Source: Guillardia theta CCMP2712 (taxonomy: Eukaryota; Protista; Cryptophyta). From it: DNA of 64,000 nucleotides. This document shows positions 1-64,000 of the stretch, piece after piece. The notes under the pieces are model-generated. The model saw only the letters and a program-made list of their open reading frames with translations, made no database searches and was not told the DNA's origin. The stretch lies in contig NW_005434658.1 of assembly GCF_000315625.1 (NCBI RefSeq), positions 649,139 to 713,138 of the forward strand. The letters are read 5' to 3'. How positions within the stretch are numbered: position 1 is the first letter of the stretch; each line of letters begins with the position of its first letter. Both the position numbers and the translations under genes were made by a program.

Positions 1-1012
1 GGACTTTTTCTTCGATCCCCCAAGGCAGATCCTGACAAGGGAGGACGAGCCCTTAGTGAGGAGGCTGCGATTCGAGTCGATCTTTCAGAGGAAGTTCTGG
101 TGTGTTTCCTTCTTCCCCCATCGCTGCCCCCTCCTCCTTCCTCCTCACTTGGTCGACGTGCAGGTCCCCCGAATCGGAGAGTGCTTCCGGCCCAGGCTCG
201 AACGCCGACATGACAGCGGGCGTTCAAGAGCTTCTCCACGAGGTGGGGCTTAGCCCACAGACCTCGTCCTCCTCATCGCTGCTGTAGGTGATGACCGACC
301 TTGGCCTCAGCTCCCTGCTGGATATAGGATGCGGGGACTGGTTTTGGATGAGCAGGACGAACTTGACAGGAGTGAGATACGTGGGTGTGGACATCGTGCA
401 CGACATCATCGCCTCCAACATCCGCCATGTGCAGCAGAGGACGAGAGAGTGCGCGGGCGGTGGGAGCAGCCCGGGCGGCGCGTGCTCCTTCCTTCCCCGG
501 TCTGTGCGTTTCGGGCAGGAGGACGCGGTGCAAGGGCTAGAGCCTGCCATGTGTGAATACCAGGAGGAGGGGCAGGTGCGGGCGGGATGCGAGCTAATCT
601 TTGTGAAAGAAGTCCTAATCCACCTAACTATCAATGACATCAAGAAGGTTCTTGACAACATTCAGGTCCTCCTCTTACGCTTGCGCCTTCACCAACCCGC
701 GGTCTGATGCTGTCCTCTCAGAATCTCTCGCTTTCGCTCCAAGGAAACCCGCACTACAGGTTCGTCTGCTCTGTCAATACTGGAGCGTCATCATACTCTG
801 ACTGAAAACTTTCGAGCAGCACGAAGCAAAGATACCTGCTAGTCACGCACGACTCGACTGTCAAGGTCAACAACGACGAAACCATCACTTCCTTCTCGCT
901 ACCTGGAGGAGGCTGGAGGCCTGTCAACCTCTATCTCCAGCCATTTCTCCTGCCCCCGGCGCTGGTAGAGTTCGAGCAAGGGTTCTCCCTGTGGAAGCTT
1001 CCCTTCGAGTGA
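1..1012 (+). CDS. Class I SAM-dependent methyltransferase (5' part lies outside the window; spliced)
   Basis: Spliced translation gives SESASGPGS...LLHE|VMTDLGLSSLLDIGCGDWFWM...YVGVDIV (motif I plus acidic motif II), then KEVLIHL and C-terminal WRPVNL..PF; stop TGA at 1010-1012. Confidence 0.8.
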
Positions 1013-1679
1013 CTGGTCGAACCGAACACAAGTTTGAAGCTCAGTCGAGCCAAGAGGTACGATCCTGCCTGCTGGTCCCGTGAGCCTGTGAGTATGGTCC
1101 GATCGTTGGAAAACATCACCAGGAATGAAATGCGTTAGCTCAGATTTTAATGAATTCAATGAGGTAAAGAACTATCATTTCTCTGACTTCTCTCCACCAC
1201 TGTCCGCTCTTACTCCCATTCTGTCCAACCTCCTCCTTTCTCCGTTCTCCTCCCTCCGTCCTCAATCCTCCTACTCTTCCTCCCTCCCTCCTCCTGCTCT
1301 GGACTTTATCATCCCCTTCTTTCACATGGCGAACAATGTCAAGAAGTCACCCTCCTGCCCCCACATGGTACGCCTAGCTAGTCAAAGAATGGGGGAAGTG
1401 GGGTACTCGTGTGGGAAAGAGTGGGGTGGGGTAGAGGCAAGGGGGGGAATGTGTGGTTGTCAATCGCGTGACCGGAGGGTCCGTCCGCGCCCCGACGATG
1501 CAGGTTGGGCAAGGGAGGCGGAAGGAGGAGACGAGGGAGAGGAGGGAGAGGGGGAGACGGGGGAGGGAGTAGATAGCAAGAAGAAGATGGCGACAAGTTG
1601 AGAGGCGAGGCCAGGACTGGAGAGGAGAGCAGAGGAGGGAGAAGGGAAGGTGAAGTCAACAATGGTACTGGTACGACAT

Positions 1680-4644
1680 GTTTGCTCTGGACAAAATAAA
1701 CCTCGCATCTGATAGCTGTGCTGACGCTGAGAGGTCTTCTGACTTGTGGTGATGATACAGATTGATTGATTGCACCTCCAAGAGAGCTTGTTCCTGCCGT
1801 CGTCTCTTTGATTTCCGCCTCTCCGACCGCCTGAGAGTTTGGAGCGCAACAGACTACTAGGCGACGAATTCTCCTACCCTTGACTTGTGAGCTATCGTCA
1901 TCCTATGCTGCTAATATGCTGCTCTGCGCTGAAATGATGCGGATGATAGCATATCACACATCTAGAACACCGAAAAGATGTCATTCATGACATCAAACAG
2001 CGGAGTCCGCGAGAGCAGGTTGAGTACACTTCATGTCGCGTCTTGATCGTCTGTGATCAGCTTCGCAGGATTATGCGCAAGATGGATGAAAACCTGAAGG
2101 TGAGCAGACAGCAAGAGGAGGCGAAGGGCGGGGCAGCATGAGGGACGAGAGGCTCACCCGAAGCGTTAGATACAACACGATGCTGAAGACCTCGAGTGGA
2201 TCCGAGAAGTCGACTCTCGTGAGGGCGCACGAGCTTGTGAAGGTGCTCTCACGCTCATGTTAGGCATGTATGTCAAACAACGATATATCACCGTCCTTGC
2301 GGTCTGTCGAGCATACACCCTCCTGCTCGCCTGATAGTTGTGTAACGCTTCCCTTAGCTGGTAGGACTCTTCACATCGGTCATCGTAAGGGAGACTTGTA
2401 TGCGAAGGCCCATGGAAGAGAGGTCCTGAGGATCTCTCCTAGAACAAGACTGACATGCTGTAGGTGCGAGGGACCCTTTGTCAACCTGCTCAAGGCCGGG
2501 ATCACAATCAGCACCATCATCATGCTCTTCTTCATGTGGTGATGGAGACGAACAGTGCAGCACGGCAGCTAAGGGTCCATGCAGGCAGCAGATGGAGCTG
2601 GCGCTGGAGAGCGAGGACGCCCAGCAGAGGTTGATCGACAGAGATCACCGGCTGCTGGCCGACAGCCGAAGCGTGAGGCAGACGTGCTTCCAGCGGCTCA
2701 AGGTCTCCCGTGACACCCGCCTGCCGTCTCGTCTCCTGATGTACTGCAGCGAATCGTGAGATCGAACCTGCTCACATGGACCTTGTTGTTTCCTCTCAAC
2801 ATGATTCACCCCCTTCCAGGTTTTCCCCTCCGGCATCCCCTGCTCGGGACCCGGCAGTCTGACATTCACTCAGGGTACTCCAGGATGTGGACGATTGAGC
2901 AGCTGGGAATACAGCCTGTCTACCGTGTAGAATCGCTGACCTCCGCTGCCATGCTGATCCGGTTCGATGCTGCTCATCGTGTCGCTCCCTCCTCCCGGCT
3001 CATCTCTTCCCTCGCAGCGTGTACCACATCTTCATGCTGATCAAGCTCAAGCTGCTCACCAAGTACCTCAGCCTCGACTCCTCGCTTATCATCCGCAACG
3101 AAAACGCTATCAAGCAGATGAACGACCCCAGCTTGTCGCAGCCTGTCCTGGCGATCAAGATCGCTCTCACTCGTCAACCTATGTACCTCATCGGCACCTG
3201 CTGGGCCGTTCTCATCTTCGCTGCAACATGGATCATCAGGATCTCCGAGAACACTCCCGGGAACCTTTTCAGCGTCTACGTCTGGGATCAGCTCTGGCTT
3301 GTCATGGTAACAAGGTGATTCAATGCTACTGCTGCTGCTGCTGTCCCTGCTCCTGCTCCTTGATCCTGCTCCTTGATCCTGCTCCTTGATCCTGCTCCTT
3401 GATTCTGCTCCTGGTGAACGTTTCACTGCAGCACCACAACGGGATACGGAGATGTTGTTCCCCACACTCACTTTGGGAGATTCGGGGGGATGCTGTGTAT
3501 GACCGCGGGGCCCATTCTGATCTCGATCATGACCGCCACCTTCTCTAGGAGTATGACGCTCAACCCGCAGGAGACGAAGCTCATGCGCACGCTGGACGGG
3601 GACAAGAAGCAGAGCCAAGTCATCATCGTGGCTGCCAAGATGATTCAGCTGTGGTGGAGGGGACGCACGCGGATGCTGTGGTTCAATCCGGACAACGAGA
3701 TGTCGATGCGCCGGCTGCTGGACCTGGAGGACGAAGACCGCGAGAGGATGGAGAACCTCTTCTGCCAGCTGATGGAGGCGCAGCAGAAGCTGAGGCGCTT
3801 CAAGAATCAAGTGGGATATCATGAGGTTGGAGAGAGCACGGAGCAACCAGATACTGCGAAGAGACGCGGGAGCATGGAGAGGAACTCCTCGAACATCGCC
3901 AACGCGCTCATGCTCGCATACCAGCAGCAGAAAGGAACGAGTCTAAAGGAGAAGGTTTCCCAGGCAGGGAAGCGGAGGGGGAGTCAGGATTCGGAAACGA
4001 ACGATCCGGAGGATGTTACAACTTCTGCTCTGACAGGAGCAGGAGAGGGAGGCAGAGGAGGCAGAGGAGCGAATGACAGTGGGGCCATGCAAGACAAATC
4101 CGAGCTGAACCATCGTGACTACCTTGCTGCACTTTCAACACTATCGGACCAGGTTTCTCCCTCATGCTCCTTCTCTTTCTCCTCCTAACTCCTCCGACTC
4201 TTGCATTCTCAGGTCGGCGAGCTGCGCAAAGTCACCCTCCAGCAAGGCCGCATGCTTGCAAGCCTGTCAAATTCCATGGCCTCCATCGAGAGCAGCCTCC
4301 ACCTCCTGGCAATCTCCCCTCCTCCTCCTCTGTCCTCTCACTCACTGCTCGGTGTTTCCCAGCTGCCGGATCTGCACGTACCCAAGAGAAACTCCGAGGC
4401 CATCAAGCACAGCCCGCGAACTCCAGACACTCACAGGAGAAGCCATGAAGTGAGTCCTCCTCCCTCCTCCCTTCCTCCTGATGCTTTCCAGTCGCACGGC
4501 CAACCCCCTTCGAGCTCCCTCGCCCCACGGCGAAGCAAGTCTGGTGAGTTCGAGAGAGGGAGAGGAAAGATGGAGTGGAGAGGAGGAGTGGAGGGGGGAG
4601 GAGAGGATGCAGTGACTGTTGGAGCTCAGAAGACGAGCTGGTGA
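1680..4644 (+). CDS. Small-conductance Ca2+-activated (SK/KCNN-like) potassium channel; start approximate
   Basis: Exons encode LLKAGITISTIIML, NMIHPLPG, AAMLIR, pore WLVMVT|STTTGYGDVVP (~3295-3462), an S6 helix, then LNPQETKLM...AAKMIQLWWRG (CaM-binding region); stop at 4644. Confidence 0.8.
3328..3411 (+). repeat. Intronic (TGC)n and (TGATCCTGCTCCT)n tandem repeats
   Basis: Visible in the intron that splits the channel pore helix. Confidence 0.8.
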
Positions 4645-7323
4645 TCCCGCTCAACGGAGGAGCGATGAAGATTAAATACCCCGGCCCTCAAGATAACCAT
4701 TCAGAGACGTGAAAGCTTCCTTGCTCCCCCTGCCCCTCTGACTTGGCACGGCCTTGCAGGGCGGATCTCGTGTTTGAGGATAGAAGCCCTCCAAGGACGG
4801 GGTGATCAGCTTGCCTCCTCCTACCCCTTCCCGCGTGCTGACATCCTTCAGCCCTCACCTGCTCCCTCCAAGATCTCAACGTCGAACCTCCGAGGAGCCG
4901 CTCACTGACCTCCCGTTGGTAAGACAGAGAGCGCCATCACTCTGATCGCCCCATCTCCATCCTAGTCCTTCCTTCCTGTTGTCTACTATCCCATGACAGA
5001 TGTTGCTTGCTCTATCCGCAATCTTTCTCCTGACTTCTCTCCTCTCCGCGTGCTCAGCTCCACAGCAAGAAGGCCTTCCAAGAGTTCTGCTCGAGGCCTC
5101 GGGCAGTCCCAGCGAGCTCCTCCGACCGGCTCGTCAGGCTGTGGAAGGAGGCAGCATCGCTCAAGTCACCAGATCGAAGTTCAAGTCAAGACATTGAAGA
5201 GATCCAGCAAGCGGAGGACCATCATGCCGGCAGGAAGAAGGTCGAGCTCTCCGGCCGCCCTCCTGACGTGTCTGAAGTTCTGCCGCAGCAGCCACACGGT
5301 CGCTCGTAGCCTCCCAGCGATCTCAGCTGACAGGCCGCGGCGGCCGGGCGGTGCCGCACTGATGGGTTACCGTAGTACCGCCAGTCCACTTGATCCCAAC
5401 TTGCCAGGCTCACCAGTCAGCATTGAAGCCTGAAATCTGAGTCAACTTAGGATCGACTACCGTGCGGCTGCAGCGACTGCTCGCGGCGGCCAGCGGCGGC
5501 AGCCGCCGGCCGGCAACAGACCGGGACCGTCTGAGGTCGCTGCCAACCGTTGAACAGCCGGGCCAAATACTACCGTGGGGCCTGCCGCGGTCGGGGACCG
5601 GACCACCCCGGGGCCCGGCCGCACTGAGACCGACGCCGGTCCGACGGTTGAATCATATCAGTGTTCGGGTCACTGAGTGACATCGCCGGGCGGCTGGGCG
5701 AGAGTGATCAGTCACCGGGTGGTTCGCCTGCCGGCCCGGGCAGTCGCGGCGGCCCGGGTCGCCGAACTCGAACTTTGCTTGCCAAAGTTTGGCATGAAGT
5801 TTGAAAACTTGCCATGATCGGCCCCGGTTGTAAAGTCTCAATTCTTTTTTAAAAAAGACTTTTAATCATAGTTTTGTTTTAATTGGCCTCCGGGTTACCC
5901 CCCAGAAAGTACCCGGACAAAGGTCAGACCCGGTCGAAAATATACTTTTTCGAGTACGTACTACCTAAAGGATGTACTTATCGATGCAACCATTTATCTC
6001 GGGATATTTCCAGTCTCAAAAGATCTCCTATCAATCTGGTTTGGTCAGATAGCAGCTCGAAAAAATATCTTTCCAGATCCCAGTTTGCCTGATATAAAAA
6101 CAACTTTAAAGATCACGCAACTTCATTATACATACTTGTATTTCATAATATATTAATAGGACAGGTATTCTCAATACAAAATAAATACCATATTCCTCTT
6201 GCAGTACACTATATATATCTATTTTGATCAGTTTTGGGAAGAACCTCCAATTGTACCCCTTTTACATCAAATGTACGAGAACATAACTTGATCGTTCAAA
6301 CTTAAATCAAGTTTTATGGTCTCCGTAGCATATTGATTTTAAAAATAATTTAGCAGCCCCTCTTTTTAAAATACCTCCGCCCATACACAAAAAAGTGCAA
6401 ATAGAGCCCCCATCCAACCACCCCACCCCCTCCTCACCCCTAGTTTAACCCATGAATTGGGACCCCATTCATCACCCTCTTGCTTCCCATACCCCACCCC
6501 TTACCCCTAGCCGTCAAATGCGCCCAGCTATCACCTCCCTTCCCTGACCACCCCTCCAATAGCCCTTCTGATCCCTTACGATACACCCCCTACCCCCTAC
6601 TATCATAACCCCACCCAACTGTATATGCTAAAATCTCGGAGATATGCGGCTGCATCCTGGCATTTTGGTACCCTACCCCATCGAAGTTTCCAGTCTCTTA
6701 TCAACCCTACCCAACCTCCGAGCACACCCTTCCATATAAAACTACCCACCCTTTTAACATGTCTTCTGGGAACTACAGGGGTGGTGCCATCCTGTTCCTT
6801 TAACCCCCCGCTCGAGACCCTGTCGGGCATGATGGCGGCGGCGGAGTTAGCACAACCGCTTTCTTTCTTCGCACCTCCTCCTCTGACCCCCACACTTCAC
6901 GTTCCGTTACTTATCCACATCTGCGTTCTCCTCCGTCTTATGCTGACATGCCATGGTGAACGGACACAAAACCCTGTTTTTCCTTTTGTTATGATCTGAC
7001 CCTCATTGCCTTGCGGGCCTGAATGCTGAATTTGAGCTGAGCATTGATAGTGTGGGCTCAGGGGAATCATTGATCTTGTGAACATGGTCGAAATTATCAT
7101 TTTCATCTCCTCGTGCTGCTTGCTGTGTTTGGGTCATAGTTGTCGCACTTCGCTATGGAGCCTTTCGCATATTTCGATAAGTGTGTGGCGATTGGGGCTT
7201 AACAGCCCACTTTAGAAGCTATTTGCGATATCCTTTTGAGAGCTCCCTTTGTCTTGTCCTGATCCCATTTGGTAATAGACAAGCATTTCAAGGACAGAGT
7301 TGCCGCCCGATTGATGCACTGCT

Positions 7324-9551
7324 ATGGGTGCTGACACGGAGCCCATCTCGATTGTAACAGTGGGAAGCAAGAACTGTTCTCCGACCTCTTCATGTATGTT
7401 TGCGACATCCTTTCATATATCGTCATGACATCTGTCTCTCAGCAAAATCATCAAAGTTGTCTTTAGATATCTCCATCAAGACGGTACAAGTATCTCGGGA
7501 CCTTTGAACTTTATTGAGCATGTTGTCGGCAGATGAGTGAAAGTCAACGATCGAACGTTAAGACAGAGGGAGAAGACACGACTGATAGCGAGCCCTCTAG
7601 AAAGAAGGATGATAGCCATCTCTCTCTTGATGAGGTTATTCAAGGCGAAGGAAGTGTCAGGTTTCTGACTGAAGGGCCAGGATGAAGAGATGAAGCAGCT
7701 TGCAAGTGCTCACTTGAAGAACATGAGTGATCCGGTACATGCATGCTGTCTTGGCGTGAGAGAGTCTTGTCGGACATTCTGACGGGGCCAATGCAGGTTG
7801 GTCCAGGAATGAAAAAGTCAACATCGGCCGAGATCTTGAATCATTACAGCCAACAACCCATACATGTGCGGTCAAGAGCCGAACAGTGGGAGCTGCCTCG
7901 TTCGGTTAGAATCGATCTATGTACAATGTCTCAGTGCAGTACTCATTCATGGGCAGGAAATTCAGCTCAATGCAAAGCTAGGGGAAGGAGACGGTGGAGT
8001 TATTTATTATGTAATTCCTCAACCAGTTGGTTCGTGATAGAATCTGTGACTTGCGCTGATAGGCGCACTGGCGTGGATTGGACGTTGTCGCAAAGATGTT
8101 GAAGGTGTCGAAAATGATAGTTGCTCACTCGAGAGGAAGAGTAACGATCGTCTAGACTGAGAGTGATCACGGATCAACCATGGATGGAGCGGTCGCAAGA
8201 GCAGACCTGATCAACGAGATTTCTGTACGAGTCTGCTGCGTTTTTAGAGATGTTTCTCACATCTATCATCAGGTTTTGTCTCGATTAAGGCATCCCAATT
8301 TGGTCATGTTCTTAGGAGCCTGTACTATCAAGGTAAGATTCAACAAGTGACCAGGAGCAGTGGTTTTCGCAGGATATGCTTGACTGCAACTTCTCAGGAA
8401 CCACTTATAATTCTCAATGAGTACTTGTCGGGAGGAAATCTAGAAGGTGAAAATCGAAGAAGTTCTGGTGGGGTATTGATCAGGTTGTTTTCAGACTATT
8501 TAGCCAGCAAGAGGAAGGAGCGTGGTGGAAAGCCATGGCAGCCCCCTCCAAAACAGGTCTGTCTACTAGGCGATGCCAGGTGCTTGCAAGTGACATGGCG
8601 CAGGTGCTGAGATGGTCGATGGAGCTTGCAAGAGCTTTGTGCTTCCTGCACAATTGCAATCCTGTGAGGACCTGGGATCAAGTGCTCGGATCAAGTTCTG
8701 ACTCAAAGGAACTAGGTTGTAATTCACCGGGATTTGAAACCTGCAAACTTGCTTCTGAACGAGGTTGGAAAGTTTGAATCGAACCGATGTATCTCACGTC
8801 ATGCATCTAGGACTGCCACCTAAAAGTTGGGGATTTTGGTCTGAGCAAGTTAAAAGATTTGCAGAAAGTTGCTGGAACGTGAGGAAAAAAGCTCTTCAAC
8901 ATCAGGATATTGACTTCCAACTGCAGGTACAGGATGACGGGGAAGACGGGATCAATGCGTTACATGGCACCCGAAGTCTTTCTTGACAATCCACAGGTGA
9001 ACAACACAGAAAATGTCGCAAACTTCCCTCTGAAATTTGAATGCTAGTATGACGAGAAAGTCGACATCTATTCCTGCGGCTTCATTATGTGGTAACTAGC
9101 CTACACGAGTTTCTTTTCAGTCCTTTGCTGATGAATGGTGTGTCCAGGTACATCACTCTTGGTGAGAGACCATTCGACAAAGTCCCGGCACAAGTAAGAC
9201 CTGGGTTGCTCTTGCTCTGTCGCTATGACTGACCGTACATGGCACAGGTGGTGGCAGAAAAGGCATCAAAGAATGACCTCCGCCCAAATCTCGAGCCGGT
9301 AAGTCTCGCCGCAGACCCGCTCGTCCTCTTACCGTTAGTTCAGATCATCCAAGTGGCTGGGAATGAGTTTGCTTCCTTGATCGAGCAGAGCTGGCACAAG
9401 GAGCCGAACCTCGTGAGTTTGTCTGACGTATCGCAACCTCTCGCTCACATCCTGCCGTTAGAGGCCCTCGGCTTCGGAGCTGGTCGACAAACTGGAAGAG
9501 CTACAGCAGCAACTACAAGACACCAAGAAGAAGAAGTGCATCATCATGTAA
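7324..9551 (+). CDS. TKL/Raf-like (MAPKKK-type) protein kinase with C-terminal polybasic CaaX; about 19 short introns
   Basis: Spliced motifs WELPRS, LGEGDGGVIYY, VVAKMLK, LRHPNLVMFLGAC, HRDLKPAN (~8725-8748), DFG (~8833), MTGKTGSMRYMAPE, DIYSCG; ends DTKKKKCIIM* (TAA 9549-9551); start approximate. Confidence 0.9.
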
Positions 9552-9689
9552 ATGGCAGTTTTGTAATTTCACGAGGGTGGGGACCACAGATTTCATCAAT
9601 TTCTTCTTTTAAATTCTCTTTCTCAATCGACATAGCTACCTTATGACCGGTCTCCTGGTTTTGGATATCGAAGCAGGGGTCATACCAGG

Positions 9690-11110
9690 CGCTCGAGCTG
9701 TGGTCATACTACCCGCCAACGAGACTCCTTGTTAGACTGGCGGTCCTGAACGAGACATGAGCGTAATGAGACTGAAACGTGGGGCGTGACCTGTTGACTG
9801 AACATGCTGAGGACGTTCAAGAGGAGGTAGGCAACCGAAGCAACGAGCTGGTTGGTTCAACCGGATTGTCAGTCTGCAAAGAGAAACGTTCTGAGCACTT
9901 ACCAGCAAAGGAGTGACGAGGACGAGGTTGAGAGCGACGACAGAGAGGAGAACAAGCATCTCCAGCTGACCTGCCATGCTCTCCTTGCTCGTCCCATCAA
10001 CGACCCCCATCGTGTCTCCCGCTCCTGTCACCACCTGTCAGCTTCATCCCTTCACTTCTTCCGCCGCTACCTGCAAGGTGTCTACCGTTCGCTCCTCTGC
10101 TTCCGGTACAGGCCCAATGTACCGGAAGACGTAGAAGTCACCCTTGCCATTGTCCTCCATCCAGAGGTCTCCATCGAAGTACGAGGCCAGCAACTTCCCC
10201 TCCTTTGCCAACATGTTTGGGACTGGGAACCTCAACCAAACCCCAGCGAAGCAGATGGCGATCCTCCAGAACGCGTAGGAGAGGAGGAACCGTTTGTCAC
10301 CCCGCTGAGACCTTCAGTGGGGGTGAGCAGAACCTCCAGGAACATGGCGTCGCATACCGAGCGCTGCACTTGAGTCCCTGCAGGAGAAGACCGGGGCCGA
10401 ATTCCAAGTTGAAATCGATGTTTGAGTTCTTCAAGTCGACATCTGCAGGCCCGGGCACGTCGATAAAGTCAGGGCCATCCCCCCCTCCCGCCTTCCCCCC
10501 CCCACCCCTCCCACACACACACACACAAACAAACCCTTAGCAGCATCACCTAGAAACAACTGAAAGCTCGGATAGAAGTTCCAGAACTTCATCTGCTCCA
10601 AGGGAGCGAAAATCATCTTCCACCGCCCAGCGAGCGCCCAGCAGCTGTTCTCTTGCAAGGCAGACAAGGAGAGGGGAGGGATGTCCTGTCCCGCGTCGCT
10701 CTGATCGACACATCTTTTCACCATGCTGCCGACCAAGTGAGGAGGAGGTCGACCCGCATCAGCAGGGCACCTCTGTACGCGCAGCTTCTCAAACTCGGGC
10801 AGACTCACCGCACTCTTACCATCCTGCAGGTGGGGGGTTAGAACAAGAGCCGCGCCATCGCCCTCATGATGCTCCACCTCTTCGAGCTGGTTGAACAAAG
10901 TTCGAAGCCTAGAGGAGGCAAACTCCGTCGCTCTATTGTTCATGCATAAGCCTGGTCTACGATGGCTCGTCGGTCGTCCCATCGTCACGCGACTGCAGCC
11001 GATCTCAGGTTCTTTGCTGAGCGAGAGAGGATTCACCTCCATGGAGGGTGGACCACAAAGCAGTCGCATGATCGCAAACAGAGCATGGCGAGCGCTATCG
11101 ACCGTAGCAT
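9690..11110 (-). CDS. PAP/fibrillin-like protein with putative bipartite plastid-targeting presequence; 3' end approximate
   Basis: N-terminus MLRSIALAMLCLRSCDC-FVVHPP followed by an S/R/T-rich segment; LAGRWKMIF and LLASYFDGDLWMEDNGKGDFYVFRY resemble the fibrillin N- and C-terminal motifs; hydrophobic C-terminal stretch. Confidence 0.6.
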
Positions 11111-11343
11111 GGTGGAAGGTTGGTCGATGACAGCAGCGACGATTATCTATGAAACCTTCATCTTCCCACGCTTTCTGCTACACATCTCAAACAAAATGAT
11201 AATAATCAGAACAAGGGTCACAAAAGCACAGGAATGATCTAATCCTTTCAGTCTCCTCTAGAGTTTGCTCCCAAAAGCACTTACTTGACCTCTTGTCTAA
11301 TACTTTTCCACTCCCTACCCTCATTTCCATGCTCTCCCCTGCA

Positions 11344-11382
11344 CTGCGCTCTCTGCGCTCTCTGCGCTCTCTGCGCTCTCTG
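11344..11382 (+). repeat. (CTGCGCTCT)x4 tandem repeat
   Basis: Seen directly. Confidence 0.85.
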
Positions 11383-12067
11383 CCCTCGCTGACTTGCTCT
11401 CGCCCCCCCCCCCCCCCCCCCTTCCTCTTCCCTCCCCCTGCCACCAGCTCCTCTCCTCCTCTCCCTCCTCCCACCCACTTCCTCTTCGCTCTTCTGCATG
11501 CTCTCACTGTAAAACGCACTGCAACATTTTACTTGCCAGGTCGGTCAGGGTGCCTGAGGTCTTGTTTTTGAGGGTGGGGTACACAATGATTTGTTGAAAA
11601 AGAGGGGTGATCATTAGTGAAAACCACGGGTAGTGTTTTATGTAAGCACCCAAGATGAAGGTCATCGACAACGCGAACTGGGGATGAGGCCCGCAACATG
11701 CTATCCTGGCCCGCCCCAGTATGAATCAAGTGAAGGGGAATGAGCGGGGAAGAGGGCTTTGAGCACAGTTTCTAGAAGTTCACGATGGCGTCGAGATCGG
11801 AGGGAGAGCGCAGGGGAGCCGGAGATAGGAGGAGGAGAAGGAGGAGGAGAGGGGAGAGAGGAGAGGAAGGGTATAAGACGACGAGGAAAGTTGCGAAGGA
11901 GAGAGGGAGAGAGAAGATGCGAGGATGAGAGAGGAGGATGAGTTGGGGGGAAGGAAAGGGGGAAGGAAATGAACCCTGAAGAGAACAATGAGTTCTCAGA
12001 TCCTGTCATGACCTTTCAAATCTCAATCAGGAAAACTAAGAAAACATTTCTGCAAGAGCGAAGAAAC

Positions 12068-14250
12068 ATGGCGGATAATCCAATGTACAAGGTATTTTAC
12101 CTTGGACGACGCTCCCGACCCATCTCTGATATTGTTTTGCTCGCCTCAGGCCATCTTGAAATGGTCTCTATCGCAGGCAATCACTTTTCTGCTCCACATT
12201 GTCCTCCTTACTCTTGTCGTCAGACGGACGGGATATCATCTACCGAGGTCTCGGAGATGGACAAAGAGGTACGACCGGTCTCGCCTGCTGCTCTCCTGCT
12301 CTGACGTTGCTGCCCACCCTCCCCCCCACCTCGCACAGAAACGGGAGTTTCTCGACAAGGTGTCCGTCAACGGCTACGAGGCCTTATCGCTAAGCTCTCC
12401 CGTAGGTGATGTCTTCGATGGTGGAGGACGAGTCCAAGGTCTGACGCTGAAGACGGGTGGAGCCTTACGAGCTAACGAGCGGAGCAGACCATGAAAGAGC
12501 TCGTTGCCGCACTGTCAGACCCTGAGGACACGATCGAGCAAGTGAGGGCGAAGGAGACTGTAAGAAACCTAGAGGGGGAGAGGGGGGGCGGCTGACGGCT
12601 CTGCTAAGGCGCTAGAGGAGCTGGTGGACAGATGCGACAAGATCGACTATGCTGTAGCCTTGCACTCGTTCGCCAACGGTTTGTTTCCTACGGTACCTCG
12701 CCCTGCCCCTCATCCTGTCGTGACTGGCTCGCTCTAGATCGACCTCCTAGGGAGCTCGAAGCACGGGAGCATCCGCAGCCTTGCGGCGGAGCTGGTGGCC
12801 CTCTGCGTGAAGGACAACCCGCCGTGAGCGACGTGAGGGAGGAGAAGGCAGGGAGGATGACGAGGACGCAGATGTCAGGCCTGGGCGTTCGAGAGGGACG
12901 CTCTGAAGCTGCTGCTGGACCTGCACTCGGGGAGGGTTGGGGGGGAAGACGACGCTGTGGGGTGAGGGAGGGGAGGAGAGGGAGAGGGAGAGTTGAGCTG
13001 GAGACTCAGGGAGACTGAGCGGGTGAAGGCTATCTCTGCCATCTCAGCGCTGATTCAACACAATGATGATGCAATCAAGGCGTTTCTATGGGTGAGTAGA
13101 GCAGTGTTCGCTCGCTCTTGTTCTTACTCGTGCACTTGCCCTTGCTTCTCTTGCTCTTGCTGTTGCTCCTCTCGCTCTCATACTTGCTTCTTTTGCTGAT
13201 GCTCCATCAGGCTGGAGGTCTCGACAACATGAGACAGGATCTCCACATGCAAGTGGGCGCACGACTCAGGGTAGGAAGAGGAGGAGGAGGAGGAGGAAGG
13301 AGGAGAAGGAGGAGGAGGAGGAGGAGGAGGAGGAGGAGGAGGAGGAGGAGGGAGGAGGAGGAGGAGGAGGAGGAGGAGGAGGGAGGAGGAGGAGGAGGAG
13401 GAGGAGGAGGAGGGAGGAGGAGGAGGAGGAGGAGGNNNNNNNNNNNNNNNNNNNNNNNNNNNNNNNNNNNNNNNNNNNNNNNNNNNNNNNNNNNNNNNNN
13501 NNNNNNNNNNNNNNNNNNNNNNNNNNNNNNNNNNNAAACAATTTAAAATTACTAGAGAAAAAATGCAACACTATATCCGCCTCTTTAATAGTAATTTTTA
13601 GACCCCCCCTAAAACACTCCCACTCTTCTTACTTGTGGACGCGGTGAATGGTGGAGGAGGAGGAGGAGGAGATGTTTAAATGATTTGTGCAGGGGAGAGC
13701 ATGCTTTGTGCTTCAATGGTTGTTCGAGAGTTCGAAAGAAGCATGCAAGCAGGCGGTCGACAAGAGATTTGCTCCGCTTCTCTTTGCCATTCTCCTCGAA
13801 TCGGAAGAAATTGGTATGCAGGAGCAGGAAGGGAATCGAAAGGCGGGAAGAGGAGTGGTGGAGGTGAAGGTGGTGGTGGTGAGGGGGGGGGATGGAGGAG
13901 TATGAAAAATAGGAGGGAGAAGGGGAAGGGCGGGTGATGGGGATTTCTACTGATGAGGATGATTTTGGTGTTGGGAATGGAAGAGGAGGAGGCAACTGAC
14001 GAGCACTTTTGCCTTCAGAGTATGCGGGGCGAGCGCTGCGAAGTCTGGTGAAATGCGACTCAACAAGTTGCGCCGAGCAGATCAGGGTAGAGGAAGGAGA
14101 GTGGAGGGCCAGGTTGAACAGGAGGTGAGGAGATACAGGTGATGTCTTTCACTGACCCTCTTGATGCTGCCCAGGTTGGAAAGTCTTTCATCCAGCGAGA
14201 GCGAGGACGAGAGGCAGATCGTCGAGGAGCTGGTGCGATTGTTGTCATGA
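12068..14250 (+). CDS. FES1: Hsp70 nucleotide-exchange factor Fes1/HspBP1 (ARM repeat); spans an N gap
   Basis: AILKWSL, KREFLDK, ALEELVDRCDKIDYA, AAELVALCVKDNP, RVKAISAISALIQHN; stop TGA 14248-14250. Confidence 0.8.
13276..13535. repeat. (GGA)n microsatellite running into an assembly gap (N 13436-13535)
   Basis: Seen directly. Confidence 0.95.
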
Positions 14251-14358
14251 CAGCAGCCGGAGGAGAAGACCGGGTCAAGTTGAAGTAAAAGTGTATCACA
14301 AGAGCTTCTCTCCTCTCCTACTGCTGCTGCCGCCGCCGCCGCGTCTCTTTCCCATTCA

Positions 14359-17300
14359 TCAGTTCTGCTGAGGATCCGCGTTGAAGAGATATTCCGCAAG
14401 GTAGTCGATGGGATCTTCAGGTCGGACCTGCGGAGCTCTAATGTCACGAAGAGCAAGAGGAGGAGGGAAAAGATGAAAGATGGAGAGGGAGGAAGAGGAA
14501 AAAAAAGGGGAGGGGAAGGGGGAGGGAACAAGAAGGAAAGGGAGAGGGGAAGGGGGAGGGGGAGGGGGAGGGGGAGGAAGAGGGGAGAGTGGGGGAGGGG
14601 GAGGAAGGAGGAAGCAAATCAACGGAGAAGGGCAAGACAAGAAGACAGAGGGGATGGAGACCTTGGCAACTTCTTGGAGGCCCCTTGTGAGGGTGGGCAG
14701 GACATTCTCTATCAGATATTTCCTCATGGGCAGCGACCTCAAGTGGAGCGCTTCTCGCTCCTCCTCCTGCGCTCTTGTCAATCCTTCCCCTCCTCCTTCT
14801 CTCTCCCCCTTCCCTCTCCTCCACTCGCTCTCCGTCCTCCTCTGCCCCCCTCCCTCCGATGCCGACCTGGAGCCTTGCGAGCTTCCTGGCGTCGTTCTGC
14901 TTCTTCATCTCCCTCTCCGTTCGGCTCGCTTCCTCCTCCTCCTGTCGTCTCTTCAGCCACCGCACTCCCTCCTTCGACCCGAGGACCTTTTTCTTCGCCT
15001 CCGCCTCCGCCTGCTTCGCTTGCTCTCCCCTCATCCTCTCCTCCTCTCTCTACGTCGGGTCAGTGAGCATCGGATTCCACCACGTGCCCTCACCTTCCTC
15101 TTGGGTCCCTCCGGATCATAATTCCTCGGATTCCCGATAGACAACCTAATCTGTCCACTTTCATCAGCAGCTTGCCTTCCCTCCCTCCCTCCCTCCCTCC
15201 CTCCCTCCCTCCCTCCTCGTACTCTCCCGCTTCCTACTCGCTCCTCCACCGCACCTTATCTTGGATGAACTGCAGCGGATTATCGCAGACTATGTCGACG
15301 ACTTGCTGGCATCCCTGGGGGCTGTCAAGGATGCGCAGCCAGGGCAGGAGGAGCTGACCTTGTTCCTGTTGCTCTTGTAGACTCCCAAACATCCCTGCTG
15401 TACTCCTTCCTCGTCGACTAGGTTCGCTTCCTTAAACGCCTTCAGCCCCTCCAAGACCTTCTCCTCCGTCTCCCCCTCGGCCTCCGCCTGCGACCGCGTC
15501 AGGCGCAAAAGGAATTGGTTGAGTTTGAGGAAGACGAAGAAATGAGGAGGATGCCCATATGAAGGGGAGAAGCAGGAGGATCGGAGGAGGAAGAGCAGGA
15601 ACACGAGGAGGAGAGAATATGAAATCCTTCAAACCTGTTCCTGCGGCAACTCAGAGATTCTCTTGAGGATGAATTCTTCCTCAGCCACTAGGTGGAAGAC
15701 AGTCTGAGGGAGAGGAGCGAGCGGCGCTCGGGGCTCCTCCCCCGCAGCAGGCTCTCCGCCCTCGTTCTCTGCCACCCCCTCGCCCTCCGGCTCCACCTGT
15801 AGGAGGAGGAGTCGAAGTCAGCACGAAGGAGGAGGAGTCAAAGTCAGCAGGAAGGAGGAGGAGTCGAAGTCAGCAGGAAGGAGGAGGAGTCGAAGTGTGC
15901 AGGAAGGAGGAGGGGTCGAAGTAAGCAGGAAGGAGGAGGGGTCGAAGTCAGCAGGAGCCTCTCACAGCCATGGGTACGCACACGCACCTTGTCCACATCA
16001 AACAGCATCTCAAGCGCCTCCTTGGAGTCCGGGAAGTTCTCGAGCACGTACCCCTGGTTGCGGCATGCGGGGGTCGCAAGCTTCCTCTGCACGGCCTCCA
16101 CGATCAGCTCCAACGGGACCTCCCCATCCTCCTCGATCTCCTTGAGCTTGACCGAGAGGTTCGTCCCTAGCTTCGGGTCCTCCTCGTACGAGGGCTTGTT
16201 CCTGTACTCCTTCACGAGCTCCTTGGTGTCGATCAGGGTCACGTTGTACTCTTGTGCGAAATCCCGGGCAAGGAACAGCTTTCCCTCCTCCGTTGGGTAC
16301 CAGACTGAGGTAGGAGGGCCGTAGAAGAGCACCCGAACAGGCTGCAGCATCCGCCACTCCCGGTATTCATTGACCACCCTTTCGATGTTTGCGACAAAAC
16401 CGGTCCCAGCCACCCACGAGCTGCTCTCCTCGCCGTACCCGATGACTTCACCGTGCTTGAAGGTCATGGACATGTTCAGCTCAAGGAAGACCGAGTTGAT
16501 GTGCGGCTCCTTCTCCTGCGTCATCAGCTCCAGATACTCCTCCTGATCGCACTCCTTTACGTCCCCGAACTGCAGGGCCGAGGAAATGGCGGCCGCCACC
16601 TCCTTCAACGTGCACTCTGCCTTGTCAACAGCGAGCAGGGAGTTGTTGGGAAGGTCCGTCGGACAGGTCAGGGCCACTTCCAGCACCATCCCAGCAAGAT
16701 CCGCAACGTGGATCATGGGGATCTTGTTCGAGCCAGGTTGGATGATGGGCAGAGCCATGTGAGTGCCCAGCCAGGCCCACTTGAACAGAGAGTGGAAGAC
16801 GCTCTCCCCGCACCCATACTGCACTCCCGACCAGACGACGTAGGTCTTGAGCTTGTCCTTCTTGATGTTGCCCTTGTTAATGATCAAGTTCTCAACCGCT
16901 ACCTGCGCCTTGTAGTTGGGGTGCGGGCGTCTGTCCATATGGTCCTCTGCCGTCAGAGCATGTGACATCTTCTCTGCATACGCACTCATAGCAGCCTCGT
17001 CATCAGCTGCTGGGATCTTCACGCTGTTCCCTGCCCAACTCAGCAAGTTCGACACTCCAATCAAAACCTTCTCCGTCTCGTCCTCAGGGTTCTCTGCATA
17101 ATCATACTTGAGGAGGATCTTGAGCGCTGTTGTAGCTTCTTGTGGATCACTGGAGATGTCGTAGACGATGATGTCTGATGAGAGAAGTGCCTTCTTCAGC
17201 GCTGATGGGTCATTCTTATCGATGATGCTATCAGCCCAGCTCACGGAGCTTCTAGGGTTGGTGAGACATCCGCACAGGATCCGCTCATCCCCTTCTGCTG

Positions 17301-17430
17301 CATGCTTCTTGGCATGCTGACCCAGAACCTGTCCAAGGTAGCTATCTAACTGGTAGATGAAGATCTTCTTTCCTCCTCCTGCCCCTGCTCCTCCTCCTCC
17401 ACCAGCACCACCCGCTCCTCCCGCCGGCAT
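14359..17430 (-). CDS. AK7: Adenylate kinase 7-like flagellar protein (Rossmann-like N-terminus, AK domain, Dpy-30 motif)
   Basis: KIFIYQLDSYLG, RRPHPNYK, QYGCGESVFHSLFKWAW, NKIPMIHVADLA, LQPVRVLFYGPP, CRNQGYVLENFP, C-terminal LPMRKYLIENVLPTLTRGL..VRPEDPIDYLAEYLF. Confidence 0.9.
15801..15956 (-). repeat. 26-bp minisatellite (x6) in an AK7 intron
   Basis: Unit AGGAGGAGGAGTCGAAGTCAGCAGGA on + strand, six slightly diverged copies. Confidence 0.9.
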
Positions 17431-18175
17431 TGTCAACGGCTTTTTTCCGTTACCAACCGAACGGTTTTCCTTGTCCAGTTCCCGGGTCTCGGACTCCGAT
17501 TCGGGTGACCGTGCTGACCTCAGTTACAGTGAACGGCGACGCCCGCCGGGGTGCCGCCCGGTGTGACTGCCGGGCCGCCGGCGGCACCGGCCGTCACGAC
17601 CCGGTGGGCCCGCGCCCCCGGTTACTGAAGCCAGCCGCTCCGTCACCGTACGGTACCGGCCTCCGACAGTCACGTCCGGCCGCGGCGGCGCGCCGGGCCG
17701 CACGCCGGGCCACTGCCGGTGGCATCACCGCCTGGCATCAGCCTGGTCGTACAGCCGCGTGACAGCCCACTGCCAGGCCTGAGACCGTGAAAGCAGTTAA
17801 CCCGACCCGACGCTCTACACTGAGTCACGATGGCCCGGCGGCAGCGGCACAGATCACTGATGCCATATCGAATAGTAAACGGAGTGCGACGGTTCAACTC
17901 CGCCGTGACTCTGCGCGGCCGTAATTTGCATGCGGTAATGATTAAATGCTGTATTATATGACAAAATAGATGGAAAGTCATAAACTGTCGCACAAGTTGC
18001 CCCGGGCTGCGATTGAATTCCTTGCCGCTGCCGCGGCGCTCCAGGGAGAATATAAACACACTAAAAATAAACAATGGGAGAGTGAGCCGTATGCCCTTTC
18101 TTATTTACATCGTTGCCAGCTGATCCAAATGTCACAAACCTGGCCTTTGCAGACGCAGGTTTTCACCGTGCTTCA

Positions 18176-18879
18176 CTAATTGGAATGTAAGCTCAGGAGC
18201 GCAGACACCGCATCCTTCAATTCCGTATCTCCACTGGCAGGGCTTGCGCTTCCCTCATTTGAAGATGATGTATGACCGGAGTAGCTCATCTCAGTTGTAC
18301 CATCACTGCCATGATCGCTGCTCTCTGCTGCCTCAAAAGTCGAAGTGCTCATCACTGGCATCGGCGTCCGCATCTCCTTGTACGGCCATTTCATGATCCC
18401 CAACTTTCGACAGACTTTCTTGATCGCTGTCTGACAGATTCCCTGCAGAACAACTCAGCAATCGATCTCTCCGCAGTTCAAATGTTCCTCACCAGCCGTT
18501 TGGCAGCGACATGCAGGGGCATGCCGTAGAACTTCTCAAGCAGATCAAGGGTGAGAACAACCGGACCCCTGCCTCCCCCTGGGCGAGATTGCCCTGCCTT
18601 CCTCCTTGGGAAGAGAGTAATGATATCATCGTTGTTGCTCCCTCCATTCGATGTCGTGATGTCGACAGTCTTCTCGGCTGTAGACATGTGCGGCAGTACC
18701 TCTTGGGATGGCGCGAAAGGTTGTGTCTTGATAGGGGCCAGACATCCGAGGGTCCCCTGAAGTGGAGAATTCAAGTGGGGAAGCTTGAAATGCTGTGGCA
18801 TCTCGGCCTTGAAATTGAGCAGCGATGATGTGAGGATCGGTGGGAGAGTGATGGGGATATGACTTTGTAGGGAAGCCAT
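18176..18879 (-). CDS. RWP-RK domain transcription factor (may extend upstream to ~19000)
   Basis: ITLFPRRKAGQ...LTLDLLEKFYGMPLHVAAKRL|GICQTAIKKVCRKLGIMKWPYKE; intron 18443-18492. Confidence 0.9.
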
Positions 18880-19329
18880 GGATGGTGGAAAAATCTTGTC
18901 GATTGACCAGCAGAACAGAAGGGGCACTTGCCTGTGAAGTGGTCAGCATGATCCATGGAAAGCATTTCAAGGGAAACAAACAAGCACTAAAGAGATTCAT
19001 GAAACACGGCTTTCAATCATACAAGGCGATCGGAAGCTGAGTCATGGCCCTTGCAAATTCTCACAATGGAGGTGAGACACAAGGAAATGAAAGGGCAAGA
19101 AAAGGCAAGAAAGCCGGATCAAATTCATCACGTGGCCTTGCTTTTGCAAGGTGATGTACAGAAGTACTCGTTTCAATAGCTAAAAGATGCTGGGATGTCT
19201 ACGGGTACAAGGTTGAACCTGCACGAGCATGATATGGTGGGTCACATCGCGTGCTTACACATGTGGAGCTGCGTGAACATAGAATTCCCCTCCCTCAATT
19301 CAGAAGAACCCATGGTGCACTCCTACCAC

Positions 19330-21230
19330 TAATTTGGAAGGAGAGGAGAGTGAAGAGGGCACAAGGAGCGATCGCAACAGCGGTCAGTGGAGGATGACGA
19401 GGGAGGGTGCTGGTGGAAGGGAATGGGGGCGGGACGGATGCAACGAGGAGGCCGAGACACTCGAGCCACCTCAGTTGGCGTACAGAAAAAGGGGTAGGGT
19501 GGTGGGAGAAACAGGGGTGGGTAATTTGATATTGGGGGGTAAAGATGTACCATGTGAGGTGGGTTACCTTGAGACACGCAAGGGTGGGTACTATAAAAGT
19601 ATTTAGGGTGGAGTAAAAAGGAGAAGCAGGGGAGGGGTGGAGGGGAGGGAGGGTAACCCCACGTGATCCGAGGGTGAGAAGATCATCTCCAGGGGTAGGG
19701 TCTTTACCCCTCTACTTTACCATGGAAAAATATACCCCACCCCATCCCCTCCCCGGAGCCTGGCTCATCACCCCCGACTGACCCACTATTTAGCTGGGTA
19801 ACCCCTCCTGGATGTACCACTACCGGTCTGAAGATAGCATCTATCGTGTGTTTCAGGGGTGCTCCTTTGACCCTCACCTATCCTAAAATGTACCCCACCA
19901 CCATGCTTACTACCGCACTGTGTGAATACCCCGGCCTCAAGAACCATCCAGTATCCCATGCGTTCAGGGTTCATCGCGGAACACCAGTGACGATGAGCTG
20001 TCCTCACTTCTTGGGGTAGCTCGAACAGATAGGGTGGGTCTTAGGGCATGCTCATGGGGTGGGTGGTAGAATGGGGGTGATATGGGATGCAGAATCCGCC
20101 AACAAGGAGGAACATGTAGGATGGTCCTATGAGGGTCTTACGATGAATAGGACAAATTTAGAGGACATTGGACCCAGGGGTCCTTTGGGCTACAGTCCTA
20201 TTGGTAGTTTGGGCTTAAGGATACGTGTGGGTGGGGTATAGCAGGTACGTGTTCATTTAACACGTTTGAGGGGGTGTATACCCTTCAAAGAAGTTGACTT
20301 TGAGGGGTGGGTCATAGCTAATGCCATGGAGTGGTAGGGTAGGGCGATTCCACCCCACCCGGGTCGTATTCCAAGATTAGACAGTGTGTAGTAAAAGCAT
20401 GGGGGATGAACACCCCTCGTTTGGAGTGAGAAAATAGGGTGATGGAATTGTAGATACCTCCGAAGATCATCATGTGGTGGGGTGCACTTGGAGCAAGGGG
20501 TGATCGATGGGGAAATGTACGGTACTGGGATGTCATGTCGTTCCTGAAACTGATGGTGGGTCATCTTACAAGGAAGCGGCAGTGTGGCTGCAGGGGTCTC
20601 ATGCCAACAAGAGGGGGTGTATTGCAAGAGGGGTAGGGTACTCAAAGTGTTGGGATTGGGAAGGTGGAATGAATGGGGTGGGGTGTGATGCTGGAAGTGG
20701 TCAAATTGGTATCGGACGGGTAGTGCTCCTTTCTGATCCCTTTGCTCGAATTCTTGAACGGTTTGACATGGGTAGTAGACTCTTCAAGGGGACATTTTCA
20801 GATCAAACTCTATGGTAAAAAGGGGGTATTTGAAGAGAACCTTGAGTTGAGGTGGGTGGGGTACCTTCGTAGTGACACTTCTTCCTGTGGGTGGTATGCA
20901 CAGAGGGGGACCGCGTGAAGAAACTCCTCCAGTAGGGGGTGAGGTATTCACCAGGATGTCCTTGAGAAGGCTGTGTAGGGGTGGGTACACTAAGAGTAGG
21001 GTGAAGGATTCACAGAGTGGTGGGGGGTAAGGGTGCGTCTGGGGCGTAGGAATGGGGGCGATCTGTACTTGCTTTGAAAAACATTAGGAACGACATGGTG
21101 GTCTCACAGCGTTCTGGAGATTGTACTGCAGAAGGTGGGTGAACAAGCCAGAAAATAAGGGTGGGGGTCTTTAAGCACCGGGTACTGAAGGAGGGACGGT
21201 TGCACAAATGTTTTTACATAAAAACTAATT
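19330..21230. other. Non-coding GGGGT/ACCCC- and GTAC-rich strand-skewed domain
   Basis: No credible ORF or splice pattern; dense GGGGT, GGGTAG and GGTAC words; similar patches at ~6360-6810, ~30180-30930, ~48460-48730 and ~53420-53470. Confidence 0.55.
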
Positions 21231-21396
21231 TTAAACTGGAGGCGAGGAGTTCCTGCCACTACCGGTAGTTTTATCTGAAAGAAGATGGGTAGGCATCTTT
21301 ATGTGTGCTACAGGGGTGTCTCGGCAGCTTCGGGGGAAAACTGGCAACTTTGGACGCGCCGGGCCCGCCAGTAACTCCGACGACCGGGAAAACCAT

Positions 21397-21435
21397 ATTT
21401 TCCTCGTACTGATTTTTAACTTAACTTTGAGTAAA
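21397..21435 (+). repeat. Dispersed conserved element TCCTCGTACTGATTTTTAACTTAACTTTGAGTAAA, copy 1
   Basis: 21401-21435 is the exact reverse complement of 30971-31005. Confidence 0.9.
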
Positions 21436-21493
21436 AAAAGGACCATCCGTGAAGTTTGTGGATTTTTTTGGCGGGTAGTCGGGAATTTGTGCC

Positions 21494-22494
21494 ATGCAGG
21501 CAGTGACGGCAGCACAAGATCACTTACGAGCGCTGCATGGCAGACTAAGGGAGCTCATCGCGAAAGGTGGAGAACTCAGAGACAAGCAACGAGCTTGCTC
21601 CAAAGAATTTGATGTCTTGGACAATATACAAAGTTCTGATTTGAAACAACTTGCCGACAGCGAGGTTTCGTGCGTCACTGTTGACCACGACTCCTGCGTG
21701 CAGGCCCGAAAGTTGGAAACCATGAAATCTCGGCTGAAACATTTAGAGCAAATAGCGAATCAATTGTCTGTAGAAGATGCTAAAAGAAGGTATCAGTTAC
21801 AGTTGTAGGATTATTTGGGGTTGAGTTTTATGGTCCAAAGAGCAGAATTTGGTAAATACAAGGATTCCTTGCTTTCTTTACCGGATTCCTACTATACCCA
21901 GGATATGCTGGTAACAATCTTAACTGGAATTTTAAGAATGAGTGATGATGGATTAAAGGATGCCAGGAAAGAATTGTTCGAGGTTGAGTGCCTTCTCCAT
22001 GATGCCGAGAGTCTCAAGAAAGTTCATTCGCAAATTAGCTCCAGAATCAACGCTCTTCTCTTAGAAAACTCTGACCTTGCAGTGTCACTATGTACTGTTG
22101 AAGGCGAAATCAAGAACCTCGAGAACGTCATCAAGAAAGAAGAAGCAAAACTGGATTGGCTGACTTTTGACAGGAATGAAATCGTTCAAGGGTAAAAACA
22201 TGCTGTTCGCTCTTTGGCTTTTTGGCTGACATTGACATCATATTATGCCTTTGAAGCAAGAGAGAAGAATGCGACAATAACTTAGCAGGTTCTCTCGTCA
22301 AACTTTGCGGCGACGATACTAATTTCTTGTCTTTTTCTTTGGTGTATGTGTGTGTGTGTGGTGTTTTAGAGCTTGCATTTCTGGGCAATCTAATCTGTGA
22401 ACGTGAACTTCAATTGAAGACGGCGAAAACGAAAGAGGCCGCACTTGTGGAGGAAAACAAGAAACTCAAAGGATTGATGCATCGCTCGATTTGA
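21494..22494 (+). CDS. Hypothetical coiled-coil protein (spliced)
   Basis: ORFs 21494-21808 and 21815-22195 join across short introns; heptad-rich; ends LKGLMHRSI*. Confidence 0.6.
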
Positions 22495-22579
22495 GCCAAG
22501 CATTTGCATCGCACAAACGAATTCGTTCAAATGACGAAAACCATGCTCTTGTTGTTTTCAAAAGAATAACAATAAATGC

Positions 22580-23515
22580 CTAACTTGGATAAGGCGGGAT
22601 GCTTTCATCACCCATCACTCTTGATTCTTCTCGATCTAAGTATGCAGGGATGAATACCTCGTGATAGAACCGTTCTAGTCCAGGATACAGTTGCGATTCC
22701 CAGTATTCCTTGTTGAAGGCGACACGCTGAATTGAGAACTCGTCTGGAGTCCAAACACAGAAATCTGTCCAGGGCACCGACAGAACTCCCATTATGCCCT
22801 GTATTTGATCCATGTAGTAAGAGGGGATCTCAGGATACAGCTTTCTTTTGAACGGGCATTTGATCTCCAGGATAGCCGTGACGCCGTTCTCTCGCACATG
22901 ACCATCAGGACTGACGGCAAGCCAATGCTTTGTCTCATGGGGATTTAGCCCCGAGTGGCTCACAGAAAAATCCACGTCGTCCTCATTTCCCCCGGTACAC
23001 AAGAGTTGTTTCTTTGCTAGGATGTACTCGTGGCACGCAACTTGCTCGTGCGCGTTTCCCCATCTCGTCGCTTCATTACCTTCGAAAGTTCCGTAGAGCA
23101 TCTCATGCGCCAGTTGTAGAGGGGACTTGAACTTGTTATGCCCCACTGCTGCTCCAAAGTTTGATCCAGTCAATCTGTTCCTTCTCGCCTCCAGCCATTC
23201 CTCACTGCCCTGCTCAAGATTCGCCATTCTAGCTCTGTCTTCGGGAGCAAGATACAAGGATTGAAAAAGCTGTTCAAGTGCCTTTTTACGAAATTCAATC
23301 TGATCAAATGTGTGGCATGAAAGTCGCCTATAGACGGAGGGCACCATTGAGTCGTTGCAAACGGGAAACACTCTCTTATTGGAATTCCCTATTCGAGCTC
23401 TTTGCAGACTCAAACTTGATTTTTCTATTGTCGTTGCTGCAAAGACACGCTCTTCGCATAGACTTAATCCGCATGCAAGTACGAGGCACAGCAGGCTTTT
23501 CTGCCTCTTTGACAT
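22580..23515 (-). CDS. YqaJ-like viral recombinase / lambda-exonuclease family PD-(D/E)xK nuclease
   Basis: QGSEEWLEARRNRLTGSNF, ATRWGNAHE, WLAVSPDG, LEIKCP, YYMDQIQGIM, TDFCVWTP in one uninterrupted 311-aa ORF. Confidence 0.9.
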   Translation of the reverse strand: MSKRQKSLLCLVLACGLSLCEERVFAATTIEKSSLSLQRARIGNSNKRVFPVCNDSMVPSVYRRLSCHTFDQIEFRKKALEQLFQSLYLAPEDRARMANLEQGSEEWLEARRNRLTGSNFGAAVGHNKFKSPLQLAHEMLYGTFEGNEATRWGNAHEQVACHEYILAKKQLLCTGGNEDDVDFSVSHSGLNPHETKHWLAVSPDGHVRENGVTAILEIKCPFKRKLYPEIPSYYMDQIQGIMGVLSVPWTDFCVWTPDEFSIQRVAFNKEYWESQLYPGLERFYHEVFIPAYLDREESRVMGDESIPPYPS

Positions 23516-23852
23516 GCTTGCAAGATGCAGGGTGTCTATGTAAAGATGTCAAGATCGCACAGAGAGCTATAGATCGGCATTCATGTTCTTGGTTCTGCCA
23601 TACTGGCTAGTTCATAAGGCCTGTCATGCCGCACTCGGAGGCTCCGCCCTAAGGGCATGGCGGGAGAGGAGTGGCGCTCGCCCCAGTTCAAGCCTGCCTC
23701 AAAATCAACAGGCCCGCCTCAATACTATGACTGAGCCCGCCTCCGCCTGCTGTTCTAGGCGGGCCCACCTCAGACTTCTTCTCCCGATGCCGGCGGCCAG
23801 GGTTACTGAGGGCCCGGGCCGACCCCTTCAAAAACGTCACCCCCCCCCCCCC

Positions 23853-23952
23853 NNNNNNNNNNNNNNNNNNNNNNNNNNNNNNNNNNNNNNNNNNNNNNNN
23901 NNNNNNNNNNNNNNNNNNNNNNNNNNNNNNNNNNNNNNNNNNNNNNNNNNNN
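23853..23952. other. Assembly gap (100 N) flanked by poly-C
   Basis: Seen directly. Confidence 1.
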
Positions 23953-24210
23953 AAGGAGGCCCCCCCCCCCCCCCAACCCAACCCCACCCCTAAATTATTC
24001 AACGGTACCCCAAACTTCATCCGAACGGTTGAAGTACCCCTCCACTCCCCTCAGTTCGGTGAGAGGCAACTAGTACACTGCCAGTCCTTGACGGTCCGAC
24101 TGGGCAACCGGTGACCCACCCCGTCATGTTTCAGTACCCGAGAGATTTCTACTACCCCACCCCCTCCACCGGCCTCAAGGACCTTCTGACGCCCGGGCAC
24201 ATCAACCGCC

Positions 24211-26678
24211 ATGCCGGCAGCTGCAGCGGTGAGGGAGGAGGGAGGACTGGACCTACCGCCATGGCACCGGCCACCCCCTGCCATGCAACGAGATCGCTTT
24301 CCTCGTCCCTCTCCTTCCATCGACAGCAACCCATACGAAGGAGCTCTAGGGCCTGCGGTTGTGGAAGGTGGCATCATGTCAAAGACGCATGCTCGCTCAG
24401 ACGTATCAACCTTGATCAAGACGCCGCAGGAGGTTTGGAGAGTTGGCAAGCAGCCAACCATACCAGCTGATCGCCCGCTCCCTGGTGTCCACAGTGAGAC
24501 CCGGGCAAGCCAAAGAGTGCCTTCCTACAAGCGGGGCAACGCAAACGCCTCCAGAGTTGTGGCGTCGAACTTTGAACGCCTTCCTGATACTTTCACGATC
24601 AAGTCAACGACGGCGATCTGGCAGAAGACTATGATTGACGTGCAAGGGGGACAGTCGACCATGGTAGACTCAGTGTACATCAAACCGACTAAGAACACCT
24701 CGCTACCTGCTCTTGGCAGTCATGACGAAACCAGGCAAGAGAGCATCTCGCCGGTGCGATCCCGCAGTGCGACGGGGTACTCGGAGATGGACTCGAGTGT
24801 GGGGAGGAGGAGGGAGTCGAAGAATGAGGTCGAACGAGCGGAGTCGAACCTGATCCAGCTCAAGGCCCATCTGAACCGTCTGCAGCAAGCCGTGCAGGAC
24901 AGGGAGGCAGAGCTGACGAGGCTTCTGAGCGCGAGGAGCCGTGTTGAGCGGGATGAAGCTAAGATCAGCGAGAGCGAGAGGGAGTTCGAGGAGTTTCGCA
25001 GGAGGGTGGAGGCGAGAGTGGCTTTGTACGAGGGCAGGTGTCAAGACCTTGCCCGGCAGCGACAGGTCAGGACCAAGAGCCGCTGTCTCCCCTTGAGCTA
25101 ACATGCAGCGCGCTGCAGGTGCTGGAAGAGGTACTGAAACGAATGCGTTCAGCGCACAAGGAAAAGAACCAGAGGCTGGGACAGGTGCGAGAGGACGTCC
25201 GTTTGTTGAACATACAGATAGAGGAGTCCAGCCAAGAGCTGCAGAACCTGCTGAGGACGAGGGATCAGACGGTAGAGGGTCTGCATGCGATGAAGGCGAC
25301 AATAGAAGAGGAGAACAGCAAATGGATGCTGGAGATCGCAAGGCGGCAGGTTCTTCGACTGTCCGCTGTGACTCTGTGCGGAGAGTGACAAGATGTTATG
25401 TAGGAGAAAGCTGAGAGGCTGCTGGCGGAGACCAAGGCTCTGGCGGAGAAGATGAAGAAGAACAAACTTCTGCAGGAACAATTGCAAGCTGACAACGAAG
25501 CGATGGTGACCTGAATGGCTGCTATTGAAAACCATCTCGCATTGTGACCCCGCAAACAGAAAGAGCTTGCACGAAGGAGAGCGATCGAGAGAAGAACGTC
25601 TTACAAAGAAGAGTATGACAAACTCCTCGAACAAAAGCGACGTCCCGATGCGGAAGTGCCGGTGCTTTCCATCCTAATTCAAAGGTGTGCGTTTCCTGCT
25701 GACTTGATTGGCAGTGGTTGGATCCCAGGATTGAGGAGGGTATCAATCGAATCCTCGATGCAGCTGGAGCGTCAGATATACAAGATGCGATTCAGTTCTT
25801 TCACCAGATGAAAGATCGACGGAAGGTGCCGCTAGAGCCTCTGACGTCGCTAGTGGTGACTTGGCGCATCCAGGGGCTGGAGATTCTTCAGGAGGACCTT
25901 GAAAGGCGCAAGAGAAAGTACATCCAGGACTTCACAAGTACTGTAACTGTGAGCTACGAGCCCGTCCAAGACGCATCCGTGCGAGAGTTTGAGATGTCGA
26001 TTCAAGACATCGAGCAACATGCGGCGCAAGCAGATGCGTTGAATGAGGTAGGAGCACATGGGCTAAAAAGGCTGCACTGAGTGAAGCTCAGGCCATGAGA
26101 GAACTGATCGGAAGCGCGTACGGCTGGTTGAAGGACCAACTGAGACGCATCGTGATGATCATGGAGGAGGAGAGGTCTGGTGACCCGGGCGGCACAAGGC
26201 AGACGTGTGACGCTGCTGCAGTGCCATCAGAGAGATTCATGCTTTGATCAAGCGAATGCCGAGGATAGGAGAAGAAGAGCGTCTGATCTTGTGGATGGTG
26301 GATGCCTTGCGAGCCATACAGGTGTCTCTCCCCATTCCTTGTTTGCTCGCCTCCTCATTCCCCTGCAACAGAAAGTCCCGCAGGCTCCCCAGCGCGATCT
26401 TGGATCCTCTCGCTACTCGTTCAGAGAGGCAACACAGGGAGCAAACGTTGGTGTGTCAGACAGCACCTCATTCTCAACTTACTGCTCCTCACTCACTTGC
26501 TCTTGTTGCTGTCAGTGTCATTGACTTGGATGTAGCAGGAACGACAGTAACGGCCATCACATCCAACCAGGTCGAAATCGCCTTTCTGTGTCTTGGGCGG
26601 GTTGTCGGGATTCACTTATGATTGCAGACTTTGGTTATGTCCGGGCGGGAAACTGAGAATCGAATGTCCATGTTGTGA
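24211..26678 (+). CDS. Coiled-coil protein, possibly outer dynein arm docking-complex-like (CCDC63/114/151-type)
   Basis: Multi-exon long coiled coil; IEEGINRILDAAGASDIQDAIQFF resembles ODA-DC segments; family assignment weak. Confidence 0.45.
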
Positions 26679-26900
26679 GATTGTACATAGTTGAAACTCA
26701 ATCATGTAAAATAGAAATATTCAATTCACATCATTCAGCGCACGCTAGTGTTAACAGTAGAATACATTGCTGGGTACAAAACAAAGTCGGTTCCTCATTT
26801 CTTCCTCGACCTCATTATTTCCCCGTATCATCTTTGTGCATTGGCTTCGTGTCGTCTCTTCCAACTCTGGAACAAGAGGTCCTGCAATGAGGGTGAGATG

Positions 26901-29900
26901 TCAGGAAACCACATGAACAATCATCACCGTGGTGGAAGGCGACGAGCACGGGAGGGACCTGGGCTGCTCCTGACGAGGGGGAGTGAGGAGAGGACAAGTC
27001 GAGTCGGTGCGGCTCACCTTCGGTTCACCGCTCCTGGGGACATGACAAGAGTGGCAGGCGACGGCCAAGTCAGACGAGGGGGCGGCCTTTGACCGCCTTA
27101 GCTGCCGATCCACGGAGGAGTCGGAGTCAGAGAACTTGTCAGGCGAGCCAGAGCCCGAGCTGCTTCGTCCCCATAGAGCATCTTGATCGCAGTTGGACGG
27201 TAGACCATCGCGTCCCCAACGCCGCTCGGGGAAGCTGGCGGAGTCCGAGAGTGCAGAGCTCATCCCGCTCCTCACGCGCATCTGCCAGCCAGGTCATGGG
27301 CAGGTCGAGGGCCTCCGGCCTCAAACCTCGTCGGCCGTCTCAGCCTCGCAGTCCTCTGAGTTGATGGTGCTCAAGCGCGAGTCCCGTGTCGATGACATGC
27401 TCTTGACGACGGGGCTGCAGAGCAGGAGGGTGAGCAGGATGTGCGGGGGAGGTGAAAGAGGCAGAGATCACCTGGTCGAGCTCAGCCTCCTTCCCTTGAG
27501 GACGTTGAGCTCGGACCGGAGCCTGGATATGTGATCTTGCAACTGGGAGGAGGTCAGAGAGAGAGATCTCCAGGAGTGACACGCGACCTGTGAAGGCTCC
27601 TGACTGATCGTTCGCATCTGATCTCGGATGAGAAGACTCCGGGGGGAGGGCTCGACCTTGTACAGATCCTTCTCGTCCTGCCCTTCGTGGTTGTGGCAGC
27701 TGGACGAGTAGGAGGTACACTTCGTTTCTCCGTTGGCACTCCATGTAGCATGCGATACTTGAGTGTCATGCTGCCGCCCTGCAGTCGAACCGTGATTACT
27801 CGAGTGACAGGAATTTCAACCGTCAAGGTCTCGACCCTCACCTAACGCCTTCACGCTCTCCTGGTCATCCGATGAAGACTCCCGCATGCTGTCTGCATAC
27901 TCTGCCGCCATCGTTAGGGAGTTGCAGGTGCCGTCACGTCCTGGTACCGTTCGAGATGACAGCAAAAGCTGAATCCGCATAGACATCCTGCCCATGTTGT
28001 GCACTTCCTCGTCTTCCGCCTGCTCGCACACGGTTCAGAACGACACGACAAGGTTGCAAGCACTGAAACCTCTGTGAACTTGAGCTCTTGCCAAGTCCGA
28101 ACCCCCATGAGCAATCCTGGTCCTCTCCTCAACAGGTTCTGGCAGCTCAGAGACCAAGAGCGCGTGATCGCCATCTGATCCGGACTTGCTTTGGTCTGAG
28201 GACGTACTCGAAAGACTTTCTTGGAGGTGCACGCGGAGCAGGTCGAGCTTTGCGTGCAGTTGCTGTCAATGCAATGAGGAAACAACCTTGCAAGAGATCA
28301 GAGCGAATCACCTTAGCTTCGGACATCTCTTCCTCATTCTTGAGATTGGCGTCCTCGCTTGCGAACATCAAGGTTTCCAGGCTCTGACCAGTGAGACCCA
28401 CGTAGGGCGTCTGAGCATCCTCAGATAGTCCTCGGAAGCAAAGTTCGTCGCTGAGAGCTGAGGGAGATGTAACAGAGGCACGCTTCCCTCCTCTGATCCC
28501 CATGTCGATGGAAGCTAGCGCGGGAGATTGGCGAGATCGGGAGAGCAAGCTGGGAGACATCGGGTTGTGCACTCTGTCAAGCAGCATGGCATGCTGATCA
28601 TGACTGAGGTAAATTCCCTGAGCGTCAGAGCCTGTGAAACCATTGAAAGAGTTTGATGAATCAGGTCCGCTGTCTTTGACAAACATCCGCCTCTGCTGGA
28701 TTTGCTGAAACATGACTTTGTTGAAGTCTTGGCCGGTATCGGCATCACAATCAGTCGTGAGTTCCTGCTTGGATGATACTCCTCCGTCGCCCCTCGCGTC
28801 TTGCACATTCTGCCCCAAGTTCTCGAAGAAGTAAAACCTTGAGCTGGAGTTTTGCAGCGTTGCACCAATAGCATTCATCGGCGACCAAGGGACCGAATGA
28901 ACAACTTTTTGACCCAACGTCCTCTCACTCTGAATCAAGTTTGCAGTTGGCAAGCTTCTTGGCCCGGCACTTTGCGGGTTGAGATTTTTCAAGATGTTGT
29001 CAAAAGCTTCACTGCCGTAGACGTTCTTATGCTCCTCGCGATCATGCCTCTGATATTCCTCCGAACTGAACATATAGGCCTCCGTTGACGGAGGGTTGGT
29101 TGCAAAAGATGACGGAAAGCGATAGAACGAAGAATGCTCGTCTCTTGCATTCATCTCTTGGATGTATTGCGGGTCAAAGTCAGACCTCAAAATTGATGGC
29201 GGCGAAGGTTTCGAAAATGTAGACGCTACAGACGCGCTGTTGACAGACCCATCCATCTCCTCCAGTGCGTTGTCAGCAGCATCGACACTCTCGCAATGAT
29301 GCTTCAGAAAACGGAAAAAGTTCAAGATATGACCAGGATGAGCAGAGGCTAGACTGTGAATGTCCATGTTGAAGATCACGTCTATGTAAACCAGTGAGTC
29401 GAAGCTGCAATGAGTTGGTTGCAAGATTACCTTTCTGATGGAAGAAGTTCTGAATGACTAGAAAGTTCTTCTGTCTCTCATATGAGTGTGGAGCATTGCG
29501 CATGATCTTTGACATGGGAAACTTTCTTTTGTAAGCCAGATTGAGAGCTTGGCAAAAGTGAAATGCGTCATGCAGTTGATGAAAGTTCCGAACTTTCTCC
29601 CCGATATACTTGGAAATCCTAGATTACGTAGCAAATCAACAGAGTCAGTGGAAGAACCAGGTTGAGGCTCCTGACTAACCATGAAAGAAGCTCGGACTTT
29701 CCGATATGCTGCCACTTGCAAATAGCCGATGTCGTTGGCGAATCAATTTTCTGTTTTCGTTCTTTTGAGTTGGTCATGGCTTTCATCGAAGTGTGCTTGT
29801 TCTCATGTGAGATCGTTGATTTGCTGCTAGGTATGTTCCTATCAGGTTACGTTCATTAGACAGCCAAAACATCAAGTTGCGTGAGAACACAGGCTCTCCT

Positions 29901-29976
29901 GAACCATGAGAAATGTTCTTGCAATCAACTACCATTCTCATGTAAAGTCTTCCGTCCAATTTTTGGATTTGTCATC
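26901..29976 (-). CDS. Hypothetical protein (multi-exon, large central exon ~28280-29400); ends approximate
   Basis: 425-aa ORF 28147-29424 plus flanking exon-like ORFs; S/Q-rich, no domain recognised. Confidence 0.5.
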
Positions 29977-30967
29977 AACAAATATCCACCTTTAGACTCT
30001 CCTGTCTTGCATCTAAAGGAAACTCCCTACATGCATTATCTTGCATCTTGGGCATTTTGGTGTTCCTGCTTCAACATCCTTGTTCTGGGTGCTCAGTCTC
30101 CCTCCCTCCCTCCCTCCCTCCCTCTGACATTCTCCCCACCCGCTCTCCTTCCTCCCTGCATTTCGATCGCTTGATCTTCTCATACACCCGACGTCCCACC
30201 CGTGCCACCCCCTCGACCAATCACCCTACCGTATTACCTACCTCCACCACCATATCACCCTGTTTTCAGGCCAACGTAATTTAGCCATGCTCAAGGTCGG
30301 ATTTTCTATAATTATGATGATATGAAATTAAGCCAATGTGCCTGGATGGACCTGGTGATCCCTCTCTTCACCCCATCAGTTCATTGTCAGGCGGGCTACA
30401 TGACCCTACCGACCTTCTTTTCACACCACCACTACCCCTTCATTGATACGATTTGCTCCTCGGTCGGTCTCCGAACAAAATTTGCTCCGTATACCCCTAC
30501 TTTGAACAGAGAAATCATGGGTACTCAGTATCACCACCCGGGGAGCATCAGTTGAAAGACGGGGTATCACCACCCACCCCGTATCATCTGAGTTGAAAAT
30601 CACCCGCAATTCCGGGGTAGCGGAACACATTCCGGCCAGGTAGGGTAACCACAGTGGGTACGGTAGAAGGCCTTGAAAGAGCTCTGGACCAGGGGTGGAG
30701 CAGCACTTGTCAAATCAACAAGAGTATTCCAGGGGGTGGGTACTGTTGGGCTTTCCGGGGTTCGCACTCAGTGGGGTGGTCAATGATCAGCAACCAGAGA
30801 AAGAGGGGTACTTGAAGGTCCCAAACAGGGGTACTTTCGGATGGCCCCCCGACAGCGGTCCGGTCAGTGCCAGAGGCTTCAAGGACAGTAGGGTGGGGTG
30901 GGTGGTACTCAGGGACGGTACCCGGTCGCAGCAATCACTGACTTTACTCAAGATGATAGCCGAGAGC

Positions 30968-31319
30968 TTCTTTACTCAAAGTTAAGTTAAAAATCAGTAC
31001 GAGGACAATCAGGAGAGTCGAGGAGGCTTGACCCTGACACTGTCGCACAGGCCAAACGGCGAGAAGAGAAAAGACAGCGAGAACCAAACCCAATCCTGCC
31101 GACTGCTGTCCCCCATGGCCGAGAGCATTGACGTCCCAGCCTTTCTTTACTCAAAGTTAAGTTAAAGATCAGTACGAGGACAATCAGGAGAGTCGAGGAG
31201 GCTTGACTGCGCGCAGGAGTCACAATCAGTGAGAGTCCCCGGCGGCATTGCACCCGCGTACCCATCATTTCTCTCAAACTTTCCTCAAAGTTAAGTTAAA
31301 AATCAGTACGAGGACAATC
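30968..31319 (-). repeat. Three direct copies of the same conserved element (30968-31032, 31143-31207, 31279-31319)
   Basis: Copies 1 and 2 match at 64/65 bp; copy 3 shares the ~41-bp core; spacers are unique. Confidence 0.95.
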
Positions 31320-32399
31320 CGAGTCTCGCAACCCGGCCGCGCAAACACTGATCGGATGATGATGAGAGCGACCGGTCGTCACGAAAGTTCAAACAAGCGG
31401 CCCCGGCCCGGCATACCCGACGGCGATGAACTTGGTCACTCTCGCCAGCCGGCCCGCGGTCCGAACCGTCGGCACTGCCAGAGTCGGTCCGTGACGCCGG
31501 ACGGTGCTGCCACCGTGGCACCTGGCCGGGCCCGCACGGTACGGTCAACGGTCAGTGCCGCCCCGGCGGCCGCGGCCTGTCGACCGCCGCCGGGCCCAGT
31601 GGGGCGCCGCCGCCCCGCCGCGCCGGGCCCCGGGGCCCAGTCATACAAAAAATCAAGAGACTGTACCTGCGGACCCAAGATAACTAAAATGTTTTCTCAA
31701 CTTCGTTTAGCGCGCTAGCAGCTGCATTTTAGAGAGAGAGGGGGGGGGAAGGGGGGGAAGGGGGGGAAGGGAGGTGTGAAAGGGGGGAGGCAGCAACGGA
31801 CAAAGAAGTCGAGATGAAAGATGAGGTTTGTGTTGTAGAACAGCGGAGAATGTGTGAGATATGGGGTGTAGATGCATCTTTGGTCCTCCCCCCTCTTCGT
31901 TGTGTTGATTCGCAGGGGAGTCGATGTTTGGCTGGGTTGATTGGGCGCCAGCTTCTCCGCGCTCTCATACCAAGTTTGAGTTGCTGGCCAACTTCAAGTT
32001 TCTTAATCATGTCCATGCTCGTGTGTTTCAGTCGATGCGTAATGTGGCAGTCCACACTCCCTCAATCATGCTGGCTTTGTCAAACTTCGTTGCTGGGTTT
32101 GGGTAAAAACTGCAACTTCATAATTTGCACAAAGAATTTCATCTCAATGCACATTTTTAGTATACAGGATCTCATCTGCAGTTGCTTCAGGCTATCTGAG
32201 AAATTCTAGGACGTCAAAGAGTCTGAGCAAAGCAGTCATGCAGGTTTGAGGAGCTTTGTGCCGCCCGTAAAATTTCTTGTTCACAACGGTTATCAGATCT
32301 TCCTGCGAACTTTGGACGAAGAGACACTGAGTGTAGAGCTGGGGTAAGCTCAAAAATTCTTCAGAGGTTCGTAATTTTGCCTTGCTCCTGACGTCTCCA

Positions 32400-33931
32400 C
32401 AGGGGGAACGACACAGTCGAAGCCCTGGTGGAGCATTACAAGGCGACAAGGCAAGGTGTAGGGCAGATTCATGAGAGCGGCGATCTTCGAGTTGTCTTTG
32501 GTGGCATTGAGATTCAAGATGAATGCAAACCGCTGCAATACTATGGCATGGCGGAGGGAAGCACTGTTTTCTTCCACCAGAAGTTGCGAGGTGGAGGCTG
32601 TGATGGTGGAACCACCGCTCAGCAAAGAAAGTTTCTCCGTCAGGCGCATAAGAAGAAGAAGGCAAGCTAGAGGAGTTCTTGTACTCGCTGAAGTTGAGCT
32701 CTAGGAAACTCTCCGAGATCACTCAGAGGAGATGAGGGCAAGGTGGCACTATTGTGCAGCCTCCGGACAAGTGCGCGTTGAAAATGCCCCAAATCATTCC
32801 CCTGATGTCTTCGTGCAGCCACTCCGTCCCCCGATGGTCACATGTGATCTCGGCTACATCTTCATCAAAGAGGAGGTGATGAAACAGCTGTTGACTAAGA
32901 CTCTCCACAAGGATCATCAGGTAGTTTTGAACAGGACAAACTTGCGTCTCCTTCTCACGATGATGACCCCAGCACATCCGCAAGCTCAAAGACTTGTACA
33001 ATATCGAGATCAAGGAGAATCCAGAATGGGACCCCAAGAAGGGCGTCGAGAACAGCTATGAGAGTATCTACTTGATCTGCTTCTGTTCCCCATTCTAAGT
33101 CTCGAACTTCAGCCGGAGGACAAGATCGCTTTCTTTGCCCTATCACTGGACGACCTGGCAATGGCAAAAATCAGTTTGTTGCCCTCAAGACTTGTGGTCA
33201 CGTTTTCTGTGAACAAGCTCTGCGACACGTAACAGTCGCTTCATTCTGAACTGGTCTCACAACTTTTGTGGCAGCTTGGTGGAGAGGCTTGCGTCATTTG
33301 CAATGCTCCCTTCTCCAAAGCAAAGGATGTCGTTCATCTCACGCCTCCAGCAGATGTTCTTGCTCAAAAACGCAAGGTTGAATGCATTACGATCTGTCTG
33401 GCAGTTTCTCATTCTCCTTCAGGCGTTGGAAGATTCAAGGCTAGAAGAAAAGCTAGCCAAGGAAGCAGCAAAATCTGCTGAAAACGTTGAAGCTGAGAAT
33501 GGAAAGAAGAGATCGATGAATGCTACTGGTATGACATTACGTCTTTTCTCTTTGTTTCTTGCTGAACAATGTATGTAACAGAAGTCTCCGAGAAAAAGGC
33601 GAAAATAGAAAAGCTTTGTGGTGCGGGAATGAAGGTGTTTGACATCTTGACTCCCTGCAGAAGAGCTCTGCATAGTCTTATCGCCTATCTTCAGGTCGGT
33701 GAGATTCACGCCAGCTTGACCAACACGATCGCCAAGTCAGCTAACTTGGGGACGGAAGCTCATGCAAACAAAGTGAGGAGAATTAGTGTCAAATGTTCGT
33801 CTGAAAGAGTCTCTCAGGCGAAGGAGAATCAAGTGTATGCCAGCATGTTCAAGAAGCACAACAAGGACGCCAAAGAATATGACGCAGCTTGGGGGCAGGG
33901 AGCGATGGCGGGTGTGCTGGGAGGGCGATAA
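32400..33931 (+). CDS. RTF2: RTF2 with N-terminal ubiquitin-like domain; start approximate
   Basis: LRVVFGG..IQDECKPLQYYGMAEGSTVFFHQKLRGG-GCDGGT, RWHYCAASGQPL..PMVTCDLGYIF, HIRKLKD, FLCPITG, CGHVF, CVIC. Confidence 0.9.
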
Positions 33932-33999
33932 AAACTTCCGCTCTGTCAGCTGCCGCTGTGGTCTGTTATGAATCCTAGTGCACAATGGGGCCTGGCCTG

Positions 34000-35550
34000 C
34001 AGGGCCGCCATCATGGTTTCCAGAGTCAGGTCGCCTCCCGCCGCCACTGTACTCAGGTAACGATGGCCCGACTCGGACGTCAGCTCGGCTGCCCCTGGTC
34101 CTGGTGACACGGACCCGGCGGCCCGGAGGCTCTCCGCTGTCACACTGACTCTGACTCTGTCACGGGGCCCGGGCGCGGCTGAGCCCGGACCCGGCCTGCC
34201 AGTGGGTCCGGGCCCCGGTGGCCTGTGCCACCATGTCAGCTGCCGCTGAGTGTCTCGGAACAGGCCCCGGGACTCCGATTGCCGCCGCTGAGTGCCGCCG
34301 CCGGCCCCTCAGTAAATTATGATGTTCAGTAAACTTTTAACTTAGGCATGGGCCCGTCGGAACTTGCCGGGCCGCCGTCGAGCCATCATGGCGGCATGTG
34401 AGGCTAGCAAGCGGCCTGTTCGCGAGCCCCTTCAGTGCCAAGTTAGTGGGGCCCGGTCCGGCCGGGAGGCCCGGGGGCCGGGCCCCGGCCCGGCGGCGGC
34501 CGGCGGCCGGGCGGCGGCGGCGGCACACCGTCACCCTGCACCGTTACTGAACGGTTGACCGTACCTCTGGACTAGCCTGTGACTCAATGACAACTTGACT
34601 CGGCGGAGCACAAGTTTGTTAGACTTCAACCCGGGGGCCGGGCGTACTGTACACGGTACCGTACCGTACTGTGCCGTGCCGCAGTGCGGCAGTGGCAACC
34701 GTCAGTTTCAACCGGTCCGGTCGGTCACGCAGACATCATGGCATATCGACCTCAGTTGCAACCGTTGAATACAGTTTTTGCTCAAGACCGAGTTTACTAA
34801 TTGAATCATGCACACGAAACCAGAATTCTGAGTGAGGACTGAGCCGCGTCACCGCGATGTGAAACCCACTCTGAGCCTCGGAAGCTTGACTCAGTGATGC
34901 CGGGCGGGCCATGGCAATACGGTCTCGGAACTTGGCATGAGACGACCGTGCTTACGCGCGGCACTGTCAGACGCCGCGGCTAGCCTAGTAGGCGAAAACG
35001 GCTACACTGATGATTGCCGCCTTGAAACACGTACTGGCGTGACTCGTGAGTCATCTTGACGGTTTCAAGTACCGGCGTGACTGACAGGAGCCTCCTGGAC
35101 TCCGGGAGTTTTGCCAAGTTAAGGCGCTATCCGATGATCATGACGCCCGGCAGTGCCGGCAGCCTCGTGAGTGGCACGGCTCAGCTGGCCCGGCCCGGCG
35201 CCGGGCCCGGGGTCAGTACCGTACCGTACGGTACGGTATCGGATCACTCGGATCATCATCGAGTCGTATCCATCGGCTGATCACTGTGACAACTGATCTG
35301 ATCACAACTGGACCGTCCACCCGGGCCCCGTTCCGAACGGTTCTGGGAGTGGTTCAATTTTTAAAGGCCGCCGCAGTCTCGGACCGTACTACCCGTACCG
35401 TAGTACCGTCGGCCCGGGCCCCGGGGTCGCCGGGTGACAGTGATCGGACGCGGCTCCCGCCGGTGAGAGTCCGCGCCCGGCCCGGGCCCGGCGCCCACGC
35501 CTGTCAACTTGGTCACGGTGTTGCACCGTGGCTGCAGCTAGCCGCTGAGC
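34000..35550. promoter_or_regulatory. GC/CpG-rich palindrome-dense intergenic island upstream of RWP-RK copy A
   Basis: Dense CCGG, GGCC, GTAC and TGAC/GTCA words; perfect 22-bp palindrome TACCGTACCGTACGGTACGGTA at 35217-35238; regulatory role inferred. Confidence 0.45.
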
Positions 35551-35757
35551 TTAAGACCGATTCACAATCATTATCAAAAGGTTATATCTACCGGAAGCTG
35601 ATCTCGTGAGCCACCATCCCGACGTGCTCACGTGAAAGAGCGTGTTTTGAGGCCACTGGTTTTGCCTCCACGAGATCTCTCTGCCGCCCCACCAGTTCGC
35701 AACACACACTCTCACTCCCTCCCCTCCCCTCTCCCCTCCTCTCCCCTGAGTCCCCCT

Positions 35758-36374
35758 ATGTCCCAGCCATACCAAGCCTCTGCCCGCGCTCCTCTTCAAA
35801 CCGTGTGTGTCCATGCTCGCGTTCGCAAACCCAGCGCAGAGCAACCTGTTCGTGCTGTACATCTCAGCATCACTTCTCTCCAGCCTCTCTTCAGCGTGAA
35901 GCAGGAGGAGGCAGCAGCGATGCTGGTGAGCCATATCTGACATCTGTGATACACGTGGCTGCTCACTGACTGGGTCATCAGGGACTGTCTCTCACCAGCC
36001 TCAAGAGTGCCTGCAGACGGCTGGGACTCTCCCGCTGGCCGTACACGAGGCCAAGGCTAGGAGGAGGAAGCGAGGCCAGCGAGAGCGTGCTGGCAGAGGT
36101 AGAGGCATCGCACGATGAGGAGACAGCCGCCGCGAGAGCAGATGCTTTCGAAGTACCTTGGACCCCGCAGTGGGTGGCAGATGAAACAGGAGGCAACACG
36201 TCTCAACAAGGAACGATGGTCTTGGAAGCTAGAGCCTTGGACGAGGTTTTTGAAGGGAGCGAAGAAGCTAGAGCAGACGTCTCGTGGATCTCATGGTACA
36301 TGAGCAGAGAAATGGACGAGGATCCAGAATCGTTCCTGGATGGAGCAACAACACCTTATTGGGGTAGATTCTAA
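35758..36374 (+). CDS. RWP-RK transcription factor, copy A (186 aa; intron 35926-35981)
   Basis: LSITSLQPLFSVKQEEAAAML|GLSLTSLKSACRRLGLSRWPYTR; open frame after splicing. Confidence 0.9.
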
Positions 36375-37167
36375 CAACAGCTCATACAACATTTATTGAA
36401 ATTTGAAATGAACCAAAGCATAACAGTCGTCGAATCAATTTCGATATACTTCATCAGAAACATTGGAATATATATCATTGAATAAACAAAAGATTATGTG
36501 CAGTCTTTCATGCGCCCCTTATTCCTTGAACAATAATTGGTTCTCAATTTCTGGTGAAATTGCCTTGAATATGTTTCACAGCGTGATAAACTGAAAGCAC
36601 GTAAACTAGTCTTTATCGGAATTTCATTAACTCTATCTTTCACTGGCAAAAAATACAGAACTAGAAAGCGCCCAATTAAGGTGTTATTGCTCCATCCAGG
36701 AACGATTCTGGATCCTCGTCCATTTCTCTGCTCATGTACCATGAGATCCACGAGACGTCTGCTCTAGCTTCTTCGCTCCCTTCAAAAACCTCGTCCAAGG
36801 CTCTAGCTTCCAAGACCATCGTTCCTTGTTGAGACGTGTTGCCTCCTGTTTCATCTAACACCTTAATTGGGCGCTTTCTAGTTCTGTATTTTTTGCCAGT
36901 GAAAGATAGAGTTAATGAAATTCCGATAAAGACTAGTTTACGTGCTTTCAGTTTATCACGCTGTGAAACATATTCAAGGCAATTTCACCAGAAATTGAGA
37001 ACCAATTATTGTTCAAGGAATAAGGGGCGCATGAAAGACTGCACATAATCTTTTGTTTATTCAATGATATATATTCCAATGTTTCTGATGAAGTATATCG
37101 AAATTGATTCGACGACTGTTATGCTTTGGTTCATTTCAAATTTCAATAAATGTTGTATGAGCTGTTG

Positions 37168-37784
37168 TTAGTATCTACCCCAATAAGGTGTTGTTGCTCC
37201 ATCCAGGAACGATTCTGGATCCTCGTCCATTTCTCTGCTCATGTACCATGAGATCCACGAGACGTCTGCTCTAGCTTCTTCGCTCCCTTCAAAAACCTCG
37301 TCCAAGGCTCTAGCTTCCAAGACCATCGTTCCTTGTTGAGACGTGTTGCCTCCTGTTTCATCTGCCACCCACTGCGGGGTCCAAGGTACTTCGAAAGCAT
37401 CTGCTCTCGCGGCGGCTGTCTCCTCATCGTGCGATGCCTCTACCTCTGCCAGCACGCTCTCGCTGGCCTCGCTTCCTCCTCCTAGCCTTGGCCTCGTGTA
37501 CGGCCAGCGGGAGAGTCCCAGCCGTCTGCAGGCACTCTTGAGGCTGGTGAGAGACAGTCCCTGATGACCCAGTCAGTGAGCAGCCACGTGTATCACAGAT
37601 GTCAGATATGGCTCACCAGCATCGCTGCTGCCTCCTCCTGCTTCACGCTGAAGAGAGGCTGGAGAGAAGTGATGCTGAGATGTACAGCACGAACAGGTTG
37701 CTCTGCGCTGGGTTTGCGAACGCGAGCATGGACACACACGGTTTGAAGAGGAGCGCGGGGAGAAGCTTGGTATGGCTGGGACAT
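37168..37784 (-). CDS. RWP-RK transcription factor, copy B (186 aa; intron 37561-37616)
   Basis: Mirror of copy A; ends WGRY* instead of WGRF*, and has ASPRAP instead of ASARAP. Confidence 0.9.
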
Positions 37785-37785
37785 A

Positions 37786-37895
37786 GGGAGAGGGGAGAGG
37801 AGGGGAGAGGAGGGGAGAGGAGGGGAGAGGAGGGGAGAGGAGGGGAGAGGAGGGGAGAGGAGGGGAGAGGAGGGGAGAGGAGGGGAGAGGAGGGG
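37786..37895. repeat. (AGGGGAGAGG)n repeat expanded in the right arm only
   Basis: Seen directly; the left arm has only a short version at ~35715-35755. Confidence 0.9.
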
Positions 37896-38466
37896 GGAGG
37901 GAGTGAGAGTATGTGTTGCGAACCGGTGGGGCGGCAGAGGATATCTAAACGGGAGGGGAGAGCAAGAAGTCTTAATATACAATTAATATTGTAAGACCTT
38001 ACTACACAATCTCTCGGCATCTCCTGTCATCATCTGCAGGAGTAAAACCGTTCGAGATTCAGCTTTAACCTCTTTACCCGGAGTTAGGCCTCCGAGTCAT
38101 ACTAGCTGGTTGGCCGGGCCCGTGACATCTGGACTCCGCTAGACTAGCCTGAGTCGGACTCCGCCGATCGGACAGCCCGCTGGGCCCGGCGCGGGCGGCC
38201 GCGGCGGCCCGGGGCGGCCGCTGTCCGCCGCTCAGTCCGAGTCGGACTGACCCGCCGGTCGGACGGCCCGGTCACCGTCACGGAGTGGCCGGGCTGTGCC
38301 TCCGAGGCCGAGGCTCCGGCCGGGAGCCTCGGACCGTTGACGCCCGGCCGGGGACTCGGGGCTCCGTCACAAGTTCCCGGTTGCACTGGCAGGCCCATAT
38401 ACGGTAGTACATGTCTCATTGAAAATTCAATTATGACCGGAGCATGGTATTTTTTCTTGCCAAGGC

Positions 38467-39780
38467 TCAGGCAAAAACTTTGGCCAGAACAGGATTTTGC
38501 TTGGATTTCTTTTTGGCTGAAGGATTTGAATCTTCAGCGACATTTCGCTTGAGCTGCAAAGGAACGGGTTCAGGGAGAAACCTTCTCATCAGAAAGGAAG
38601 GGAGCTTCTCACTTTGATTGCTTCTCTCTGCTTGAATGTCATTTCGATGTGTTTGCCTTTTCTAGGCTCCGTGTTGTCCCCTAGCTCGCTGCTTTGCTGG
38701 TTTTCTCCTCTTGCTTTCGACTTCTTCATCCGTTTACTTTGTTCCACCTACAGAGACATCAGACTTGCAACACCATCCAGCCCCTCTCACCTTCTCCAAA
38801 TAAAACTCCTTCTCCTTCTTTGCTTGGGCGATTTCTGCCTCCAGACGCTGCCTCCGCACCTGCGATGGTCAGAGTTACCAGCCGTGAAAAGGGTTGAAGA
38901 GGCCAGGGGCAAAAACAACAAGGGACCTGTTTATCGTATGCGATCTTCTCTGTGAGATGGTTCCATTTGAATTTTGACAGATACCTGCAAGGTGAGTAAG
39001 TTTGAGCATGCCACTTGCAGGACGGAAAGGGAAACAATCACTTGATGTTCCAGAGATCCGCCGAGTAGAAAGAGAACTGCTTTCCTCCTATTGGAGTTGT
39101 GTTGAGGGTTTTTGCTACCCTCTTTGCCACGGCCTTGTCTTCAAACTCGACCCATCCATCCACAAACGATTGTTTCTTGTTTCCTCCCATGGCCTTTCGT
39201 TTCTTTCTGATCGCTGGGTCCTCGGGGGTGAGATAAATTCGTCCTATTTTCCCGTGCTTTGATAGAAGGTGTCGCACTTTATCTGGTTTCATGTAGGGCG
39301 GTATCCTTGAGAGGTAGACCACACCCGTCTTGTCTTGTTTCGCTTGGAATGTTTTCAACTTCTTCAGTGTTAACGGCCCTTTCACCTTCGAGCTCGCATC
39401 CTTGTCTTTCTCTTGATCGTCATCGCTGTGTTGCTCTTCTTCTCCTCCTTCTTCATCCTCCTGCTCGCCGTCGTTGTCATCCTCGTCGTCGTCGTCGTCA
39501 TTCTCTCCGTTCTCCTCCTCGTCATTGTCTCCATTGTCCTCTCCATCAGAAAGGTCATCTTTGCCCTCGCCATCACGATCATCTTCGTCTTCGTCGTCAC
39601 CTCCATCTTCACTTAATTCTTCCTCTTCCTCTTCTTTATATCTTGCTTTCTCCGTCTTGTTCACCTTCTTCAGGTCATTTTTCTCCGCAGCAGCATCCGA
39701 CCGAGCTTTCAAGCTGTTGCTGGCCTTTTTGCCTTTAGTTTCCTTCATGTCTTCTTGCGCTTCCTTCCTGATGTCACCTG
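38467..39780 (-). CDS. ESF2: Pre-rRNA processing protein ESF2/ABT1; start approximate
   Basis: Acidic N-terminus, GVVYLSRIPPYMKPDKVRHLLS, GRIYLTPED, GWVEF, DLWNIK|YLSKFKWNHLTEKIAY; ends VLAKVFA*. Confidence 0.9.
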
Positions 39781-40189
39781 TCTTCGTTCTCCTCTCCTCT
39801 CCTCTCCTCTCCTCTCCTCTCCTCTCCTCTCCTCTCCTCGCCTCTCCTAATACTCTCTCCACATCGACTCATAAACAGCACGTGAAAATTGATGTAGACC
39901 GTTACAGACCGTTGTGCAGATTTTAACATCTGAGGCGGATCGCGAACGGACAGACGAGAATGTCCACCATGAGGGGAGAGGAAGGGACGGGAGGAGGAGG
40001 GGGAGAGTTGATGCCCAGGGATACGAGAGGAGGGAGAAAGAGGGAGGAAGAGGGTGGAAGAAAGATATGACGTGGATAGGCGAGGAAGGAGAGGGAGGGA
40101 GGGGTGTGAAATGCTTCTCGGATTTGCGCTAGGATTGCGCGGGAGGGCGGGAACAGCAGGGAGGTTAATTGTACCAGATGAACGGGCAT

Positions 40190-41034
40190 GGATGAAGTTT
40201 GTACAACTCCATGAGCCATCTGATACCGTTGCTGCAGCAGCGTCGAAGCCAACCATACCTCGTTGGAGCTAAACACACCTTATCGTGCCTTCAAACATGG
40301 AGGATTGCCGAATCTTCGAGGTCCCCGTTGCTGGGTGCCTGGGGCGGCTCTAACGTGGCGGCAGATCGGAACTCGTGTTGTCATGTGCCCGTCAAAGCGA
40401 TGGCAAGGGGTAGGCAGCATCAGCCGGCTTCACGACAACGGCACGACGTGTGCGGTGAAATGGGACTCGGGAAGGTGAGCTTGGTAGCGACGATTCACCT
40501 ACCAGGCTGAGACTGGGAAGCAGGCTGGACCGGTCCCTGCTCCTCTCAGACCTCATCGTCAAGAAGGCAGGAGGGACAGGCTTTTCTCCTTCCTCATCTC
40601 CCAAAGTGCTGAGGGCAGGCAGCCAGTCAGGAGCGGACAAGGAGCAGGAGCAGCCGAGCCAGTCGCATGCCTACGATGAGATGAATGGAGGGGAAGAGAA
40701 TCCCTCAGAAGAGATGTCTCGCTGGCAGGACGATGATGCTGACAGCGAGGAAAGGAAGGGAGGAAGCGGAGGAGGAGGAGGAGATGTTAAAACGAAAGAT
40801 CAACAGGTGCAGACAGACAGCTTCTTAGCTGGTGCACCAACGAGACCATGGACGGTGTCTCGTGCACAGCAGACTGATGAGTTCGAAGACGAGAAGGCCA
40901 TCTTGAAGTCAAGAGGCGGGAAGGACGCGTCTGCAGGAGGGAGGAACGCCTCTGGGCTGGGGCTGACCCTGCTGCTCCTCTCCACAGTCGCGCTGGTGTC
41001 CTTGTGCAAGGCGAAAAATTTCTCCCTGCTGTGA
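40190..41034 (+). CDS. Hypothetical protein with SH3-fold-like (Mib/Herc2-reminiscent) segment and C-terminal hydrophobic anchor
   Basis: IGTRVV...WQGVGSI...CAVKWDSG; C-terminal GLGLTLLLLSTVALVSLC; gene model uncertain. Confidence 0.4.
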
Positions 41035-41182
41035 GGGTCCGAGCAAACTTGAAAGCGATATCTTGTACATACTGACATTCACCCCGAAAAACCTTCATCG
41101 CAATAAAACGAGAACCTTTCAAGGAGTGCCAGCAGAGCACCTTGCTGTATCTCCTCCCTCCTCCCTCCTCCGGCCCCTCTGC

Positions 41183-42836
41183 TCAGCTCCATATCCTGAG
41201 CGTGTTGTCTGATCCCGCCGTAATCAGCATCTGTCCGTTGGGCTCGAACAAGACCGCCTGGACCGCCTCCTCATGTCCATCGAGGGTCGACAGGAACGAG
41301 CCGTCCTCAGTCGAGTAGATCTGCGAGACATCATCAACATGAAACAAGGGGAGGAGCGAGGAGGGGGGGGGAGGTGGGAAAGGTAGAGGGAGAGGGGGTG
41401 TAGAAGAAAGGAGGAAGGAGGGGATGGGTGAGGAGGGAGGAAGGAGGAGGGAGGGGGAAGGGAAGGAGAATGAGATGAGGAATGGGTGGTATGAGGGCGG
41501 ACAATGTTCTGTACAGAAGGACAGCAGAGAAACACAAAGCTATGAGGGCAGGAATGGAGAGAGAAAAGAACACAAAGAGGTGTAGGAGGCAGGAACAAGC
41601 AGAGGGGAAGGAAGAAGAGACATCGGGTTCAACCTTGATGGAATGATCGTCCGAAGTGACCGCCATGATCGTCCCGCTCCTGTCGATCGCGATCTTGTTG
41701 GCTGCGCTCGGACCGGCATTGACCTGCACCAGCTCAGGTGAGGGAGGAGTGCAGGGCTGAGGAGGAGGAGGAGGAGGAGGAGGAGAGCAATGAAGGAGTA
41801 TGGCGAGGAGCAGAGTTCAAGGGGCGATGAGGAGGAGGACGACAGAGGAGCAGGCGCCAAGGGATACCTGGAGCCTCTCTTGCACCATACGAACGTCCCA
41901 GAGGCGCACACCGCCATCGGCATCGGAGGAGGCGATCGTGTCGCCTCGGAGGTTGAACGCAACGTGGTTGCAGGAGTTGAGGTGACCGTAGAAGGTCTGG
42001 ATGCACAGCCCCGTCCTCGCGTCCCACAGGGAGACCGTCTTGTCCCCTGAGCAGGTGCAGATGTTGTTGGAGAAAGGCTGGAAGATGATTGCGTTGATGC
42101 TGTCCACATGCCCTCGCAGCGTCAGCCTGCACTTGCCCTTCCTGATGTCCCACAGCTTCGCCGTGTGGTCCATGCTGCAGGAGGCTAGGAAGTCCCCGCT
42201 GTCGTGGTAGGCGCATCCCCACACAGCCTGTGAATTGAAGCAGATTAGAAGGAGGAGGGGAACAGGACAAGAGAAGGAGGAGGGGAAGAGGAAGAGGAAG
42301 GGGAAGGGGAAGGGGAAGGTAGAGGTTTACCTGCGAGTGTTCAGTGAAGGTGGACAGGCACTTGCTCTTGGAGAAGTCCCACAGCTTCACCGTTCCATCC
42401 CCCGACGAGGTTGCCAGCTGTGCAGCCTTGGGATGGAAGTCGATGTCGGAGACCCAGGACTTGTGCCCTTCTCCAGTAAGCACAAGCTCTCCGCCCGGCA
42501 CTGACCACATCTTCCAGGTGTGATCGTCAGAGGCCGTTGCTATGATGTTCTTCTTCGGATGGAGGGCGACAGCTGAGATCGGAGCAATGTGCGCCTTGTA
42601 CGTCTTGCGCAGCTCGTACTTGTCGGCTCTCTGGGGGTCGAAGGAGAGGTTAAGGTACGGGTTCTCACGGTCTTGAAACGCAAGGAGGGAGGTGTCTGTG
42701 GAGAAGGCTGGTTGGGTCGTCTTCTTGTTGATCACTGTCGCCTCCCTGACTTGAGTTGTGCTCTTCGACTTCTCTTGTGGAGGAAGCGACGAAGACTGCA
42801 GACAAGTGAGTTGCCTGCCAGACAGAAGGAAACGAC

Positions 42837-42920
<84 letters not shown>

Positions 42921-43733
42921 GGCAGGGGCAGGGGCAGGGGCAGGGGCAGGAGGAATGAAGAAAGACCTGCTCTAGAGTTCCCTTGACCGAGGTCATTTGC
43001 GTCTGCCTCACTTGACTCTCCAGGGTATCTACACGAGTCTGCAGCCTATCAGACTGCAGTTTAGCCATGGCTTTCTCCTTCATGGCAATCTGGCGGCAAA
43101 CGTGAGCCCATCGGTCACACAGAAGATCCCGCAGGCTCCCATCCTCCCACTCCTCACCTGATACTTCTCCTCCAGCCCCTTGAGCGTTGGCTCGTAGGTC
43201 GCCAAGTGGGCCCTGAGCCGCCGCAGGTCGTTGACGAGCTTCGACTTCTCCTGCACGACTCGCCGGTGGTTCATGCGGTGGAAGTCCCTCTCCTTCCTGA
43301 ACTTGTCCCATGTACTCCTCGCCTTGTGCGCGATTTCCTTCGCCTTGTCCAGCTCAGCTCTTAGCGCCTTGACCTGGTTGTCAAGCTCCTGGTTCCTCTG
43401 GTAGACGTCTGCCACTATGCTGACGTCCTCAGGCGTCAACTCGCCTGCCGTTGTCTTCTCGTACCACTCGGTCTGAAAGCAATCGAGGGTCTTGGTCATC
43501 TTCATCTTGAGCAGGTAGTTGCGGATGAAGTCATCCACCAGCTCTGCTCGCTTGCCCACCAGCGGCTTCGGCTCCTTAGATTCCCTCTGCTCTGTCTGCT
43601 GCAGCCTGACTCGCATGAGAGCACTCTCCAGGTCCTCCTCCTCCTCCACTTCCTCGGCCTCAGGCTCGATGTCCACCTCCTCGTACTCGAAGTCATCTTC
43701 GCTGTCGATGGACAAGTCTTCCTCTGAAGCCAT
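41183..43733 (-). CDS. SPAG16: Central-pair WD40 protein PF20/SPAG16
   Basis: ELVDDFIRNYLLKMKMTKTLDCFQTEWYE, WDKFRKERDFHRMNHRRVVQEK, then WD40 repeats (ATASDDHTWKMW, SSGDGTVKLWD, CSMDHTAKLWD, CSGDKTVSLWD); ends DNTLRIWS*. Confidence 0.93.
42838..42951. repeat. (GCAGGA)n/(GCAGGG)n intronic hexamer repeat
   Basis: Seen directly. Confidence 0.95.
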
Positions 43734-43831
43734 CTCAGGCGTTCTGTTGTTGTCACGTTGACGACCCTGCGAGCAAATCAGCAGCAGCCCTAAATTTCAG
43801 TCGATCAATCTTCAGGCGGGAAGCTAGTGTT

Positions 43832-44238
<407 letters not shown>

Positions 44239-45280
44239 CACACGGGGGTCAGGGGGGAGCATGAGGAAACGCTGCGGAGAAGCATCAGAGCGCCCGTTGA
44301 ACCGTTTGAGCGAATGGAATAACGAAACAAAAAAGTTTTGGATCTTCCGCAGTATTCTTTAGTCAAAGCTAAGTAAAACATTAGTACCATATTATACGAA
44401 CGGTCCATATATATACAAAGGTTGACAGTAGCTGCTTGTGAATTTTGTTTAGAACTGTTCAAAATATCGATCACTATCACTCAAATATTCTTTTACCTAA
44501 TCATGTTTTAAATCGGATTGTCATCCGAGGCGGACCGTCGGACAGCGGATCGGACCGGCCGGGCCGGTCGGACTCCGGGACCCGGGATGCCGGGCCCTGG
44601 CGCCAGCCCGGGCCGGGCGGCTGCTCCTCACAAAGTTCTCTAGTTCGAAAGAGTCGAGTCCGGCCGCGCGGCAGTCGGAGCAGCTCCCGGTCGCCGCGAC
44701 TCTCGGTGAGGGCCTCCCGGGCGGCACGAGCCGAGCCTGTTCCCGACTCCCAAGTTGAAGCACGCGGCATGATTTCAAACTTCTGTTTGGCCCGGCCCGC
44801 CCCGGTCACACCAAGGGGCTGAACTTCGGAAACCGGGGGCCGCAGTGGACCGGTTCACTTGAGCCCGGAGTCAACGGTTTGGGGGCTCGGGCCCGGCCGC
44901 CCGGACTCAGTTCCGGGAACTTCCGAAAGCAGTGCCGCAGTGCCACCCGGTGACGGGCAGTCTGAGTTAAGTCTTCGAATAAACTAACTGAGCCCGGTAA
45001 GTTGAACCTCTCAGGCTCCCAATTGCCAATGTGAACGGTTTGCCCTTTGTAGTCTATTATCAGTTCACTTATATATCTCACTTATTCACATGGTATCAAG
45101 TACAACACTGTTGAAGCCGCACAGCCTCGCACGTCGACCTCACACGTTCCTCTGATGCAGCAGCCGGGCTCGAGCTGGAATCACCCCAGCAGCTAACCTG
45201 CCTCTACCCCCCACCAAAAAAAAATTTCCCCCTTGCTGTCTTCCCCTACCAGCGCATGATCTCACTTCCCTCTTCTTCCC

Positions 45281-48051
45281 CTACAGCATGACGAGCTTTA
45301 CACCGAGCGGAAACTCGAGCTTCGCGGTGGACTCGTTGAAGACCTGGACAAGAGTCAGAGGAGGGCGGACGGGGAGCAGCCGACTGACCGTCATCTTGTA
45401 CAGGCGACACGCAGGGGGGCGAGACCCTTCTACAGCTTCGGCTCTCGTGAAGAAGAGGTGGGTCACCCACTGCTTGAATCTCGGGGGATGGATCAGTTGG
45501 CCCTTGCACGAGTAGAGAGTCTCGGACAGATCCTCTGAGCCGATCTCTTCCTCCTCCACGCCATGGCAGAGCATCTGCACCTGAGGAGAAGTCAACGGGG
45601 TGCGAGCAGGGTCGGTAGGCCCCCACTCACTTTGGTCTCCTCGCCGCTCTCGAGCCCTGCAGGCTGCCCGCTCAGCATGCGGTCGGCGATCATGGTGCCG
45701 GTCGCAAGGCGGAACTTGGTCCGCTCGTTGAAATTTCTGATGACGTCAAGCTCTTTGTCACCAGTCTCGAACAAGTGCGAGACAAGAGATTGTATCAGCA
45801 TCTGCTTGCTCTCTGGCTTCGTCATGATGATCCCGAACCATGCCTGCGCCAGCGCAGGGAGCGTGTCGTTGCGGTTCGACGCCCCGTGCTCGTAGACGAG
45901 CTCCAGGTACTTCCTGCTTCCGACGTCGTACACCCTATTCTTGATCAAGATCTCAATGTTGTCCTTCCTCTTCACCACCCAGTCAAGGATCATACGCTGC
46001 CCTCTCGTCGCCATCCCTTCCTCGAGGCTGGCGACCTGGTTCAGCTGCGTCATCCGCTCCTCGTCAAACCACATCTGGTTGACTGTGCTCCTCCTCTCCA
46101 GCAGTTCGTGGTGATCCCTGTTCCCCTCGTTGCTGATGGGGATGATCTCGAACTCTTGGGGGAAGGTGTACTCCTGCAGGCACCACATCCTGTTCTCGTA
46201 CCAATCTTCCTTCTCCAGCCTCGTGTCCCCAGAGTTGTCAAAGGCCAGCACAACCCCAGCTGAAGAGTAGAGCGCCACCATTCGAGGAATAAGAATGTTC
46301 CTCATTTCTCGTTTCTTCTCCTCGTATTCAAGGTCTTTCGCTTCACTGCTGTTCACTTGAGGGATACAGAACTGATCCATCCAGACATAGTCCTCTGTCT
46401 GCTTTGACAGAGCCTTGATCAGGGCGATCAACTGCGGTTCGATCATCGTCACCACCCAGTCGAAGCCGTCGCTGTTGCTGTGGCGAATCCTGAAGCATCG
46501 GGGAACACTCGAAGGATCATTCTGCTTCTTCATATAGAGTTTGCGGTCGGACCAGCGGTAGCTCAGCACCACGGCCAGTTCAACTCGATCTTGGCTGGCT
46601 AGGTACATGGGGACATCCATGGAACACTGGATGTCACCAGCATCCGACTCTTTCTGCTTTCCCTCGTCCTTGCCAGACTCTTGCGAGTCGTCCTTCGTGA
46701 CACCTGCTGCGTCCTCCTCGCCCTGGAGAACAACATGCGTGAAGTTTGATTCACGACTCTCCTCCAAGATCCGCTCCAGCTCTTTCACAAATGCAGATCG
46801 CAGCATAATCAAGCCGTAATTGTTGCGTTTTGGCCTATCCAGGAGATCCTTCACGCTGTATGACTTGTCATCCACAATGAAGATCGTACATGTCAGAAGA
46901 AAGCAGATGAAGAACAAGATGCTGGCAAATACATAAATTTGTCCCAGCGCACCCAAGTGAGATAGAGCACACCCTCCGAACCAAGGGATGTTCATGAAGA
47001 GATAAAAGGCTTGTAGAACTTTCCGCTTCGGGCGCGAACTCAGCATAAAGATCTTGCGGGACAAGCTCCACTTCTTCGGCAACTTTGCAGGCTTGTCCTT
47101 CTTCCTTCTCTTCAGTATCTTTTTCAAAGGATAAAATATCAAGTTGAGGACCCCAAAATCGATCAATGCCGTCACAAGCGTCACTGTGTACATGAAGGGA
47201 GCGAAGAGGTAGCGCCTCTTGGGGTTCACTGCTCCGTACGCTCCCAAGCTGATCACGAGGAATGGGATGAAGCCCAACCCAGCAATCACCACAGCGATAG
47301 ACTGGCGAAACTCTGTTCGCTGAACCCATGCTCCGATGACAGGAAACCTCCATTCCTTGATGGTCAAATTCTCTAGTTCCTTGGATTTCAAAGTGAAGTC
47401 GCTGCTGGAGCTCAGTACGACAGTCTTCAGGATGATGCCAAGTGATACTCCCAACCAAACAGCATATGCTGAGATGTAAAGCTGCAAATCACAGCTGAAA
47501 CAGCTGTTTGCACCATAGGCATACCCTGCTGCCGTGGGATCGCCCGCAAAAATGCACTGGCTGTTGTCGATGACAAAGAATTTGATGGTCATCGCGCAAA
47601 TCAACAGCAGCCATAGAAGGATTGCAGCGTCAACAAACCTGTTCATCGCACGGATCCTCGTCTTCTGTGCATCACACAAATCAGAGGTGCAGAGAGCTAG
47701 CGCAGTCCTATTCTCCTCTTTCACGCTTTGCCGCCACATCCCAAAGAGCGACTTGTAAAAGATCAGGAGCGTCCACCAGACACTGTGAAAGCAGAAAACC
47801 CCGACGCTGAGGTAGAACAAGGGGATGACTGCTCCCTTCGAAGCTCCCTCGAGGTCACGGAAGCATCTCCCTCGGAGGTATGACCACAAAAGAAAGTAGA
47901 GCAGCAGTAACAGTTGAACGACCGTGAGCCCTCTGATGAAGGTGGAGAAGGAGGACAGTTCTACTCCTGGAAGCTTGATATACATCCATTGCTTCTGACT
48001 GTGACTGGACACGTGGATCCTCTTGCTGTACATGCGATTGAGAGGCTGCAT
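45281..48051 (-). CDS. Multi-pass (~8 TM) membrane protein with C-terminal HET (heterokaryon-incompatibility, TIR-like) domain
   Basis: 819-aa ORF plus a last exon; eight hydrophobic segments in the first ~395 aa; HET motifs in order VLSYRWS, YVWMDQFCIPQ, RMVALYSSAGVVL, WYENRMWCLQE (~46580-46165). Confidence 0.8.
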
Positions 48052-48821
48052 GTTGCCACCGCTTTACTTCCACTTGTTTGATGTGGAGGAAGCGAAGGCC
48101 AGGAGTAGGTCAGATGCAACAAGATGACGCCTTCATCAGAGCCGTATCAACTTGTACTCTTGCCATGGCTCTGTATGCCTCCTCCCTTGCCCGCCATGCC
48201 CTCCTCCCGGGCTCAGCACCGATCCCAGCAGCCATGCTGCCGCATCCGTTGACCTCTTTAGAAGTGATTTTAATCGTTTACTCCAAAAGTTGAAAGCGAG
48301 ACCGTGACATTTGAATTCTCTTCAAAGTTAACCGCCCTGCCACCGCCAGCGCCGGGGCCCGGACCGGGCCCAGTTTCAGTGTCTCCGGGCTACAAGAACC
48401 GACCGTTCAACGGTTAGAAGTTGATTGACAACTGGCGGACGGTTGAAAGACTCCGACAACTGACCACCCCGCCGTCGCAAGTACCCTGGAGCTTCCTGGA
48501 GTACCCCAATGTTTCCCCGCTTATTCACGGGTAGATCATCACTACCGGCTCCTGGTCCACCCCCATTGCAATAGCAAGTTCACTGGTGGATTCACTGTCA
48601 GGGGGTATCTGAAATTTTATTGGACCTTTTCAATCATTGCATCAATGTGATCAAATGAGTCAAATATTGATGAAATCGGGATAGTCCCCTACTTTTTACC
48701 ACAATTTGCCGAGTAATTAGGGGTACTTTGCTAGCAAAGTATTTTTCCTGTGGGTGCATCATCTGAACATGATTTCAAACATTGGATGCTTTTGAGAATT
48801 CCCCTCTCCATAGGATTCTGC

Positions 48822-50084
48822 ATGTAGTCAAGAGCGATGGATAGAGACGAGGAGGCTGAGGGCTGTAGGGGACGGGAGGGTCGAGGGAAACGAGCACAGA
48901 GCACTCGTGCTGATAGCACTTGAGGACCGTGACTGAGGAGGAGAAGGATGCTGTCTGGGAAGTGCCACAGAGGAAAGGGAGAAGTGAGGTGTTGTTGGGA
49001 AATGGTTATGGGATGATGGAGGAGGGGAGGGGAAATAGGCACAGTGAAGATGGATTGGATTCTAGGGAATTTGCTCTGATCATTTTCTCCCCAAGGTTGA
49101 TCATCATGAACTAGCTCATCTCGCTCAAAACAAGCTTTGCCTAACTCTTCCAGGGAGGGCAGAATGGACCCAACAACACTGTTGATAACGTCTGGACCTC
49201 CTTTTGCAGTCGCAGATCCTCCTTCCAAGGACGACATCTACCTGCCGATATCGCGATCCCCCCAGCTTGCCGACAACAAGCGGGTCTTCACCTCCACCAG
49301 GAGGTTCCGAGTGCACAACGATGCCGACTCAGCCAGGAGCCTCCGCTCGCACGTTCGAAGTCGCCCGGCCGCTCTGCTAATCCTCACTCTTCTTGTTCGC
49401 AGGACATCCCTGGTGCGCAGGCCAGCAGCACGCGGAACCTCCTGGTGACCAAGAGGTTCGGGAATGACAAGAAGGCCGTGGTCGGGATCTACGACGAGAA
49501 GACACAGCACGAGGTCGAAGCCTTCTGTTCCGTGTACCACAAGGCCAGCAACACAGGGCTGCTGGGAGATGCTGTTCTCGGAAGTTACCTTCCTCACAGG
49601 TTCCCCGTGGTCTCACACTTTACTCGCAGGATGATTGAGGAGGTTTCGCAGGTCGCAATCGTACAGGCTGAAGAACAAGAACGTCAAGTACTCGCTGCAG
49701 ACAGAAGGTTTGCTCTTGTGTCAACTGCCTCGGCGATCCCTAATGCACATCAGATATTTTCGGCGCACAACCAAAGCAGTTGTCCAGGTGGCTCAACAGC
49801 TTTGAGCATAATTGCGGTCGATAAGGCTGACAAACTCCTTGAGATTCCTTGAAGTCACCTCGAGGCATCTAGATCCTCTCTCTCCCAAGTACAAACACCC
49901 GAGCTTCAAACCTGCCGATCCTCTAGTGCCCAAGGTCGGGACATGCCGAGGCGATGCGATGTGTGTGTATCCCTGATGTGTACTGTTGTCTGCCGCAGTC
50001 GAATGGGCACAACTCGCTCGATGTCAAGGACCTGGTCTTCTCTGCCGGAGATGGAGAGCTCAGACCTGTCTTCGGCGTCGGGTA
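48822..50084 (+). CDS. Hypothetical protein (spliced); boundaries approximate
   Basis: Exon-like ORFs 49137-49448 and 49445-49852 separated by short GT-AG introns. Confidence 0.4.
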
Positions 50085-50199
50085 GCTGGCACTTTCCCTA
50101 TGCACCTGCCAGATGCTGAGAACTCCCCAGCTGGACGGCTGAGCGAAGGGACAAGTTGCTCTCGACAAGGTCGACGTCGCACGACGACATCGGTGGAGG

Positions 50200-53140
50200 A
50201 AGCTGGTGATGAGCAGAGCTGATGGAGGAGCCGCAGGGCTGTTGGATAACAAGGCGACCAGAAGATCGCAGAGACAAACGAGGAACCCGCTAGGGGATGA
50301 TATCCTCACCATCACAAGAGGCCCGACCATGCCGGGGATCACGGTGAGGGTCACGATGCTCCTCATGGAGATGCTGTTGGTGACGTGTGCTGGGGTCGAC
50401 AGGGCTCCTCGTTCAAGAGCCGACGCAACACAGACCCGCTGGCTCCTGCTTACCACCTGAGCCTGGAGCTCTCGGCTGTAGATCACGAGACTTTGAGGGC
50501 GGTACGTTTGATGACCTCCTGTCGGGTCGCGTGAGACTCGGCGCGTCGTCACAGTGACCTCTTTTAAGCAGAAGATGTCTCCTAACGCTTCGTCTCCGGG
50601 AACCAATGCGTCGCCAACTTCGCTTGACGTGTCGGGTGAAGTTCAGAGTCCCGGTGGAGCAAGTCCTGGGCATTTGAATGGAGAACTTTCCGAATCCTTT
50701 GTGCAGGTTTGACATGATTTTAGTGTTTATGATTTTTGCGTTCATTGATCTGTCTTCTGAACTGTAGGATTCCAACGATTTCAACATTGTTCCATTTCAA
50801 GCTGATGGTCCCAGAACACGATTATGTGATTTCGGTCTGACCTTTATCTCTTTGAGCAGGGAGCCTTTCAAAGTATGTCATCGAGTTGTTAGTGATGGGA
50901 AGTAGAACTTTCTGACATGTGCTGGGTATTGTTTTGCAGGCAAGACAAGATGGCAAATAATACAAGCACGCTCTCCTCCCCCGACAAGGTCCAACTCCAT
51001 GTCTGGTACTACAGCTCATCATCACACGCAGATTACATCTCCATTTAGCGCGTCTGTTGGCAGCAAGGTCCTCAATCCACTCGACGCTTTCCCTTTGTGT
51101 TTTCTTCTTGCTGCCACTTCTCCATCTTCTTCCCGACCTCTCCTGCCTCCTCCTCCAGCTGCATCTTCAAGCGTGCGAGTCTTTCTTCCCTTTGACACAG
51201 CGATCTCAGGTCTACATCAACTACGGAGTAGTAGAGGGATCCTCCCCCTCCAACCTGGACCTGAAGCGGATGAAGTCCATTACCCCGCACTGCCAGCCTC
51301 TTTCCTCACCTCTGCTCCTGCAGGTACTCCAGTCAGTCGGGCGAGGGCTCCCCAGACCTCAAAGGATCGACGCTCCTCAAGACGGAGGTCAGGGACAAGT
51401 CTGGAAGTACCAGGCTGCTCATGTGGTGCCGCAGGATGTCGATGGCGCAGGTTTCCAGCCTTTCAACGCCATGAAGTCGCAAGTCGGGTGAGCGATCAGA
51501 GGGCCCTGAGCTGCCATGACGATGAGCATGCAGCGGAGGGATCTACGGTGGATCATACAGGAAGTCAACCACCTCTAGGAGGGAGTTCAGAGAGACGTAA
51601 AACCTCCTCCTNNNNNNNNNNNNNNNNNNNNNNNNNNNNNNNNNNNNNNNNNNNNNNNNNNNNNNNNNNNNNNNNNNNNNNNNNNNNNNNNNNNNNNNNN
51701 NNNNNNNNNNNNNNNNNNNNNNNNNNNNNNNNNNNNNNNNNNNNNNNNNNNNNNNNNNNNNNNNNNNNNNNNNNNNNNNNNNNNNNNNNNNNNNNNNNNN
51801 NNNNNNNNNNNNNNNNNNNNNNNNNNNNNNNNNNNNNNNNNNNCTCCTCCTCCTCCCTCCTCCTCCTCCCTCCTCCTCCTCCCTCCTCTCCTGCCTGTCC
51901 GAAATGACCCGCCGTCGGTTCCCAGCAATCAGGTCAGCGACATCGCGGGCGAGGTCGAAGGGCGACCGAGATACACGACAATGCACAACCGACCGACCCG
52001 GCACCTCGACCCCCTCCAGCCGGAATACGCTTCCCTCGACGGAAGGTGCGAGTCCCCTTCCGCCTGTGACGAGCTTGACGAGTCTGCGTGTCAGCGGGGC
52101 GACGCTGAAGGCCCCGCCCGGGAGTTTTAACGTGAAGCACAGGGCTGCAGCGAGTCAGCGAGAGAAGATGGAGAGGTGAGAAGAGCGTGCTAGAGGAGGA
52201 CAGCCGTTTCTCATTCCTTGTTCATTGCAGGGTCGATCAGAGAGATTTCTACGATAGGAAGGTAGGATGTTACAGGTCGAGAGCGCCCCCCTGCTCCTCG
52301 TGACGCTCTCCTCGCAGGAGGCGCAAAGGCAGCTGAGCGAGGAGATCTCTGCTGTCCGCTCGCTAGAGTGAAGGCCTGGCAAGCACTGAGAGCCGTCTCT
52401 TCTCCAGCATCTCCACTTTACCACCACCTCCTCCTCCTTACCTTACACGTAGTTGGTCTGCATGCCGTAGTAGTGAGGCACCCCTTCCGGCTCGTTCTCG
52501 GGGTCGGCAACCATGCTGTCAACGATGGCGATCCCTCCCACGACCCCTGCCCCGCTCTCCTCTCAGCTCTCCGTCTCCCTCCCTCCTCTCGTCCTCCTCA
52601 CCCGGGATCGCGTAGATACCGCAGTCCACAAACGTCTGAGCGACCTGCACGGGGGTCTCGTACCATTCGTTGCTGCTCTCCCGCACGGTCGTCTTGGCCC
52701 AGGGGTCCTTCCCCTGGAGAGCGAGGCTCGGGCCATCGAGGGGTAGGAGGGAGCGGGGAAGCCAGCTGGGAGGACCTGCGGCATGCTTCACAGCAGCCCA
52801 AGAGCAGCCCTCGCACAAGGGGACGAGGAGGAGACGGGGAGGTTCAGGGGGCTGCAGTGGATCAGGTCAAACCTGCAGCGATGCTCACTTCTCTCCTCCT
52901 CTTGGGTGCTCCGGGCGGGTCATGCCTGAGAGGATCAAGACCGATCTCAAGGAAGGAGTCGATGGAAGGCTTCTCCACGAATGACGTCACAGGGTTCTTC
53001 CTGTTGTTGACCACCAAAGTCCATCAGAGGCTACCCTGTTTGCCCTGCAAGAAACGAGCCCCAGCTCCCAGCCTGATCTATGGCTGCCTCCTCTCGCACA
53101 CTCCCACCACCCGGCTTTGAATCACAATCCCTACACATGT
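50200..53140 (-). CDS. Hypothetical protein (spliced, spans N gap 51612-51843); boundaries approximate
   Basis: Exon-like segments such as KDPWAKTTVRESSNEWYETPVQVAQTFVDCGIYAIP and GLHPLQVQVGGGGSLYYSVVDVDL; no family recognised. Confidence 0.4.
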
Positions 53141-54115
53141 GCTGGTCCTTGATTCAACCTGACAACTGTCTACCTGTCTCATGTACACACTGAATACGGT
53201 AAACCACTTCTCCGTTCCTTCCAGAGTCGCTCAAGAAAGCATCCTTTCCTCACATCATTCTCTTCGTCCTCTTTCTCATCCTCAACTTCGTGATATTTCG
53301 CTGTTGACACTTCTTCCTCCTCATCCTCCTTGTCCTCTCCTCCTCTCCTCCACCATCCTTCACCTGGACATAGTAGTTGATTTTGGGATCTCCGCCTTTA
53401 GCCAGATTCTTTAAAGTCCACAACCCTACCCCCTTGCTAAACAAAATGTACATAGGAGGGTAGGGGTACATTTAACCATAAGTATGTTAATTTAAACGCA
53501 TTCGTGTTAAATTAAAGGAAAAGTGACCTAACTGAAGAGCCGCTTGATCGCGTAAAAGTTTACTGTCTATAATAAAATTATTTTAAAATAAGTTTGGTAC
53601 AAATTTAGTACTTTCAAAAGTACCAGGATGGATCAGTAAAACAATATTAATCATTTTACAATTTACAATGCATTGTTGTCAGTGTGGGGATGAGGTCCTT
53701 GCATGACGCGGCGCCAACAGGCGAGGCATGGGGTAGGGAAAGGAGGAGGAGGAAAGGAGAGATGAGATGGAGGAGGAGAGCAGAGGAGCAGCAAGACTAG
53801 GAGGATGGATGAACTTAAGGATGATAGTGTTGTAACGCTTAGCGCCTTCATAACCCGATGACTGCGACACGAGAAGAGGGCAAAGGAGAAAGGGTTACAA
53901 TCGCAGTGTGAGGAGAACTAGAGCACCAGCATCTAGGTGCATTGAACAATCTTGATCAGCTTCGCTCATGCCATGCTGTGCGGACCTGACGTACCCGCGC
54001 AGATGATGTTGGCGATCCTTGCATAAAGCATCGACCGCCTGCTGCACGCCTCAAGATTCGTGACCACCTGTGACCTGCTCTTGCTCTTGCTCGCCCCTCC
54101 ACTGAGGCTAGGAGA

Positions 54116-54994
54116 ATGGGAGCGTCTGAATCAAAGGTAGCCAACGGGGAGAGCAACATCGAGGATGTGAAGAAGAACTTGAATGAGATCCGCTCCCTCA
54201 AGGCCGAGGAGGAGAAGAAATTGCTGCAGCTGTTGGAGGCTGAATCGACGCCTTCCTTCGGCTCCGAGGTGAATGCAGAGGAGAGGAGGAGGACGAGACT
54301 AAGTCGTGATCGACAGCCTTGGAGGAAGAACAGCTCCTCGAGGTTTGAGAAGTTGAGGAAACAACTCCCTGACTGGTCGCAAGTGACCAAGATAGTGAGA
54401 CCTTCCCTTGTCTTCCTTGTTGCTTCTTGACTGTCCTCGTTGGATCAGGGTGCCTGCTCACCGTCTTCGGCAAGGGCTGACATTATTGCTGATGAGAAAG
54501 ATGTGGAGGTTTGGAATGGCATCGAGGACACACACCCTTCATCGACAAAGGACGACGATGACGTCAACGGGAGAGACTCTGCGGAGGAAAGAGCGGAGGA
54601 GGCTACGATGCGAGAGCAGGAGAGCAGTGGGGGAGGAGGGAAAAGAGTAAGGAGAAGAGGACAAGCGATCGGTCGGCAGAAAGTGGAGGAGGAAGAACCG
54701 GAGAAAGCAGAGGAGGGCGGCAAGAAAGCCACGCAGTCCCGCCTGTGCTCCTTGGCGTTGAGGAAGCAGGAAGGGAAGGAGGATGGAAGTGAAGGGGAGA
54801 AGGAGAAGGGGCAGAGGTCGTGCTCGACCTCTTCCTTTGATAGAGTCTCTTGCTCGTCGAGCCGGAAGGACAAGGAGGTACTGTCTGAAGAGAGTGACGG
54901 AAAGGGAGGCAGCGGCCGCCTGTCCTCCACCATCGAGTCCATGAAAGCATCGGTCTCGTGTGGAAGAATGAGGAAGGAGGCGGAGACGAAAATT

Positions 54995-55040
<46 letters not shown>

Positions 55041-55263
55041 GAGGAGCATCGCGCTCGACCATTGGCAGTAGGCTCGGGATGTGTGGCGGAAGGACCCAGA
55101 CCGTTGCGAGCTCTAATGATGGCGCGTTCTCTCGACTCAAGAAGGCAACTTCCTGCGTACCTAGCAGGAAGGAGGGGGAGGAGGGGGAGAAACAGGAGGA
55201 GAGCAGTGGTATGCTATCTCGTATGAAGAAGGCAGCTACCTGCGTACCCAGCAGGAAGGAGGG

Positions 55264-55304
<41 letters not shown>

Positions 55305-57134
55305 GCGGGATGCTATCGCGGATGAAGAAGGCAGCTAGCTGCATGCCACAACGAGCGAACGGAACGGTTTCCAATGCAGAGAAGGAGGAGGAGGAGGGGG
55401 AGAAACAGGAGGAGAATGGTGGCATGCTTTCTCGCATGAAGAAGGCAGCTACCTGCGTACCTAGCAGGAAGGAGGGGGAGGAGGGGGAGAAACAGGAGGA
55501 GAACGGTGGTATGCTATCTCGTATGAAGAAGGCAACTACCTGCGTATCCAGCAGGAAGGAGGGGGAGCAGGAGCAGGAGCAGGAGGGCGGGGTGCTATCA
55601 CGGATGAAGAAGGCAGCTAGCTGCATGCCACAACGAGCGAACGGAACGGTTTCCAATGCAGAGAAGGAGGGGAGGATGAGGGCGACGACAAGCAGGAGGA
55701 TGCCGATAATGCTGCGAAGAATTCTTGGATGGACAAGGTGAAGGGGTTGAGCAGCGCGTCTATCACCAGCTGCTCTCCTTCCCTCCCCACTATCAGCCCC
55801 CCGTCCTTGCCTGGCTGCTCCGTTCCACTTCCCAGCAGCTCCTCTGCCATGAGCTGCTCGCTGCGGAGAAAGACAGGGGAGGAGGAGAAGCAGAACGGGG
55901 AGAGCTCGCCCGAGGGTCAGGCCTCGAACTCTACAGGCGGATGGAAGGCTGTGGCTACTTGTTCTGCGAGCAGAAAGCAGAAGGAGGAGGAGGGGGGGAA
56001 GGGCAAAGGGACAAGCGGCGAAGGGAAAAGCTCCAACTTGAAGGACATCCTTCTATGCACTGCCAAGAGGGAGCAGAACAAGCAGGCAGGGGAGGGTAAA
56101 GAGGAGGGGAACACAGACAAGTCCGAAGGAGTCTTCTCCCGCTTGCAGAAGGCTGCCTCTTGCTCCGCTGCCTCTGCAGTCAGTGGGGAGGAGGATGGGG
56201 AGAAGCCGAACAGGTCGATGGTTTCCTCTCTCTCCTGCTCCTCGAGCCGCAAGCAGACGGAGATGGAGAAGAAGGAGGTGGCGCTGACGGTCACGCAGTA
56301 TGTAGAGAGGATCAGCAGGGGGACTGCTGGGAGCGCTGTTGGGCTCAATGGTGTCGAGCTCTCCCCCGAGGATGTCAAAGTGCTCATGACGTCGATCGTT
56401 GCTGGATGGAAGGAGCCCACTGGCCTCAAATCCTCCTCCTCCTCCCCCTCTTTCATCCGCAAACTCTACCTGGGTCAGGACGGGCTGGGAGACGAGGGAG
56501 TGCAGGCGCTGGCAGAGTTTCTGAGCAAGGACTGCAAACTGAACGAGCTGCGGCTGCACGACAACGGGATCGGTAGCCGTGGCGCCTCCTCCATTTGCTC
56601 CGTCCTTCACCTCAACCAGTCGATGCGGGTGCTGGTGCTGGGGCACAACAGGATCGGAGAGCTCGGGGCAGCGGCCGCTGGCCTCCTCCTCCGCTTCAAC
56701 AGCAGCCTGACCGACTTGGACCTGAGCGGGAACGAGCTGAGAGACGAGGGAGTGAAGCTGCTCGCGGACTGCCTCCCGCAGAACAAGACGCTTCGGAACC
56801 TCCACCTCGCACGTAACCAGTTTGGTCCTAAGGGCGCAAAGGCGTTTGCGGATGCCTTGACGGCGGGGGGCTCGAGCCTGTTCCGGGTGAACCTGGGGAG
56901 CAACAAGCTGCGGGCAGAGGGGGCGAAGCACCTTTCCTCGATGCTCCTTAGCAAGAACCTTGAAATCTCTCACCTTCACCTGGCCGCTGCAGACATCGGG
57001 GACGAGGGGGCTACGAGCCTCGCTGATGCAATGAAGGAGAACCGAACGCTGTGCGCCCTCTACTTGCAGGTATCAGAAAATGTGCTGCATCCTCCTCCTC
57101 CTCCTCCTCCTCCTCCTCCTCCTCCTCCTCCTCC

Positions 57135-57180
<46 letters not shown>

Positions 57181-57184
57181 AATT

Positions 57185-57223
<39 letters not shown>

Positions 57224-57233
57224 GTCATCATCG

Positions 57234-57268
<35 letters not shown>

Positions 57269-57287
57269 GTCGTCGTCGTCGTCGTCG

Positions 57288-57328
<41 letters not shown>

Positions 57329-57733
57329 CCTCTACTCCCCCACGGCTCCTCCTTTCCCTCCTTCCCACCACTGTCTATCTGTTCCTCCCTTCCTGACATG
57401 TCCCATCAGAGCAACGGCATCATGGACGCAGGAGCGCAGCAGCTGGCTGAGGCGCTGCGGGTTAACTGCACTCTGTCGGAGCTTCACGTGGACGGCAACA
57501 GCATCTCCTCCAAGGGGGTTAGCGCGCTTGCCCTCGCCTCCGCCTCCATGCCGCTCGTCCTCCGTCCTCTCCCTGTCGACAAGCGAACGGCCCTGGCCAT
57601 GGGGCTCCATGCTCGACTCGGCGCTGACTCGCCCCTGTCCTCGCTGGACCGCAAGCTCGTCCGAGCGATCGCGGACGCGGCGGCTGTGGAGCTGTCGAGA
57701 AAGCTGAGGCTGTCGGCAACCACGAGCAAGTGA
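54116..57733 (+). CDS. RNI-like LRR protein with MGxxxS N-terminus, repeated basic-helix-Cys motifs and C-terminal AMGLHARLG motif; apparent 1-nt frameshift near 55670
   Basis: MGASESK start; six G(M/A/V)(L/F)SR(M/L)KKA..C copies; 28-aa LRRs (LRLHDNGIG, LVLGHNRIG, LDLSGNELRDEG, LHLARNQFG, VNLGSNKL); last exon 57409-57733. Confidence 0.8.
57090..57324. repeat. Compound (CCT)n(CAT)n(CGT)n intronic microsatellite
   Basis: Seen directly within intron 57070-57408. Confidence 0.95.
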
Positions 57734-58045
57734 AGCGAAGCGGAGGGGAAGAAGCAAGACAGATGGAGGGAGAGGAGGGAGGAGGTTGTTGAGGTGAGGG
57801 ATGAAGGCGAAGGAGCAAGGGGGGAGAGCAGGGGAGAACGGCTGTGAGAATATTTTTTACAAACACACGAGAAGACAAAGGAAGGCTCTCATCCTTTACT
57901 AGATCGATCCCTAATGCCTGTACACGTTTGACTGCTTTTTCTGCTCCCCAACCCTGCCTCCCATACTCTTTTTCAGCCACTCCCCCCTGCTCCTCCTCCT
58001 CCTCCTCCTCCTCCTCCTCCTCCTCCTCCTCCTCCTCCTCCCTTC

Positions 58046-61000
58046 TCAGTGAGAATGTTTGCCCAGCACAGCATGAATGAGGACGATGAGCGCAGAAACC
58101 TGCGGAGAGAGTGAGAGGAGACGAGGGAGGAACTAGCATGCCTGGAGCATCAGCAAGTAGATGCTCGCGATGGTGCGAACTGAAGTGTCTCGAGCGACGG
58201 CGGTGGCGNNNNNNNNNNNNNNNNNNNNNNNNNNNNNNNNNNNNNNNNNNNNNNNNNNNNNNNNNNNNNNNNNNNNNNNNNNNNNNNNNNNNNNNNNNNN
58301 NNNNNNNNAGAGGAGAGGAGAGGAGAGGAGAGGAGAGGAGAGGAGAGGAGAGGAGAGGAGAGGAGAGGAGAGGAGAGGAGAGGAGAAGAGAGGAGAGGAG
58401 AGGAGAGGTAATCACGTTACCTTGATCAGTCTGTCGAAAGAGGACACTATGCTCGAGAGATCTCTCGATCGGAGAACTGGGAGAGACGAGCGTCAGTGCG
58501 CGAGCGAAGAGGGAGGAGGGAGACATAGGGAGAAGGAGGCAGGGGGCGAGAGGAGAGAAAGCCGTGTGGGCAAAGAAAGAAGAAGCAGAATTTGTGAAGG
58601 GGGAGATTGATGCAAGTGGACGCGAGGAGAAGGGGAGGCGAGGTTGCTCACGGTCTTCTAGCGAGCAGGCGATGGGCTCGAAGAGCGCGGAGGTCAGACC
58701 GTTCTCGATGTCTCTCCTGGCAAGAGAGGAGAGATGAGGAGGGAGAAGGAAAAATGTAAGACAGGGCGACGTCATGTTAGTAAGCGAACCCAGTAGGAAG
58801 CGAAGGGTACGAGGCAAGAAAAGTGAGAGAGGAAAGGAGAGGAGAACGGGAGGAGGAGGCGAGGAGGAGGCGAGGAGCGCACAAGGAGTGTGAAGTAAGT
58901 GCATGAGAGTACAGTAGGAGGTTTACCCCAATCCTCCTGCTTTCATCGCATTCGACGCGTGCAATCTCGCGATCTCATCCTGAAAGGACTGTGAGAAGAA
59001 CTAGGAAAGGTTGTAGGGATAGGAAGGGGAGGACAGGACAGGACAGGACAGGACAGGACAGGACGGGACAGGGGAGAAGGAAAGGGGAAAAGCAGACCTG
59101 GAGGTCTTTGTTTCGGATCGCCTGCCCCACAAGTCAGCAGCATGTCAGTTCCATCCACCTCCCTCCTCCCCTCGTCCGCATCATCACTCAGGAGCATCTT
59201 CATCAGCCCCCCCGCTACGTTCAACATCCTCCCACCTCACTCTCCAGTCTTGACCTCAGCGCCGTCTTCTCGCTCATCAGGCTCTCCAGCAGTGCCTTTG
59301 ACACGTCATTAACCCCCTCCCCCTCCAGCCCACCCAGGTCGAGCACCTGCTTTGCAAGCACCTCCTCGCACATCTTGTTGAGCTGGGCCTCCAGCTCGTT
59401 GTCGTTGACCTCCCTGCTGGAGCTCAGCAGACCTCCCGCAAACTCTCGGGCCCTCACACCTCACATGCGGCTTGACATGGCTCGTCCTCTCCAGCTGCCT
59501 CACCTGCAGCTCCGCTTCCTCCAGCTGGCACGGCGTCAGCTGGCTGCTTGCTGGGGATGACGTCACCTTCTTGCGGATGCCCTTGGTCTGGTTGTCGAAC
59601 TCTTCCCTCAGCTCCTCGCAGTGTCTCTCCTTCGCCTTGAGGGCTGGGCGGCAAGTCAATGAGGCAGAGGCAGGGAGAGGAAGGGAAAGAATAAAGCAGG
59701 GAGGGAGGCAGGGAGGGAGGCAGGGAGAGGAAGGGAAAGAAGAAAGCAGGGAAGGAGGAAGGCAGGGAGGCAGAGGCAGGGAGAAGGAAGAGGTCCTTGA
59801 GGGAAAGGGAGCGAGGGATGGATGGATGGATAGATGGATGGATGGAGGCAGGCAGGCAGGCAGGAGGGGAGGAGGGTGAGTTGAGGTGGGGGGAATGGTT
59901 TGAAAGGAGAGAAACGATGGGTAGGAGGGAGAGATCCAACCGCTCCGAAGCACTTGGCTCTCGTGCTTGTGCTCTTCGACCTCCTTCCTGCTCATGGAGG
60001 GATCAGGGCTTCCTCCGATAGCGAGGCAACACCAACTTGAGCGTTTGCATGCTCGCCACGACCGATCGAGAGTTCTCCTCCGATGCTCGAAGCCTTCCGG
60101 GCACGTGTGAGAGGAGGGCAAGGTAGGGTCGGTCAGGCACAACCGCTCCTCTGCCTCCTTGGCTGCTGCCTCGCTCTCCTGCACTCTCTCCATCACAACC
60201 TGCTCCTCTCCCATCGCTCGTTGGCGCACCTGCCGCCGCCTCTCCGCCGCCGCGAGCTCCCTCGTGAACTGGAAGAATGCAGCCATGAGGGGGTTGTGGT
60301 CGCAAGGATGGCACGGCACCTGAACAGTCTCGGAGGACAACGACTGCTCTCGATCTTGGAACATGAGGAGCTGGTTCTTGTGCTCTGCCCGCGCTTCCTC
60401 CACCTTGACCGAGAAATCGAGTCATGCTCCCCCTCAGCAAACAAGCGGCCTCACCTGCTTCTGCGCCTCCTCGTACTTCCTCTGGAGGAAATCCTTGGAC
60501 TCCTGGAGGGCGGACAGTGAGCGAACCCATCAGCGCACTGGAGAGGAAGGCAAGACCTCCTGCTCCTCGAGAGACTTCTCCAGCTCAATCACTCTCCGGG
60601 AATATTCCTCGTTCTCTGCAGCACAGAGGAGCACATCAGAGCGAGCAGAAGCGGGCTCTTCCTACGCCTACCTCTTCTCAACTGATCCATGTATCTCTGC
60701 ATCGACTCGATCTCGTCCGCCTGTACAACGTCAGTCGCTGGCTGCCACGTCTTAGTCAGGTCCGTCGGGTCCAACCTTGGCTTTCAGCGACTCTCTCATC
60801 GCGTTCGTCTGCAGCTGGGCCTGCTGCTCGGCCTGAATCATGATGAATCGCACATGTTATTCCTTGCGAGACAAGATGCACACTTGTCGGTGCTTGTTCT
60901 GCTCCGTCACAGCTTTCTCGACCTCCCGTTGAGCCTGATCGAGCTGCAGAGAGGGTCAGGTTGCAAACGCATCCCCGCGCACTTGCCTTGTCGTTCCACT

Positions 61001-61620
61001 CCTTCTCCCGCTCAGCTGAACTCTTGAGAAGTGACTTGTGGGAGGTCACCAGCAGTTCGATCTGCAAGCTCCTTCACGCGCGGCAACAAGTCGACCCATC
61101 GTTTGCTTCTTCACCTGGCTGCTCTTCTTTGCAAGAGCCTTGGACAGCTTCTCAACTTTTCTGCAGGCTCTCCATCATAGGAGAAACGCCATGAGCACGG
61201 GAAGTTACAGTTGTAGGCTTGACCGCGGAGAAAGGGCTGTGCTTGAAACAGCTTCTGCAGTGATAGGTTAAGGATAGACGTCTTCGTTCACAAACGAGAC
61301 CATTCTCTTGTGCCTCTGGCTCGTCGGCATTCAGGTTTCCTCCATCATTACCCTCCTGTGTTCAGACGTCTCATGCATGGAAGAGGGATCGCCATGTCGG
61401 TGCCTACCATGAGGATCTTGAGCTCGTCAGCGTCAGCCGCAGCATCGTTGGAAACTGCCTCCAGAGTCTCGGCAGCTACAAACCCATCAAATCTCACAGA
61501 GAAAACCATTTCATTCATGGCAGGGCAAGTCAGAATGATCGTGTTAGTTGGGGAGGAGGGGGAGATACCGGTCCTGTCGAGTTTGTCCAGCAAGTCGCCA
61601 GCTTTCTGCAGCCACTCCAT
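58046..61620 (-). CDS. Golgin-84 (GOLGA5)-like tail-anchored coiled-coil protein; spans N gap 58209-58308
   Basis: N-terminal MEWLQKAGDLLDKLDR, ELEAQLNKMCEEVLAKQ..LLESLMSEKTALRSRLE, C-terminal TM VRTIASIYLLMLQ|VSALIVLIHAVLGKHSH*. Confidence 0.75.
58309..58408. repeat. (AGAGG)n pentamer repeat next to a gap; the same unit occurs at 39790-39846
   Basis: Seen directly. Confidence 0.95.
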
Positions 61621-62006
61621 GTTTGAGGCCCTGGAAGTGTCCAGCAGGCAAAGCTCTGCCCTGTCTCGATCCTCCTCACCCGCTCACGGTCACAACTTTG
61701 GCAGCTGCTCGCTCTTTCCTCCTCCTCCTCCTCCTCCTCCTCTCACTGCTCCCCTCCCCGCATTTGCATGCGCAGCCGCGCCCACTGGAACTTTCCACAC
61801 GCCATCGTAGTGCACCCTGAATCAAGGGCAGCAGTAAATTCTCAGTTGTTGATTAGTGCAAGGATTAACTGCCCCGCTGAAGCTAAATTCGAAAATGAAC
61901 TTGATTAAAGTCTGGGATAATTTGAATTAAGAGATCTTAATTTATTATTAGCATGGAAGTTGAGTGAAAAACTTCTTGCTGAAAGTTTGCGGCGGGCGCG
62001 AGAAGC

Positions 62007-63139
62007 ATGGACGGGAGTGTTGACATGGACGCGGCGCTGGCGGCGGTGGAAATGCAGCAGGTGTCTGCTGGGGTAACGAACGTGCTAGTGATAGCAGGAC
62101 ATAGCAAGTCGAACTTCTTCCTCTCAACTTCAGTCTACGGCACCGCAGTGTACAGATCTGCGGTAATGGACTTGAAACACAGGACAGTGTCTTTCGAGCC
62201 TATGTTGGAGATCGATGATTTCGACCTTGACATGAAGGTGTTTGAAGACATCGTCAGTACGCATGAGGTGAGTTGAATCGCCCCTGATTTTCCCTGAGAA
62301 CAACTGCAAGGGAAATGTCGCTTTTTTGTTGGGCACACATGGTTACACTCGTTTTGCAGGAAATGCAGAGAAATGAAATGAATTTGAGCATCACACAGAA
62401 GAAAGTTTTCTCAGCGTGCCAAGGTGAAGCAGAGACTGGCCATGTCTTCTATGATAAAAATCTTACCTTGAACGGATACGATTTCTCCTGGGGAAAGCTG
62501 TTGCTGGATCTGGCCAAAGGTGGGCGCCCATGGTGGGACATGAAGGAGGATGGAAAATTAGCCTTTGCAATGGTCTGCCACAGGCGCCTGGGAGAGAGCT
62601 CAATCTGGAATTCGTTAGAGGAAGACCTCTTGAAGATGATAATCGAGATGATCAAAGTTATAGGATCGTTCGACAAAACCTCATTCTGCTACCAATACTA
62701 GAATCTCAAATGGGAAGATTGCCTCTCGACGCAGCCCATTTTTCATGGAAGGAACAGATCACCATGAAATTGACTTGCCCGGACAAATAGAATCAGTCTG
62801 CTACAGCTCTTTGTTCTTCTCTTTACGCTTTCTTTTGTTTACAGAATATTGTTTGGCCCGGATTGCCCTCTTTTTCTACCTCCATCGATCCCGTACGAGC
62901 AGCCGGTTTGCAGGAAAATTGGTTCTAGCCCATCACGTTTCCCTCTCAGCGTATCAGAACGACATCACAGTCATAGACAGTGGAATGACGATCATGAATT
63001 CTCTTGTCTTGGAAGACATCTACCCAAGTCGAAGTTGTGGACAGATCCAGAAGTCTTGCGGGATCAACGAGTTAGGAGAAAGAACTTGATCCACTACTTG
63101 TTTGTCTCTTCTTTCAGATACGATCGAGCATCATCATGA
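62007..63139 (+). CDS. Hypothetical protein with internal KLAFAMVCHRRLGESS (F-box-like) motif; 3' end approximate
   Basis: Exons ~62007-62065, ~62098-62267, ~62360-62660 and downstream; motif at 62555-62653. Confidence 0.55.
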
Positions 63140-63379
63140 TGCTGTTTTGACATGCCACGCCTTAACTCTTCCTACTCACCTCCAAACTTCGAAGCACAGA
63201 GAGTGAAGTCTCAGATTTGCGTGTGCCTGTCTTATGGATGATTAGAGGACTTGAGGAAGGGATCATTCTCCTCCTCCTCCTCTCCTTTTTCTTCTCTCCT
63301 TCGCCACTTTCCTGCCTTTCCTCCTCATCCTCTTCTGCCTGAGTGCCTGCATCTCCTCCTCCGCCAAAGTACCTGCCCA

Positions 63380-63407
63380 TCATCCTCATCCTCATCCTCA
63401 TCATCAT

Positions 63408-63438
<31 letters not shown>

Positions 63439-63471
63439 ATCGTCATCATCATCATCATCGTCATCATCATC
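63380..63471. repeat. (CAT)n/(CGT)n microsatellite
   Basis: Seen directly. Confidence 0.9.
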
Positions 63472-63780
63472 CCGTCCTCTACCTTCCTCCTCTCCACCCT
63501 TCCTGCTCTCTTGGCACCCTGTCGTATTGTGAATTTCAAACCCTCCTGTCCTCTTTGTCTCCAGATTCATCACTTGTCCATCACGTTCAAGGGGATAACT
63601 CCAGTTGCAACTGCTGCGTCTCTACGATGCACTCGTTCATGCACCCCTCTCCCCAACCCTCCTTGCTCCACCATTTCCTGTCACTCTCCTCCGGATCCCT
63701 TCGCTCTGAACTCGGCACCGAGTCCGACCTTATCCTCTCACCTTCGCATCCCCTCACTTCGACACAGCGGGATGTGACTT

Positions 63781-63781
63781 G

Positions 63782-63841
<60 letters not shown>
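63781..63841. repeat. (GCAG)n microsatellite
   Basis: Seen directly. Confidence 0.95.
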
Positions 63842-63842
<1 letters not shown>

Positions 63843-64000
63843 GGAAGACACAACTGGTGTTGTCGGCTTCTGAGCTACTTGTTGATCGATCTGACAAGTA
63901 TTGAAGAGTATAAGAGAATACTAATCCAAGCAGAGTCCAGCAAGTTTGAGTAAGTTACACGTTTGATTTCTTCATGGACTGAAAAAGAAAGGCAAACCGG

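Follow-up and report, generated by a model that had tools for sequence, protein, structure and literature searches.

An eight-helix membrane domain joined to a HET domain in a protein of the cryptophyte alga Guillardia theta

The alga Guillardia theta encodes a protein in which a newly defined eight-helix membrane domain is joined to a HET domain, one of the most abundant cell-death domains of fungi. We describe the gene, GUITHDRAFT_135671, whose whole coding region lies at positions 45281-48051 (minus strand) of the window, that is, the full 64,000-nucleotide stretch of the G. theta CCMP2712 genome that was analysed (contig NW_005434658.1, positions 649,139 to 713,138). It is a genuine nuclear gene, spliced and expressed, for an integral membrane protein of 891 aa, and the combination of an eight-helix membrane domain with a HET domain, here predicted to be cytosolic, is not described in the literature searched, which also holds no paper on this gene. 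Arguing by analogy with fungal HET and with TIR proteins, we put at about 45% the probability that it acts as a one-chain switch in the membrane, for signalling or cell death, in which the HET domain would most plausibly cleave NAD+.

The gene model, equal in length to the database protein XP_005836974.1, consists of one exon of 2,421 nt, the 2.4-kb intron-free core of an earlier note on this DNA, followed by two small 3' exons. The parts of the gene and its transcript are as follows.

45079..48214, minus strand: extent of the transcript contig from run X1, with ~163 nt of 5' UTR and ~200 nt of 3' UTR flanking the coding sequence
45631..48051, minus strand: exon 1, codons 1-807, from the open reading frame list and the mapped splice donor; it encodes everything from the N-terminus through the 8-TM domain, juxtamembrane segment, acidic linker and HET domain to the helical region
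45581..45630, minus strand: intron 1, 50 nt, GT-AG, from the gene model, with the joint in runs X1 and X2
45389..45580, minus strand: exon 2, aa 808-871, where the C-terminal beta-rich domain begins, from the gene model and transcript; homologous to the C-termini of the paralogues
45344..45388, minus strand: intron 2, 45 nt, GT-AG, from the gene model, with the joint in run X1
45281..45343, minus strand: exon 3, aa 872-891 and the stop codon (45283-45281), from the gene model; position 45281 is the end of the stop codon

A spliced transcript contig of 3,077 nt from run X1 spans the gene in three blocks (45079-45340, 45386-45577 and 45628-48214) and lacks both introns; the joint across the 50-nt intron recurs in run X2. 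Run X15 (raw RNA reads, 2026) contributes 10 reads, chiefly from the 3' end, too few for an expression level. The 819-codon open frame from 48051 to 45592 (minus strand) is exon 1 with read-through into the 50-nt intron, and no other in-frame start lies upstream (open frame 823 aa, against 819 aa for the ORF). An orthologue transcript, P0063, reads straight across intron 2.

The earlier note had suggested a search for further proteins that pair membrane helices with a HET domain, and such copies exist: the family numbers four paralogues of the same architecture in G. theta. Orthologues occur in Hanusia and related cryptophytes, at a small and stable copy number, and other relatives come from metagenomes and probably from Nephroselmis; in all, 27 matches were found among 1.84 billion representatives. 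A profile search for distant relatives returned family members only, and six-frame comparison of the ~10 kb that flank each of the four paralogues on either side (E 1e-5) revealed no conserved partner gene. Measured against an orthologue of 75% identity, dN/dS is ~0.15 overall, 0.09 in the TM domain, 0.12 in the HET domain and 0.72 in the acidic linker: the gene is under purifying selection. Because the 819-codon frame is conserved, spliced and under purifying selection, it cannot be chance. Fungal het loci are hypervariable and undergo lineage-specific expansion; strong purifying selection and low copy number set this family apart from such allorecognition loci.

These data bear on whether GUITHDRAFT_135671 is a functional host gene at all, rather than an annotation artefact, a contaminant, a pseudogene, or the cargo of a virus or transposon. 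A 2.4-kb exon without introns in an intron-rich genome could point that way, as could the three other paralogues, each a single uninterrupted ORF. However, the transcript is spliced at two spliceosomal introns, dN/dS is low, the four loci have neither flanking sequence nor neighbour genes in common, no relative occurs in 2.9 million viral contigs (IMG/VR), and the gene sits on a contig of ~1 Mb. This explanation is largely refuted, and we regard it as highly improbable.

The protein is built as the earlier note had sketched it, with a multi-pass membrane part fused to a HET domain. The former is a domain of its own.

46873..47940, minus strand: eight-helix transmembrane domain, aa 38-393, from hydropathy, AF2 helices and conservation

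Where about eight hydrophobic helices had been proposed, hydropathy gives 7-8 hydrophobic segments and an AlphaFold2 model of the membrane half gives eight long helices (pLDDT 73, pTM 0.75). The domain matches no known family or fold. Against Pfam, all 24 members yield scattered sub-threshold matches only; Foldseek finds no match in the PDB (E >= 0.12); comparison by shape with the ESM Atlas gives TM-scores that never exceed 0.29 by query and are mostly under 0.36 by target; a VIA-wide structure list reaches Z of at most 6.7, within noise for helical bundles; and the language-model atlas holds no usable match. Among known multi-pass families (GPCR, pannexin/connexin, tetraspanin, MFS and others), none fits in sequence or fold: GPCR-like rows are at noise level, as are pannexin/connexin rows (Z 5.2-5.9, rmsd up to 8.4 A). 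We conclude that aa 38-393 constitute a family not previously described. The domain is more than an anchor, since TM4 is its best conserved segment (71-96% identity among paralogues), Lys209 in TM4 is invariant across the family and Asp298 in TM6 is nearly so.

The orientation of the helices can be predicted from the charges of their loops. Averaged over 19 family members, Lys+Arg per loop amount to 2.7, 9.1, 3.4, 8.2 and 6.1 on one side of the membrane (~30 in total) and to 1.4, 0.7, 0.4 and 0.4 on the opposite side (~3 in total). By the positive-inside rule applied to these loop charges, both termini and the HET module are predicted to be cytosolic, the sidedness that the earlier note had put up for checking, and the Cys-rich loop would face outward or into a lumen. 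One predicted cytosolic loop harbours a conserved NRT sequon and a Cys pair, which counts against the predicted topology. The Cys-rich loop, also recorded at first reading, is placed as follows.

47488..47565, minus strand: Cys-rich loop joining TM3 to TM4 (aa 163-188) and predicted to be exoplasmic, from alignments and loop composition

It contains on average 0.7 Lys+Arg and 3.1 Cys. All four G. theta paralogues keep C166, C184 and C187 without change, and across 20 family members only C184 stays nearly invariant. The sequence of the loop is variable, and some relatives carry a long insert directly N-terminal of it.

Two segments of different character connect the membrane domain to the HET domain.

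46747..46872, minus strand: conserved juxtamembrane segment, aa 394-435, from the AF2 model and conserved motifs
46618..46746, minus strand: acidic linker, predicted disordered, aa 436-478, from pLDDT < 50, the alignment and the dN/dS of 0.72

The juxtamembrane segment (model residues 1-40) is modelled at pLDDT 83-96, with a strand (20-23) and a helix (24-39) that lie right behind TM8 and adjoin the HET fold. The acidic linker described in the earlier note is present, yet it is specific to this copy: it is an insertion restricted to GUITHDRAFT_135671 and its orthologue and is missing from the three paralogues.

The conservation of the membrane domain, equal in degree to that of the HET domain, raises the prospect of reversed roles, with the HET domain as sensor, regulator or signal generator and the eight helices as the effector, a channel or pore able to depolarise the membrane or make it permeable, in the manner of bacterial defence effectors that contain membrane modules. 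The high conservation of TM4, the invariant intramembrane Lys and nearly invariant Asp, and the weak, non-significant pannexin/connexin echoes would fit such a scheme, and the tight juxtamembrane coupling seen in the model could pass a conformational change either way. Against it, the structural matches are at the noise level of helical bundles, nothing points to an oligomeric pore architecture, and in fungi the HET domain alone suffices for death and is thus the executor there (PMC10197012). We consider reversed roles quite improbable.

The HET assignment itself draws on sequence profiles, motifs and predicted structure.

46132..46617, minus strand: HET domain core, aa 479-640, an alpha/beta fold with four HET motifs, from Pfam, the ESM Atlas and PDB-wide structure alignment
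46171..46185, minus strand: WCLQE, W623-E627, from alignments and the AF2 model
45631..46131, minus strand: region behind the HET core, aa 641-807, from AF2 helices, conservation and the reach of the Atlas alignment

Pfam HET (PF06985) matches aa 495-572 with an E of 1.4e-5 and 25.9 bits, above the gathering score of 22.5, in an alignment that covers positions 3-65 of the 146 in the profile. Among the relatives, 23 of 26 match at E<=1 (best E 5.5e-8), and several relatives individually fall below the PF06985 cut-off. The canonical blocks of the domain are SYxW, W-x-D-x-x-C-I-x-Q, a hydrophobic strand and R-x-W-x-x-Q-E (PMC4540973). Here the four motifs occupy aa 496-500, 555-565, 591-605 and 617-628, in the canonical order, and 20-26 aligned sequences show them invariant or nearly so; motifs and Pfam score together uphold the original assignment. 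In the fourth motif, R, W, Q and E are invariant in the 26-sequence alignment; its glutamate, Glu627, is nearly invariant in the 20-row full-length alignment and lies on a short helix behind the third core strand in the AF2 model. Conservation and analogy make Glu627 a candidate catalytic residue. UniProt already names XP_005836974.1 automatically as HET-domain-containing.

Structure comparison points the same way. Ten of the ten ESM Atlas rows listed are fungal PF06985 clusters (99 nearest models, one row per family set). The alignments cover 216-332 residues, and the TM-scores reach 0.66 by target and lie at 0.35-0.48 by query, predicted models standing on both sides of the comparison. The region behind the core includes a conserved helical bundle with the motif ASNRND...LAQAWFGIIMT (model helices 302-368), and the C-terminal module as a whole, ~400 residues, comprises the HET domain with helical and beta-rich extensions, as in fungal HET proteins. 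For the C-terminal beta domain, a Het-6_barrel (PF26639) is possible: one ESM Atlas row suggests it and Pfam, at E up to 1, fails to support it. Sequence searches of the PDB (phmmer, hmmsearch) gave nothing real, only two chance matches to ACE2 (E 0.2-0.3).

We compared GUITHDRAFT_135671 with fungal HET proteins, namely HET-6, TOL and PIN-C of Neurospora and HET-E/D/R and BH of Podospora. The motifs agree in set and order (SYRW; WMDQFxIPQ; a hydrophobic strand; RxWCxQE), the first 63 of the 146 Pfam positions align by sequence, and for the whole module of ~250-330 residues the predicted fold is closest to that of fungal HET proteins, possibly down to a HET-6-type barrel-like C-terminus. The host, in contrast, is an alga, and the HET module follows the eight-helix domain, whereas the fungal module precedes NACHT/WD40, ankyrin, TPR or lectin domains, or stands alone. 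The fungal families are large and hypervariable; the family described here is low in copy and under purifying selection. Pfam searches of the whole protein and its relatives found HET alone, with no NACHT/NB-ARC NTPase, WD40, TPR or ankyrin repeats. The earlier note had held that HET domains are usually attached to NACHT/WD40/ankyrin NLRs; this does not hold, as most fungal HET proteins are not NLRs (PMC10197012).

The resemblance to TIR domains is fainter. In PDB-wide structure lists, TIR and nucleoside 2-deoxyribosyltransferase (NDT) chains rank on top for aa 487-660, at Z 4-5.5 over 94-118 residues with an rmsd of 3.5-4.7 A; Z values below 8 may reflect a common arrangement only. The TIR matches include IL-1RAcPb, SpbK, SARM1, ThsB, SPARTA, MyD88 and RPS4, and their Z (at most 5.5) is not set apart from that of flavodoxin-like folds such as azoreductases (Z 4.0-4.4). 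Foldseek finds no match in the PDB for the HET half. No TIR family of Pfam matches GUITHDRAFT_135671 even at E up to 10, whereas genuine TIR_2 domains of G. theta score 43-68 bits. Profile-profile comparison (hhalign) of the HET core (24 rows) with 11 G. theta TIR domains, based on shallow alignments, gives a probability of ~1% in local and global modes; the match extends over 23 columns only, helix A and strand B, in the expected register. Of the HET/TIR fold looked for by structure, then, the HET part stands and the TIR part does not go beyond weak similarity.

The HET core is predicted to have a three-layer alpha/beta fold, in which it weakly resembles TIRs. Its conserved Glu follows a Trp at a distance of four residues (WCLQE) and sits on the helix that comes behind the third strand; in the G. 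theta TIRs the equivalent position behind their third strand has Cys-x-x-Glu (NCRRE). The HET core differs by a beta-hairpin inserted behind strand 1 and by a longer loop ahead of the Glu, and it has neither a TIR Pfam match nor a significant profile-profile match. Lapin 2022 (PMC9153377), citing Dyrka 2014, equates the HET QE glutamate with the catalytic Glu of TIRs. A 2025 review lists the biochemical activity and structure of HET domains as 'not determined' (PMC12881547), and according to a 2024 paper the way in which they induce death is not known (PMC10890737). With even fungal HET biochemistry in this state, immune, cell-death and NADase roles of the algal protein are putative.

The best single structural neighbour of the HET core is an NDT (Z 5.5), with CD38 lower (Z 3.3-3.6). 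All are of one broad fold class; the entry titles name nucleoside ligands for the two NDT chains and NAD-derived ligands for several CD38 chains. The matches show no sequence similarity and are too weak for homology or common chemistry. Taken with the strong purifying selection on the folded parts (dN/dS 0.09-0.12), the small, stable number of copies and the orthologues known from Hanusia and related cryptophytes, and the conserved charges of TM4 and TM6, which suggest a transport or ligand site, these neighbours would suit a housekeeping or second-messenger membrane enzyme. Such a protein would process nucleotides or nucleosides in the manner of TIR, NDT or CD38, making or destroying a signal (e.g. 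of the ADP-ribose type), with the eight helices as transporter, channel or localiser. On the other hand, all HET proteins of known phenotype act in cell death or incompatibility (PMC10197012, PMC10890737), the TM domain matches no transporter or channel fold, and so patchy and rare a family is unusual for housekeeping. We take this alternative to be unlikely, if worth keeping in mind.

For the one-chain switch that we favour, a sequence of events can be proposed. The membrane domain would sense a ligand, a membrane state or a partner, or would cluster in the membrane, and so bring HET domains together. The HET domains would then act through the conserved pocket formed by SYRW, WMDQFxIPQ and RxWCxQE, most plausibly in the way of TIR domains, through cleavage of NAD+ or a related nucleotide. 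Signalling or cell death may follow, for example in antiviral defence or in self/non-self control. Counting against such a switch are the weak match to TIR folds, a mode of selection and a copy number unlike those of fungal het loci, and the absence of a conserved partner gene within 10 kb of the four loci. A role as an immune or cell-death receptor is, by analogy, a reasonable hypothesis. A narrower version is doubtful: unicellular algae would have in this family a one-component membrane receptor for immunity or self/non-self recognition, whose variable, Cys-rich exoplasmic loop detects viruses, foreign cells or mating partners and directly activates a cytosolic HET enzyme that depletes NAD+ or makes a nucleotide signal and so kills or arrests the cell. 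If it were true, the protein would be a multi-pass analogue of Toll-like receptors, and the first HET protein with an activation that could be studied from outside the cell. Toll-like receptors likewise join a membrane-spanning part to a cytosolic TIR-like domain; the membrane part here, however, has eight helices instead of one, and there is no LRR ectodomain.

The earlier note did not know this architecture from algae. No TM-HET protein and no cryptophyte HET gene is described in the literature searched, but HET genes have already been reported in green algae, moss, stramenopiles and haptophytes (PMC4540973, PMC4986451). The family offers a small and conserved set of non-fungal HET proteins with a defined membrane domain, little redundancy at four copies, clear orthologues and one conserved Glu to mutate. 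Should the protein prove to be a switch for death or immunity, it would matter for the way in which viral infection and bloom collapse are controlled in unicellular algae. It also extends HET/TIR-like modules to cryptophytes and probably to prasinophytes; G. theta has no fewer than five HET loci, of which this family accounts for four, and 17 or more TIR loci.

It is firmly established that GUITHDRAFT_135671 is expressed and conserved and encodes a membrane protein of eight helices with a fungal-type HET module, which the positive-inside rule places on the cytosolic side. The protein read from the window (C16:649139-713138 in the 87.1-Mb, 669-contig genome) is identical to this hypothetical protein (XP_005836974.1; UniRef L1JNX5, automatically named 'Heterokaryon incompatibility domain-containing protein'). 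An 819-codon open frame runs on the minus strand from an ATG at 48051, upstream of which lie only four sense codons and a stop; comparison with paralogues identifies its last 12 codons as intron read-through. The interval singled out in the earlier note, 45281-48051, is exactly the coding region of a three-exon, 891-aa model.

Exons and introns of GUITHDRAFT_135671
48051-45631, minus strand: exon 1, 807 codons
45581-45630, minus strand: intron 1, 50 nt, GT-AG
45580-45389, minus strand: exon 2
45344-45388, minus strand: intron 2, 45 nt
45343-45281, minus strand: exon 3, completing the 891 aa

A 3,077-nt contig assembled from a public run (X1) spans 45079-48214 with both introns precisely absent, and the joint of the 50-nt intron is also present in a second run. 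Since the spliced form can come only from RNA, this contig confirms the model and shows that the gene is transcribed. One low-depth contig, from run X3, carries a single A>C at window position 46266 and otherwise equals the reference; an error or strain variation could explain it. Within the family, introns, both very short and at the 3' end, occur only in the window copy, the three paralogues being intronless; a 75%-identical orthologue, P0063, is a transcript-like contig and says nothing on introns. Just downstream of the 3' end lies a low-complexity repeat of ~400-700 bp (window 43753-44480), which reads by frame as long Pro-Ala, poly-Leu or Glu-Gln runs and yields spurious ORFs on both strands.

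The reading of about eight hydrophobic helices stands: Kyte-Doolittle analysis gives 7-8 hydrophobic stretches, and AlphaFold2 (24-sequence alignment; pLDDT 73, pTM 0.75) models eight long helices, at roughly aa 38-60, 72-98, 140-162, 189-212, 248-274, 282-306, 344-365, and 372-393. Lys and Arg are distributed very unevenly among the loops, here named by the helices they join.

Lys+Arg per segment, means over 19 full-length relatives
Proposed cytosolic side: N-terminus 2.7, L2-3 9.1, L4-5 3.4, L6-7 8.2, post-TM8 6.1; sum about 30
Proposed exoplasmic side: L1-2 1.4, L3-4 0.7, L5-6 0.4, L7-8 0.4; sum about 3

Under the positive-inside rule, this charge pattern predicts a cytosolic location for the HET module and for both termini. 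The Cys-rich L3-4 loop (mean 3.1 Cys, variable sequence) would then be exoplasmic; in some relatives a long insert with N-glycosylation sequons sits just N-terminal of it. A caveat on this topology is that a conserved NRT sequon and a Cys pair sit in a loop assigned as cytosolic.

The eight-helix domain does more than anchor the protein passively. No other segment of the protein is as well conserved as TM4, in which paralogues share 71-96% identity and which holds an invariant Lys209; Asp298 in TM6 is the same in all four G. theta copies and nearly invariant family-wide, and the 41-residue L2-3 loop combines fixed length with a strongly conserved motif. The domain matches no known family or fold in the resources searched: Pfam returned scattered sub-threshold matches, Foldseek against PDB no match (E >=0.12), ESM Atlas TM-scores <=0.29 by query, VIA Z <=6.7, the noise level for helical bundles, and a language-model search no match.

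The HET assignment proved sound. Over aa 495-572 the Pfam HET profile (PF06985) scores 25.9 bits against a gathering score of 22.5 (28.9 bits with the C-terminal part scanned alone), with only the first 63 of 146 profile positions aligned, and 23 of 26 relatives match at E≤1. All expected blocks are present and conserved.

HET blocks, each invariant or nearly so family-wide
S497-Y-R-W500
Y555-V-W-M-D-Q-F-x-I-P-Q565
Strand at aa 600-605
Y618..R621-x-W-C-x-Q-E-Y628

AlphaFold2 (26 sequences) models aa 395-891 with pLDDT 79.9 and pTM 0.79 as an alpha/beta core, a helical bundle (aa 696-762), and a beta-rich C-terminal part (aa 809-890). Disorder is confined to one loop and the acidic insertion at aa 436-478, the linker noted earlier, which is specific to the window copy. 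Directly after TM8, aa 395-434 form a strand and a helix with pLDDT 83-96, so the folded cytosolic part begins near the membrane. All ten ESM Atlas matches listed are fungal HET-domain clusters aligned over 216-332 residues, which extends the likeness to fungal HET proteins well past the Pfam core; the TM-score against a 285-residue basidiomycete HET fragment is 0.66, and one match bears HET plus Het-6_barrel.

The fold resemblance to TIR came out weak. Foldseek against PDB gave no match for the HET module, and no sequence-related solved structure was found. In exhaustive structural alignment against 48,161 PDB representatives, aa 487-660 placed nucleoside 2-deoxyribosyltransferase (NDT; Z 5.5) and TIR domains (IL-1RAcPb, SpbK, SARM1, Hydra TRR-2, ThsB, MAL, MyD88, and RPS4; Z 4.0-5.2) at the head of the list; a further structure search added the SPARTA TIR at Z 4.7, but generic flavodoxin-like reductases scored almost the same. 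The TIR/NDT pattern is coherent with the published remote HET-TIR homology (Dyrka 2014, PMC4986451), while the Z values prove at most a shared alpha/beta arrangement. Aligned by hhalign (shallow alignments) with 11 G. theta TIR domains, the HET core reached a probability of about 1%, the sole aligned stretch being helix A and strand B in the expected register; by eye, VFLSYQWG, CWFDVEGG, and NCRRE of these TIRs run parallel to the HET blocks. According to Lapin et al. 2022 (PMC9153377), a functionally important glutamate is common to HET and TIR. Since neither activity nor structure had been determined for any HET domain by 2024-2025 (PMC10890737, PMC12881547), 'HET NADase' is hypothetical throughout the field and not just for this protein.

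Genuine TIR_2 loci in G. theta number at least 17, among them L019-L028 and others (for example C150:11249-11533, C149:91910-92233, and C23:11346-11669). About ten copies are closely similar and lie within unbroken open frames of about 1,200-1,370 aa, where the region preceding the TIR gives a sub-threshold match to COR-B (Roc-COR); they form a multi-copy ROCO-like/TIR family.

The search for TM+HET paralogues proposed in the earlier note recovered three more G. theta copies (C86, C382, and C42) and a relative in Hanusia phi. Each paralogue shares the architecture and is encoded by one unbroken ORF of 822-832 aa from the first ATG (835-852 aa in the ORF list); the three are 41-42% identical to the window copy, and among themselves they share about 60-80% identity; no shared flanking genes were found at the four loci. 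Exhaustive HMMER over 1.84 billion cluster representatives gave only 27 hits, from G. theta, Hanusia phi, a transcript attributed to Nephroselmis pyriformis, and short eukaryote-like metagenome contigs, the two weakest being ordinary HET proteins lacking the eight-helix domain; no relatives were found in viral contigs. Apparent 'TM-only' relatives were fragments of full-length members. The Nephroselmis sequence, a partial MMETSP transcript (P0049, 557 aa) attributed to this prasinophyte green alga, has the TM domain and HET blocks, with altered motifs (YVWWDQLCNLQ, RVWTFQEY); contamination of the culture could lie behind the attribution.

Comparison of the window copy with P0063, at a dS of about 1.1 (near saturation), gave low dN/dS in the TM, HET, and helical parts, indicating strong purifying selection on the folded parts.

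dN/dS by region
Overall: 0.15
TM domain: 0.09
HET: 0.12
Helical region: 0.12
Acidic linker: 0.72
N-terminus: 0.32
C-terminal beta part: 0.32

Judged by analogy, the protein would most likely work as a membrane-anchored switch: the eight-helix part would respond to a stimulus or cluster within the membrane, and the HET module would execute via its conserved Glu-containing pocket. The output may lie in cell death or immunity, in metabolism or second-messenger signalling, or in the gating of the eight-helix domain itself; purifying selection and the small number of copies lend real weight to a non-immune role. The earlier observation was borne out, and its interpretation gained partial support. 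The eight-helix membrane plus HET architecture was not found in the literature searched. HET genes are already known from green algae, moss, stramenopiles, and haptophytes (PMC4540973, PMC4986451), so what is new here is the fusion and the membrane domain rather than the presence of HET in an alga.

G. theta also has a fifth HET gene, L010, which encodes no membrane helices (C69:297851-298096; ORF 643-3192) and bears the motifs WSYRW, KMWIDKVCVPQ, and RAWTYQEA. An internal start reading Met-Gly-Gly-Cys-Val-Ser would suit N-myristoylation or palmitoylation, another means of bringing HET to a membrane.
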